DNA of 62,861 nucleotides, the filler included, from Dugesia japonica (Eukaryota), in assembly GCA_001938525.1 (NCBI GenBank). It is 6 parts of 6 records of this genome, joined end to end, with 100 filler letters (N's around TTAATTAATTAA, not from the genome) between each part and the next. Parts side by side here need not be neighbours in the genome. Positions count along the whole stretch, not along the records: positions 43,521 to 53,613 come from MQRL01594504.1; 5 more parts are not named here. One strand, written 5' to 3'. Positions 1 through 62,861 of the stretch are shown piece after piece. The notes under the pieces are model-generated. The model was not told the DNA's origin, made no database searches, and worked only from the letters and a program-made list of their open reading frames with translations. Numbering within the stretch: the stretch's first letter is position 1; every line of letters starts with the position of its first letter. The translations under genes and the position numbers were made by a program.

Positions 1-735
1 AATTAATATATTAAAATAGTATAAATATGTGCATTAGAACGTTAAACATAATTTCTATTTTGATTAATTTTATTCTTCACTTCTGATAATTAAAAAGGAG
101 TCAAAGTAACACTATAGTTTGTGAATACGTTAGAACACAAAAAGAATAAGAAATATTTTTGATTTTGAAATATTTGCCAAAAAATTAGAGGAAAATAAAG
201 AATATTCTCTTCATCATAAGAATAATGATTCAAACATAAATGAAAAGATTTTCTCAAAAAAATGAACGAAAAGCAATTACATTTTGAGCTGTTAAAATTA
301 GTTTCAGTAAAATTTTATCAACAGATGTTTCATATATATATAAAAAGAATTATAAGAGAAAAAAATTTAGACACATATTAATAATAAGAAAATGTGATAT
401 TATAATAATTCTTAAAGAAAATGGTGTGTTATGTTAAAATCTTATCAGCAAATGAGAATTATAATCATAATTACTAAATAAATCCATAAATAGTTACCAG
501 ATATCTGCATTTTATTTTATGTCTCTTTTCAAAATTTTATGTTCTGTAAAATGATAAATAAATAGTTAATGCTATTTAAAATAAAATTTAATTGTTATAT
601 ATTTCTGAGGATCAACTGTCATCATCAAACATAAATGAGTTTATTCAGTCTATATTATTTAAAAAAAGATTCAAGAAACTATACTGAATATAAGTTGGCT
701 ATAATTCTTAATTTTTTAAATTTTAAAAATTTTCT

Positions 736-2200
736 TGAAGTAATGAAATTTAATTCTAATACACTTAGTTGGCAATTTAAAAATTGCTTCATTAAATAAC
801 TAATACATAAATATTTTAAAATTTCTCTGTGTATTTAGTTGGGAAAAAATTTTGCACCTAAAATATGTCATTAGATTAATTTCACTGGTGAAATTTTATG
901 TAATAGGATTAATTATTTTTGAATTTTTCCAATGTATTTAGATGGGACAATTTTTAAGGCTTTTGAAGCAGTAGAATTTTTTAGTTGGGAATTTATTCTG
1001 TGATATCGAATTTAGTCAATTTTTTTATTGGTTTTAGGTGGTTTTTGTCCAAAATTTCCTCGGTGAGTTCGAATGTGGTCAACTTTATAGTTGGTTCAGA
1101 TAAATTTGGTCCAATATCATTGGGATTGGTAATTTTTTGGGTGATACGGTCAATTTTTTTAGTCAATTTAGACAATATTGGTCAATTATTTTCTCGGGAA
1201 TGGTTAAGTTGGTTACCTTTTGTATGATTATGTTAATTTTCGATTGGTTCAGGTGAATTTGGGTCATTTTAAAGCGTTTTGGACAATTATTTCCTCGGAT
1301 TGGTCAATTTGAGTTGAATTTTTACGGAAATTCATGGAAAAGTCGAATTTGTTTAAATTTAAGTNTAAAGTTTTTTAAAATTATTTTAAACTTTTATGGT
1401 AAATTTGTGAAATTGAGTCATTTTTGTTTAAATTTTCAGATTTTTAAAATTTTTTAATCTGGGAATAAATCTGAAATTACAAATTTTTTTTGTCGAGATT
1501 TTTACATCAATCTATGCAAAATTCGATGGAGATTATTTTTCACAAATGAAAATTTTTTCGAAAAAATTATTTCTAATTTTTCATTAAATAACCATGTATA
1601 TTAGATGGAAAACTTTATGCTGATTTTAAATAAATAATCCTAAAAACGCCAAAGTTAATCTGGGAGGAAATAAATATGGTTCTGTGGTGAAAAATCTCAA
1701 ATTTTCAATTTCGGTGCTCAATTTTCTTTTCTTACATAAGTCGTATGGTTTTGAATTTAGTTTTATTTTACTAAAAAGGAAAAATTGACTAAGTAAAGTT
1801 AAAATATCTTCTCGGTAAAGTTTCTTCCAAACGAAGTTTTTCAGCTACCCTCTTGGATTTGATAACTGTTTTCGAAAATTGAAAAGGTATACCAAATTTC
1901 GCCAAGAAGGAATCTATTCAAAAGAACATCTTTCACTGATTTTAAATATGTAAACCTAAAATCATCAAACCTTATAGATAAAAGATATATTGAAAAAATA
2001 CAAAATATTTTGTGAGTCTCGGAGGAAATTATGAATTTTGAAAAGAGTAACTCAAATTTGAACATCAAAGTATCTTTTTGATGGGGAATTTGACGTTGAG
2101 TAATAAAAACATGGTTACAAATCATCAAACCTTATAAATAAAAAGTAATAGAAAAAACAAAGTGAAAAAATATATAGTCACTCATAGGAATCGAAGCACC
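736..2200 (+). repeat. Left arm of a long inverted repeat (foldback/long-TIR family)
   Basis: TGAAGTAATGAAATTTAATTCT...TTGGCAATTTAAAAATTG at 736 is the reverse complement of the end of 10681-10740. Collinear inverted similarity continues inward, e.g. CATGGTTACAAATCATCAA near 2110 versus near 9540. Internal sub-repeats (TTAGTTGGGA, TTGGTTCAG) are present. Confidence 0.8.
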
Positions 2201-2749
2201 ACTGATGAACTGGAAAAGAACTGCTATTAAAAACTTATATTTTAATATAACAGTAATTAAAAAGAGTCAACAAATAATATCAGATAAATAATATCATTTG
2301 TCTAGTACATGACTTTAAAACTGTCTGATTTTCATCGTAAAAGAAATTGGTCCTTTCAGCTTTTTCCTTGAATATTGCTGGCATTTATATTGCTTATTTT
2401 ATTTTCAACTTTTATTTAGTGTAATTCGTCAGTTATTTCATATAGGATTTTATAAATGTCCTCGTTCAGTTGCTGCTTGTTTTTGTTGTCTTTCAGTGCT
2501 CCTCCTGAATTATTCTCTGTAATACAAAATAGCATTTCTACCGTAGTAGAATGTTAACTAAGAATCTTTATTAAACGAAATATTTTTGGCAATAAAATCA
2601 ACCTTATCTTTACTTTTCATTTCAAATAATTTAATTACGTAATATTAACAGATTTCTCTATAAAGTTTAAATACAGTAAGATTTATGTATCTCATTTCAT
2701 ATACAATTTGTTTATTTATATTTTAACATTTGTTAGAGTGTTTAACTAA

Positions 2750-5700
2750 GTTTCCCAGTCGAGTGATATCTCTAAATACGAATAGAATATTCGATGTTTG
2801 ACAGTGCACATTGTTTTAAGATTGACTAGATTTTATCACTAGAAAGACCTATTTCAGAAAGAGCTGAATAAGTAGATTTAGGAACACTTCCAAGAGAGCC
2901 AACAATGAAAGTTCTAAGTTCGACTTTGTAATCAGGTTTGGCAATTCTTATTTTGTCACTGAGACTATGTATTTTACAATGTTGTTTTTGTCAACCTCAA
3001 CAAAATTTCTGATGGGCATTTAATGTCCAATAAATGGATTTATTTTGCCCCATCATTTGTAATTATTAAATCTACTCTTTGCTTAGAGTCAGGAACAGAT
3101 GAACATGTGTGATCACTCATGATAATTCTTGATGGTTATTTAAGAGAGGAAACAAGGTTTTCACGAAAAGTATTGTGACATTCTGTTGTCAGTGATTTTG
3201 TTACTCTGGAATTTTGTAACACGTGCGCAATCGTTTCTTTACAACCATGGCATTGACGACACAGTCTTTGTTCTGTATTAATGTTTTGAGGTCTCGCATT
3301 AATTGATAATACATTAGTCCGAGCTTTATGAATAAAGTTTCATGCAAATATTCTAACCTCACTTCGAAAGATTGATTTATTGATATCAGAAGTTAATCTA
3401 ACTGCATCACCAATTAAATTGCACTTTTTGCTATTATGTCATTTCAGTGCATATGATTCTTGAAGTTTTCTATGTAGTATAAAAGCGATTTTGCTATGAA
3501 ACTTCCAACTTGAATGTGCCTTTTGATATAGTTATTATGCGCAATGCAATACCTTTATTAAAGATTTCAAATTTCATTTTAATATTCTTAGTTTTATTGA
3601 AGAAATGTAACGCATTTTTAGGTCTTATCCATTGAAATTTTCTAGAGTTTTTTCTCTAATTTAACGGTATTTAATTAATTAACGGTATTTTCTAATTTAT
3701 TTAAGTTATCACTATAGTTTAGAAATGCAAATGTTGATTCGAGTGATGGAATAATCGTCTTTATAGAGGATTTGTGACAAAACACAAATTATCTCTATTG
3801 ATTATTTCTGTTTCTTTACAGTTTGTTGTTAACATTCGAAATGTTTGGAAAATACTTTGTGTATGGTATTCATTCAATAGATGAAAACAGGTCACTCCAC
3901 CATCTTCTGTTGAACAATAAAATTAAGCTATTTCAGAATTTTCTTGGTGGGTTCATCATTTTCCGTAATTGATCCTTTAATTTATTTGTAATATTAAAAT
4001 TGTAATGGGAGTTACAATTAGGTGCAGTTAAAGCTTTTGTTTTAATTTTCCTAGTGCGGAACGGAAATATCAATCTAGAATGAATAAACACTTTGTATGA
4101 TTTTAGTTTTTGCCAACCTAATAAATCAGAATTTGCCATTTTTTCAGCATCACATACAACAGTTGATAAAGTTTGTTGATCAGTAGACTCTCCAATTGGG
4201 ACACCAAGGTTTGAATAAAATTCTTTCGTTGTATGCTTTTTTGTTTAAAAATTGAGATTTCATCAATGATATTCATTCTTGGTAGTCGGAGATGAGCACA
4301 CTTATCTGGCTGAAATTCCAGTCCAATTTTCACTGCAATAAATGTTGCTTGATTGATTAACTTTTGTAGATCTTCAACGTTGTTTGCTATCAGTGAAATA
4401 TCATATGCCAAGACTTGTATTCCAGAATCACCCAGCATAAATCTAGAAACATTTTGTGTGTATCTTATATCTTCTAACACTGGATTTATTGCTATAGCAA
4501 AGAGTGTCATTGAGAGTGGACAACCCTGTTTGACACTTTTTTATGGGAATACTTTGAGTTAATATGTTGCCACAGCTATATATTGAGCTAGAGTTTATAT
4601 ATAGGCTTCTTACAATATTGATGAAGCCTCATCTATTCCAACACAACGTAACATTGACCACTTGTATTCATGAGGAATTCTTCCAAAAGCGTCTTTTATA
4701 TCAAGCCACGCTATAGCAATCGGGCAGGATTTATTGTATTTTGAGTATTCTTAAGCCGCTGTTAAGATTGAGTTGTGTTTAACACATCCTTTATGTTCAG
4801 AGCCACCTTTTTGAAATTGATAAAGAACATTATTTTTTGACCCAAAAATTTAGTCGTCTTGTAAGAATTGCTGCAAATATTTTGTATATCACTGACAATA
4901 AAGCAATTGGATGCCAAGATGAAATCTTATTATACAAATTCTTTTTATCAGACTTTGGAATTAGATTAGTTTTGAATGATGTCCAAGCATTTGGTTTGAT
5001 ATCGTTAGATATAATTTTATTGTACAGTTGTTAAAGTACTTTTCCTTCAGGATCGAGATATTTAATGTTTTTAAAGGTGATATTGTCTAGTCCTGAAACG
5101 GTATTTTCTACTTTTTTCAATTCATTAAGAATATGTCGACGATGAATTTGATCAAGTGTTAATGGGGATAGAGATTTTCTGACATCTTTCGTTAAAATTC
5201 CACTTGAATTTATCTGGTTCATCATGATGTAAGTATTTTTCAATATCTTCTAATCTTGGTTTTGCATTTGTTGAATCTCCATCTGAAAGAATGGAGTAGA
5301 TTGTTTTCTTCATATTCTTATTAAAAATGATCTCAGTTTATATTTATCGATGTTGAATTTGAGTATTTTGTTAGCATTTGTTATGCGATTTTCTTTACTA
5401 AGCTTTACTTTCTGCATTTAAAGCTTTGAGCTTTCAAATATTTCAATTTGATTAGTTTCGTCACTTGAAACGTATCGTACCCATGTCATTGATATTTTGA
5501 TTGCTAAGTGAACGGTTAAATGTAAAATGCTTAATAAAACAACAAATCATAACTTTTGAGAACAAACCAGAACCTCGCACATCATGTAGACAGTTTTTGA
5601 ATACAGAAAAGTAGGTCTCACGACAGGCGATCTCATTAATTTTTGAAGTATATTGTTACTAATTTCCAAGTGAAAGAGTCGTTGGATTTAGTAAGTAGTG

Positions 5701-7888
5701 CTCAGACATTTCATAATCGATAACTAAAAGCAGACAATGAGATTTTGAAGAATGAAAGATTGCAAAACTCATTTTTGCATTACAAAAGTTATCGAAATTT
5801 AAATGATCAAGCATATGTTCAGTGCAATTTATCGATGGTTATCAATTTANTCATAAGTAAACAAATAGTTTTTATTATCAGTAATGGAGATTTCTGCATC
5901 AGTCAAAAGTGAATTTTGTATACAAACTGATGCAAGTATTTCCCGTCATTTATTGTTGAGCGTTAATTTTCTTTCATTAGTTGACCGTAAGGTTTTTGAG
6001 ATAGGCGTTTGAATTTTAGTAACTAACACAACGAGTTCAGCATTTAAATCTGTACTGAGTTTGCTAGGGAAATTATTTAGGCATAGATAACATAAAATAC
6101 CGGTGCAGTGGTTTACCTCAGTGTCAAACATTTTTCAAAGTTTGAGCATATTTTACAGATTTTAGTGTTTTTAATTTCGCTAAGTGTGGCAACCGTATTT
6201 TCAATAATTTTAGGGTCAGCTTTAATCTTGCAATTTAAATTTAAAATTTCGTTAGTTAACAAATTTTTATTTGTGTTATTATTCTGATTACTAGCAGATT
6301 TGTTAAAACCGATATTTGTCTCTAAAGAATCTTTAAGGTAATCAATAATTTCTTNCTAATGTTTACTGCTTTCAGTGGAAAGTATTTTCTTTGACTTATT
6401 GGGAATTTTAAAGGAGTATTTTCCATTTTGTGTTGTATTATATTTGTTTCTAAGGTTCCAGTAAACAACCCTTTTAGATTTATTTTCATTAGTGTTTCGT
6501 AATCACTATTTATTTTATAATTATTGACAGCTTTTCATAGTTTAAAGACAATATCTAATTGAAGTTTAAATCCCTTGTATTTTGTTTCAATAGGTTTGAA
6601 GAAATTATTCATCATCACTATAGAATCATTTGAAATAATTCCAATTAGGTTATTAATTTTGGCAGATAACTGTTGTTTTTGAAATTTCAAGAATCTTTCT
6701 TGACAACTTTTACTATAGTAATAATCAGAGGNAAGCTGTGAGATAATTGTAGGTTCCCAATTGTCAAAATTGTTGTCATCAAAATCAAAAATTTCAATTA
6801 TTCTAATAAAAGAATGCATTATACCATAATTTCGAATATAGTTTGAGACATAACTGCGGTAGTTTTGATATTTTTGGAATTTAATTTCCTCGAATTTTAA
6901 GATAATTCAAAAAGAATATGACTTCTACAATCTTATGATTTTCATTTTCATTCGTCAAAGGTTTGTTCCAATCTTCATTATCCTTACCAATTTCGAAACG
7001 ATTAAACTGACCCAAGTCAAACATTACATCGCTTTCAAATTCATAATTTGAATCTTGAGCACCACAATGCTGACTTGTGTCGGATATTTTAACAAATTTG
7101 CCGCCTTCAAAATAAATATTTTCCGGAAATTTTTTATTGACTTTCAGCGAGTTTATAAGGTTTTGGACAGAATTACACTCAGCTGAATTAACAAATATTA
7201 GTTTTTCAATTTATCCATGTGATTTTAGTAGAGATTTTAATTGTGAACGAGACAAACCAGTATTTCTACAATTATCAATAAAGTTTTCTAAATTTAAGGC
7301 AGAATTGTCAAATAGGTCATTATACATAAATTGACCAACAACAAATCTTGGTTTATATTGTATTAAATATTCCGGTAGTTTACTCATTGTTATTTTAGAT
7401 TTTAAAATTGCGTTTATTCTATCCCTTTTAATTTTATCATTCTTTATGAAGGAGATTGCATTAAATTCATTGAAATGTGCAAATAGAAACTTTTTAATGG
7501 GAATTGGCACATTAACTTGTTTGTTTGAATTCAAATTACAGTGAATTAACTTATTTCCGATTATGTTTATTTTATTAGAAATTTTATTTCTATTATTTTG
7601 AATTTTACTTGTACATATCAAGTTAGTAGTTATGCATACATTACCGTTTCTATAGAATAAGTATGACTTACCATAGCCATTTGGTAATTTATTAGCAGTG
7701 ATTTTCAGATTATCAGAGATCACTGTAGAGTTAGTAGATTTTAACGATTTTTCCGTTTTTATTTTAGTATTTGAATAATTATTGTTTTCAGAGGGATTAC
7801 TATTATTAAAACAATTTGGATTGTTCGCATTATCACCAGAAAACAAATTACAATTTTCATTGATTTTGTAAACAGAAACATTGTCCAT
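2750..7888 (-). mobile_element. Decayed R2/NeSL-group non-LTR retrotransposon (N-terminal region, Zn finger, possible protease, RT, CCHC knuckle, restriction-like endonuclease)
   Basis: Minus-strand translation with stops and frameshifts. RT motifs: SGLDNITF, AWLDIKDAFGRIPH, KQGCPLSMTLFAIAINP and QVLAYD (~4380-5100). Knuckle: CRQCHGCKETIAHVLQ (~3215-3265). RLE: RVDLII...LLDIKCP and TFIVGSLG (~2890-3080). CKIC/CYLC near 6080-6160. A 225-aa low-complexity N-terminal ORF at 7211-7888. Confidence 0.9.
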
Positions 7889-8162
7889 TATTAAACTTCA
7901 CACTGAATATATACCTTGTAACCAATAACCGCTTAATTATTCACAATTTTCTCTCTTAATATAGATAATTCCTTTGTAAACAGACCCTCTAATGTGTTTT
8001 ATTAACCAATTAATAATCAACTTGTATCAAACTTATATCAAATTAATTAAACAACTAAATCCTTAAAAAGAAATTTTATTCAATCAAAGTAAAATAATTA
8101 ATGAAACATTTATGAAGTTTTAAAATTAATCAAACAGTATATTTAAGATCAATGAAAAGCTA

Positions 8163-8400
8163 GACTATCGAAGAGTGAAAAAATTAGTAAAGAGTGAAGA
8201 CCTGCAAAGAGCGAAAAAACCATTGATTACTAAGGATCAGTGCATAGCAATCAGAGCTCTGATGACTAAATGTCAGTGAAGAGTGAGCAGAGCTTAGATG
8301 ACTGAAAACCACTACGCAGTGAACAAAACATTGATGTCTGAAGACTAGTGAACAGAGATTTGATAACTGACTAGTGGATTGTGAGAAAATACCAATGAAT
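8163..8400 (+). pseudogene. Degenerate copy A of a small unannotated coiled-coil-like ORF, antisense to the adjacent retrotransposon
   Basis: Translates ...LQRAKK...AIRALMTKCQ*RVSRA*MTENHYAVNK, which aligns without gaps to the copies at 20530, 52263 and 58942. Confidence 0.55.
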
Positions 8401-9519
8401 AGTAAATTATCACATAAAGGAGTCAAAACCAGTAAAAACGTAGACCTGATTCAATATTAATTGGGACTGAGAGCATCTAATGTTAACATTAATAATGTTT
8501 GGAATCAGCAATTATTTAATATTACTAGAAAACAACCTATATGAGGTACTTGCTTTTTGATTTATTTCATTAAGAGTAAAGTTTGACAATTATTATACTA
8601 ATATTAATGAATTTTATGTTTGTTTAATCGCATCGAATTAATGAAAATTATGTATCTAATCATTTTATATGAACACGTTTTATTTCGTCATAATTTTAAA
8701 ATTCAGATAAAAAATAAGTGACTTCTTTAATTTTTGAATAGACTTTTAATTTAAATATTTAGAAAAATGAAATATTCAACCAAATATTATGAGGAAAATT
8801 AAATCCGGTTAGTTTTGTTAAATTTAAAATTGTATTTTGTTATTGTGTTACTTATGATTTTAATATGGGTTTAGAGTCAAATAATATGAATGATGCATGT
8901 ATTTTAATTTTAATTTTAAAATAAATAGTTAATGGTATTAACATTTTTAATAAATCTTGTTTAAATTCATTATTTGAATTAAATGTAAACTTTTCAAATT
9001 TCAAATTGAATTTGACTTGGTTTAGAAATTATAAATACAAAATATAAACTAAGTTTTAAAATGTGTGTCAATATTCTTTAAATTACATAGAATTTTAATA
9101 AATTTATATAAAAGTTTAATAAATATAATAATTTCCATAACCTTTCTTGGATTTCATTAGATTTTCACCAATATCTAACTGGACCAATAAATAACATGAA
9201 TTATGCTCAAGATATTAAGAATCATATGAACAAAATTTATTGAAATAAGTTGAGATTTGTTGATTTTATCAATGTTTACCGTTTATTTTAACTATTATTA
9301 AAAATGTATGTATTTTCACATAATTTAACTTGTGAAATTTGAATTTAATTATGATTTTACTCTTTCCTTTACGATTAATTTGATGACTATTAATTAATGA
9401 TGAATTGAAATTTTAATGATTAGTTTAATAAATACAATTAATTTTATTAAAAATTTAATACTTATAGATTTTTTCAAGAATCAACTAATATAAAGTACTA
9501 GCTTTTTCAATTTATTTAA

Positions 9520-10740
9520 TAAAGAATAAAGATTGATGATTTGTAACCATGTTGTTCTTACTCAACATAAAATTTTCTATCGAATAGAAATTATTATACT
9601 TTTTCATTTTTCGTAAAAAGTTATCAAATCCAAGAGAACAACTGAATATCTTCCTTACGAAGCATTTTTGCCGAGAAGCATTTATAACTTTAGTTAGTCA
9701 CTTTTTCCTTTTGAGTAAAATAAAACTAAATTCGAAACCATGCGACCTATGAACGGAAAGAAAATCGAGCACCAAAATTCAAAGTTTAAGATTTTTCACC
9801 ACAAAACCACTTGTATTGCATCCCGGAAAAACTAAGGTGATGTTAAGTTTGTATATTTGGAATCATCAAAAGTTTCTCTGTTTAATAAACATGGTTATTT
9901 AATCTAAAAATGAGAAATAATTTTTACGAAAAATTGTTATTTGTGAAAAATAATCTCCATCGAATTTTTCACCGATTGATGAAAAAATTTCGTCAAAAAA
10001 TTTTTGAAATTTCAGATTTTATCCCGGATTCTCATAAAAATTTGATTAAAAAATTTTAAAAATCTGAAAATTTCAACAAAAAATACCTAATTTCACCAAT
10101 TTACCACAAAAGTTAAAATAATTTTAATAAAATGAAATTTTAAACAATTTCGACTTTTTCCATGAATTTCCGTAAAAATTCAACCCGAATTGAGCAACCC
10201 GAGGAAATAATTGTCCAAAGCGCTCAAATATTACCCGAATTCACCTGAACCAATCATGAACTAATGAAATCAAACTTCACCATTCCTTGGGAAATAATTG
10301 ACCAATATTCCCTAAACCGAATAAATAATTGAGCAAATCAAGCAAAATTAACAATTCCGATGAAATATTGGACCAAATTTTTCTGAACCAGCCATAATCT
10401 TGACCTCATTTGACCTCACCTAGGAAACTTTGAACAAAAACCACCCAAAACCAATAAAAGATTGACCATATTTGATCTCACCAAATAAATTCCTAACTAA
10501 AAAGACTGCTTAAAAAGCATAAAAATTTTCCCAACTAAATAGATTGGAAAATTCAAAAACAGTTAATCCTAATACATAAAATTTCTCCTATGAAATTAAT
10601 CCGATAACATAGTTTGTGTGCAAATTTCTTTCCCAACTAAATAACACAGGGAAATTTAAAAACAATAATGCATTAGTTACTTAATGATACAATTTTTAAA
10701 TTGCCAACGAAATGCATAAGAATTAAATTTCATTACTTCA
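9520..10740 (-). repeat. Right arm of the long inverted repeat (foldback/long-TIR family)
   Basis: Diverged reverse complement of ~736-2140, with an internal indel. Confidence 0.8.
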
Positions 10741-10859
10741 CACTAGGGGGTTACCAAATATGTGATGTTCTTGTGTACTACTATTTATCTTTTGTTTTTT
10801 TTGCTGGATGAACCGTTTGTTGTGAATATTCAAGACAGTGTAGAAATCAAAAAATCCAA

Positions 10860-11010
10860 AAAGTCAATTACTGACGAAGACAAAGTCGAAATATCGAATG
10901 AATCTCAAAAAGTAATTAAAAAAAATTTTTGATCGAAGCTTTTTTTTTAAATGAATTCTAAAAAACGATCAACGGTTATGTCCAACAATTATTCTCGCAA
11001 TAATATATAT
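10860..11010 (+). repeat. Short dispersed repeat family (other copies at ~29230-29310 -, ~54030-54160 +, ~55970-56055 -)
   Basis: Shared core GATCAAYGGTTAYGTCCAA.AATTA.TCTC.CAATAAT in four places. Confidence 0.75.
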
Positions 11011-11557
11011 AAATGATGTTTGTTAATAATTAATTGATTGATTTGAACAAATTTCCACATATTTTCTGATTCCAGGATAATTTCATGATAATCCAATGTC
11101 TTTAGTTCAATGATCACCACTTTTACACTTGCAAAAACATTGACACATAATGACTTGTACTTGTTGACTCTTAATGATTAAAATAATTCCGGTTCGAACC
11201 AAGAATCTAATACACTGCTCAGTTTATATTTTAAAATTTTACATTAATGGATTGAATGCCATCTTTTTGGATTTTGAGATTTTTGGAGGTAATTCGTTTA
11301 TCTATGATTGGTTTTTTGCATTACACGATTTGACATTTTTCAGATTCAAAAACAATTACTGAATAATCTTTCATTTTCATTATATATTGTCTGGGTTTCT
11401 TACAGATATTAAATCGAAGATCTAGAAGTAAATAAATTAGATGAGCTAAGTAACTATTATTTGATAAGATTGTTTAGCTACAAATGAGCAACAATCATGA
11501 GCTTATACTCGTATACTCTTTTCATGTAAACAAAATCATTTTTATGGTTTTGGTAAA

Positions 11558-12090
11558 ATGTTACTACAAAACAACGCGAATTTCAAATAGTTGGTCAAAG
11601 TGGAAGCGGTAAAACATTATTTGTTTGCAAAATACTACAAAGCAAATAGTTTCGGTCAAAGTTCAAACATATTTATTGGCATCAAGGTGGTGGATGTGAA
11701 GTTGGCTTGACTGATTGTGCATTTCGCAAGTTGAGAAAGATTACTTGATGGATTTAATGAGGATTAGTTAAAGAGATTAAATACTGCGGATGTTATTGTA
11801 ATGTCATTTTCATCACCCAAAATCCTTTTCATCAAAGTGATATACGTAATTTAAATGTGCATTATTTGGATTTATTCAAAAATCCACGAGATCAAACCGT
11901 GATTGATTATATTTGTCTTCAAGCATTTCCTCACAATAAATGATTTTTATCTGATGCATTTTGCAATGTTACTACAAAACCACAGGGATATCTATTTATT
12001 CATTTTACCCAGCAATATCGNGATGATGAACGAGTAAAAACCGATATATTCAATTCGGAAGATATAACTGTCTACAAACCATTGGTATAA
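11558..12090 (+). pseudogene. Polinton/Maverick (adintovirus-like) packaging ATPase relic
   Basis: Walker A motif IVGQSGSGKTLFV, then ITQNPF...NLNVHYLDLFKNPRDQ...AFP...TTKPQGYLFI...RVKTDIF, the characteristic Polinton A32/FtsK-like ATPase pattern. Interrupted by stops and frameshifts. Confidence 0.85.
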
Positions 12091-12436
12091 ACAAAATTAG
12101 TAATTATTAAAAGAAAACAAGTAATGTATCTATTTTAAAAAGTTGTCATCAAACCAAAGGGTTGTGTTCCGGTAATGTTAGACGAATTTTACAAAGTATT
12201 TCATATTTTATCTCAAATTTAATGGCTCCATCAAATTCACGATAGCAAAATATGCATTCAATGCAGGCATGTGCATTGAATGATTTCATTAGTGTTTTGC
12301 AACAAATTGTTTTGACCCGACTCAATCTAGGTCAGTAGGTAGATAGAAGCGCATCGGATCACCCCTCTCGTCAAGGTCAAATTTTTAAAAGGTCAGTGAT
12401 CTAGTATACTCGATTCTGATTGGTCAGTGATCTAGT

Positions 12437-12536
12437 NNNNNNNNNNNNNNNNNNNNNNNNNNNNNNNNNNNNNNNNNNNNTTAATTAATTAANNNNNNNN
12501 NNNNNNNNNNNNNNNNNNNNNNNNNNNNNNNNNNNN
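12437..12536. other. Artificial contig spacer (44N-TTAATTAATTAA-44N)
   Basis: 100-bp spacer with stop codons in all six frames, repeated identically five times in the window. Confidence 0.95.
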
Positions 12537-13578
12537 ATAACAATGGTCAGTTTTGATGATTTTATTTAAATTTTCAAGTTTAAAAATTTTACGGAAATTC
12601 GGGGAAAATTTAATTTTGTTTAAATATTTATATTTTTAAATTTTGAAATCAAATTTTTATGGGAATCCGGTAAACAACCCAAATTTTTAAAAATTTTTTT
12701 TTTCGAGATTTTTACATTAATTGATGGAGATTATTTTTCAAAAATAAAATTTGATAGAAAATTTTACGCTGAGTAAGAATAACATGGTTAGAAATCGTCA
12801 ATCACGAATGAAATAAAATTAAAAAACAAAGAGTAAAATAAATACTCAATCACTTGGTTTGAACCCACTATTGATTAGTCGTAAAATTTTGCAAGGGCAG
12901 GTTTTCAGAATTTTAATGTTATGAATTTACATTTGCATATGATGACAAATTTATTTGTTGACTTTGAATTTTAATGTTCATTAGGAGGAGTTTCTGATAT
13001 CAAGTACATATTTTTCGATTTATTTCATCAGAGATAAAGATTGGCGATTTCTAACCATGTTATTATTACTCAGCCTAAAATTTTCTATCAAATAGATACT
13101 TTGGTGGTAAAAATCAAGTGATAAAATGTTTTTCGGATATTCAGTGTTNNNNNNNNNNNNNNNNNTTGACTATTTATTTTACACTTGTGTTTTCGATTTA
13201 TTTCAACAAGGATAAAGTTTTACGATTTTAACCGTATTAATAATGGTCATTGAAAAATAAATTTAAAATGAATTCATTTAAATTATTACCATTAAAATTG
13301 TAATCAATTAATTGTAATTATTAAATTAATTATCTTAAAGTTAATTCAACATTAATTAAAAGTCAACAGATGAAATAAATAAATTAAACCTATCCCATAA
13401 AAATTTGATTTAAAAATTTTAACAAAATGGAATTTTCCCCGAATTTCCGTAAAATTTTTAAACTTGAAAATTTAAATAAAATCATCAAAACTGACCATTG
13501 TTATCAAATATTTGACCGAAATCAACCGAATAGACCAATATGTGCAAATTGCTTATCAAAAATCACGAAAATAGACCA
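12537..13578. mobile_element. Short foldback/MITE-like element of the same long-TIR family, with nested inverted repeats
   Basis: 12537-12665 is the reverse complement of ~13395-13505, and ~12750-12805 is the reverse complement of ~13040-13092. Both share motifs with the 736-2200 arm (TTTACGGAAATTC, GAGTAA.AA.AACATGGTTA). Confidence 0.7.
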
Positions 13579-14152
13579 NNNNNNNNNNNNNNNNNNNNNN
13601 NNNNNNNNNNNNNNNNNNNNNNNNNNNNNNNNNNNNNNNNNNNNNNNNNNNNNNNNNNNNNNNNNNNNNNNNNNNNNNNNNNNNNNNNNNNNNNNNNNNN
13701 NNNNNNNNNNNNNNNNNNNNNNNNNNNNNNNNNNNNNNNNNNNNNNNNNNNNNNNNNNNNNNNNNNNNNNNNNNNNNNAATACATTAGTAAAAATTATAC
13801 CAAATGACTAATTATAATTACTAGCAAAAATTATTAAAAACAAGAAGTACAAAAAAATACATAAAAAATCATTAATTATAAAATGTGTCGATTTGTCTTG
13901 TAACCCAAATAAACATCAGTAATTTCAGCAGTTGAGGGTAAATATTGCGTTGTAGAATTGTTTCTTTACAAACAATAATGTTACAATTCAATTAATGGCA
14001 TAAATGAAATAAAATAACAAATAAATTATTGCGAAAAATAATTTAAAAATCAAAACCAAATTCAGTTAAATTGATTACATTAATATATTAATCAGTTCAA
14101 TCCAAATAAATTGATGGATTATTATTTAAACAAAATACTATCTTATTTCTAG

Positions 14153-14609
14153 TCTGTAAGATGGAACCCTTATGTAGCAAATCCAGTTACAATGACAAGA
14201 AATGTATTTAATTTCAATTTCCTACTAAATGATGTATATTTTAAATATTTTTAGTACGATTACACACCTCCTGGTTTGGTAAGATATTTAATCAGATTTT
14301 GTTTTGATATTCTCTTAAGAATTTTTTACCGAATCTAATAAAAGTTAGTTTTTTTTTGTTGAAATGATAACAAAGTTATTTTAAAATGAATTTCAATTAA
14401 GTGTAATCATGACGAATGCAATATATTTGATTTCGATTGTGAATATGACCATGACAATGTAATGATGTTTGATAAATTATTTTATAAAATCTATTCTTAA
14501 TTCAGCCTACCATCAAAGGTTTTATTATCAATGCTGTAAAATAATTATTTCAAATCAAAATTAATATTAATTATTTTTGTATTAGAATCCCAAGAAAAAA
14601 GAATGCTAT
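14153..14609 (+). CDS. Internal micro-exon chain of an unidentified host gene
   Basis: Phase-compatible AG/GT-bounded exons at 14153-14203, 14255-14278, 14320-14343, 14402-14458, 14506-14518 and 14586-14609. They splice to the open frame SVRWNPYVANPVTMTRN-YDYTPPGL-NFLPNLIK-CNHDECNIFDFDCEYDHDN-PTIK-ESQEKRML. Introns are 41-67 nt. Confidence 0.6.
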
Positions 14610-15627
14610 GTTAGTAATTCTATTTATATTATTAATAATTATATTTAGTAAGTAATTTATAATAAATAATAATCACAGTATTCGCAAAGGTTTGCTATGT
14701 GGAATTTCAACGATTTTTCGAATTCTGTTTCTTATGTATTTATTTTGATTTTCTTATTAAAATTGATATGATTCGAAAAACGTCTAATTAAGCGATAGAT
14801 ACTATTTTTGATTCCACAAGTCTCATAACTTAATAGTCTTAAATGTGCTAATCGGATACGATAACAATTTGCTTAGAACATATTGAATTTTAGATTTTAT
14901 TGATTTCCAATTTATAATGTTCATTTATAATAACAAATTGTTAAGTTCATACTTTAATTACATGAGTCATCTTAAAGTCGCTTTTGGTTAAATTGTTGGG
15001 CTGAAACAGATCTAAAAGAAAAGACGAGTAAAGGTTTAATTAAGGAAATGGAGTTGAAATTGAATAAGCGAATGCAATTAAATAGAACAATTGATTAATT
15101 AAATTAAAACAAATAGTTTAAAGAATTAATAAAGAATGATATAATAAAGAAAATAAATAAAAATTAGAGGTGGAAAAGAGATCAATAACTAATGAGCAAA
15201 AGAAATAGAATTGATAAATAAAATGAAGAAAATTAAATGAATTACCGAGAAAATCTAGAAAGGAAAGAAATATGAAATAATGCATTAAGAAATTAATAAA
15301 TAAAAATTATTAAACAGTGAATTTAGTAACAAATATGGGACATATTAAACATGAATTTAAAAAGCGAATGAAATTTGAAAAAATAATGAAGTGGAAAAGA
15401 ACAATTTACATATTAATATTTAAATGATATCAATGATATAAAAGTAGTTATTTGAAAATATCAAATAATTATTATATATATTATAAAAGTATTGTTTTGA
15501 ACAATTGTAATAATGTATTAAGAAATTAAAATAATAAATCATTATTAATATTATGGTGATTAAAACAAAATATATAATTTAGAGGATTATTGTAATGATT
15601 ATTATTATTAAATTAAAATTATTACTA

Positions 15628-16460
15628 TTGGGTTGAGTAAAAAGTCTTTTCGTATTTTTAAGCAAAATTTAAAGTCAATTTTTTATTATTATAAAACATT
15701 TTATTCAACAATATATGCACCATTTAAGTCAACGACATTTTGCCATCTGTCAAGTAATATGAAAATTCCATCCTTCCAGAATTTTTCTGATTTTATATCG
15801 ATAAACTCCTCCAAGTGCTTTTGGCAATCCTCTAAAGAACTGAAATTTTTCCATTAAGAGAATACTGTAAGCTTCGGAATAAATAACAATCTGATGGTGT
15901 CAGGTCTGGTGAGTAAGCTGGGTGGGACAAAACATCCCAGCCAAATTGCAATAACTTTTGTCGGGTCTGTAAAAAAACATGTGGTCTTGCGTTATCTTGT
16001 TGAAAGATTACACCATATTTATTGCTCAAGCTCGGTCTCTTTTCATCNATTGCTGCCTTCAACTTATCCAACTGGGCACCGTATTTAATCTAATCAATTG
16101 TTTCATTTTGTTTAATCAACTCATAGTATATGATTCCTTTCCAATCCGACCAAATACACGCATTACATTTTTGGGTGAAATGTTTTCACTGTTGCGGTTG
16201 GTTGCTGTTCACCATGCTTTCCCAAAGATCTTTTGCGCTTTACATTATTATATAAAATCCAATTTTCGTCGCCCGTAAAAATTCTTTTGAGAAATGGACT
16301 TTCCTGATTTCGCTTGAGCAATGAACTGCAGATTGATATTCGNGATAGTTTGAATATTAAAACAAATGTATATTTCTCATGTTTTAAATGAATTGGACTT
16401 TCAATATTTTGCTTATTTGATTCAATACAAAAATACGAAAAGACTTTTTATTCAACCCAA
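15628..16460 (-). mobile_element. Internally deleted mariner transposon with both TIRs
   Basis: TIRs TTGGGTTGAGTAAAAAGTCTTTTCGTATTTTT and AAAAATACGAAAAGACTTTTTATTCAACCCAA, with TA on both sides. Transposase motifs QQDNARPHV and WDVLSHPAYSPDLTPSDCYLFRSLQ. Confidence 0.95.
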
Positions 16461-17939
16461 TATTTTCAAAAAATAATATAAATTAGTATGAATTTTATTA
16501 ACATTAAAACAAAATTATTATGATTATTAATACTATAAGAATAGTTATTAAATTAAATTATATTTATTATTAGTAGTATTAAGATTGAAAATGGAAATTA
16601 AAATAATATCAGCAGTATTATTGTCATAATTATATTATAAATGTATGAAAGTATATCTAGTAGAATAATTCATTATATAATTATTTATAATTAATGCTTG
16701 TTAATATTATTATTTATTATCTCGACCTTTAAAATTTTTTTTGGCGTGAAATATTAAAATATAATTGCTGACTAAGAAAAAAATATAAAAGTAGCAATAA
16801 ACTTTAGAAATCACAGAACACAATTGAGATTGTNCAGTAAAAAATTGTAGGATTCAACAGTGAATGTCAATACACTAGGCATAACAGATGGTAACAATTC
16901 AATAGTTTTTTTATAGCAATGCTGTTTGTAGAGAAGCTAACACAACGTTCCGGAATGGTGATTACACTGAATGAAAATTGGAGTACTACGATCGATAAAC
17001 GTGCACAACGAAAAAGTATAAATTTCGCTCAACAAAAGCTACAAATAAAAATCTTACTATCAATTACACAAAACTATAATTGAAAATACTATTGGTAAGG
17101 TTATTGGAAGAAGCAAAATTGTTAGCAAAAATGATCAGACAATTACAGTTAATTTCAAAGTAATTTGATAGTTTAAGTTTTTGTTGAGATCATCCACCAG
17201 CAACGACAATCAAGATTAAAATGAAAGAAGAATTATGAAGCAACGTAACTAAAACGATGAAGCAGATTAATAAAGCCACAGAATCAAATCAATAAATGTA
17301 GTAGCGTAATCGAAATAATACATGAAGCAACTTGATTGAAATAATGAATGAAGATTTAAGAAACAATATTTATGAAGTAGCGCAGACGCATGGAGCAACG
17401 CAATCACAAATTTATTCAATTTATCCTGTGACGAAAATAGTAAAAGGAAGCTTGCGATGAAGTTGAGATAAAAAGGGGAACGAACGCAAATAAAGAGTTG
17501 AGGTTAGAGATGAAAAGAAGGAGCAGTAAATGATTAAAAGCTTGGGCATTTGAGTGTCACGATTAAAATGGAAATGTGTTGAAGTTATAACTAAATAATT
17601 AAATGTTAAAATCGGGAGATGAGCTGCTGATGATGGTCGACGCAATTATTTTATATATGCTTATCTTTTTTAAATGGTGATAACATTTATTGTTATTAAA
17701 TTGTTTTGAAAATTATAATCTATTGTCAAATAATGTTTGTTTTTTGAGTATTACTTTGGTAATGATAAATAATTTAAATTCAGTTAATGCAAGATTATTT
17801 TTAGGCTTAATTATTCAATGTTGTAAAATTGATAAAATTATAAATGATGTGTTTATTTTTTTTATTTTGCATTAACGATGAAAGCGTTAAAAATTCTTTA
17901 TTTAGTTTATCGATTAGTTAATAATGAGTAAATAGAGAC

Positions 17940-19533
17940 CATTGGTGTATTGACGCCGGGACGTGCCGGAACGACGTTCCGGTACTTTTTTTCAGAGCAG
18001 GAACGGTGTTTCGGTACTTTTTTCAGTAGGGAATTGTTTATAATTTCAACTGAGAATTATATTTTAAATTGACGAATTTGAAAAAACATTACAAAAAATA
18101 TGTTATTTAATAGATAATTTATCTTGCTTTGTTTTTTTTGTCTTTTCTAAAATAAATAAACAGCAAGTATTCTGTGTTTGATATATTACATACCATACTA
18201 TCAAACTACAAACTTTGACAATGGCGCTAAGGTGCCAATGCGAACCAATGGACGTACGCTCGAATCCCGTCAATGACTATTTCATACCGCCACGCTCATT
18301 AAGCTGCTGTTTAGATTATGTTATTATGTATAACTCCCACGTCTTATGCTTGTTCATTATATATATAATATTAAAGGTTAAAATAAAAATGTTTAAATAT
18401 TTTTAAGTCAATTATTTTCAAAATTTAATTTAGTTTAATTATATTTTAGGAACTTAAATAAAAGCATATATACAATTAATTATTGAAATAATATTTCATA
18501 AAGTCTATAATAAAAATTAATTTTTTATGTTTAAAATTATAAATGAGCGAAAAACGTAAACAACCCACTTTGGACAGTATCTTCGGAAAAAAACTTAAAA
18601 CACAACAAAAAGAAGATGTACTAGTGCTAGAAAACAGGAAAAATCAAATGAATATTCTATCAACATCAACAGAAAATTTTCAAAAAGAAAAAGAATCACT
18701 ATTAATAAATTGACCGGGTATTTGTACTGCAGATATGATCTTCGAAAAGAAAAAATATACTTGGCTGAAATGCGATTCCGGAAAATTAGGATGTCTGACT
18801 TAAAATGTTTGGAAAAAATGGTATTAATGATAATTATTTAAGGCACCATTTAATATCATTTACAAGTGACAGGGCCAGTGTTATGTTAGGAAGAAAACCG
18901 GAGTAGGAACAAGAATATAATAAATATCCGAATCTAATCACATGGCTTATGTTGTCAGTAGGAGATAATAAAAAGTTAAAATTCATTCACAAAAATCAAT
19001 TCTTAACTAGTATTATTAATAATATGAGAAATAGGCTAAATACTGCATCTTAAAATTTTTCTGCTTCAGACGGAATTTTGAATTCCGACAGTTCCGATAT
19101 TGTTAAAGAATTGCTAATTCTTGAACCAACCGAATGGCCATCCGAAATTAATATGGATTTTGAAGAAAAGGAAGTAGAATCTCTCTGCCAATGCTTTAAT
19201 TTACCGTTGGGTAAAATTTTAAATGCCTTCAGAGATTACTAGGTGGTCGTAACATTTCAGAAGATTTGGAAACTTTAAAAAATATTCCAAAATTATAGCT
19301 TGTAATTCTTCAGAATGTGATTGTGGATTCAGCAGTATGAATGTAATTGTATTGGAAAGAAGATCACGCATTTTAATTGATCATGTTGCAAATTTATTGT
19401 TTATAAAACTTTATAGACCACCATTTTTTACTTAAAACCTGGTTGCGTTCCCATCAATCCACTACTGACGAGCAAACTAAAAGAGCAGTGGCAAATGATA
19501 AAATTGTGTGATTCTATTTAGGAGTTTTTGTAA
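17940..19533 (+). mobile_element. Decayed hAT transposon (KIAA1586/ZNF862-like transposase)
   Basis: GC-rich terminal-like block at 17940-18030. Fragments MSEKRKQPTLDSIF, KYTWLKCDSGKLGC, ISFTSDRASVMLGRK, and the dimerisation-domain motif SSECDCGFSSMN...LLFIKL.RPP. Confidence 0.8.
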
Positions 19534-19899
19534 ATTTTATAGTATAATACATAATAATATCTTTAAGAATGTTATTATCTTTTTTTGAATTTATTTTTTT
19601 GTGTTTGTTAATATTTTTTATTTTTCTGAGTATGAATAGAAAATTATAATTTGTTTTTATTGAGATTAGCTAATAATTTATTATAATGAACACTTTTTCA
19701 ATTCTAATTGTTTCGATTTTTTCTTTAAATATTTTTAAGCCTGACGTACAAATATCGAAATGCCGATATTTATTAGAAAATTAGAAACTCGGTTTTATCG
19801 CTGATAAAAATTTGCCTACTTTTAGGATAAAGAATATATCATATTTTAAAACACCAAAAAAGGTTTTTTTCTCAATAGATTAGATAATTATAAAAAGGA

Positions 19900-20222
19900 C
19901 AGACTTCTTGAAAGAGATGAAAATCAGAGATAAGAAAAATTAAATAACGGAATTAAAAACAAAATTGACACGACTGAACGAAAAACTACTCCAGCAAGAG
20001 CGGGATAAAGAACAACAAAATCTGGCACTCGCGGATCTGCTGTATAAAATTTCAAATCATCTGAAAAGACCACCTACAATTACAGAACGAGGAGCCGTGT
20101 GGGAATTGAATCTGTTGAAACATAACCGACTGGGGAAACGGTTGGATGCAAGAATCAAACGGGCCATACCAACACTCGTCTCCTTTTTGAATCAACTAGA
20201 GGACGGAGAAATAATAGAGTAG
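19900..20222 (+). CDS. Unidentified coiled-coil-like ORF (likely TE-derived or pseudogenic)
   Basis: Open frame ...ELKTKLTRLNEKLLQQERDKEQQNLAL...ELNLLKHNR...LEDGEIIE*, with higher GC than the flanks. Confidence 0.35.
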
Positions 20223-20529
20223 ACTTTGTTTTAAAGGCGAATCTTCTGTGTAATTATGTAAATATATTTAGTGATACACGACTTTTATTCTCAAGTCATT
20301 TCCATCCTGTAATTTTAATTCGTACCTTGAATGAATATAATTTTATTTGAATTCTAAATCTTTTTATAAGTCTTTAAGTTAACTAACAAAACTCAATAAA
20401 GAAATCTGAATTATTCATCAAGTGGTTTCTCTCTATGAATTCAGGTTATTAAATTCCAGCCTTGTATGTGAAATACTTCTATGTTGTCTGAAATAGATGT
20501 CAAAATTTGAAATGTAATTTTAATTTAGA

Positions 20530-21121
20530 ATGACATCAGTAATAGGAAAATCAAACGGACCTTCAAAAACGGAACTGTTGTCGAAACAAGCATCCAGTCG
20601 TGCCGAATTAAAGAAAATTTCTGAGGGAGTGCAGAGAGCTAAAAACAACATGGCAATAAAGTAAAGGTTGTTAGTCATGCGGGAGCGTTTAAGTGTGAGT
20701 CGTTGAAGGGAACTCACACTAATCGCCAACAAACGAATGTTTACTAGAATAGTGAAGTCACACCCCGACCAAGAGGCCGCAGTCGTAGCGAACGTGATAA
20801 CCTTGTGGAAAGTATATGAGGGAAATAAAAACATGGAACAAAATAACGGAAGAGACAATCTTTGGGACGCCATTAAGTGTATAAATATTACAGACGTTCT
20901 CTTAGTTTATGAATGAACACCATAACATAAATAACGATGAGCTAGAGCATCCAAGACTTTCTCAAGACGAGATACCAAAAAACTACGGGGTATGTGATCT
21001 CAACACAAGAGGTGTTGATCAAATTTCTACCGGCTTCTGTGTTACTATTAATGACGAGAATGAAATCAAGTCAAGATTAGCAAAAGAATACAAGACAATC
21101 GAAAATATAGAAGCACAATAA
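20530..21121 (+). pseudogene. Copy B of the small unannotated ORF cassette (module 1 plus module 2)
   Basis: MTSVIGK...VQRAKNNMAIK*RLLVMRERLSVSR*RELTLIANKRM...QEAAVVANVITLWKVYE, followed by QDFLKTRY and GVDQISTGFCVT. Homologous to the copies at 52263 and 58942. Confidence 0.7.
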
Positions 21122-21468
21122 AATTTATACGATTTCATATCGAACGTATCTTGATATAATCATGTGTAGATCGTTAATACGTCATGACGTTTTTAGTTAG
21201 TAGTCATTAACTGGATAAATAAAGGGGTGTTTATAATTGGTGGTTAAAGAAATATCTACTATTGTATTCATGGGATTAAAATTTTTGACGTAATTTTTCA
21301 TCTTATTTATTTATTGAGAATATTTCATGTTTTATTTTTATGAAATAGTACTTGATTAATTTTTTTGTTTTTAGACAATTAGCGGAACAAAAACAAAAAT
21401 GGATACGGTATAAAAATAATTTTTATATAATTAATAATCAACAAAATTTTAGTATTAAAAATAAAATT

Positions 21469-21470
<2 letters not shown>

Positions 21471-21531
<61 letters not shown>

Positions 21532-21631
21532 NNNNNNNNNNNNNNNNNNNNNNNNNNNNNNNNNNNNNNNNNNNNTTAATTAATTAANNNNNNNNNNNNN
21601 NNNNNNNNNNNNNNNNNNNNNNNNNNNNNNN

Positions 21632-21697
<66 letters not shown>
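21471..21697. repeat. (AAT)n / (ATT)n microsatellites at contig ends around a spacer
   Basis: Direct trinucleotide runs on either side of the 21532-21631 spacer. Confidence 0.95.
21532..21631. other. Artificial contig spacer
   Basis: N run + TTAATTAATTAA (21576-21587) + N run. Confidence 0.95.
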
Positions 21698-21700
<3 letters not shown>

Positions 21701-21913
21701 CATGATATTTGATAAAAAAATAGAATATAATATAAAATTCATAATAAATGTTTCAAAAAACGATAAATTAATCTATTTAGACCATTGATACTAATTATAA
21801 TTAATACAAATTATAATTGCTTTAATGTAATTTTATGATTTGAAACTATTTTATATTTTAAACGATTAAAGGTTCGTCATATTTTCAAGGATTGCATATT
21901 TTATTTTTTCTAG

Positions 21914-24900
21914 TAACGAACTACAAACTCTAGCATCTCCAGGTCTGTTAGTAACATTTGACAGTTTTTCCCGATTGGTAAATTCCCAAAATCAAATCCT
22001 CAGTCATATATGTCCAATTCCAGGTTAAAAATAAATAATTTTAAATAATAATAATAAAAATAATAANNNNNNNTTATAATTATGACTTACAAATAAATCT
22101 CGAATATATTTCATATTAATTTGGAAATCTTTAACTTTTATTATATAATATGATTTATTATTAATATTAAAATGAGATTTAAATAATCAATTTACTAAAT
22201 TCCAGAAACTAGAATTATAAAACACTAGAATGTATAATGTTTATGTACGGAAATCCTCAAACAGATAAGTTTTTATTACCATCGAAAATATATTAATTTG
22301 TCTAATAGCTGAAATTTTGGAATTTCATTTACTACGTAGTAATTTGCCATTATTATTCACTGAAATATTGATCTGATCATTTAAATCAGGAGTATAAGCT
22401 TTCAAAAATTTATATCTAATTATTTTCTAGACAAATTTAACACTTTTGCAGATGTATCATATCATGCATGTTTTTAATTAATTATTATTTATTTTGCTAA
22501 ATTGAGGCAAAACTCTTGTTTATAATTATATGAATAGTTACTTGTCGTCCATTTTCATTCCAAATTTATCATATATGACATCATATTTTCTGGCTTGTCA
22601 TTTGCATTTTGATCATTATTGATTTTGTTAGCTGTAGTTAAATTATCTTTAAATAAACTTTATATAGAAAAAAAATAAATATATAAATAAAAATAGATTT
22701 TTTTGAAAATTTTAAGTAATTATTTTACAACAGTTATAAATGGTCGCTTTAAATGGAGCTTATTCACCATATACCACTTGAAGCTGATTAATGATTTTCT
22801 TCTTGCCATTTTCTTTGATAAGTAAAAATCGGATCATACTGTGAAATTAAATATTATCGAACAATTTTTTTGAAGTATTCTAATCTAGTGCAAACAAAAA
22901 TTAGCATATTGAAACAAATCGTACATTTAAAACCTATATATGGTTATTATTTGACGTGCAAAATAATATTTCTGATAGAGTTTAATGACTTTTTAGCTAT
23001 ACCATGTACATTTCTTTCAAAAATCTAATTATTAAAATTTAATTTTTAAGGCTAGATTATTTTAACATTGACAAAAACTATTGGCTATAATAAGAATATA
23101 AAATATAGTTAAAGTTATTTTAAGAAACGATAATTTCGATGATTTTACAACTAGGAGTTTCTTTTAAAACTCTTAACAGTTCTCCTTTTAAAAATCTTTT
23201 ATTTGCTCTATATTTCTAATTTTTCTAATTTTTCCTACGTGATCTTTAAGTAAAAACTTTCTTTCGTGAATTTTCTTGATCATATTATATAGTCCCATCT
23301 TGAAGTTCATTAGGGGTTTCTTGTTTAATTGACACTTTGTCTTATATATCCAAATTCCATACTGTTCCTTTTTGTGTTCCACTCTTCAATATTTTTATTA
23401 TTTTTTATTTATTTATTTATTTTTTTCCGAAAAAACTTTCGGAACTTATTCCGTTGGTTTTCTGAATTTTTCAACTCAATGTATGTTATATTTCTGGTTA
23501 TATATCTGCCAATTATTATTGCGGTAATATGAATTAAAGAACTTTAATTCTATTTCTGTTGTTTTTGTTTATTTCTTTATACAACTTGTCAAATTCTTTT
23601 GCTGCAACAAATTTCAGTAAANNNNNNNNNNNNNNNNNNNNNNNNNNNNNNNNNNNNNNNNNNNNNNNNNNNNNNNNNNNNNNNNNNNNNNNNNNNNNNN
23701 NNNNNNNNNNNNNNNNNNNNNNTTTATTTGAATGCCGTCGTCGTTTATTATATGACCTAAACACTTTTGTTTTAACAGATGATAATTTTATAGATTAATC
23801 AGAGATTTGCGTTCTTAACTGTAATCTTTTGGGAACTAAATGATCTTATATCCTCCATTTATTTCATTTCTGTTCCTGAAATTTTACTGTAATTCTCTTC
23901 ATGATTTCTGAAATTGTCATGTGTTTTATAATTCTTTTATTATACATCTATTATAATATTCTCATTTCCTGTTTTCTTTCTAAATTTGTTAATCGTTCTG
24001 TTTTTTTAGCCCACACGAAAAATCTTTTATACTGAATTGTTAAGCATTCTCTGCATATATATTTTACTGGTCGACATGCATAGCATCAAATATTTTTTTT
24101 CATGTGACAACAGTTTTTATTATCATTAAAAACCGGCTGTTCATTATTACAGAGCACTAATATTTTCGGAAATATTCACTTGTGAATGATTTCTTCTCTT
24201 TTGTTTATAAAAATGTTTATTAAGCCATTTTAACAATTCAATTTTCAAAACTCATGGTAGCTTTTCATTGTGTTAATTTCAACGTGATGGATACTAATCG
24301 GTTAATTCGTTATATCCTTTTAGGTTGTTTTTTGATGACTTTCCGGAGTGCTAACATTGATTTTCAGACTTTATGTATTTTGGTACATTAAAAATTTTCT
24401 GAGTCTAATTTCTTTATTTTTATTTTTTTTATTATATTGATTTGTTTCTTATTTTTTATTTGATCACTTTTGAATTAAGCATTATATTTTTATATCGTAA
24501 TAATGTATTCTTATCAGAATCTTTGATTCACTAGTCTTTATCTTTTTTTNNNNNNNNNNNNNNNNNNNNNNNNNNNNNNNNNNNNNNNNNNNNNNNNNNN
24601 NNNNNNNNNNNNNNNNNNGAATATTATCTTTGTTCAGATCCTCCTTTAGAGGTTCCTTGCAAAAGAACTAAGTTGGACTTAGTCGTTGTATTGGACTCTT
24701 CAGCATCTATTAGTAATGAAGATTATGATAGAGCAAAACGATTTATATCCAAAGTATTTGGGAAATTAGAATTAGGCCCAAATAAAGGTCGAGTGGCAAT
24801 GATTTCCTTTTCTAATGATCCAAGATTGGATTTTAGCTTTGAGGATTATTATGATAATTCAAGTGAGATAGTTTAATAAATAATAATGAAATTAATCTTT

Positions 24901-27900
24901 ACATAGAATTGGATTTAAAATTAAGAAATTTAGAGAGGTTTGGTGGTTTAACTGGTATTGGTAAAGCCTTACAAGAAGTTCAATCTAAATTAATGCCTAA
25001 ACAAAGATCGGAAGTACCATTTAATATACTATTAATGACCGATGGAGTTAATAATATTTACCCGAGACCTTATGGAGTAGCCAATGCCCTTAAACAAGAT
25101 AAAGCCAATATTATCACTTTAGGGATCGGATCAGACATTAATCTGTAAGAGTTATAAAAAAAATTAAAATTAAAATAATTATTTCAAATTATTACTGAAT
25201 ATTGCGGTTTTTTCTTATTATGTATAATAAATGTTCACATTTGCCAGGCTAAGTCAAAAGTTATTACCGTTTTATACATACATTAAACTTGATTTTTCTA
25301 TTTTAAGAATAAAAACGCTATGGAAAAGACAAATTGTTGTGTATTATTAGTTTATTTATATATTTTATTTTTTAGTTCAATATTTTTGACATTTTACATT
25401 ATTAATAGAGAAAAGGTTAAAATGCAGCAGCTGAGACTTGAAAAATATGTAATATTGAAGGCTAGATTGTAGTAAAAAAGAGTACAATTAAGTGGTAGCT
25501 CCGGAGTTCCAAACAAGGGGACACCAGTCTCAACGATCAAAAGCGTTCAGTCCGATCATCATTGATGAACAAAGAAGAACCGTGTGTCGTGGTGTAACAG
25601 TAATCGTCTTCCAGAACCTAAACACTGTTGGAGGAATCAAGTCCTTGGCAAAACACAATTTTTTGTCATTCGCATAACTTTGGTAATAAGTACACAAATT
25701 TTCTATGAGTTCTCCATAACTTGACAGAAATCCAAGAAAAAAAACTGTCGTCATCATACAAATATATGTTGGTTATATATCACATTTCACGATGACTCAG
25801 TTTACATTATTACAACAAAGATTCAAGCAATTATTCTGAATATAAGATGATTATATTTAAGCAAAAATTATTTTCAAAAATTTCAAAAATCTCATATAAA
25901 ATTAAACTTAACTTAAAACATAAAGTTTTAAATTGAATGTTATACATTTTAGTATAAAAATCAAATTAATTGTAAACTATCTAAATACTAAAATACTTTT
26001 ATTAATCCAGTTGAACTGCTTACACAAAATTTTAAAATTCAAAATATCATAAAAAGTATTAGACTTATTTTAATGTTCGGAAATATTACTATCACCACCT
26101 ATGAAGTTTTGCTCTTGAATTATTGTACAAAAATAACCAATAGCCTCTTCAATGTATGTGGCATTNNNNNNNNNNNNATTTAAATTGATAAACCAGGTCA
26201 GAACGCAAACAAAACGGTGTATAAAATATAACATTTATGTTAATAATTTTATAAGAGATAAATAATTCCTAAATAAGAACGGTTTTTAGAGGCTATAAAG
26301 ATTTTGAATTGTTTGAAATCCTCAAAATAATGAATAAATATTTCTTAAATTTATAATTGTTTAATTTATTATATTAAGCCATTTATTATAAATTATTATT
26401 GATTCCCTTAGGTCATTGTTTATTTCATATGAAATAATATATAAAGGTATGTCGTAAAATAGTTTCGTCTAATAGTGTGAAAATAAAATGTTTTTTGAAT
26501 TTAACCATTTATCTGAGGAACATTTTTGTTTTGAAGACTTGGAAATGCAAAGATTGGAGAACTACATAATTTTTCTTTCAGTATTTTAAAGCTGCGGTTA
26601 CATTCTTCAGTCCACTGTACGACTTCTTTTGATCCAGTTATTGCTGCATATAATGAACTGTCAATTGTTACGTAATATTTAATAAACATACTGTAATTTG
26701 TCAATCTAAAAAAGGTTGGAATTTTGGTTGTAAATTTTGGAATAACAGCCTCTTTCACTTTATTAAAAATGTCAACTCTGGCTTCAATCCTTTCAGAACT
26801 GATTTTTTTACATGAATTTTCAGAACATGATTTTTTGTGTCTGACCGCAAATTAAAATGTCATCAAGATAAACGAGCACTCCAGTAAATAACATTTTGTT
26901 GAAAATTGTATGCATTAATTCTTGAAATGTTGCAGGATTGTCTTATTTGTGTGCTGAAAGCTGGTTTTAATTTTGTGTTAGTTCAATTTAGTTATACGCC
27001 TGCCATAGATCGATTGACGAGAAAAATATAGAGCCATTTAGTGTATCCAATAACATATTTATATCTGGAACAGGAAGAAATATTTTTCAGTTACCAAATT
27101 CAATTTCCTAAACTCAAGGCACATTCTGAGAGAACTATCTTTTTTCGGAACAATCACTAATGAAAAATTTCATGGACTTTGACAAGGTTTTTTAATATTT
27201 GCTGGTAATATATTTTGTATAAATTCGTCTATTTTGCCTTCTAATGACATAGATAGTCTTCTTGGATAAANACGGGTCCTCCTTTAGTTTCTATATGCAT
27301 TGTCATATTTGTTAAACCTACACCAAATGTTGAATTCATAAATATGTGATCATATTTATCTAGTAATTCAATTATTCTAATACTGGTATTTAGCTTGAAT
27401 GTATAAATATTTTTATTATTATGTTTCTTATTTTTGCATATAACATCTTTTGAATCTGTGAAATTGATCTATTTTATTCCCATTTCAAACGCTTCCAATA
27501 TATTAATACCACCAATAAAATTTTGTCAAATGTCATTAACAATAATTATTTCTCTCATTATATGCTTTTTAATTCAAAATAATGTATTTCTGGTTTTTTC
27601 TGGGCATTTTTCACTTTTCTCAGAATTTTTTGTGAACCTATCTTCTTCTAAATGTCTTCACTCATCATTGAGGCAGTCACTCCAGATTCCTATAACACCT
27701 CTACACTAATTCCATTACAATTTACACACTTCAATTGCTACCGTTACGTAATCGATACTTCAGTTTAACATCAGATCTTCTATCAATATCTCGATTTTTC
27801 TATTTAAATTTTTTTAATGCAACATCTTAACTGGACTTTCATAGCTTTTATTGACATCATTTACATTACTTTTTGCTACAAATGCATCAAAGTTTGCAGC

Positions 27901-28537
27901 AAATTCTCTCTGTTTTTTTATCATTTAACTTTGGTTGAAAAGTATCTAAGTCAATGATAACAAAAGATCCATTAAATTAGAGAATTATTTATTATTATAT
28001 AATTAATTTACAACTAATTATTCATATTTATATGAATATTGATTATTTTTTATTATATTTTATAATTTTTATTTATATTTGCATAAATTTTCATTATTTA
28101 CATCAATCAATAATTAAGCAATTAATTANNNNNNNNNNNNNNNNNNNNNNNNNNNNNNNNNNNNNNNNNNNNNNNNNNNNNNNNNNNNNNNNNNNNNNNN
28201 NNNNNNNNNNNNNNNNNNNNNNNNNNNNNNNNNNNNNNNNNNNNNNNNNNNNNNNNNNNNNNNNNNNNNNNNNNGCTCGATTTTTTATATTTTTCGTATA
28301 GATAACGTGCGCGATATCTGGCAGAAAATACGGTAATTAAATTTTATATTATTGTTTTTCTTTTTAGAAATGAATTAAAAGCTTTATCATCGAATGATAA
28401 AGTTCTAACTGTCGATTCATTTGATGAACTAGATACAAGTTTGAAAACAATTTTTGAAACTGTTATTTGCGGTAATTTTTGTTTACAATTTGTTTACATA
28501 AGTTTTGGAATTATACAATTTAGGAAGTGCACAATAA
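21914..28537 (+). CDS. 3' part of a multi-vWA (von Willebrand factor A) domain protein, matrilin/collagen VI-like
   Basis: Phase-compatible exons: 21914-22023 (NELQTLASPGLLVTFDSFSRL...HICPIP, end of a preceding vWA domain), 24638-24862 (DLVVVLDSSASI, MIDAS DxSxS), 24907-25144 (GLT..ALQ, LLMTDG, TLGIG), 28368-28471 (NELKALSS...VDSFDEL...VIC) and 28524-28537 (GSAQ*). Confidence 0.88.
26500..26900 (-). mobile_element. Ty3/Gypsy pol fragment (RT-RNase H connection) inside a vWA gene intron
   Basis: VQWTEECNRSFKILKEKLCSSPIFAFP matches the Gypsy W...C..AF..LK..L...P.L..P pattern. Confidence 0.75.
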
Positions 28538-29899
28538 GGTACTCCTGGATTTGTGGATTACGCGAATTTATGATTAGTTTCGGAATTTTTGTTTAACAAA
28601 ACTCTGATGAAATAAATTTTTTAAAACGTTTTGATTTTAAATTGAAAATTCCTAAAATTATTATTTCTAATTTACTACTTTATAATTGTAAGTAGTTAAA
28701 AAATATTAAGTATTAGTTTAAAATAGATAATTTCAGAATTTTTTTTAGTGAATATGAATAAAATTATTAAATATTGATGGATAAAAAATACTAATATAAA
28801 ATTAATTTGAATAATCAAAATTTGAATTGGAAATTTTTATAAAATAAAAACAATATAATAAAAACAATGAAAAAAATATAAATTTTGTATTTTTAAAAAA
28901 GTTTTAAAACTATTATTTTTATTACATTAACAATCATTATAAAAATTCATTTAAAGTAATCGCAAAATTTGAAAATATAATTGTTAGATGAGTTTGTAGC
29001 ACTCATCGTTGAATTGAATAAACAATTGATTTCATTAAACTTTTTTTAAAATTGTAAGAACAATTTTACAAATTACAACNNNNNNNNNNNNNNNNNNNNN
29101 NNNNNNNNNNNNNNNNNNNNNNNNNNNNNNNNNNNNNNNNNNNNNNNNNNNNNNNNNNTAATTAATCATTTTAATCATTTCATTAAACTTTTTTTTTAAT
29201 TGTAAGAACAATTTTATAATTACAATTATTGTGAGAATAATTGTTGGACTTAACCATTGATCGTATTTGAGATTTCATGAAATTAAAATAATAGCTTCGA
29301 TCAAAATATTGATTTTCTTTTCTTATATTTTTAAAAAACATATAAATAAATAAAAAATAAATATTAATAAATAATAAAAAATAAATAAACAGTCAATTTT
29401 GTTTAAATAATAAACATTATATTATTCATAAATAAATCATTAATATTAATGGCAACCACGTCGGAATTATGGCGTTAAGAAGAGCGAAACGCGAAGAAAG
29501 GCAAAAGATACTTTTCTAATTTGCCTAAAAAATCTTTCTGTTACCAATAAGGAGGTCGAAACATGGTTTTTGGAAAACTTTACAAATACAAAATCGATAA
29601 ATGATAAAGTAAAGGAATTATCTTTAATAAAATAGAGAACAAACGGTAAGTACAGAAATTTTGAGATTCGAGTTAATAAATGGTTACAGACGTTTTCCAA
29701 AAAAATTAACAATATAAGAAATTTCATTAATATTAATGGCATGTCTGTTTAATAGTAATTTCCTCATCAGTTTCTAATAAGTTGAGACAAAGTTTGGTGA
29801 ATACTCTGGTTGCTCCGAGATTTCCCAACCAATTTTCATTTTGGTTTTCTTTGCTCTTGAAGCAATATGAGTCTAAGATTTGTCAAACCACAATTTGTT

Positions 29900-30300
29900 T
29901 CATTTCATATGACTATTTCATCCTTTCCTTTTTCGCTTGAAATTTTTAGTCAATCGAATTAATTGGTCCTGGTAGCAATCAGCAGTAACTATTTCACCGG
30001 ACTTTAATGGCTTATAATATGTCCTTATATAATATCCTGAATATACCACGAAAAACAGATCATTTGCATTTTCCCTAAAAGATTAGACTTTTCGACCCAT
30101 GTTAATGGTTTTCTTGGATTTACCTGTAACTTTCGGATTATCATATTGTATCCATTTTGTATCTCTCATCACAATTTTCTGCAAGAAAGATTTTTGATGC
30201 TGTCTATTGAGAAGAGAAAAACAGGTTTCCATTCGTTGATTTTTGTTGGATTGAGTGAGTTCATGCCAGATCTCTTTTCCTTCTTTTTGGATAATATAAT
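29900..30300 (-). mobile_element. Second mariner transposase relic
   Basis: QKEGKEIWHELT...R..TCFSLLNRQ..KSFLQKIVMRDTKWIQYDNPK and YKPLKSGEIVTADCYQDQLIRL. These correspond to the WVPHEL, IVTGDEKW and TV...Y..QL motifs. Confidence 0.8.
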
Positions 30301-30554
30301 ATTATAATATATTTATATTGGTTTTTATTTGGACAATCTCGACTTATATGTCCTGTTTTATGACAACTCCAGCACTCTACAACTATTTTTGTCNGACAAT
30401 TTGCTTTAGTATGACCNATCTTATGACATAACCAACATTCAATATTTTGTTTTTCCTTTCTTTGCTCGACATGTCTATTTACTGTATGATTTACAGGTTT
30501 CTGGTAATTTCGATTTGTAACTCTCGCGTAACTTCTAACTGCATCAACTCGATC

Positions 30555-30654
30555 NNNNNNNNNNNNNNNNNNNNNNNNNNNNNNNNNNNNNNNNNNNNTT
30601 AATTAATTAANNNNNNNNNNNNNNNNNNNNNNNNNNNNNNNNNNNNNNNNNNNN
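30555..30654. other. Artificial contig spacer
   Basis: N run + TTAATTAATTAA (30599-30610) + N run. Confidence 0.95.
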
Positions 30655-30894
30655 ATTATTATTATTATTATCAAATAATAATAAATTAATTTTAATTTAA
30701 TTTTATTGGATTGATTACGTAACAGGTTTTATTGGTAGTTATACACAAACACTTTCCTTCTTATTTCACAACAGTAACTGATGATGGACATAGATTTGCC
30801 CAAAAACATGTCTTACAAATAAAAACATTAAAAAATTGCGTTTTCTAATTTATTTAGATCGAAGCAATACTCCAGGCAAGTATTTAACAACTCC

Positions 30895-33592
30895 AACGCG
30901 GGCTTAGGAGCAATGCCGTCATGGCATGTGCATAGTGCGCCATGATCAAAGAACGGCAAATTTACCGAAATTTATTTTCATGATTTTTAAAATTATATTT
31001 AAAAAATTTTGTGCTAATTTGATTTTAAGTATTTAATATGAACTTGATTATAAGATGTTGTAATTTATATTGATAATATGAACTAAATTTAATATGGATT
31101 TGTTTTATTGTGATTTTCCGAGCATTTCCAATCTCGATAAATTTAATATCTTACTTAATTGGTTTCAATCGACACTTGCGTTAGGTAGATATAAGTTTCT
31201 ATTTAATTCAACTATCATTACATTTTCAGTTTTTTAATTAAATTAAATGTAGAAAAAGTAAAAATTTCTTTAATAATGGATAAAAGAAAAAAACTACCTG
31301 GGGCTGAATATTGGAATCAAAAAGTTCAAACGGAGTTGTTCATGAAAAACCAAAAAGGTAGCTTATTAAAATTTCTAAGCACATCAAGAATATATTCTGA
31401 TTGTACTGTGAGTCTGAGTGTGAACATTTACGTGAGTATCGAAGAGGATAATTATGAAATATTAAGCTAAAATCTGAAAATATTATCAATAAATAATAAT
31501 AAAACCGGATCAAATGATTATTTGGATATTTGGAAATGGCCAGAAAATACTGCACGAATAACGGATTTATTCGTTGAAATTGGCCCTTTAAGAATTATAG
31601 ATTATGATATTCCTGTATCCATTGATAAAAGTGAAAATAAATGAAAATTTTCCAATGAAAACTATTTTTGAAAACTTTTTAATGAAGAGAAATATAATCG
31701 CAAGTGTTTAGTATATTCAAAAAAGAAAAACGTTTTATTTTGTTATTGTTGTAAGTTGTTCTTCAAAAAAAACTTTGCATTGAATCATAGAGGCTTTAGC
31801 GAATGGAAAAGCACTAATGAGAGATTGAATAGACATGAAACGAATTCAGAAAATTCGAATTGCTTTGAAACGTGGAATATGATTAAACAAATAAGACACA
31901 GATCAACAATAAATTCAATGCATCAAAAAAAACGAACGAAAACAAAATGCATTGGAAAAGCGTTTTAGAATGCCTGTTTTTTTAATGCATCGTATACAGA
32001 ACAAATGACATTAATTGTACTTTTTTTTATCCATTCGTCTCCTGATAAAAATAGTAACTTTTTAAAAATCCATGAGCGTTTTCTGGAATATGTAGATATT
32101 TACAGCAATACAAGAGCTGATTACNTTGAAAAAATTCTAGAAATTGTAAATGAATATTGAATATTTTTATATAATTTAAGAGGTTAGGGTTACAATAACG
32201 ACTCCAATATGCGAAAAAAGCATAGTGAAATGCAAAGCCAAATATCAACACTTACTTCTAGAGCTTGTTTTGTACCTGGCTCCGCACATTCTTTAAGTTT
32301 AGTTGTCAATGATGCAGCAAAATGTTGTATAGAAGCTGTAACTTTCTTCGATATTGTACAACATATATACGCTTGTTTCACCCTCTAAACAAAGGTAGGA
32401 TGTCTTAAATGTAAATGGGCAAGTCACATTGAAGCACTAAATCCGATTTGATTTCAATTTAAAGAAATGCTAAATGCTCTTAATGTATTTTTTTATGAAA
32501 AAACAAATATTCATCTCAAACAGTAGCTAAAAATAAAGCAATTTCCAAGTTGGGAAAAATAGAATGCTTTAAATTTATTTTCAGCCTGATTGTGTGGTAT
32601 GATATTTTAAGTCCCATAAATATTACAAACAAAATACTTAAGAATGAAAATAATAATGTTTTGGAAGCTATAACAGTGCTTTCTAAAAATATCGATTATT
32701 TAAAAAAGTACAAAGAGATGATAAGTTTAATAAAGTTATTGAAGAGGCCAAAAAATTGCACTAGAATTAGAAATTGAGCCATGGTTTGAGCAAATAAAAA
32801 TTCAACGCAGGAGAAGGCAATTCGACTATGAGCACCCAGATGAAGTAATCAAAGATGACGCACGAAATGTTAAGAATAATTTTTTAATAACATCCTTGAT
32901 CAAGCAATTATGTCATCAAATGATAGGTTTTTCGTTATTTGAGGAGCACAATAAAAATTTTAACTTCATTTATAGTTTGAATGCAGTGACAAAGAACTGC
33001 AAAAATGTTGGATGTAGATATTTTGCTTGCAGATGGTGAATAAAAAGATATATTCGGTTTCTATTTAAAGTTTTTAAGAAATTATTTTAAAGAATCCTGC
33101 TGCCCTCAAAATATATGCTCAAATATTTTGGCAGCGTTCTTGGCCAATGTTTCTGTAGAGCTAAGAATTTTTTTACTTTGCCGGCATCATTACCTAGCGC
33201 TGAAAGGGGTTTTTTGAAATTAAAATTAATTAAAACCTACATACGTTCTACGATGAGACAAGACCGGTTAGAAGCTCCGGCCATTTTATCAATTGAACAT
33301 GAAATCGCCAAAGATTTAAATGAAGAAAAATTAATTGACAGGTTTGCAACTATAAAGGCTCGAAAGATTAGTTTTTAACTCAACATACTGACATAAATAA
33401 GCATATCTTATGACTATGAAATTTTTTGAATATTAGATTATTGTTAGATTTGAATTGAATTTATTGTTAATGGATTAAATAAAAATAAGTGATTATAAAA
33501 ATTTTCCAGTATTGTTATTATTAAAAAGTTTAAAAAATAATATGGGGGCGGCCAAATTTCAATGTGCACAGGGAGCCGGAACCCTAATTACG
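30895..33592 (+). mobile_element. Decayed near-full-length hAT transposon (ZMYM1-like, TTF zinc finger)
   Basis: MDKRKKLPGAEY start; LVYSKKKNVLFCYCCKLF (TTF-type finger); FVPGSAHSLSLVVNDAA; C-terminal TLPASLPSAERGFLKLKLIKTYIRSTMRQDRL...FATIKARK. GC-rich terminal blocks at ~30895-30945 and ~33543-33592. Confidence 0.9.
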
Positions 33593-35687
33593 TATATTAA
33601 TATTTTATTATTTAATTTCATTAATCTTATAATATTTCACAATGTTAATTTGTAATAAAATATTTAATGATTCATTTTCAATATCCACCAAACCATACTA
33701 TTTCTTTTTATTGGCATGATTTTATTTAAATTTTTGCCTATATCATCTTCTCCCAGGAAAGATATTGTCAGTGTGTTAAAAAAAGCAAGTTAAATTTTTT
33801 GTGTGATTAGTGATCATATTTTTAAAATCTTTTGTTCAAAAAAAATTTAAAGTTTTGATGAAGAATTTAAATAACAAAAATTTATTTTAAATGATAAATT
33901 AAAACTTTTCAGTAAACGGAAATTTATTTTAATTTTAAATAAATAAATAAAATTGTTTGAAATAAATTAAATTAAAATTATGTTGAATAAATTAAGTTTC
34001 AATTTAAAAAATTCAAAAATGATGATTGGATAATAAAGTAAATTTTTATTATATAAAATTTTCTAGGTGAAAGAAATTTCCTTAAATTTTAAATAAATAA
34101 ATAAAATGTTTGAAATAAATTAAATTAAATTTTAAATAAATAAATTACAGTTNNNNNNNNNNNNNNNNNNNNNNNNNNNNNNNNNNNNNNNNNNNNNNNN
34201 NNNNNNNNNNNNNNNNNNNNNNNNATAGTTTTGATTTTCAAATAAAGTGTTGTAATGAATTCGAATTTTGATATTAATGATACGTTGAGTCTTCCAAACT
34301 CAACTAACATGATATAATTGAATAATTTAATCAAAAAAGATTTTTAATTAATTAAACTTTGATATTAAAATAGTTTTAGTCTAATTTCATTTATTCTTCT
34401 TTATTTATTTAACTTTCATTTCCTATTTTATTGTTTTACGATTTAAAACTGTTTTATTTTGAAATACTAAATTATCGCAGCAGTGGAATGATATGGTTCG
34501 TTATCTCTCGATTAATTTTCTCAGGAATGTCAGAAAATACCAAGAAATGAATGTTAATCGTGTTTTACTTTTGAGCACATCATTACTATTCCAACAAAGT
34601 CAAAAAATATTCTTTTAGCAATCGTAGCGTTCAATTTAACACTTGAAAATTTTTAGAAATTGTAAAAAATGTTAAGTATGACGTAAAAAGATTTTAAAAG
34701 TAAACTTTTATTTAATATTCGAAATTCAATCTAATCTATATCTATTAATTTATACATTATCAGAATTAACATCCCTATAATGTACAGCAAAATTCTTATT
34801 TTTTTAAAATTTGTGAAATAAAAAGTGTCTATTATATTTATTGTTATTTACAAATACATTTTTATGAATCAAATTCGAAAAAAATTGAAAATATTAAGAG
34901 GTAATAATGATATTGATATTTTTGCACGACAAATACCATATTATTCAAGACATTTTCGCATCTTTTCACGCATTGTGTGTGTTTGTTCGTATACTCGTGT
35001 TGGATCAGTTGTTATGATGTACGTTGACACGTGTGTGGTCATTGTGTGCACAAATAAATCTGAAGATTTGCTCAATTCTTGGAAAAAGAATAATTTTGTG
35101 ATAACGATAATGATTTAGAATTTGAAAATGTCGTAATCTTAAATCTCATTTAGCCGTTATATTTTTCATTTCTTGCAGTTATTTTATATTATTCCTTATT
35201 TAATACATAATATAAAAATGTTTATAATTTATTATGAAAATTACTATAGTAGAATATTCAAATTTTAATATGGTCTTTGTGTGCCACGTTCCAGTTCTCT
35301 ATTTCATTTTTGAAGTTTTGGTACTTATTGGTTAAGTAATATTTGATAAAATATATTTGATTTTAAAGTATTCATTAAACTTTTAACTTTTTCCTATAAT
35401 GTATTTTTGAGCGTTTCTATTTAAATTACGACAATCATTTACATTACTTGCTAATTTTTATAAATACCGTTATAGTTGACATGTTTATTTAGTTTGAACG
35501 TAATTATGGAATTAATTAAAACTGACATGGTTTGTAATTATACGATTAATTAATAATTAATACTTTACCATTAGTGATTATTGTTTCCTATTTTTTACTA
35601 TTACTAATAGTCCATTCTTATTTTTTATTTGATCCATGAGCATGATTAAACTCTTAAAAATTTATATATATGGTTTTTTTATTTTAG

Positions 35688-36443
35688 GTTTTGGATGATC
35701 CAGTTTGGGAACGATATTTTAATGTTGAAGGCGCGAAAATATTTTTTCAAGAATTATATCTGACTTTATTCAGCACTAAAGTTCTAATTTATTTTGGTTG
35801 TTCAAAAAGATTTCGTCGATGCTTTCTTGAAATTTTTGGTTTAAAAACCATAATAGGCTCACGTTTTAAAAAACGTACTTTGCCAAATCAAGAATCTCAC
35901 AAACGACCAAAATCCAAACCAATTTCATATTATATTGAAAGAAGTAAAAATTCCTATCCATTTTCTAATGAGAGAATATTGGAGAAATCTATCGCAACAG
36001 AAAAACATAAAAATTGTCCACGAGTTCATAAAATAAATCCATCGGTGAATAAAAATGCTATTAATTGTAGAAGAGACCCTAAAATGCAGACATTTGATCG
36101 ACAGTTTACAAAACATAGTAATAATAAAGTAATTGAACCAATTTACTATTCAGTTCCTCGGTCTTTAATTTCAAAGCATCATACTCATTGCTGCAAAAAA
36201 AATTTCGTAAACAATATTGACAATGTTAAAAACAATTCAAAAACACAACAACAAAAGAAACAGTTTCATAATGTCTACAGTGAATTCGAATATCACAGTT
36301 CATCAACACCGAGTTCTCCAGATGAATCCCCGACTGTGTTTGTGAAGAATTGCAATTGTTATGAAAGCTCCGATTCTGAAACGAGTACCGATAAAGTAGT
36401 ATTGAAATATAAAAAATATGGAAATCGATTACACCAAGTATAA
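35688..36443 (+). CDS. Terminal exon of a rhodopsin-family (class A) GPCR: ECL3, TM7, helix 8 and long C-tail
   Basis: Follows a TTTTAG acceptor. LYLTLFSTKVLIYFGCSKRFRRCFLEIF fits TM7 (variant NPxxY) plus the SxxFR helix 8. A TM6-like stretch (MVFVCHVPVLYFIFEVL, then GT) at ~35270-35320 splices in phase 0. Confidence 0.65.
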   Translation, partial: VLDDPVWERYFNVEGAKIFFQELYLTLFSTKVLIYFGCSKRFRRCFLEIFGLKTIIGSRFKKRTLPNQESHKRPKSKPISYYIERSKNSYPFSNERILEKSIATEKHKNCPRVHKINPSVNKNAINCRRDPKMQTFDRQFTKHSNNKVIEPIYYSVPRSLISKHHTHCCKKNFVNNIDNVKNNSKTQQQKKQFHNVYSEFEYHSSSTPSSPDESPTVFVKNCNCYESSDSETSTDKVVLKYKKYGNRLHQV

Positions 36444-36755
36444 ATAGGAGAATTTTAAAATCTTAAATCCATTTTTGAATGCTCTAGTTATGATTTAATG
36501 CACCTTTGTATTAGAGTTTGTATTTTCATTTTGATTAAACAATTAGAAAATATTTTATTCTTATTTGATTGCTGTGAAAATAATGATACAATTAAAAAAC
36601 ATTTTTTACATTTTTAAATTCTGTTTTTACGCGAAATATTTTTACACGAATTTGATTTTATGCGATTCCAAAAAAGCTATTGTACTCTGTTTTTAAATGG
36701 TTTAAATTTTTTCATTAAAAACCTTATCCCCAAAATTTTGGAATATATATATTTA

Positions 36756-37125
36756 TGGTGGTGTAGCCAAAAAGGTTTAAATTTCATTTTTTGACGCCAC
36801 TTCATATCCTTAAAAATAGGTCATCCACTTAAATAATGAAAAACCAAAATAATTGTTAAATAAAAATTATTTTTCCTACTTTATTCCCTTTATTATTATT
36901 ATTATTATTTTATTAATTTATTTACAGTAATACTGTGTACTCTTATTCACTATAATTATTTATTTTTATCTGATATCCCATACGTTATCGCCGTACTTTA
37001 AAGAATCAGCTAATGACGGTATTATTTAATACTTGGCGTCTTTGTTGTTTTATGTTAGTAAACGAAAACATAAATTTTGACAAAAATTTAAACCCCCCCT
37101 TCATATATTCCTGGCTGCACCACTG
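36756..37125. mobile_element. Non-autonomous hAT-type MITE in TA-repeat context
   Basis: Imperfect TIRs TGGTGGTGTAGCCA and TGGCTGCACCACTG. Confidence 0.55.
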
Positions 37126-38769
37126 TATATATATATATGTGTGTGTGTGTAGTAATAAATGGGCAATAAAATATAAAATTTGAAATTTGTAAAAATCTTA
37201 TGAATAAATTATAAAAATAAAATAATAAAATTAAATTATTAAAATTAGCCAAATTAGCATATAGTTGAGTTAGTAAGAACATACAAATAGTAGTATTTAA
37301 AATTAATAAGGGGAAATATTATTGTGAATTTAAAATGGGAAAAATTAATAATATAAAAATAATTAAAGTATAAAATAATTTAAATATAAAATAATAAAAT
37401 ATTACCACGTAAGTTGACGAGCATGGCGCCCGCCAAGAGGAAAAGCGAAAATAATGAAATTATTTATATCATTTTTGTTAAGAGGATGATGGGCATGGAT
37501 TATGATAAGAAAGCGAAAGTCATTAAATAATTAAACAGAGATATTAAAATTTTGACAACCCAGAAACTGGTTTAGATGAACAGAGCAAGAAAAGAAAACC
37601 CCCGAGCCACAAAATGAAAATTAAAATTTCAAATTAAGTAAAATAAGATTAATTCAAACTTTGACATGGAAATTAAAATGTCAAATTATATTAATGAAAT
37701 TAGTTGAAAAGATAAAAATTTTGAATGGAAATTTTAAACGAAATAAAAGTTTTATTTTAATTATAGCAATTAAGTTATATTTTATATATACATGNATATA
37801 ATGATAATANAAATAACTATGGATATAAAGATATCCATAGATCAAATAAAAAGGTAAATCAGATATAAATAGTTGTATTAGGAAGTAGAAATAATAAATA
37901 GGGAATAAAAAAATTAAATTAGTAATATAATTACATATCATGTAAATTGTTATAAATGCTCAAACAATATTAAACATATCAATAAATGGTATTTACAAAT
38001 TTAGACAGTAATGTAAAGATGTATATTAATATAAATAGAAAAAGAAAATTTATTGAAACGTAAATTGTTATAATGAATTTTAAATATCCCGGTTAGTAAT
38101 TCACGATGGTGAAATGTTCAGATGGTGTAAAGATATAAAGATCAATATTTAAGCTATTATGAAATAATGAACAAATTGAAATCAACCATTGTTATGAATA
38201 AGAATTAATATAAAGTGGGTAAAATATCTAAGTAAAACTGAGTAAATTGTAAATCTATCAGATCGATAAAATAATGACAGAAAAATGAATATGTTGAATT
38301 AAATTATGTATCAAAGTAAAAAACCACAAATCATTTCAAATTATGTGAAATCATTCTAATAAATGATGTGGAAAATACATGTTATGAAAGTTTGAGTGAT
38401 TCAATTCAAATGAAATAATAAATTAAAATACATTAAACATAGTAAATTAGGTATAACGAGAGTTGTTGACAATTTTATTAAAATATAGGATTATTATAAA
38501 ATTTTTCGGACTCGATCCTGAACCTTCCTTGGTAATGAAAAATATAAAATTGATGTGCGTCCAATTGGAGATCAGTATAGCTAAAACATTTTCATTGGTT
38601 GATATTAGAATGTAAAAATCATCTTGACAACTATTATTTGTTAATACATTTTATTTGTTTTCTCTGTCTAATTAAGTTGTGTGTGCATGATTAAGTATTT
38701 AAACAATTTGAATTTTTGTAAAAATTTGCAAAATTTTGCAGAAGACTTATGATTGTATTTTGTGTTTAA

Positions 38770-39245
38770 CAATAAAGTTTATTTAGAGGTTATATTGTGT
38801 TATTTCAGAAACATTTCAAGTTGAATAATATCAATTTTATTAAAAAAAGAATTTAGATATTTCTGCAAGATGGACCTTTATCTGATCAGTAGAGTCAAGT
38901 AAATTATTCATAGTCAAGCAATTTAGCATATATAATAGCTAATTGTTGGAAAACACCCAACATATATATATATATATANNNNNNNNNNNNNNNNNNNNNN
39001 NNNNNNNNNNNNNNNNNNNNNNNNNNNNTACCAATAAAGTTTATTTAGAGGTTATATTGTGTTATTTCAGAAACATTTCAAGTTGAATAATATCAGTTTT
39101 ATTAAAAAAAGAATTTAGATATTTCTGCAAGATGGACCTTTATCTGATCAGTAGAGTCGGGTAAATTATTCATAGTCAAGCAATTTAGCATATATGATAG
39201 CTAATTGTTGGAAAACACCCAACATATATATATATATATATATAC
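38770..39245. repeat. Near-identical ~210-bp direct duplication flanking a gap (probable assembly overlap)
   Basis: 38770-38978 is repeated at 39032-39245 with only a few substitutions. Confidence 0.85.
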
Positions 39246-40299
39246 TACATCTTTTTTCTTTTATTTTATTAGTAAATTTGTTGGAATTCAATCTAGGCAG
39301 TTCGATTTCATTTCATGTTATAGAGTCAGATGACCTAATAAAACCCCGCGAAGAATTTAATCTAGTATCCTTAAGTTAAATCTTTGTTCGTATTTCTTTG
39401 GTTCGAGTTCTTATCTTTTATAGCACTTTCTTTGGTTAGTTACAATACCTTCATTGAGCTTACAAATTAATCCATCGATTCCAATATTTGTCTACAACTC
39501 ATTAACCCTTGTCATTATCAACCATCTTCTCATTAGTTGAATATAAAAATCTTTGTGCGCTTTACTTTGATGGGTCTGGAACCTTTTTTATGATTAAATA
39601 ATCTTGCAGATTCTATTTCAAATTACTTATTTGATTATTCGATATCTTGTAGAACAACTTATCCTTTCGTTTGGCAATATTTATACCCGCCTGGAACACC
39701 TTGTTAACTCATGAATGGTTTTACCCTTATGATTATCGTCTGCATCATTGCTATCCTTACTAGGGTTAAATTAGTCACAATTTTCTAATATTTGAGATAG
39801 GATTACTGTTAACGCATTATTTCATGAGAATAAATAATTGTTAATATAAGAAGTTAATAATAGAGATAGATAGAGATGAAATCGAAAAAGAAGATATAAT
39901 TAAGAAAAATAACAAAACCAGAAAATGGGAGGCCAAATATTAGTTAAAGAAAGAAATAATTGATGAAAACCAAGATATAGGACCTAAACATGTGATAACC
40001 AAAGAAATCTTAAAACAAAAGGAAACAGCTTAGAAATGAGGAAACCGAAGAAGAAAGTAAACGACTGAGAAGACAAAGAAAACGGTAAATAATAATTGGA
40101 AGGAATAATTCATTAAGAAGAATAAAGAAAATTTAATTAAATTAAAGTTAGGAAATAAATTAAATTAATTATTTATGAAAGGAAGTGCCTAAATTAAATT
40201 AAATTGTGGCTTAAAAATGAAAAATAGCGATCTAATTATTAAATTGAGAAGAAGAAAAACATAATTTATTTATTAAATAATATAAATCATGCAAATTTA

Positions 40300-43120
40300 A
40301 AGGCTTTTTGAATTGTCTTCTCTACCTGCATCTCCAATAATATCAAAATTCTATATGGTTTCACATTTTTCGGGTACAGTTTTGTGATTATTCTGTGTTT
40401 CACTAAATGGGTCTGTCACACATCTCATTTTGACACCATAAATACATAGTCCAATATCTTACACATCTCATTTAATTCACTTTCATTTTCAAAATTTATT
40501 GTACGTATTACCTTTTCCATCCATCACCATCCTTTACTGTTTCTCAGAACTTTGCTGTTATATTATTTTTCAATTCTCCTTCATTTTGTAGCTCGCATGT
40601 CTACAAAAATCTGTCTACGCAATTGGAATCCAAAATTATTTTGAAAATTTATTCCTGTAATAATACCCGAAAATACATTTTCTACTGCTAGATGAGTCTG
40701 TAACACTTATCACCGTATTTAAAAAATCAGATGACTCCATAAAACTTCATTAAAAATAAAACTACAATAATAACTGGTTTATTCAAATCAAGTAAAAAAT
40801 AATTTATCTCTGAGCTTTTTCTCAAATTATTAACAAAATGTGGCAACGTTATTTAAATATTAAATTTATCCTCAAAATATTTTATTTAACTCCTTTTTTA
40901 AAAAATTTATTTATTTGTAAAAATTTATAATTTGAAATACTATATTCTTTCTATATTACAATTTTAAATTACTAAAATTTTATTACTAATCATCAAAAAT
41001 TTTACGAATATTTACTGTTATTAAACTTTTAAAAGTAAACTCGTCTTTAAGATTTTAAATACTCTTTCCATTCTTTATTAATAATTTAAAATTATCAATA
41101 NNNNNNTCGAAATTTTCTTTAAAGATTTCACAAATATTTAACTATTTATTTAACTGTTTTTCAAATAAAAATAAACTATCATAAAAAATTTGAAAATATT
41201 ATTTGAAATTTATTAAAAAAGGTTAATACTTATCATTTTACATTTTTCATAAACGTAATCATACTTATTACAATTTAATTTCAAAAAGAATTATTTTAAA
41301 AGCAATTTAAACCAAACAATAGAAAATTTAAAATTTCATTTTTAAACACCCTCAAATCTACTACTGCAAATTCTATTTCGTTTACCATTTTTTCCAAGTT
41401 AAAATTCTACCCGAACTCTATCTTTAGTTACCAATCCGCTCACATTAGTACAACGTAATTTGTCATATGAAACTTCCAAACATACTTCTGACCAATTATT
41501 CAAACATTTTTCATTCAACATTGATATGAGGTCGCGTGTTCAATAAAAAATCTACTAATAACTCTAAAATTACTAACATGCACTCTTGGTCTACCCTGAA
41601 ATTTATCAAAAATCACATCGACATGGTGCCCACCAGACAACACAACCAACCACTCAATTTTGTTTTCCATTGAGAATTTTTTATTTTAAAAACTACTTTT
41701 TTAAAAATCCTTTTCTCTATTCTCCCACTTTTTTACACTTTGAGGACTCTCTCCAAAAACATCCATTTTTCAAATCTGGCTTTTACGAACTCTTCTCTTG
41801 CTGGAGCCCTCCCTTTTGGGTATTTTTTTTCCTATCTTACCCTCATCTACCTCTTAATCTAACTGCTTTTATCGTCCCATTTAATCGTATTAAAATAATT
41901 GTATCGGTTTCTCTGATCTTTTTCACTGATTATTTCGTAGGTCTGATATCCATTCCTTCCCATTTTCTGTCATTCTCAACTTTTGTGTTCTTATTCATTG
42001 CATCTAAGACATGTCATCTTCAAACATTCCCTTTTTAAATTTCCCAAATCTCCACATCCAAACAATTTTTGTCCATCTCTTCTACAATCCCTGCTTACAT
42101 GTCCTTTTTATTACATGTTCAACATTCTCGGTTTTCTCTCTTGGAACACTGACCTCTCACATTTTCTTTCTTCACACAACTCCAATATTCAATTTCTCTA
42201 ACTACCCTCTTATTTTTTCATGAATATGATTACTAGTTTGGACTGGTCTCCTCCATTATCCTTTAGTTCATATCCCATACTGCCTCAAACACCAACAAAT
42301 TCTTTCCTTTCTTCAACTTTATCTAATAAAAACAACGTTTCTTTAACCTTGTTTACTGAAGATAATTTTTTCCAAACTACTTCTTTCTGAAATCTTATAT
42401 TCTATTGAAATTTTCTTTTTGTAGGTGTTTCCTCTATCGACTCTTTGTCATCTCTTTGGCTATCAAACCATTGTTCTTTGTGAGTTCTCCTCCCAAACAT
42501 TTATTCTTAATATTATATCCCCAATATCTTTTGTCTCGTTGCATTTATCATATGTTCCGATTGGATCATTTTTTGATCTCGATCAAAAAAGTTTGATCCT
42601 GGGGTTGGGCGGAATTTTGAATTGTTTGTTTTAATTTTTTGTTGTTAATTAAAAGTGGAATTTTTAGTTTTAGTTAATAGCGGAATTTTGTGGGTAATTC
42701 AAATTTTGTTTTAAGTTTAATATTTTTTGGAGGAAATTGAAAATATTTTTATTAAGGGTGTTGTGAGTTTCTTATGAATTTGAGTTTAANTGAAAGAGGG
42801 CAGTAAGTGATGGTGAGTGTATGTGTGTATGTCTATGTGTGTGAATTGAGGTTTGAAAAGATGGCGAGGAAGATTTTAGATTATTGTTCGGGCAGTCTTA
42901 ATCTTCAAAGTTTTGGAAGTCTTGAGGTTGAAGGTTTTGGCAGTCTAAATTCCCAGAGCGTGTTTGTGTGTGTTGCAGTGGTACAGCTTTCGAGTTGCAA
43001 AAACGAGTTATAAATATATTTAAGTAGTTTGAGTTGTCTAAAATGCTCTGGGTATTCTAAATATATGCTAAGGGCAGTCTAAGAACATATGAGTACAGCA
43101 GTCTAAAAACATTTGATTAG
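40300..43120 (-). mobile_element. Highly decayed LTR-retrotransposon-like (gag/pro) region
   Basis: Strong purine bias on the minus strand and a frameshifted CCHC-knuckle-like stretch near 41615-41655. No intact domain. Confidence 0.3.
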
Positions 43121-43420
43121 AACAATCTTAATATATAATTTTATAAGTTAATTAGTTTAAATAAATTATTAATGATTATTAATTATTTTCATGCATTGTT
43201 TCAGTAACAGTTTTGTTTTCCTTCCATANCATTACCTCCTTCTTCATACAACAGTCCAACAGAACGAATCCATTAAGGTCAGATAGCACACGATCGAGTC
43301 CGTTCATAATTGAACTTATCAACCAGCGTGCGTAGATTTAACTAGGCTAAGCTTGATTTACAGTATATGCATCTATGATAGCAATGCTTCCAACCGTTCA
43401 CATCCGTTCATATTTGAACA

Positions 43421-43520
43421 NNNNNNNNNNNNNNNNNNNNNNNNNNNNNNNNNNNNNNNNNNNNTTAATTAATTAANNNNNNNNNNNNNNNNNNNNNNNN
43501 NNNNNNNNNNNNNNNNNNNN
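43421..43520. other. Artificial contig spacer
   Basis: N run + TTAATTAATTAA (43465-43476) + N run. Confidence 0.95.
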
Positions 43521-44241
43521 CTGTTTGTTAGGAGAGTTTGGAAAATTCAACTCCATAAATTTATTAAAATAAAAACTATAACATAATTAATTGTTTAAAC
43601 AAACAAATTTAAAATTCATATTTAAAAACAGAAAATACTAAATATTAAATTTTATATTTTATTCTTCTTAAAATATATTTGATTTTTAAAAATACATTCA
43701 AATAAACATCTTTTATTCATTTAATTTTATATTTTAAAAATCCTTAAATTTTAGTTATTTATTTTATAAATTATTTTCTTGATACAATTTTAAATATACT
43801 TTTGATTTTAATAAATTCCGTTTTCAAAAATAAAAAAATTTAAATCTTTTTTTTAAAAAACTATATTGTACTGCTGTTATTAAAAAATTTTCATAACATG
43901 CTAAGATTTAATTATCAAAAACAAAAACGTACGATAGTTTTTTTTAATGTTTAAATTCATTTATTTGTTTATAAAAATTACCGTAAAGTGTACCTTTTGT
44001 TTTTTTTTTTGATACAGTGTAAGAATTTTAATGTTTTTTATGTTGTCCCCTTATTTGTATTTTATTTCTCGTAAAAGCAAACTAAAATTCAAAAAGAATA
44101 TTAATTAATTAAATAACAATTTTAAACTGTCTGTGGTGTAGTATTTTAATAATTTATTATACCCATATAAGTTTTTAATTAATATTATTTTTGATTTAAT
44201 TGTAAATTTTATAACTAATAATTATTTATTGGCAATACAAA

Positions 44242-45180
44242 ATGACATCAGTCTAAAGAAAATTGTAATCTGAAAATAGGAAATTTAATAGTTGTTTTGT
44301 TTTCGAGCAAAATAAGAAAATTGTATGCTTAATTTGTGAAGTAACTTTAATATAATTTAATATAAAGAGAATTTTAATGGATAATATAAAGAGGCACCAG
44401 TTTACAATACACAATATCAGCAGATCGTTAGGTTTTACGTGAAGAGAAGATTGAATNAATTAAGAGAAATATTTTTTTAAAAATCATAAATCGGAGATTG
44501 CTATTGAAACGGGCTACGAATTTTCATTATTGATTGCCAAAACAGCTCAACCTTTTACTGAAGGAGAATTTATTAAATCTTATTTATTAACGGCAGCAAG
44601 AAAAATATCTCCTATTCTATCAAAACAATTTGAAAATATTTCTTTGAGAAGAACCACAGTTCAGCTCCTGCTTGTTTAAATGGCTGATGACATATCTGAT
44701 CAATTTAAAGAAAAAGCTCAGCATATTACGTATTTTTCCTTGGCGGTTGATGAGTCAACAGATATTTCACTAACTGCTCAATTTATGATATTTTTTTCTT
44801 GGTATCACTGATGATTTCAATATTTATGAAAAACTATTGGCCATTAGTTAATTGATAGATCGGACCGCTGGTAATGATTTACTGACGAAGTTTCTTTACG
44901 AATGTGAAAAATCTGGTCTTGATATGAAAATACTTGCTGGAATTACGACAGATAGTGCATCTTCGATGATTGGAACCACTAAAGGTATGGTATCATTGCT
45001 TAAAAATAATTTTGGTAATCGAAAGCTGGAACTAATTTTATTCCAATGCATTCTTCATCAACAAAATCTTTGCAGAAAAGACTTAGGATTCGATCACTAA
45101 ATGACGGTAGTCATGAAGATAGCAAATTTCATAAAGAAATAGAGGTCTCAACCATCAACAATATCAACAATTCAGATTTA
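44242..45180 (+). mobile_element. Decayed hAT (Charlie/Buster, GTF2IRD2/EPM2AIP1-like) transposase
   Basis: SENRKFN, VCLIC, NIKRH, PFTEGEFIK, YFSLAVDESTDIS.TAQ, GITTDSASSMIG and FQCILHQQNLC. Confidence 0.9.
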
Positions 45181-45398
45181 GAAAAATGTATAAAAAATAA
45201 ACGTCTGTGGAAAATATTTTCTATCTTTATTCATTATTACTTTTATTTGTTGAGTATTTTTATTTTATTTGCATGAAAATCAATCTTAATATAAGCAGAG
45301 AAATTTCTAATAATAATGTTGCCGGGGGAGAATTTAATATTGATTCTCAACGAGGGATTATTTTATACACACTAGAGCTATCATTTGTCCTTTAATGC

Positions 45399-45462
45399 CG
45401 TACGCACTTTAACTGTATACGCACTTAAACCGTATACCCACTTTAACTGTGTAAGCACTTTA
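45399..45462. repeat. Short tandem ~16-17-mer repeat (subterminal-repeat-like)
   Basis: CGTAYRC.CACTT(T)AAC units repeated about four times. Confidence 0.6.
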
Positions 45463-47567
45463 TGGGTACTGTGAGTACTTATTTGTTTTTGGAAATTTTT
45501 GTTTTTAAATTTATTTCATCAAAAATATGTTGACTATTTTTAAGTATGATATTCTTGATTAGCGTAAAATCATCTATCAACTAAATGGGTTGATAATAAA
45601 ATTTGAGAAAGTGTTTTTTTAGAAAAAATAAAAAATTTACTAAAAATAATACTAAGGAAATTCTCAATAGATTGGTAAAAATTTTCATATTTTGAAAACA
45701 AAATATTTTAGAAATAATTGGTTAAATTAATATTGGGGTTCAACGCAAAATGAAGTTTTCCGAGTGATCGAGTAATAAATGAATTAATTATTACCTCACC
45801 AATAGTGTCATATTATCCGGAGTGATTACGTTAATATTATATAGTTATGATGTAATTATTAATCCTGACATGACCATATAAGAATGACGCATATGAAAAT
45901 TCATAACCACTGTGTATGATTGCGTCAATGGGTATGCCTATGTGCGCGACTATTCATTTACTCAAGTTAAACAAATTTTACCATTAAAGTTTTGTTTAAC
46001 TTTTAGATAATTTTAAACTGTACTCTAGCTTACGGAAAATATAATTACCAAATTCACTCACTCAGTCTAGAATGGTGATATTTATTATTGATAATTATCA
46101 GTAACTAAAAATAAAAATATCAATTATAAAAATATTAAAATTAAATTTTAATAAAAATAATATTATTATTAATAATAATTCGCAATAACGATTAGTAATA
46201 ATATTAATGAAATAATAATAATAATTAATAATGAAAATAATCTTTAATATAATTATCCAATTCACTCACTGACTCACTCTTGAACATTTCAGTAAAAAAA
46301 TATTTTAAGCTTATAAATTACAAACACTTAAGAATAAACTTATTATTTAGTTTAAGTCAATTAAGACGCTCATCGTTGAATTTAAAATAGTTTTCGAATC
46401 CATGCAATATTTATTAATTTATTAAAGATAAATATATAAGTTTTTTGAACAAATTAAATAAGCTAAATTAATTTGAGATTCAACTTTAACTTTAATTATT
46501 TTTAAATAAAATATTTTAAAATTAATTTCATTGCTTTTAATTTATTAATGTTATTCTTTATTATTCAACTCTTATTAATTAATATAATTCTAAATTCTCC
46601 AAAAAATCAAAGTCGAAATCTCAAAAATTTGTCTATGCTATTGATATTTTCTTTAAATTGAGATTTTTAAAGTACTCTTAAAATATCATTAAATTTAAGT
46701 CGACATTTTCAAATCATAACATTTCCTAAAAAATTTAATAACGACTTAATAAAAACTTCATCTTAAATCAATTAATAATTATTAAAACAAATTAAAAGTT
46801 ATTAATCAAAATATTTCGGTTTTTTTATTTATTTTTATTAAATATATTTTATCTAAATTATCTTGTATTTTAAGTGATAATTATATTTTAGCATCGTTTA
46901 GGTTAATATTTTTTTAATAAAACAGATTTTGTTTTCAAAAAAATTGTGAAAACCACGTGTTATTTCTTAAAATCCGAAGACTCTTAGTTTAATAATCAAA
47001 CCTTGAAACTCAGGATAATATTGGTATTTCAACTTGTTTCTTAATTTAATACTTGAAATCCAGATTAGGTTTGAAAATATTAAATAGTAAAATTGGCTAA
47101 ATTAAAATTACAATGTTTTCCATTGAATAATTATTTTATAATGTAGCTATATAATTTCAATGTTACTGAAAAGGAAAAATATTCTCAAATCGATTTTCTT
47201 ATATAAAATAATTTGAGTCGATATTGACTTTACAAGTAAAATTATTCTGAAATAATAATCAACATTAAGTATTTAGAAGGATTTATAAAATTATTATTCT
47301 TAGTATATCATTCTTGTAAATCCGATTAAGAAATTAATTAATCGTTAATATACAGATGCATTTGCAATCCATCATTAATTATGTAGAATCCAATGACTAA
47401 AAATATATATTTCAATTTTTTTACAATCAAAATGCAAATAAATTTTAAACTACAATATGACGAAAAATGGTTATTCCTATGACGAAAAATGGTTATTCCT
47501 ATTTCAGCACATGCAAATTAATCTCAAAAACAAAAAATTACGAATTGAATATAAATTGATATTGAAA

Positions 47568-48105
47568 TCGTCGTCTGTAAAAATAGATTATTATTTGCTA
47601 TTTTTTATTTTTAAATCAATGAATTAAGCTCGTACTAAATATTATTATTCAACTTTTGGAAGAATCATCATAAATAAAATATTCTTTAAATTTTAGATTC
47701 TGCTAAACAGTTTATTTCATGAATATGGAATTGTAGGATCATTATCAAATCACCTTTTTTGTTATTTAAATCACCTTTTGTTAAGCAGTCATAATTCTTT
47801 AAAAAAGAAACATAAAGTCAAAAATTTGTCAAAAAATTTCATTATTAAGTCANNNNNNNNNNNNNNNNNNNNNNNNNNNNNNNNNNNNNNNNNNNNNNNN
47901 NNATCGTCGTCTGTAAAAATAGATTATTATTTGCTATTTTTTATTTTTAAATCAATGAATTAAGCTCGTACTAAATATTATTATTCAACTTTTGGAAGAA
48001 TCATCATAAATAAAATATTCTTTAAATTTTAGATTCTGCTAAACAGTTTATTTCATGAATATGGAATTGNAGGATCATTATCAAATCACCTTTTTTGTTA
48101 TTTAA
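47568..48105. repeat. ~200-bp direct duplication flanking a gap (probable assembly overlap)
   Basis: 47568-47770 is repeated at 47903-48105. Confidence 0.85.
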
Positions 48106-50151
48106 AATGTCAAATAAACACAAGATATAGTGAATTGTTTTAATCATAATTTAATATACCACATAACAATATATATAAAATGAAGTATTAAATTTTAATA
48201 TCATTTGCAATTGAATTTTCTTAGCAAATTTCTGAGAAGTTCTGAACATTTCATATTTTTACGTGCAAAATGATATACCACTATTCACAATTATAAAGAA
48301 ATAACTCACTTAATTTACAACTTAAATCCGTTCAACTTTAAAATTATTTTCTCCGCTGCAGATAGTAGGCTTTAAACTTCGTACGCTTTAAATATATCAA
48401 ATATATTGTAAAATTGCACTTTAAAAATATTGTTCAAATAATTGAAATAAGTCAGCTGACGATTTAAAATAAAGACAATATAAATATTATTTCGAACTGT
48501 ATGTAAATCATAAGGTTCGTTTTTTATCTACTTTCTGAGAATAAAGATTCGTTATTGATACATTTGTTGATTAGCGATTGGTGATATAATGATTGGCTTT
48601 GGCAATTAAGCTTTGTTTGTGTGTTTAATGGATTGCATATGAATCATTATAAAATGAAATTCGACTTTTCTCTGGCTTTCGTATAGTTGCATTAAAAAAA
48701 AATCAATGTTAGTAAAGTCATTTAAAAAATTTAATTGTTTATATTATTTTATAATTTTAATAAAAGGAAAATTATTATTAATTTATTTCTTCGATATTAA
48801 ACTGTATTTTTATTTATGTTCAATATTTCGCACATTTATATTTAAATTATCTTTCTAATTAATCAACGAATCGATTATTTGTATTAATTTAAAGTCTAAA
48901 TACCTCAGGTAAAATATGATTCAGTAAATTAATTTATTAGACGTGGTTAAATGTCCACAGAAATTAATAATTATTCTGACCTTTATGCGGCGGCAAATGA
49001 CATTTATACATTGCCATAATGAGGAAAAAGGGTATTCTTTTATTAGAAAAACTATTAATTATTATTTACAATAATTTGTTATTTAGGTATAAAATATTCA
49101 GTTTAATTTTTTTATTTTAATATTGACAAATGAAGTTTATTCTAATAATTTTGTTAGAAATGCTTAAAAGTATTTCGTCAATTATTAAAATGCATTACTC
49201 CGATAATTCATACCTGATTCAAGTCGCACACTACTATCACCATGCTTGAATTACTATACTTGTCAACTAATTTCGAATAAATTGTCTCTTGATTAGATGT
49301 TGCAGTCAAGGGCGAGTTTCAGAACATTATAGAATTGTTGAAGTTCTAGTTGTGCCATTTGCTAATAATTTCATTCGCTATTGTCTTTTCTTTTTGGAGT
49401 TCCAAAGAGATAAATTGGGTTGTCACATTGCCGAGAGGATTTCTTCTCCCGTTAAGAATTGGATCTGGTGTTCTATACTAGACTTTTGAAATGTAGCCAA
49501 TAATTTGCCTCATGCTGGAAATGCATGCTCACAATCTTCATGTTACTCGCGTTTTCCCTATTTTAGACTCTTGATTAGATTTTGATTTTATTTCTAGTTC
49601 TATTCATCCTTCTAAAGATATTGGTACTGTAATATAGTTTTTAAAAGCAGATTTGAATTATTTGTATTTTAAAGCGGAATTTATTGAAATTAGATTTGTT
49701 AAATATTTAAATTTGGATCATAAAAATAATTTTTAAAATAAACAAATTATCATTTTCCATTTAAGAATAAATAAACGTGTGTTAAAATTTTTGTAACTTT
49801 ATTATAATTTGTAAAATTATCAAATTTCTAATTTTCAATAAAATATATTTTTTTAATGTATTAATAATATCTCATTGTTTAAGATCTCTTTCAATGATGG
49901 CATAAATAGATCCAGATTATAATGCATCTTTAATATTTCTGCTTTATAATATGACTCCATGTAAAAGTCCACAGATTCTCAGATTAATAAAAATTCCCTG
50001 AAGCACCGAAAATAAACAAAACACACCTACACAGAAAGTAGGTAGAACAGATACTATAAAAGTGGCAGCGGAATTATAAATAACAACTAAAAAAAGAAGA
50101 AAAAGTTTAAGAATTTTTGATCGAGAGTATTTAGTGAATTTTTATTTGGTG

Positions 50152-51900
50152 TTAGAAAGTGTTCACGATTAAAATCGACCCCAAGATGTGAGAGGTTACA
50201 AGTGCTAGATCATCTGCATATGCCAAGCAAGATATGTGATGTCCAGCACATTTAACACCGTCACCTTCAGTTTTAGAAATTTCATTAATGATAGGATTGA
50301 TGTCGATGTTAAACAACAACATAGACTGAGGACAACCCTGTCTAAACCCCCTTCTGTTAGCAATATGGTTAGTAGAAACCTTATTACAGATGTAATAACT
50401 GGAGCAGTCAGAATACAAAGCTCTGGTGGTATATCGATTCTGTTCGTCAAGGAGGTAGCAAAGCAGAAAATTGTGCTCGGAACAGCCTTCAGAATTTTCA
50501 GCACTTCTTTGAAGATTATGCAACAATCCGAAATTCCGAGTCCAATCCGATAGTTGCGTCGCCAGGCAAGCCATGAAAAGCTTGTACAGACAATCAAATA
50601 AGGCTATTGATCTCCAAGATGAAACGAGATGATAAGAACCAGCTTTGGCTGGCTTCGGAATCATCAGACTCGAGTAAATTCTCCATCTATTATGAATTAC
50701 CTCAGATGTAAAGATTTTCCTGCAAATGCTGTGTATTAGCTCACATTTTGGGTCCATTGCTTTAAGACATTGTCATGTGATGTTGTTTATACCAGGTGTT
50801 GACACAGACAAACCGTAAAGGATGTTTCTGATAGCAACAGGTTCAAGACAAGAAAATTAAAAAGTATTTGCACCAGATTTTAAAAGGGGGAACAGATCCC
50901 AGTTAGTATTAGGACCAGCTTCAGTNNNNNNNNNNNNNNNNNNNNNNNNNNNNNNNNNNNNNNNNNNNNNNNNNNNNNNNNNNNNNNNNNNNNNNNNNNN
51001 NNNNNNNNNNNNNNNNNNNNNNNNNNNNNNNNCCCTCAAGTTTAAATCTAATTCTGCCCGCTTGCTGGTTTTGCCCTCTACAATTTTAAAATTTAAGGAT
51101 TTCGGTTTGATGCCTTGAACAGAGTGGATATAGCTGTAGAAAGAGTCTACAGCTGAATTTACATCACTATTCTCAATAGTTATATGCAATTCGTTAATTT
51201 TATTTTTATTTTGAGCAATTTCATTAGTATTTTGATATTTGTCAATCTCTATGGGTTTGTAGCAATTTTTTTTATTAAAATTTAAATATTTAGATTTTAT
51301 TGCGCTAATATCAACTCTATTCAATGTGTTGAATTTTTTAATAGAGCTGATATACCCACAGACAACTAAACTACTCTCTCAATCATTCCTTTGAAAATCT
51401 GTCACATTGAAAGGAAGTTTGATAAGAGTGATGTCTTTTCTTCTGTTGAACTCAGACATATAGACATGCAATCCTTAAGGAATTTCCTCTCATGTGGTTT
51501 TCTTTAGGGTCCAACAAGAAATATTTTTGTCCACACAGAAAACAAACAAGGCCATCTCGCATCCGAGACAAGGAAAGGATAGGAGATAATTTAGTGTTTA
51601 TATAACGAGTCTTGATTTACAAGCATTAAATGAATTTAATTAGAAATGGTTCACCAAATATTATACAAGAATGTAAATTAAATAACTCGAAAATGAAATC
51701 ATCACGACCCAATAACATGCCGGTGCTTTTTTATTCCACGGGTATCTACGACACGGATAGAGAGCCTGGTAGGTATATGAAGATAAATACGTATCAAGGA
51801 TATAAAATTCCGAGATCAGGAAGCAGAGATACAAGAACTNAGAAAAAAGATTAAGCAACTCCAAATTAATCAGACCAAAAAGGAACGGGACCAAGAGAAA
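50152..51900 (-). mobile_element. Second R2/NeSL-group non-LTR retrotransposon relic (Zn finger plus RT)
   Basis: LMIPKP...SSWRSIAL..CLYKLF, EGCSEHNFLL, RGFRQGCPQSMLLFNI.INP and ISCLAYADDLALV. C2H2-like CFLCGQKY...NHMR near 51490-51545. No endonuclease was found downstream, so the clade call rests on RT and finger similarity. Confidence 0.9.
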
Positions 51901-52262
51901 CAAAATCAGGAGCTAGCAGGTTTACTGAGCAGGCTATCAAACCATCTCCGTCGACCTCAAAAAATAACTGATCCGGGTACGGTGTTTAAGTTAAATTAAC
52001 TGGCTCATAACAAAGCGGCTAAATGTCTAGTAGACGGGATTGAGCGAACAATGCTGATGTTGGTAGCTTATTTATTCGAAGAAGATGAAGTAATAAAAGG
52101 GACTATCGTGCGATTTCAGAGCCTGATCATGTTAATACTGAGAATAAAGTTTCAATGAGTTTTGTGTCAAATTGAATAAAAGTTTTTTCTAGATTATCGA
52201 AATGCTAAATTTGTAAATTATAAAGTTTTGAATTATTTTAATGCCTGAAAATTTCGATATAG

Positions 52263-52730
52263 GAGAAGAATGCTGCCTTAAAGAAAAAAATGACTAAGTT
52301 GCGTGAGCGGGTGAGTGTAAGCACAAAGCAAGAGCTTAAACTCATCAATAATAATCGGAAGCTCGTAGAGATCGACAAAATTTACACTGGTCAAAATGCG
52401 TTGGTTCTAGAAAATTTGCGCATCCTATGGAAGGACTACGAAGCAAANATGGTGCTGTCTGATCCAAATTGCCAGATAACAGAAGAAACCATCTTCAGAT
52501 CTCCTTGGTGTATTTTGTCTTATGTAAATAAATAAATAATAAATGCCACCGAATTATTACTTATGCAAATGAATACAGAAATTTAATTCAAATGAACGAC
52601 ACGAACATCAAGATGATTTTCTAAAGACGGGATACAGAATAGTTCTGCACGGGGTAGATAAAAAACCCGCGACGTGTTGAAAAATTTCTGCAGGCTTCAT
52701 TGTATCTACTCCTAGAAGATATATCGAGTT
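52263..52730 (+). pseudogene. Copy C of the small unannotated ORF cassette, antisense and divergent to the retrotransposon
   Basis: EKNAALKKKMTKLRERVSVSTKQELKLINNNRKLVEIDKIYTGQNALVLENLRILWKDYE (ORF 52290-52535), then QDDFLKTGYRIVLHGVDKKPATC*KISAGFIVST. Confidence 0.7.
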
Positions 52731-53613
52731 ACTGAATCTCAGTTTTCAACAGCTACCTGACATGCTGTCATCGATTTACTTTTTTATTTTTCAAAAGTTG
52801 TTTCGTAGTTTTTGTATATATTAGTTCTAGCTGATTGCCTTTTTATAACAGTTTTATTCATGTTTTTTTACAAAATACTACAGCGAATATTCCTTTATGC
52901 ATCAATATAATTTTCTCTAAATTCACATTTGGTTTGTTGATCAATATTCCTAATGCTCCCTGTACTCTTTCTTCATCTTCTGTATTGCATCCATATCTCG
53001 ATTCTATAGTAACCAGACACACTTTGTTATCCTAATTTTTTATCGTTTGTTGGTTATTTCTAGTCAACAAAGATTTTATGGTTCTGATTTTAATAGTAGA
53101 AATACAAAATAAGTTGATAATTTGATGGGTGTAGATTTTACCCTGTGTATATGCGTTGATACAATTATTATATAACGATATCTTTAATTGAAATTATAAA
53201 TAAGTAATATATGTCTGTCCCTTATTTAAAAATAAATAAACAAAACACACCTTTATAAATAATATGGGTATATAACAAAAACAACCTTAAATCGCAAAAT
53301 TTTATATTAAAAGAAAGAATCCACCCAAAGAGAGAGGTTCTTTCAATTAAATTGACTCTAATAATTCTAAAAAAGCGATCAGTATTTATACTGACTCTAC
53401 ATGTGCTTATTGTTAACATACACATAAAAATAATTATACACATAAACTAAATAATCCATATTTTATTTTTTCATAAAAATCCACAGATTAAAAAATAAAA
53501 TCCATACTAATAATATAACGCCGGTTTAAATAATTGTGACAAAAATTTCTATTGCCTTAATCGATCAATAGTAACAAACACAATAACCAGAAAAAATCCA
53601 ATTATAAAAATAA

Positions 53614-53713
53614 NNNNNNNNNNNNNNNNNNNNNNNNNNNNNNNNNNNNNNNNNNNNTTAATTAATTAANNNNNNNNNNNNNNNNNNNNNNNNNNNNNNN
53701 NNNNNNNNNNNNN
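53614..53713. other. Artificial contig spacer
   Basis: N run + TTAATTAATTAA (53658-53669) + N run. Confidence 0.95.
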
Positions 53714-54773
53714 GTAAAAATCTTTAATTTGATTTATAATATCAGATATCAATATAAATAATTATATTGGTCATTCAATTTTTCTCTAAGTACTCCTTGT
53801 AGCCTTTAGACACAGGTTTTAGCTTAACACTGTTAAAAAGTTCCAAAAGAATAAAAAAAATTTCACATCTGAAAATTTATCAAAAATATTGTTCAATTTA
53901 TCATCATGTTAAAATTATTATAATNNNNNNNNNNNNNNNNNNNNNNNNNNNNNNNNNNNNNNNNNNNNNNNNNNNNNNNNNNNNNNNNNNNNNNNNNNNN
54001 NATATTTCGACTTTGTCTTTGTCAGGAATTGAAATATCGATTCAATCTCAAAAAAAAACAATAAAAAAAATTTTTAATCGAAGCTTTTATTTTAAATGAA
54101 TTATAATAAATGATCAATGGTTACGTCCAAGAATTATTCTCGCAATAATTGCAATTGTATAATATTTGAAGTTATTAAACAATAATTATAGGAATATATA
54201 ATGTAAGAAAAGATTAATGGCGTCTTAATGTTTTGAAAATTTAAAAATAAGTTAATGTAAAATAATGTGAATTTTNTATGTTCAAAAAGCTTAAATTTTA
54301 AATAAATAAGGCAAAATTTTAGAATAAAATGTAAAGATTAAAAGTAATAAAGTTATAGAATTATTAAAAGATTAATTATTAAAAATTTAATGCGAAATAA
54401 ATACAATTAATGAAATTTAAATATAAAAGAATAAAAGTAAAATAAAAGTAATAAAAAATAATAATTTTCAAAAAAAAATTTTTAATTTAAGTTTGAGTCT
54501 TATTTGTTTAGGTTATTTAATTTGCTTGAATAAACAAATTTAAATCTTTATTTTCATTTATTGTAACTTTTTTGTATTCAGCAATAAGCGTTTTAGACTC
54601 ACCCAACAGATAATATTAATTATATTGCAAATAATTTTAATTAATTAATTTTTTTTAATTAGTTAATTTTAATTGATTTATAAATTATCAAAAAAGAATG
54701 ACGGATGAAATATATAGATTTATGAAACTTATCAAATAAAAAATATCGATAAAAAAATCAATGATTTTTTTCT

Positions 54774-55330
54774 TTAATCCTTCAAAGTAAGTTTGTCAAA
54801 TAAATAAACTCCAATTCCAGCACCATTTCGACGAATATTTGTCAAGTGATCACCGATTTTCTTGATCGATTCTACTTGTTCTTTCAAATATTCTCCTTCC
54901 AAAAAGTCCATCATTTGTGGATCTCCATGGTTCTCTGCAATTTTATGCAAATCCAACAATGACTAAANNNNNNNNNNNNNNAAGGAAATAAAAACAAAAT
55001 ATTTACTTGATTGACTTCTTTTTCCAAAGCTAATGCAGATTCAAAAGCTGTTTCTGGTGTCCATACGTCTGCTAATGGTTTGGAAATGTCTTTGAGAATT
55101 ACTCGACCACCTCGTTTATTTTGGTATTTAATTAATTTTTCTGCATGTTCTCTTTCTTCATGAGATTGTTTTTGAAAGAAATGACTGAAACCTTGAAGAG
55201 CAACATCATTTCGATCGAAATATGCACTCATTGCTTGATACACATAACTAGCATGTAATTCTTTATTTATCTGGTCATTAATTCCAGATTCAGATTCAAG
55301 ATGGAAGTTTTGCCGTATTTGAGCAGCCAT
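54774..55330 (-). CDS. Ferritin (heavy-chain/soma type, cytosolic), 170 aa, two exons
   Basis: Exon 1 is 55330-55007 ([10 protein letters not shown]...KELHASYVY...[19 protein letters not shown]...LEKEVNQ). A short GT-AG intron follows. Exon 2 is 54962-54774 (SLLDLH...[16 protein letters not shown]...[10 protein letters not shown]). Ferroxidase-centre residues are present. Confidence 0.97.
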
Positions 55331-55387
55331 TATTGATAATAAAATATTAGTGAATCCAATTTGTTTAAGTAGATCAGATATGCATCG

Positions 55388-55447
55388 ATATAGAATGATA
55401 TAGAATGATATAGAGTGATATAGAATGNNNNNNNNNNNTATAGAATG
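55388..55447. repeat. Tandem decamer (GATATAGAAT)n just upstream of the ferritin start codon
   Basis: At least four tandem units plus dispersed units near 55470 and 55571; partly in a gap. Confidence 0.85.
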
Positions 55448-56759
55448 TACACAATGTTATAAAATAATATAGAATGATTCTTTAATAACACAATAAATAA
55501 ACTAAACTATAGCATCAAGTGAATTACATTAAAACTATACAACAAAAGATGTCGTACCTTGTGATTGATTGATATAGAATGAACATTCAAATTTTTAATG
55601 TGAACAATCAGATATCATAAATTGTCTAGATTATATTTTTGGTTGATTGCGTTTATTTAAATTCTTTTGTTTGTTCAGTTTTAATAATTGTTTTTAATAT
55701 TTCTCTAATACATCACAAATATTTGCTTTTCAATAAAATAAATAATAATAAAATAAAACTANNNNNNNNNNNNNNNNNNNNNNNNNNNNNNNNNNNNNNN
55801 NNNNNNNNNNNAATATCGATTTGTTATCTAATATCAATAATTAAAACCTACATTTTGATCTAAGCTTTTATATTAAATGAAAATAAAACTAAATAAATAA
55901 TAATAAAATAAAAATAAAACTAAATAAATAATAATAAAATAAAAATAAATAAATCATGAATGTGTTTGTTTTGCAATTGCAATTATTGTGAGACTAATTG
56001 TTGGACATAACCATTGATCGCATTTCCAGATTTCATTTAAAATAAAAACTTTTATTTTAAATGAAATGAAAGTGTTTATTTATTTTAAAAATTGTGAAAT
56101 TTATTATATCAGTTGTCTTAACTGAATTATTTTTTAACATCGATAATGTAAAATAAATATTTACAAATAATTGTTTTTTAAAAATTCACAAACTTAATAA
56201 AATTTCAATTAATTTAATTTAATTTATTATAAATTATTGGTCAATTCTTTTTAACCAGAAACTTCTGAATTTCAAATTAAACTATTATTAAAAGAAGGGA
56301 ATCTTTATTGCTAGAAAGTAACTAGGATAATTCAGATTATAAATAAATTTTTCAGTAATTTGTTTATTATAACTGTTAGATTAAATTTAAATATTATTAA
56401 AACGAATATTTTGCAAATAATATAATATAATTAGGGATTGCAATCCGGAACTGTTTTACAATCCAAAGATTATAAAAAAATTATGAATTTGCTTTAATAT
56501 AGAAAGACATACAGCATATTTGCTATACAAATTGTATTATACAATGGACAGTTTTGTTATACAATGCCTATTTGGAATAATATATTGCCTATATGTCCAT
56601 CTAATCTTCATAAAATTAGTAACAAGTCCAAAATAAATAATCTTCCAAAATACTAAATACATTTATAATTCTAAAAGTAAGGAGAAGATTTTTTATATTT
56701 TTTTTTCATACATGACAAAAGTAAATAATAATAACAAAACAAAATTACATTTTTATGAG

Positions 56760-57300
56760 ATACATAATCTATTATTTATCTTCTTTTTCTTTTTGAAAAT
56801 GTACACATATATCTAAGGTATTCTTATTATATTTTTCAAATACGCAGCTGAAGAAAATACTCGTTCAGGTTCAATGCTTGTTGGTGGAATTGATAACAAA
56901 TATTTATACACTAATTCAAAATCGTGTTCTTGGATTCAACCATTTCCAAATATATTCATTTCCTTCTTAAAATTATCAATTAAATTAGTAGTCCGTGTTT
57001 GATATGTAACAGTCTCCATGCTTTTTCTTATTTCATCTTGTAACTTTTTTTAAATGACAAAGGTGTTCGAACTGACGATTCTTCTTTATTATCATTTTCC
57101 AAAGTTGTTTTATCATTCCCAGAGGCTTCAAAATAATCTTTATTTAATAAGACTAGTTTTTCAATCAGTTTCTTTATTTTCAGAACATCAATTAGCATTT
57201 TGTCTACATAATTCATTTACAGCTAATTTCATTGGCTCAAGTACTTCTATTATTTCTGAAATAACCATAAAATTATTTTAGTTTAAGGAAACAGAGTAAT
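56760..57300 (-). mobile_element. hAT transposase C-terminal (dimerisation domain) relic
   Basis: FELVYKYLLSIPPTSIEPERVFSSAAYL. Confidence 0.8.
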
Positions 57301-57479
57301 TTAAATCAACTAAAGCTTTCTGTATACATATTTTTTATATAAGAAGCGTTCCAAAATCAATAAATGAGAATTCCATCTTGTTTTTCAATCCAAAATAAGT
57401 GAAAGTTCTTTTCCTTTCTCTGATTTAATAAATTGATACATAATAAATTTTGTGTCTGAGAATAGCAATGAGATCATCC

Positions 57480-58900
57480 CTCGTGAAATGATAAGAAAAG
57501 TTGAAGAGTAGATGGTTGATGAGAGTCGATGATCACGATAACGTAGTGTTGAATTTAAACGAAATCATATCTTTAACATTTGGAACACAGATATATAAAT
57601 GAAATTTTACGAAATGCAGAATAAAGATTCCACAGTCATTGTCATTTCTCTGGATAGGATGGCTAAAAGATATCAATATTGATTGTAATTTCCTCTTTAG
57701 GATAGCTATAGTTAGAGAGTATTCTGTTCAGTTTTGTCTTGAGTTGATTTTACTCAATAGAAATGTAAGCACTAATTTGATCAATAATTAAAGATTTGCT
57801 GTTTTTTCAAAGTAGAAAATCCAATGATTGTTGTTCCTATTGTAAGCAAACACAAAAAAGCTTGCCATATGGATAATATTAAATGGACGTTTACTGTACT
57901 ACTATTCCCAATTGTTGTGAATAAGGTCATTACTGATATAAGGATAGATAAACAGCGAATCCTTATTCAGAATGAACTTTTTGAGATAAGCCTATATGAC
58001 ATGGTTGCTTAGTCATAGTTCAGTGGCATCCAACTCACCGAGTTAAAGGTCTTTGGTTGTGTGAGAAGGAGTTGGAAGTTTGCTGCAGGACTCCATGTGG
58101 TGAATTAGATTTGCAAAGCTGTTGCTAAGGCCACATTTGCAGAGAATGATATTATCAGAACCATTTAAATCATCTTTCAGATAGGTGCTGATATGTTCGT
58201 TGAAATTGATAGTGTTTACAATATTTTTGAACGATGTTCCACAGATTTTTCCATTTTTGGTGAAGTATTTGCATTTANNNNNNNNNNNNNNNNNNNNNNN
58301 NNNNNNNNNNNNNNNNNNNNNNNNNNNNNNNNNNNNNNNNNNNNNNNNNNNNNCGTTCTTAACTTCAATTCTGACTGAAGAAAGCTGTGAAAGTCTTCAT
58401 AATAAATTGTTAAATCTGAATAGTAAAAATTTCTTTTTGATCCAATAGTGATAGGACAGATATCACACTTAACAATAAAGGCTTCACTTAATTTAATTTT
58501 GTGGACCATTGAGTAGTGGCAGTAAAGAAAGTTGCTGTCCATGACAAAAGAACTCTTCTTTCCTCCTCCGCATTGCGAAGGATGGGTGCACTTTAATAGC
58601 TTTTCTATGTTGAATCGATAAGCAATAAATTTGTTTAGATAGGTATTTCCAAGAATCTTTCCATCTTTGGACGTCGGCTTTCTAGCTTTTTTGGAGTAAG
58701 TCTTTCCTTAATTCATGACAAGCTTTCAGTTGTTGCATTTTCATTCGATTCGTTAGTGAAGAAAATATTTCGCATAATATTAGTGAGAGGATCAATTTTC
58801 TTATTGATTTCTTGATCCAAAGATTGTCTGCAAAGACATAAGCATACAAAAAGGAGCGACTGTTTATCAGTGATGACATTAAGCAGAACAATCGGAAGTC
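57480..58900 (-). mobile_element. 5' portion of a NeSL-like retrotransposon: C2H2 zinc fingers plus Ulp1 (C48) cysteine protease; RT absent
   Basis: LLKCTHPSQC...LYCHYSMVH...KCDIC (58450-58600); frameshifted W(L)SDNII (~58150); NNNHWIF (~57820); PIQRNDNDCGIFIL (~57620-57660). The Zn finger to Ulp1 order matches NeSL-clade elements. Confidence 0.75.
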
Positions 58901-58941
58901 CACGTCGAGCTGAAAAAGATAAAAAAAAGGAGCTACGTAAG

Positions 58942-59430
58942 ATGCAGTAGGAAAATCGTCAACTCAAAGAAAAATCAAGATTATGAGAGACCGTGTGAGT
59001 GATAGCCGTCGATCGGAACTATCACTCATGCAAAACAACTGAATGATATTGGACATTAATCGCAGTTACTTGAAGAGAGAGAGAGAGAATCTGTACGATT
59101 CTCACCAACTCGCGGACAATGTAGCAGAAGTACCACAAAAAGACGGAGTCAAATTAAGTGATCACAATCACGGAAATGACATTTTTGGGAGTTCATAAGT
59201 GATGTATTCAAAAAATGTGTTTGATATTGTAATAGTGTTGTAAATGAATGAAGGATAGAAATACGAAAGAATAAGTCACTAATCAACTATTGCGAACAAC
59301 GCATACTGTACAGAAGACGATTTTCTAAAGACAAGATACCGCAAAGACCAGAATGAACCGGTGTAGATGAGCAGTGTATGAGACACTGGGAATTTCTGCC
59401 GATCTAGGAGTATCTACCCATAGAAAATAG
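58942..59430 (+). pseudogene. Copy D of the small unannotated ORF cassette, antisense and divergent to the retrotransposon
   Basis: ENRQLKE(K)IKIMRDRVSDSRRSELSLMQNN*MILDINRSY...LSDHN...IFGS, then EDDFLKTRY...GVDE...ISADLGVST. Confidence 0.7.
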
Positions 59431-59739
59431 AATAGAAAAGACAAAAATAATAAACTGGAAAGATAAGTCACTAAATCCTTGAAGCCCAACATATAAAAAA
59501 TTGAAATTTAATTTTTTGTGTTAATAATTTATCGATTGAAATGAATCAATTATTATAAATTGTAAATAATTATTGTATTTGGAACTTATTTTTTGAAAAT
59601 TTATGCAAATATTTTGTTTAAATTGACCGAAAACTTTATAATTTTAATTTATTTTAATTAAAAAAATTTATAATTTTGATATGGTTTTCGATGGTTGTTG
59701 ATATTGATTTCCTTAGATAAATAAACACAATATACCTTT

Positions 59740-60552
59740 GAATATCAATATTTTTGGTGTATAATAAAATATTACAATACACTTATATCCTATTAGCAAT
59801 ACTATAAATGAAAATTAGTAAGGTTTCCCAGAGAGGTTGGATGCTAATTGAAAAGTTTTAGTCCGAAAATTCAACTTAAACAAATCAGTATTTATACTGA
59901 TCTAAATCTGCAGCCATTATACATGCATATTGAGTAATCAGACACTTCATATAAAAATAACTACTACATACTGTATTTTTTAAAAAGAATTTATTATTTT
60001 CTACAAAATTATTTTATTATGAATTTTTCTATTTACAACATTTGAACTAAATCATTCNNNNNNNNNNNNNNNNNNNNNNNNNNNNNNNNNNNNNNNNNNN
60101 NNNNNNNTAAATTGTTAAATCTGAATAGTAAAAATTTCTTTTTGATCCAATAGTGATAGGACAGATATCACACTTAACAATGAAGGCTTCACTTAATTTA
60201 ATTTTGTGTGTATTTATCTAATATTTTTTGTGTGAATATCAATATTTTTGGTGTATAATAAAATATTACAATACACTTATATCCTATTAGCAATACTATA
60301 AATTCATATTAGTAGGGTCGCCCAGAGAGGTTGGATGCTAATTGAAAAGTTTTAGTCCGAAAATTCAACTTAAAAAAATCAGTATTTATACTGATCTAAA
60401 TCTGCAGGCCATTATACATGCATATTGAGTAATCAGACACTTCATATAAAAATAACTACTAAATACTGTATTTTTTACAAAGAATTTATTATTTTCTACA
60501 AAATTATTTTATTATGAATTTTTCTATTTACAACATTTGAACTAAATCATTC
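59740..60552. repeat. ~315-bp direct duplication around a gap, with an interposed copy of 58403-58502
   Basis: 59740-60057 is repeated at 60234-60552. 60108-60207 is nearly identical to 58403-58502. Confidence 0.85.
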
Positions 60553-60678
60553 ATGCACAAAATAAAAATCGATAGAAATTATTTTGGCATAATAAAAAGT
60601 CTGTAACAATAATAAACTTATAAAATAAAACCAATTAGTTGATATTTTTTTATAGAGATAGAAGTTCGAAAATATTGA

Positions 60679-60681
<3 letters not shown>

Positions 60682-60718
<37 letters not shown>
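60682..60718. repeat. (AAT)n microsatellite
   Basis: Direct trinucleotide run abutting a gap. Confidence 0.95.
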
Positions 60719-61089
60719 NNNNNNNNNNNNNNNNNNNNNNNNNNNNNNNNNNNNNNNNNNNNNNNNNNNNNNNNNNNNNNNNNNNNNNNNNNNNNNNNNN
60801 NNTTTCCTAGTATTATAATAATAATGTACTGATTATAATAATAATAATGATATTAACAACATAACCACAATTATAAAATAAAACAAATAAAGCAAAACAC
60901 TGAAAATTATTCATGCAAAATTTATGTTAATATCAATGATCAATTTGACCCCAACATATTTATTACCATATCATTTTATTTATACTAAACATCTTAAGGT
61001 TATAAGTTTACATATACAACTTTTTTACCAATTATAAACCCATGAATCGTTGACTTGTTTTCTAAATAAACGAAAGTGTCTCAATATAT

Positions 61090-61220
61090 CAGGGGCTTAG
61101 CTAGGGTGAGGAGTCTAACATGCCTCCGCGCTACTCGCAGAGGGTCACCAAATAATCATCAAGATAAACAGGATTTTCTGATATGTGCTTCGGGCGCCAG
61201 TTTTGTTCGCTTCGCAACTA
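61090..61220. mobile_element. Very short hAT-type MITE remnant
   Basis: Begins CAGGGGCTTAGCTAGGG and ends GGGCGCCAG...TTCGCTTCGCAACTA; a GC-rich island. Confidence 0.35.
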
Positions 61221-61960
61221 CATTATATTGAATAAAAATCGTACAAATCCATTTGGAATTGTAATATTTATAACANGTAAGAATAATTCTATTTATAAAT
61301 TCAATTTTTTTTCAAATTGAAAAAATATAAATTACACAAGTTTTGTTACCTTCGACAGTAAAATAATATTAAACTAATTAATTTCATTATTCAATTTTAT
61401 TTAAGTAAAATCATGAAGAAACAAATTAAAATTTATAATAAGAATCCAATTATAATTATCAATTTTTTGACAAGTATAAATAGATGAAAATTACCAAAAG
61501 AAAATGAGAAAATATCCCGAAAAAACAGTCAAGTGATCGGCTGTGTGAAATAAATGTGAAAAGCTAACTGTTGTCTATAATTAAATAAAATTTCATTTTA
61601 AAAAAAACCCGTTAAAAGAAATCTGTCCAAATTAGATTTCCTGTTATGTAAGTTCGAGAATTGAATGATATTATTAAAAAAATGGTATTTTAAAATTTGT
61701 TAATTTCAGCTAACGATGAAATTGATTCGAAATTTAAGAATTTTTCTAGATTTTTNNNNNNNNNNNNNNNNNNNNNNNNNNNNNNNNNNNNNNNNNNNNN
61801 NNNNNNNNNNNTTTTTTTCTTAACGTAATTATAAAGTGTTTTTGTAATTTAATGGAAAATGTGGTAATCTTGTTTCATTTTATACTACCGTATTACCCAG
61901 TTTGAATTATCCGAGCTAAATTAAGAAATTATGTTGAAAAAGTGAGTTAAACGTATATAC

Positions 61961-62468
61961 ATGGGCGTCCGCAGGGGGGAGCCAAGGAGGAGCACTTGCT
62001 GCCCCCTAGATTTTGGTTATATTTTACAAAAATAATATCTTGATTGTAAGCCATGAAAAGACAAAAATTAAGCGATAGTACAGAGACTACAGTCATAGGG
62101 TCCACGCAGCTCAATTAGACAATCGCTAGTAATTTATTAGTAGAACTACAGCCATAACGCTAGAGTTATACTTACAGATCCCGTTTAAGTTAAACCCAGC
62201 TTTACAGGTGTAGATACCGTTCCTGAAAAATACGTTCAGATATAGTTCAAAACGGGATTGCAGACAGGCCAAAACAGACACATATCAAATGCTAAATGTG
62301 TCAAATGCAAAAGCGCTGGCGGTTGGGGACACTTCAGACACCGCTGGGAGATCTTGCGACGCTCCCTGTCCATACCCGCTAATCATGAGGGTGCTGAGGC
62401 AGCCTCGTTTGTCTCCGTCCCCACAATTTAAAACTTTGCTCCTTTAAAAAAATTCTGCGGACGCCCAT
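61961..62468. mobile_element. Non-autonomous hAT-type MITE with perfect 14-bp TIRs
   Basis: ATGGGCGTCCGCAG ... CTGCGGACGCCCAT, flanked by TA repeats, with GC-rich subterminal motifs. Confidence 0.8.
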
Positions 62469-62861
62469 ATATATATATATATATATTTATATGAACATAC
62501 AAAAACAGTTTACATACTTCTGTTGGGGTGGAACACCCGGACGAAGAGAACTAAGACCACGGGGGTCATCAAATACAAGTTATGGGAAAGAAAGTAAATT
62601 ACGCAAAACGATTAAACGAAAAAGAAAAACCGGCACAACCATCGGATAGAATGATAAACCCAAAGATTAAATAAACCATAGAAAGGAAGCCGATATAATA
62701 ATTTCGAACAATCCAACCACCCAGTCAAGTCATCGAATTAAGAAAATTATCGAATTATTATTTGGATGAATGAGAAGATTAGTTAATAAACGATTTAATT
62801 ATCAAGAAAAAATTAATTAATTTAATTTAAAAATAAAGAAAAATGAGGTCAAAATACGTTT

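What the first reader, a model, noticed from the sequence alone, without database searches (positions are those of the whole stretch)
52263..52535. A conserved small ORF sits antisense, head-to-head, at the 5' end of all three R2/NeSL-type retrotransposon relics
Seen: four diverged plus-strand segments align without gaps over about 30 codons. A (~8247) is AIRALMTKCQ*RVSRA*MTENHYAVNK. B (~20653) is AIK*RLLVMRERLSVSR*RELTLIANK. C (~52275) is ALKKKMTKLRERVSVSTKQELKLINNN. D (~58960, one frameshift) is QLKEKIKIMRDRVSDSRRSELSLMQNN. R-x-S-x5-E-x5-N is invariant. B and C further share Q.A.V..N...LWK.YE, and A and B share QRAK. A, C and D each lie within a few hundred bp 5' of the minus-strand ORF of an R2/NeSL-group element and point away from it, on three different contigs. 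Established: RLE-clade elements normally carry sense-strand ORF(s), and many (R2, NeSL, Utopia, R5) are target-specific; primate L1 has an antisense ORF0. Inference: either this lineage encodes an undescribed divergently transcribed accessory protein, or its endonuclease targets a fixed site just upstream of an unknown multicopy gene or element. I do not recognise the protein.
Basis: partly seen in the sequence, partly recalled or inferred. Interest (0 to 1): 0.85.

Follow-up and report, generated by a model that had tools for sequence, protein, structure and literature searches.

The report
Orphan small ORF beside R2-like relic
A 90-codon open frame does point away from a decayed R2-like reverse-transcriptase relic, but in this one copy it is no longer than chance allows and has no detectable relatives, so the idea of an antisense accessory gene can be neither shown nor excluded.

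Summary
Only copy C lies in my piece. Copies A, B and D are masked, so the claim of conservation among copies could not be tested. Copy C is as described: an open stretch at 52263-52535 (+), first ATG at 52290, pointing away from a minus-strand RT relic. That relic matches Pfam RVT_1 (E 1e-10), and solved R2 proteins are its best PDB matches (E about 5e-10, against 5e-4 or weaker for L1 ORF2p). No endonuclease domain survives, so "R2/NeSL" rests on the RT alone. The ORF starts 647 bp beyond the last open minus-strand stretch, not "a few hundred". Its length is unremarkable: 23-34% of composition-matched simulations hold one as long. No credible relative turned up in 1.84 billion protein representatives, Pfam, PDB, or metagenome, prokaryote-genome and viral contigs. 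My best guess (0.4) is that the ORF is the tail of a separate, decayed plus-strand coiled-coil unit next to, or targeted by, the element. The rivals are a chance ORF (0.3) and an element-encoded antisense gene (0.15). A genome-wide census of copies would decide.

The parts
52263..52535 (+). ORF C, the finding: 90 open codons plus a stop, with the first ATG at 52290 and one unknown codon (single n). The first 60 residues are predicted as one long helix.
   Evidence: sequence and frames; AlphaFold2 single sequence, helix over residues 2-60, pLDDT 69 in the best model only; heptad phase test p 0.03 for hydrophobic residues, 0.012 for Leu; no family or relative
51787..52155 (+). It has 123 codons in one frame with one in-frame stop. 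The first part is rich in K/E/Q and looks like a coiled coil. Its frame differs from ORF C's.
   Evidence: frame, one stop; base by codon-position dependence, p 0.001 and 0.013 for its two pieces, against 0.07 for the true RT relic; no family or relative
52156..52262 (.). AT-rich spacer of 107 nt (GC 0.215, against about 0.36-0.39 on either side) between the upstream tract and ORF C. It could be an intron, a decayed stretch or plain non-coding DNA.
50155..51616 (-). Broken gene of the R2-like non-LTR retrotransposon relic, given as one part. The RT frame is nearly open for 408 codons (2 stops, 36 X from one run of 107 N). At least one frameshift separates it from a further open stretch that holds a CxxC...H pattern. 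Everything 3' of the RT's YADD region is missing. The upper bound is uncertain.
   Evidence: frames and counts; no coding trace downstream; no family match for the N-terminal stretches
50155..50772 (-). Reverse-transcriptase domain of the relic (RT motifs through YADD).
   Evidence: Pfam RVT_1, E 1.1e-10, 42 bits against a cut-off of 29.6; PDB: R2 proteins 9nl3, 9nl2, 9dou at E 4.5e-10 to 7e-10; R2Bm 8gh6 at 1.4e-4; L1 ORF2p at 5e-4 to 2e-3
52525..52544 (+). (TAAA)n micro-repeat across the stop codon of ORF C, giving three AATAAA hexamers. It fits a polyadenylation signal but is cheap in AT-rich DNA.

Best explanation
ORF C is the last open stretch of a longer, now broken, plus-strand unit of about 0.75 kb (51787-52535). 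This unit would encode a helical, coiled-coil-type protein of unknown family. It is a separate gene or repeat, not part of the retrotransposon. The R2-like element sits beside it head-to-head, either because its endonuclease recognises a site in or next to this repeated unit (as most elements of this group insert into repeats) or because the two are simply neighbours. Shown: the two plus-strand tracts, the RT relic and their divergent orientation. Inferred: that the plus-strand tracts form one unit, that it once coded, and that it is independent of the element.
For: A 123-codon plus-strand tract with a single stop lies directly upstream of ORF C in the same orientation. Its base composition depends on codon position at least as strongly as in the true RT relic. 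The strand skew flips at about 51450-51650. The minus strand is A-rich over 50900-51400 and the plus strand A-rich over 51500-52600, as expected for two divergent sense strands. ORF C is predicted as one long helix with Leu or other hydrophobic residues in one heptad phase in 7 of 8 turns. ORF C ends in a cluster of AATAAA hexamers. In solved R2 proteins the point aligned to the start of this RT lies at residues 391-442. An R2-length N-terminus would therefore reach about 51930-52090, inside the plus-strand tract. This argues that the tract is not a simple 5'-UTR feature. From the literature: elements with a restriction-like endonuclease mostly insert site-specifically into repeats (PMC4640811), targets of non-LTR elements include transposons (PMC5035012), and R2 and R2-like elements have a single sense ORF (PMC7650587).
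Against: No relative of any plus-strand piece was found in Pfam, PDB, 1.84 billion protein representatives or the contig collections. The open frames are not statistically beyond chance. The tests that favour coding were run on frames already picked for being open, so they are biased. No continuation of the plus-strand unit is visible on the other side of the relic, but the relic's 3' half and junction are lost. No known target type (rRNA, tRNA, snRNA, microsatellite) lies at the junction. One copy cannot show that the unit is repeated or independent.
Confidence: 0.4

Rival explanations
1. There is no gene. ORF C is open by chance in the element's 5' untranslated region or in flanking DNA. Any likeness among copies reflects shared descent of the DNA, read in a K/E/N/L-rich frame that AT-rich, T-poor sequence readily gives.
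For: 23-34% of composition-matched simulations of the local region hold an open stretch of at least 90 codons. The plus-strand path across two frames is also not significant (0.215). There is no credible relative among 1.84 billion representatives; the one hit is a fish immunoglobulin repeat protein and is spurious. Nothing was found in Pfam or PDB beyond designed helical filaments. Only one of five structure models reaches pLDDT 69; the others reach 36-44.
Against: The heptad phase test gives p 0.012-0.03. The plus strand is A-rich and purine-rich across the whole 51500-52600 span. A second open tract lies upstream.
Confidence: 0.3
2. One reading: this R2-like lineage carries, in its 5' region, a divergently transcribed gene for a small helical (leucine-zipper-like) accessory protein, driven from a bidirectional promoter region near 51620-51790.
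For: The RT relic and ORF C share one compositional island (GC 0.33-0.41 from about 50000 to 52800, against a background of 0.14-0.25). Their orientation is divergent. The helix and heptad hints apply here too.
Against: No antisense or second ORF is described for R2 or R2-like elements: they have a single ORF, with 5' UTRs of 325 bp (R2 of Blattella germanica) and up to 436 bp (its R2-like elements) (PMC7650587). A 2026 R2 review never uses the word 'antisense'. Here the ORF ends 919 bp beyond the last open minus-strand stretch. The plus-strand tract would overlap the element's own N-terminal coding region if that were of R2 length. The element's 5' boundary is unknown. Site-specific insertion explains the same recurrence with nothing new.
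Confidence: 0.15
3. The plus-strand tract is an upstream part of the same element that was inverted at insertion. Such 5' inversions are known for L1 ('twin priming') and leave the two pieces with their 5' ends facing each other.
For: The geometry fits: two pieces pointing away from one junction. Knowledge of twin priming is from my own memory, not from a tool.
Against: R2-group elements have no upstream ORF (PMC7650587). Pfam finds no LINE ORF1-type domain in the plus-strand pieces. Independent inversions would not recur with the same junction. The relic lacks its 3' half, which twin priming keeps.
Confidence: 0.05

Closest known systems
Primate L1 ORF0 (antisense ORF in the L1 5' UTR)
   Same: A small open frame on the strand opposite a non-LTR retrotransposon's main ORF, near its 5' end.
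   Different: ORF0 lies inside a mapped 5' UTR and has an antisense promoter and transcripts. Here the element's 5' boundary is unknown, no expression data exist, the element belongs to the R2-like group, and the open tract may be about 250 codons rather than about 70. No sequence likeness was found or expected.
Site-specific elements with a restriction-like endonuclease (R2, R8, R9, NeSL, Utopia)
   Same: The RT is most like R2 proteins. Such elements sit in a fixed orientation in a repeated target, so every copy has the same neighbour (PMC4640811, PMC5035012).
   Different: No known target (rRNA, snRNA, tRNA, spliced leader, microsatellite) is in the piece. The endonuclease domain and the 3' junction are missing from this copy. 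The supposed target would be an unknown protein-coding repeat.
Non-site-specific R2-like elements (BLAG of Blattella germanica; R2NS of flatworms)
   Same: These are R2-related RTs dispersed outside rDNA. Some BLAG copies share sequence beyond the 5' UTR (PMC7650587).
   Different: They are described with a single sense ORF and short 5' UTRs, and no divergent ORF is reported. Relatedness to this relic was not tested because no comparator sequences could be fetched.
Coiled-coil or leucine-zipper proteins, including LINE ORF1p
   Same: A predicted long helix with a Leu-rich heptad phase.
   Different: No Pfam match of any kind, including no LINE ORF1 model, at E up to 10. The strand is opposite to the RT gene.

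Membership tests
R2-group (restriction-like-endonuclease) non-LTR retrotransposon, for the minus-strand relic | Reverse transcriptase closest to R2-type RTs | tested here: met
   Pfam RVT_1 at E 1.1e-10. PDB: three R2 proteins at E about 5e-10 against L1 ORF2p at 5e-4 or weaker, and the GCSE-type motif aligns. Caveat: PDB holds only R2 and L1 among LINE RTs, and R2Bm itself scores only 1.4e-4.
R2-group (restriction-like-endonuclease) non-LTR retrotransposon, for the minus-strand relic | C-terminal CCHC motif and restriction-like endonuclease domain | tested here: not met
   There is no coding trace in any minus-strand frame downstream of the RT. A short PD-containing stretch that I suspected found nothing in PDB or Pfam. 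This copy has lost its 3' half, so the feature is absent here rather than shown absent from the lineage.
R2-group (restriction-like-endonuclease) non-LTR retrotransposon, for the minus-strand relic | N-terminal zinc finger and/or Myb DNA-binding domain | tested here: inconclusive
   A CxxC-x12-H pattern is seen by eye in the uppermost open stretch. Only a weak Pfam DUF4428 match (E 0.057) and no PDB match support it.
R2-group (restriction-like-endonuclease) non-LTR retrotransposon, for the minus-strand relic | Insertion at one fixed site of a repeated target | not testable with these tools
   There is one copy only, its 3' junction is lost, and no eukaryotic genome collection was available. 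No known RNA-gene or microsatellite target is in the piece.
Element-encoded antisense ORF (L1 ORF0 type) | The ORF lies inside the element, within its 5' UTR | tested here: inconclusive
   The ORF lies in the same compositional island as the RT, but the element's 5' end cannot be set from one copy. The ORF ends 919 bp beyond the last open minus-strand stretch (derived from the bounds), beyond the 5' UTR lengths reported for R2 and R2-like elements (PMC7650587).
Element-encoded antisense ORF (L1 ORF0 type) | Conserved among copies under codon-level constraint, and co-inherited with the RT | not testable with these tools
   Copies A, B and D are masked. No relative was found anywhere.
Element-encoded antisense ORF (L1 ORF0 type) | Antisense transcription and translation | not testable with these tools
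   No expression data were available. The promoter scan covers bacterial consensus sites only and found nothing above shuffles.
Coiled-coil / leucine-zipper protein | Heptad periodicity of hydrophobic residues in a long helix | tested here: inconclusive
   Helix over residues 2-60 in the best model only. The best heptad phase holds 7 of 9 hydrophobic residues (p 0.03) and 5 Leu (p 0.012) against residue shuffles. The upstream tract is not significant (p 0.10 and 0.52).
LINE ORF1p | Match to an ORF1 family model (for example Transposase_22) or an RRM/CCHC domain | tested here: not met
   No such Pfam match for any of the three plus-strand pieces at E up to 10.

The most novel reading that the evidence does not exclude
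A lineage of R2-like retrotransposons carries a divergently oriented gene in its 5' region for a small leucine-zipper-like protein. It would be co-inherited with the RT and expressed from a bidirectional promoter. This would be the first antisense accessory gene in this oldest group of non-LTR elements.
Probability: 0.13. Interest if true: 0.75.

Novelty: new member of a known kind. Interest (0 to 1): 0.3.

Why it matters
If the ORF were an element-encoded antisense gene, coding on both strands would extend from primate L1 to the ancient R2-like group. It would also point to an unknown helper or regulator of retrotransposition. If the ORF instead marks a repeated target, it would define a new target specificity, a protein-coding repeat, for a site-specific element. 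If it is a chance frame, it is a caution: in AT-rich, T-poor DNA, 90-codon open frames and helical, heptad-like translations come cheaply. The evidence from this one copy does not lift the finding above the ordinary.

Tried and rejected
(1) I suspected a BEN-domain or LINE ORF1 identity for the upstream plus-strand tract from memory. Pfam gave no such match at E up to 10, nor did PDB, so I dropped it.
(2) I suspected a restriction-like endonuclease 'PD' motif in a short minus-strand stretch near 49349-49477. PDB and Pfam found nothing, so I dropped it.
(3) I looked for an HDV-like ribozyme or other RNA family in the presumed 5' region. Rfam had nothing at gathering score and only three sub-threshold snoRNA-like chance hits.
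(4) The one protein hit for ORF C, P0001, is a 2549-residue fish immunoglobulin repeat protein whose repeats sum to E 3e-4. I rejected it as spurious.
(5) Searches for related loci with ORF C and with the RT in metagenome, prokaryote-genome and viral contigs found none.
(6) The word-indexed protein search with ORF C, the RT piece and one upstream piece found none, though it is limited by length.
(7) Exact look-ups of four window ORFs found none in the collection.
(9) I did not run a fold search. The model is a single long helix with low confidence in four of five models, so matches would be meaningless.
(10) I did not test a spliced model joining the upstream tract to ORF C. No tool predicts an intron and no relatives exist to share one. 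The pieces were searched apart and the joined step was left out.
(11) Tests on the minus-strand open stretches opposite ORF C and the tract found no family.

Full report
SCOPE. Only places 43521-53613 are sequence. Everything else in the window is N or linker. All claims about alignment among four copies, invariant residues and recurrence on three contigs remain unverified. The piece has about 26% GC, with background stretches of 14-25%. I do not take it for human. Its organism is unknown.

WHAT IS THERE. The open stretch runs from 52263 to the stop at 52533-52535 on the plus strand. It has 90 codons, the first in-frame ATG is at 52290, and a single n makes one codon unknown.

To the left, on the minus strand, a 206-residue stretch (50155-50772) is a reverse transcriptase. 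Pfam RVT_1 matches at E 1.1e-10. Among solved structures the best matches are three R2 retrotransposon proteins (E 4.5e-10 to 7e-10), ahead of R2Bm (1.4e-4) and L1 ORF2p (5e-4 to 2e-3). The RT's frame stays nearly open for 408 codons up to 51378, with 2 stops and 36 X from one run of 107 N. A further open stretch reaching 51616 lies in another frame, so there is at least one frameshift.

Downstream of the RT's YADD region no minus-strand frame shows any coding trace. The thumb, CCHC and endonuclease parts are gone. In summary, the relic's gene has two in-frame stops, at least one frameshift, one N run, and has lost its whole 3' half. "R2/NeSL-type" therefore rests on the RT alone. The zinc-finger-like pattern in the uppermost stretch has only a weak Pfam match (DUF4428, E 0.057) and no PDB match.

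DISTANCE AND ORIENTATION. ORF C's first codon is 647 bp from the last open minus-strand stretch, 885 bp from the end of the nearly open RT frame, and 1491 bp from the RT domain.

Between the relic and ORF C, on the plus strand, lies a coding-like tract of 123 codons with one stop (51787-52155). It is rich in K/E/Q at first and sits in a different frame from ORF C. A 107-nt spacer of 21.5% GC separates the two. Three observations bear on this tract:
- The plus strand is strongly A-rich over 51500-52600, while the minus strand is A-rich over 50900-51400. The skew flips near 51450-51650, as for two units transcribed apart.
- Base composition depends on codon position in the tract's two pieces (p 0.001 and 0.013) and weakly in ORF C (p 0.06). 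The true RT relic gives 0.07. These tests are biased, because the frames were picked for being open.
- ORF C ends in a (TAAA)n repeat that gives three AATAAA hexamers.

IS IT MORE THAN CHANCE? By length, no. In first-order Markov simulations of the local 0.7-1.1 kb, 23-34% hold an open stretch of at least 90 codons. A statistic allowing one frame change over the whole 749-nt plus-strand span is also unremarkable (0.215).

AlphaFold2 on the single sequence gives one long helix over residues 2-60. Its pLDDT is 69 in the best model and 36-44 in the other four. In that helix one heptad phase holds 7 hydrophobic residues, 5 of them Leu (p 0.03 and 0.012 against residue shuffles). These are nominal values, uncorrected for my having looked first.

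RELATIVES. None was found.
- Pfam gave nothing credible.
- The exhaustive search of 1.84 billion representatives gave one hit, a fish immunoglobulin repeat protein, which is spurious.
- The word-indexed search gave nothing.
- PDB gave only designed helical filaments at E above 0.01.
- The upstream tract's pieces likewise found nothing.
- The minus-strand stretches opposite ORF C and the tract found nothing.
- No related locus for ORF C or for the RT was found in metagenome, prokaryote-genome or viral contigs.
- Exact look-ups of four window ORFs were not in the collection.
- No eukaryotic genome collection was on hand, so absence here says little about the source genome.

KNOWN TARGETS. There is no tRNA, no Rfam family at gathering score, and no microsatellite at the junction.

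INTERPRETATION. From the literature:
- R2 and R2-like elements have a single sense ORF. Their 5' UTRs measure 325 bp (R2 of B. germanica) and up to 436 bp (R2-like BLAG elements) (PMC7650587).
- Elements with a restriction-like endonuclease mostly insert site-specifically into repeats (PMC4640811).
- Targets of non-LTR elements include transposons (PMC5035012).
- A 2026 R2 review never mentions an antisense ORF.

In solved R2 proteins, the residue aligned to the start of this RT is 391-442. An N-terminus of that length would reach about 51930-52090, inside the plus-strand tract.

I therefore rank the explanations as follows:
- (a) A separate, decayed plus-strand coiled-coil unit next to, or targeted by, the element: 0.4.
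- (b) A chance open frame in UTR or flank: 0.3.
- (c) An element-encoded antisense gene: 0.15.
- (d) A 5' inversion of the element's own upstream part: 0.05.

None is shown, and one copy cannot separate them.

STEPS LEFT OUT AND SLIPS.
- Slip, output and queries: the output of my script, and the by-reference queries, carry the bounds of individual open stretches of the broken genes. The places of stops can be read from them.
- Slip, notebook: my notebook entry 1 repeats some of these bounds.
- Slip, splice sites: while working I also looked by eye at possible splice-site pairs across the spacer.
This report gives counts and outer bounds only.

VERDICT. The interpretation cannot be decided. The feature as seen here is ordinary until a census of copies says otherwise.

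Noticed in passing
window 44464-45273 (+): Several plus-strand open stretches read like a decayed hAT (Buster / GTF2IRD2 / FAM200-type) transposase, including a '...DESTD...' type motif. This rests on my memory only: Pfam gave no credible match for the four pieces tried. It suggests the contig is a patchwork of transposon relics.
   Followed up: partly
window 47567-47770 and 47903-48106: Two 100% identical 204-nt direct copies lie 336 nt apart, on either side of a run of 50 N (47853-47902). This looks like an assembly duplication around a gap rather than biology.
   Followed up: no
window 49200-49600: A GC-richer island (0.35-0.37) sits in very AT-rich surroundings, with open stretches on both strands (72 and 43 codons). 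It has no Pfam or PDB match. It is about 0.7 kb downstream of the RT relic and may be an unrelated relic.
   Followed up: partly
window 45401-45462 and 47456-47502: Short tandem repeats: a 17-nt unit in 3.6 copies, and a perfect 22-nt unit in 2.1 copies.
   Followed up: no
window 46106-46241: An imperfect (TAA)n tract of about 45 units. (TAA)n is, from memory, a known target of some R4/Dong-type elements. This tract is 4 kb from the relic and not adjacent to it.
   Followed up: no
window 51840 and 52448: Single n letters fall inside the upstream plus-strand tract and inside ORF C, each making one codon unknown. I left them as they are.
   Followed up: no
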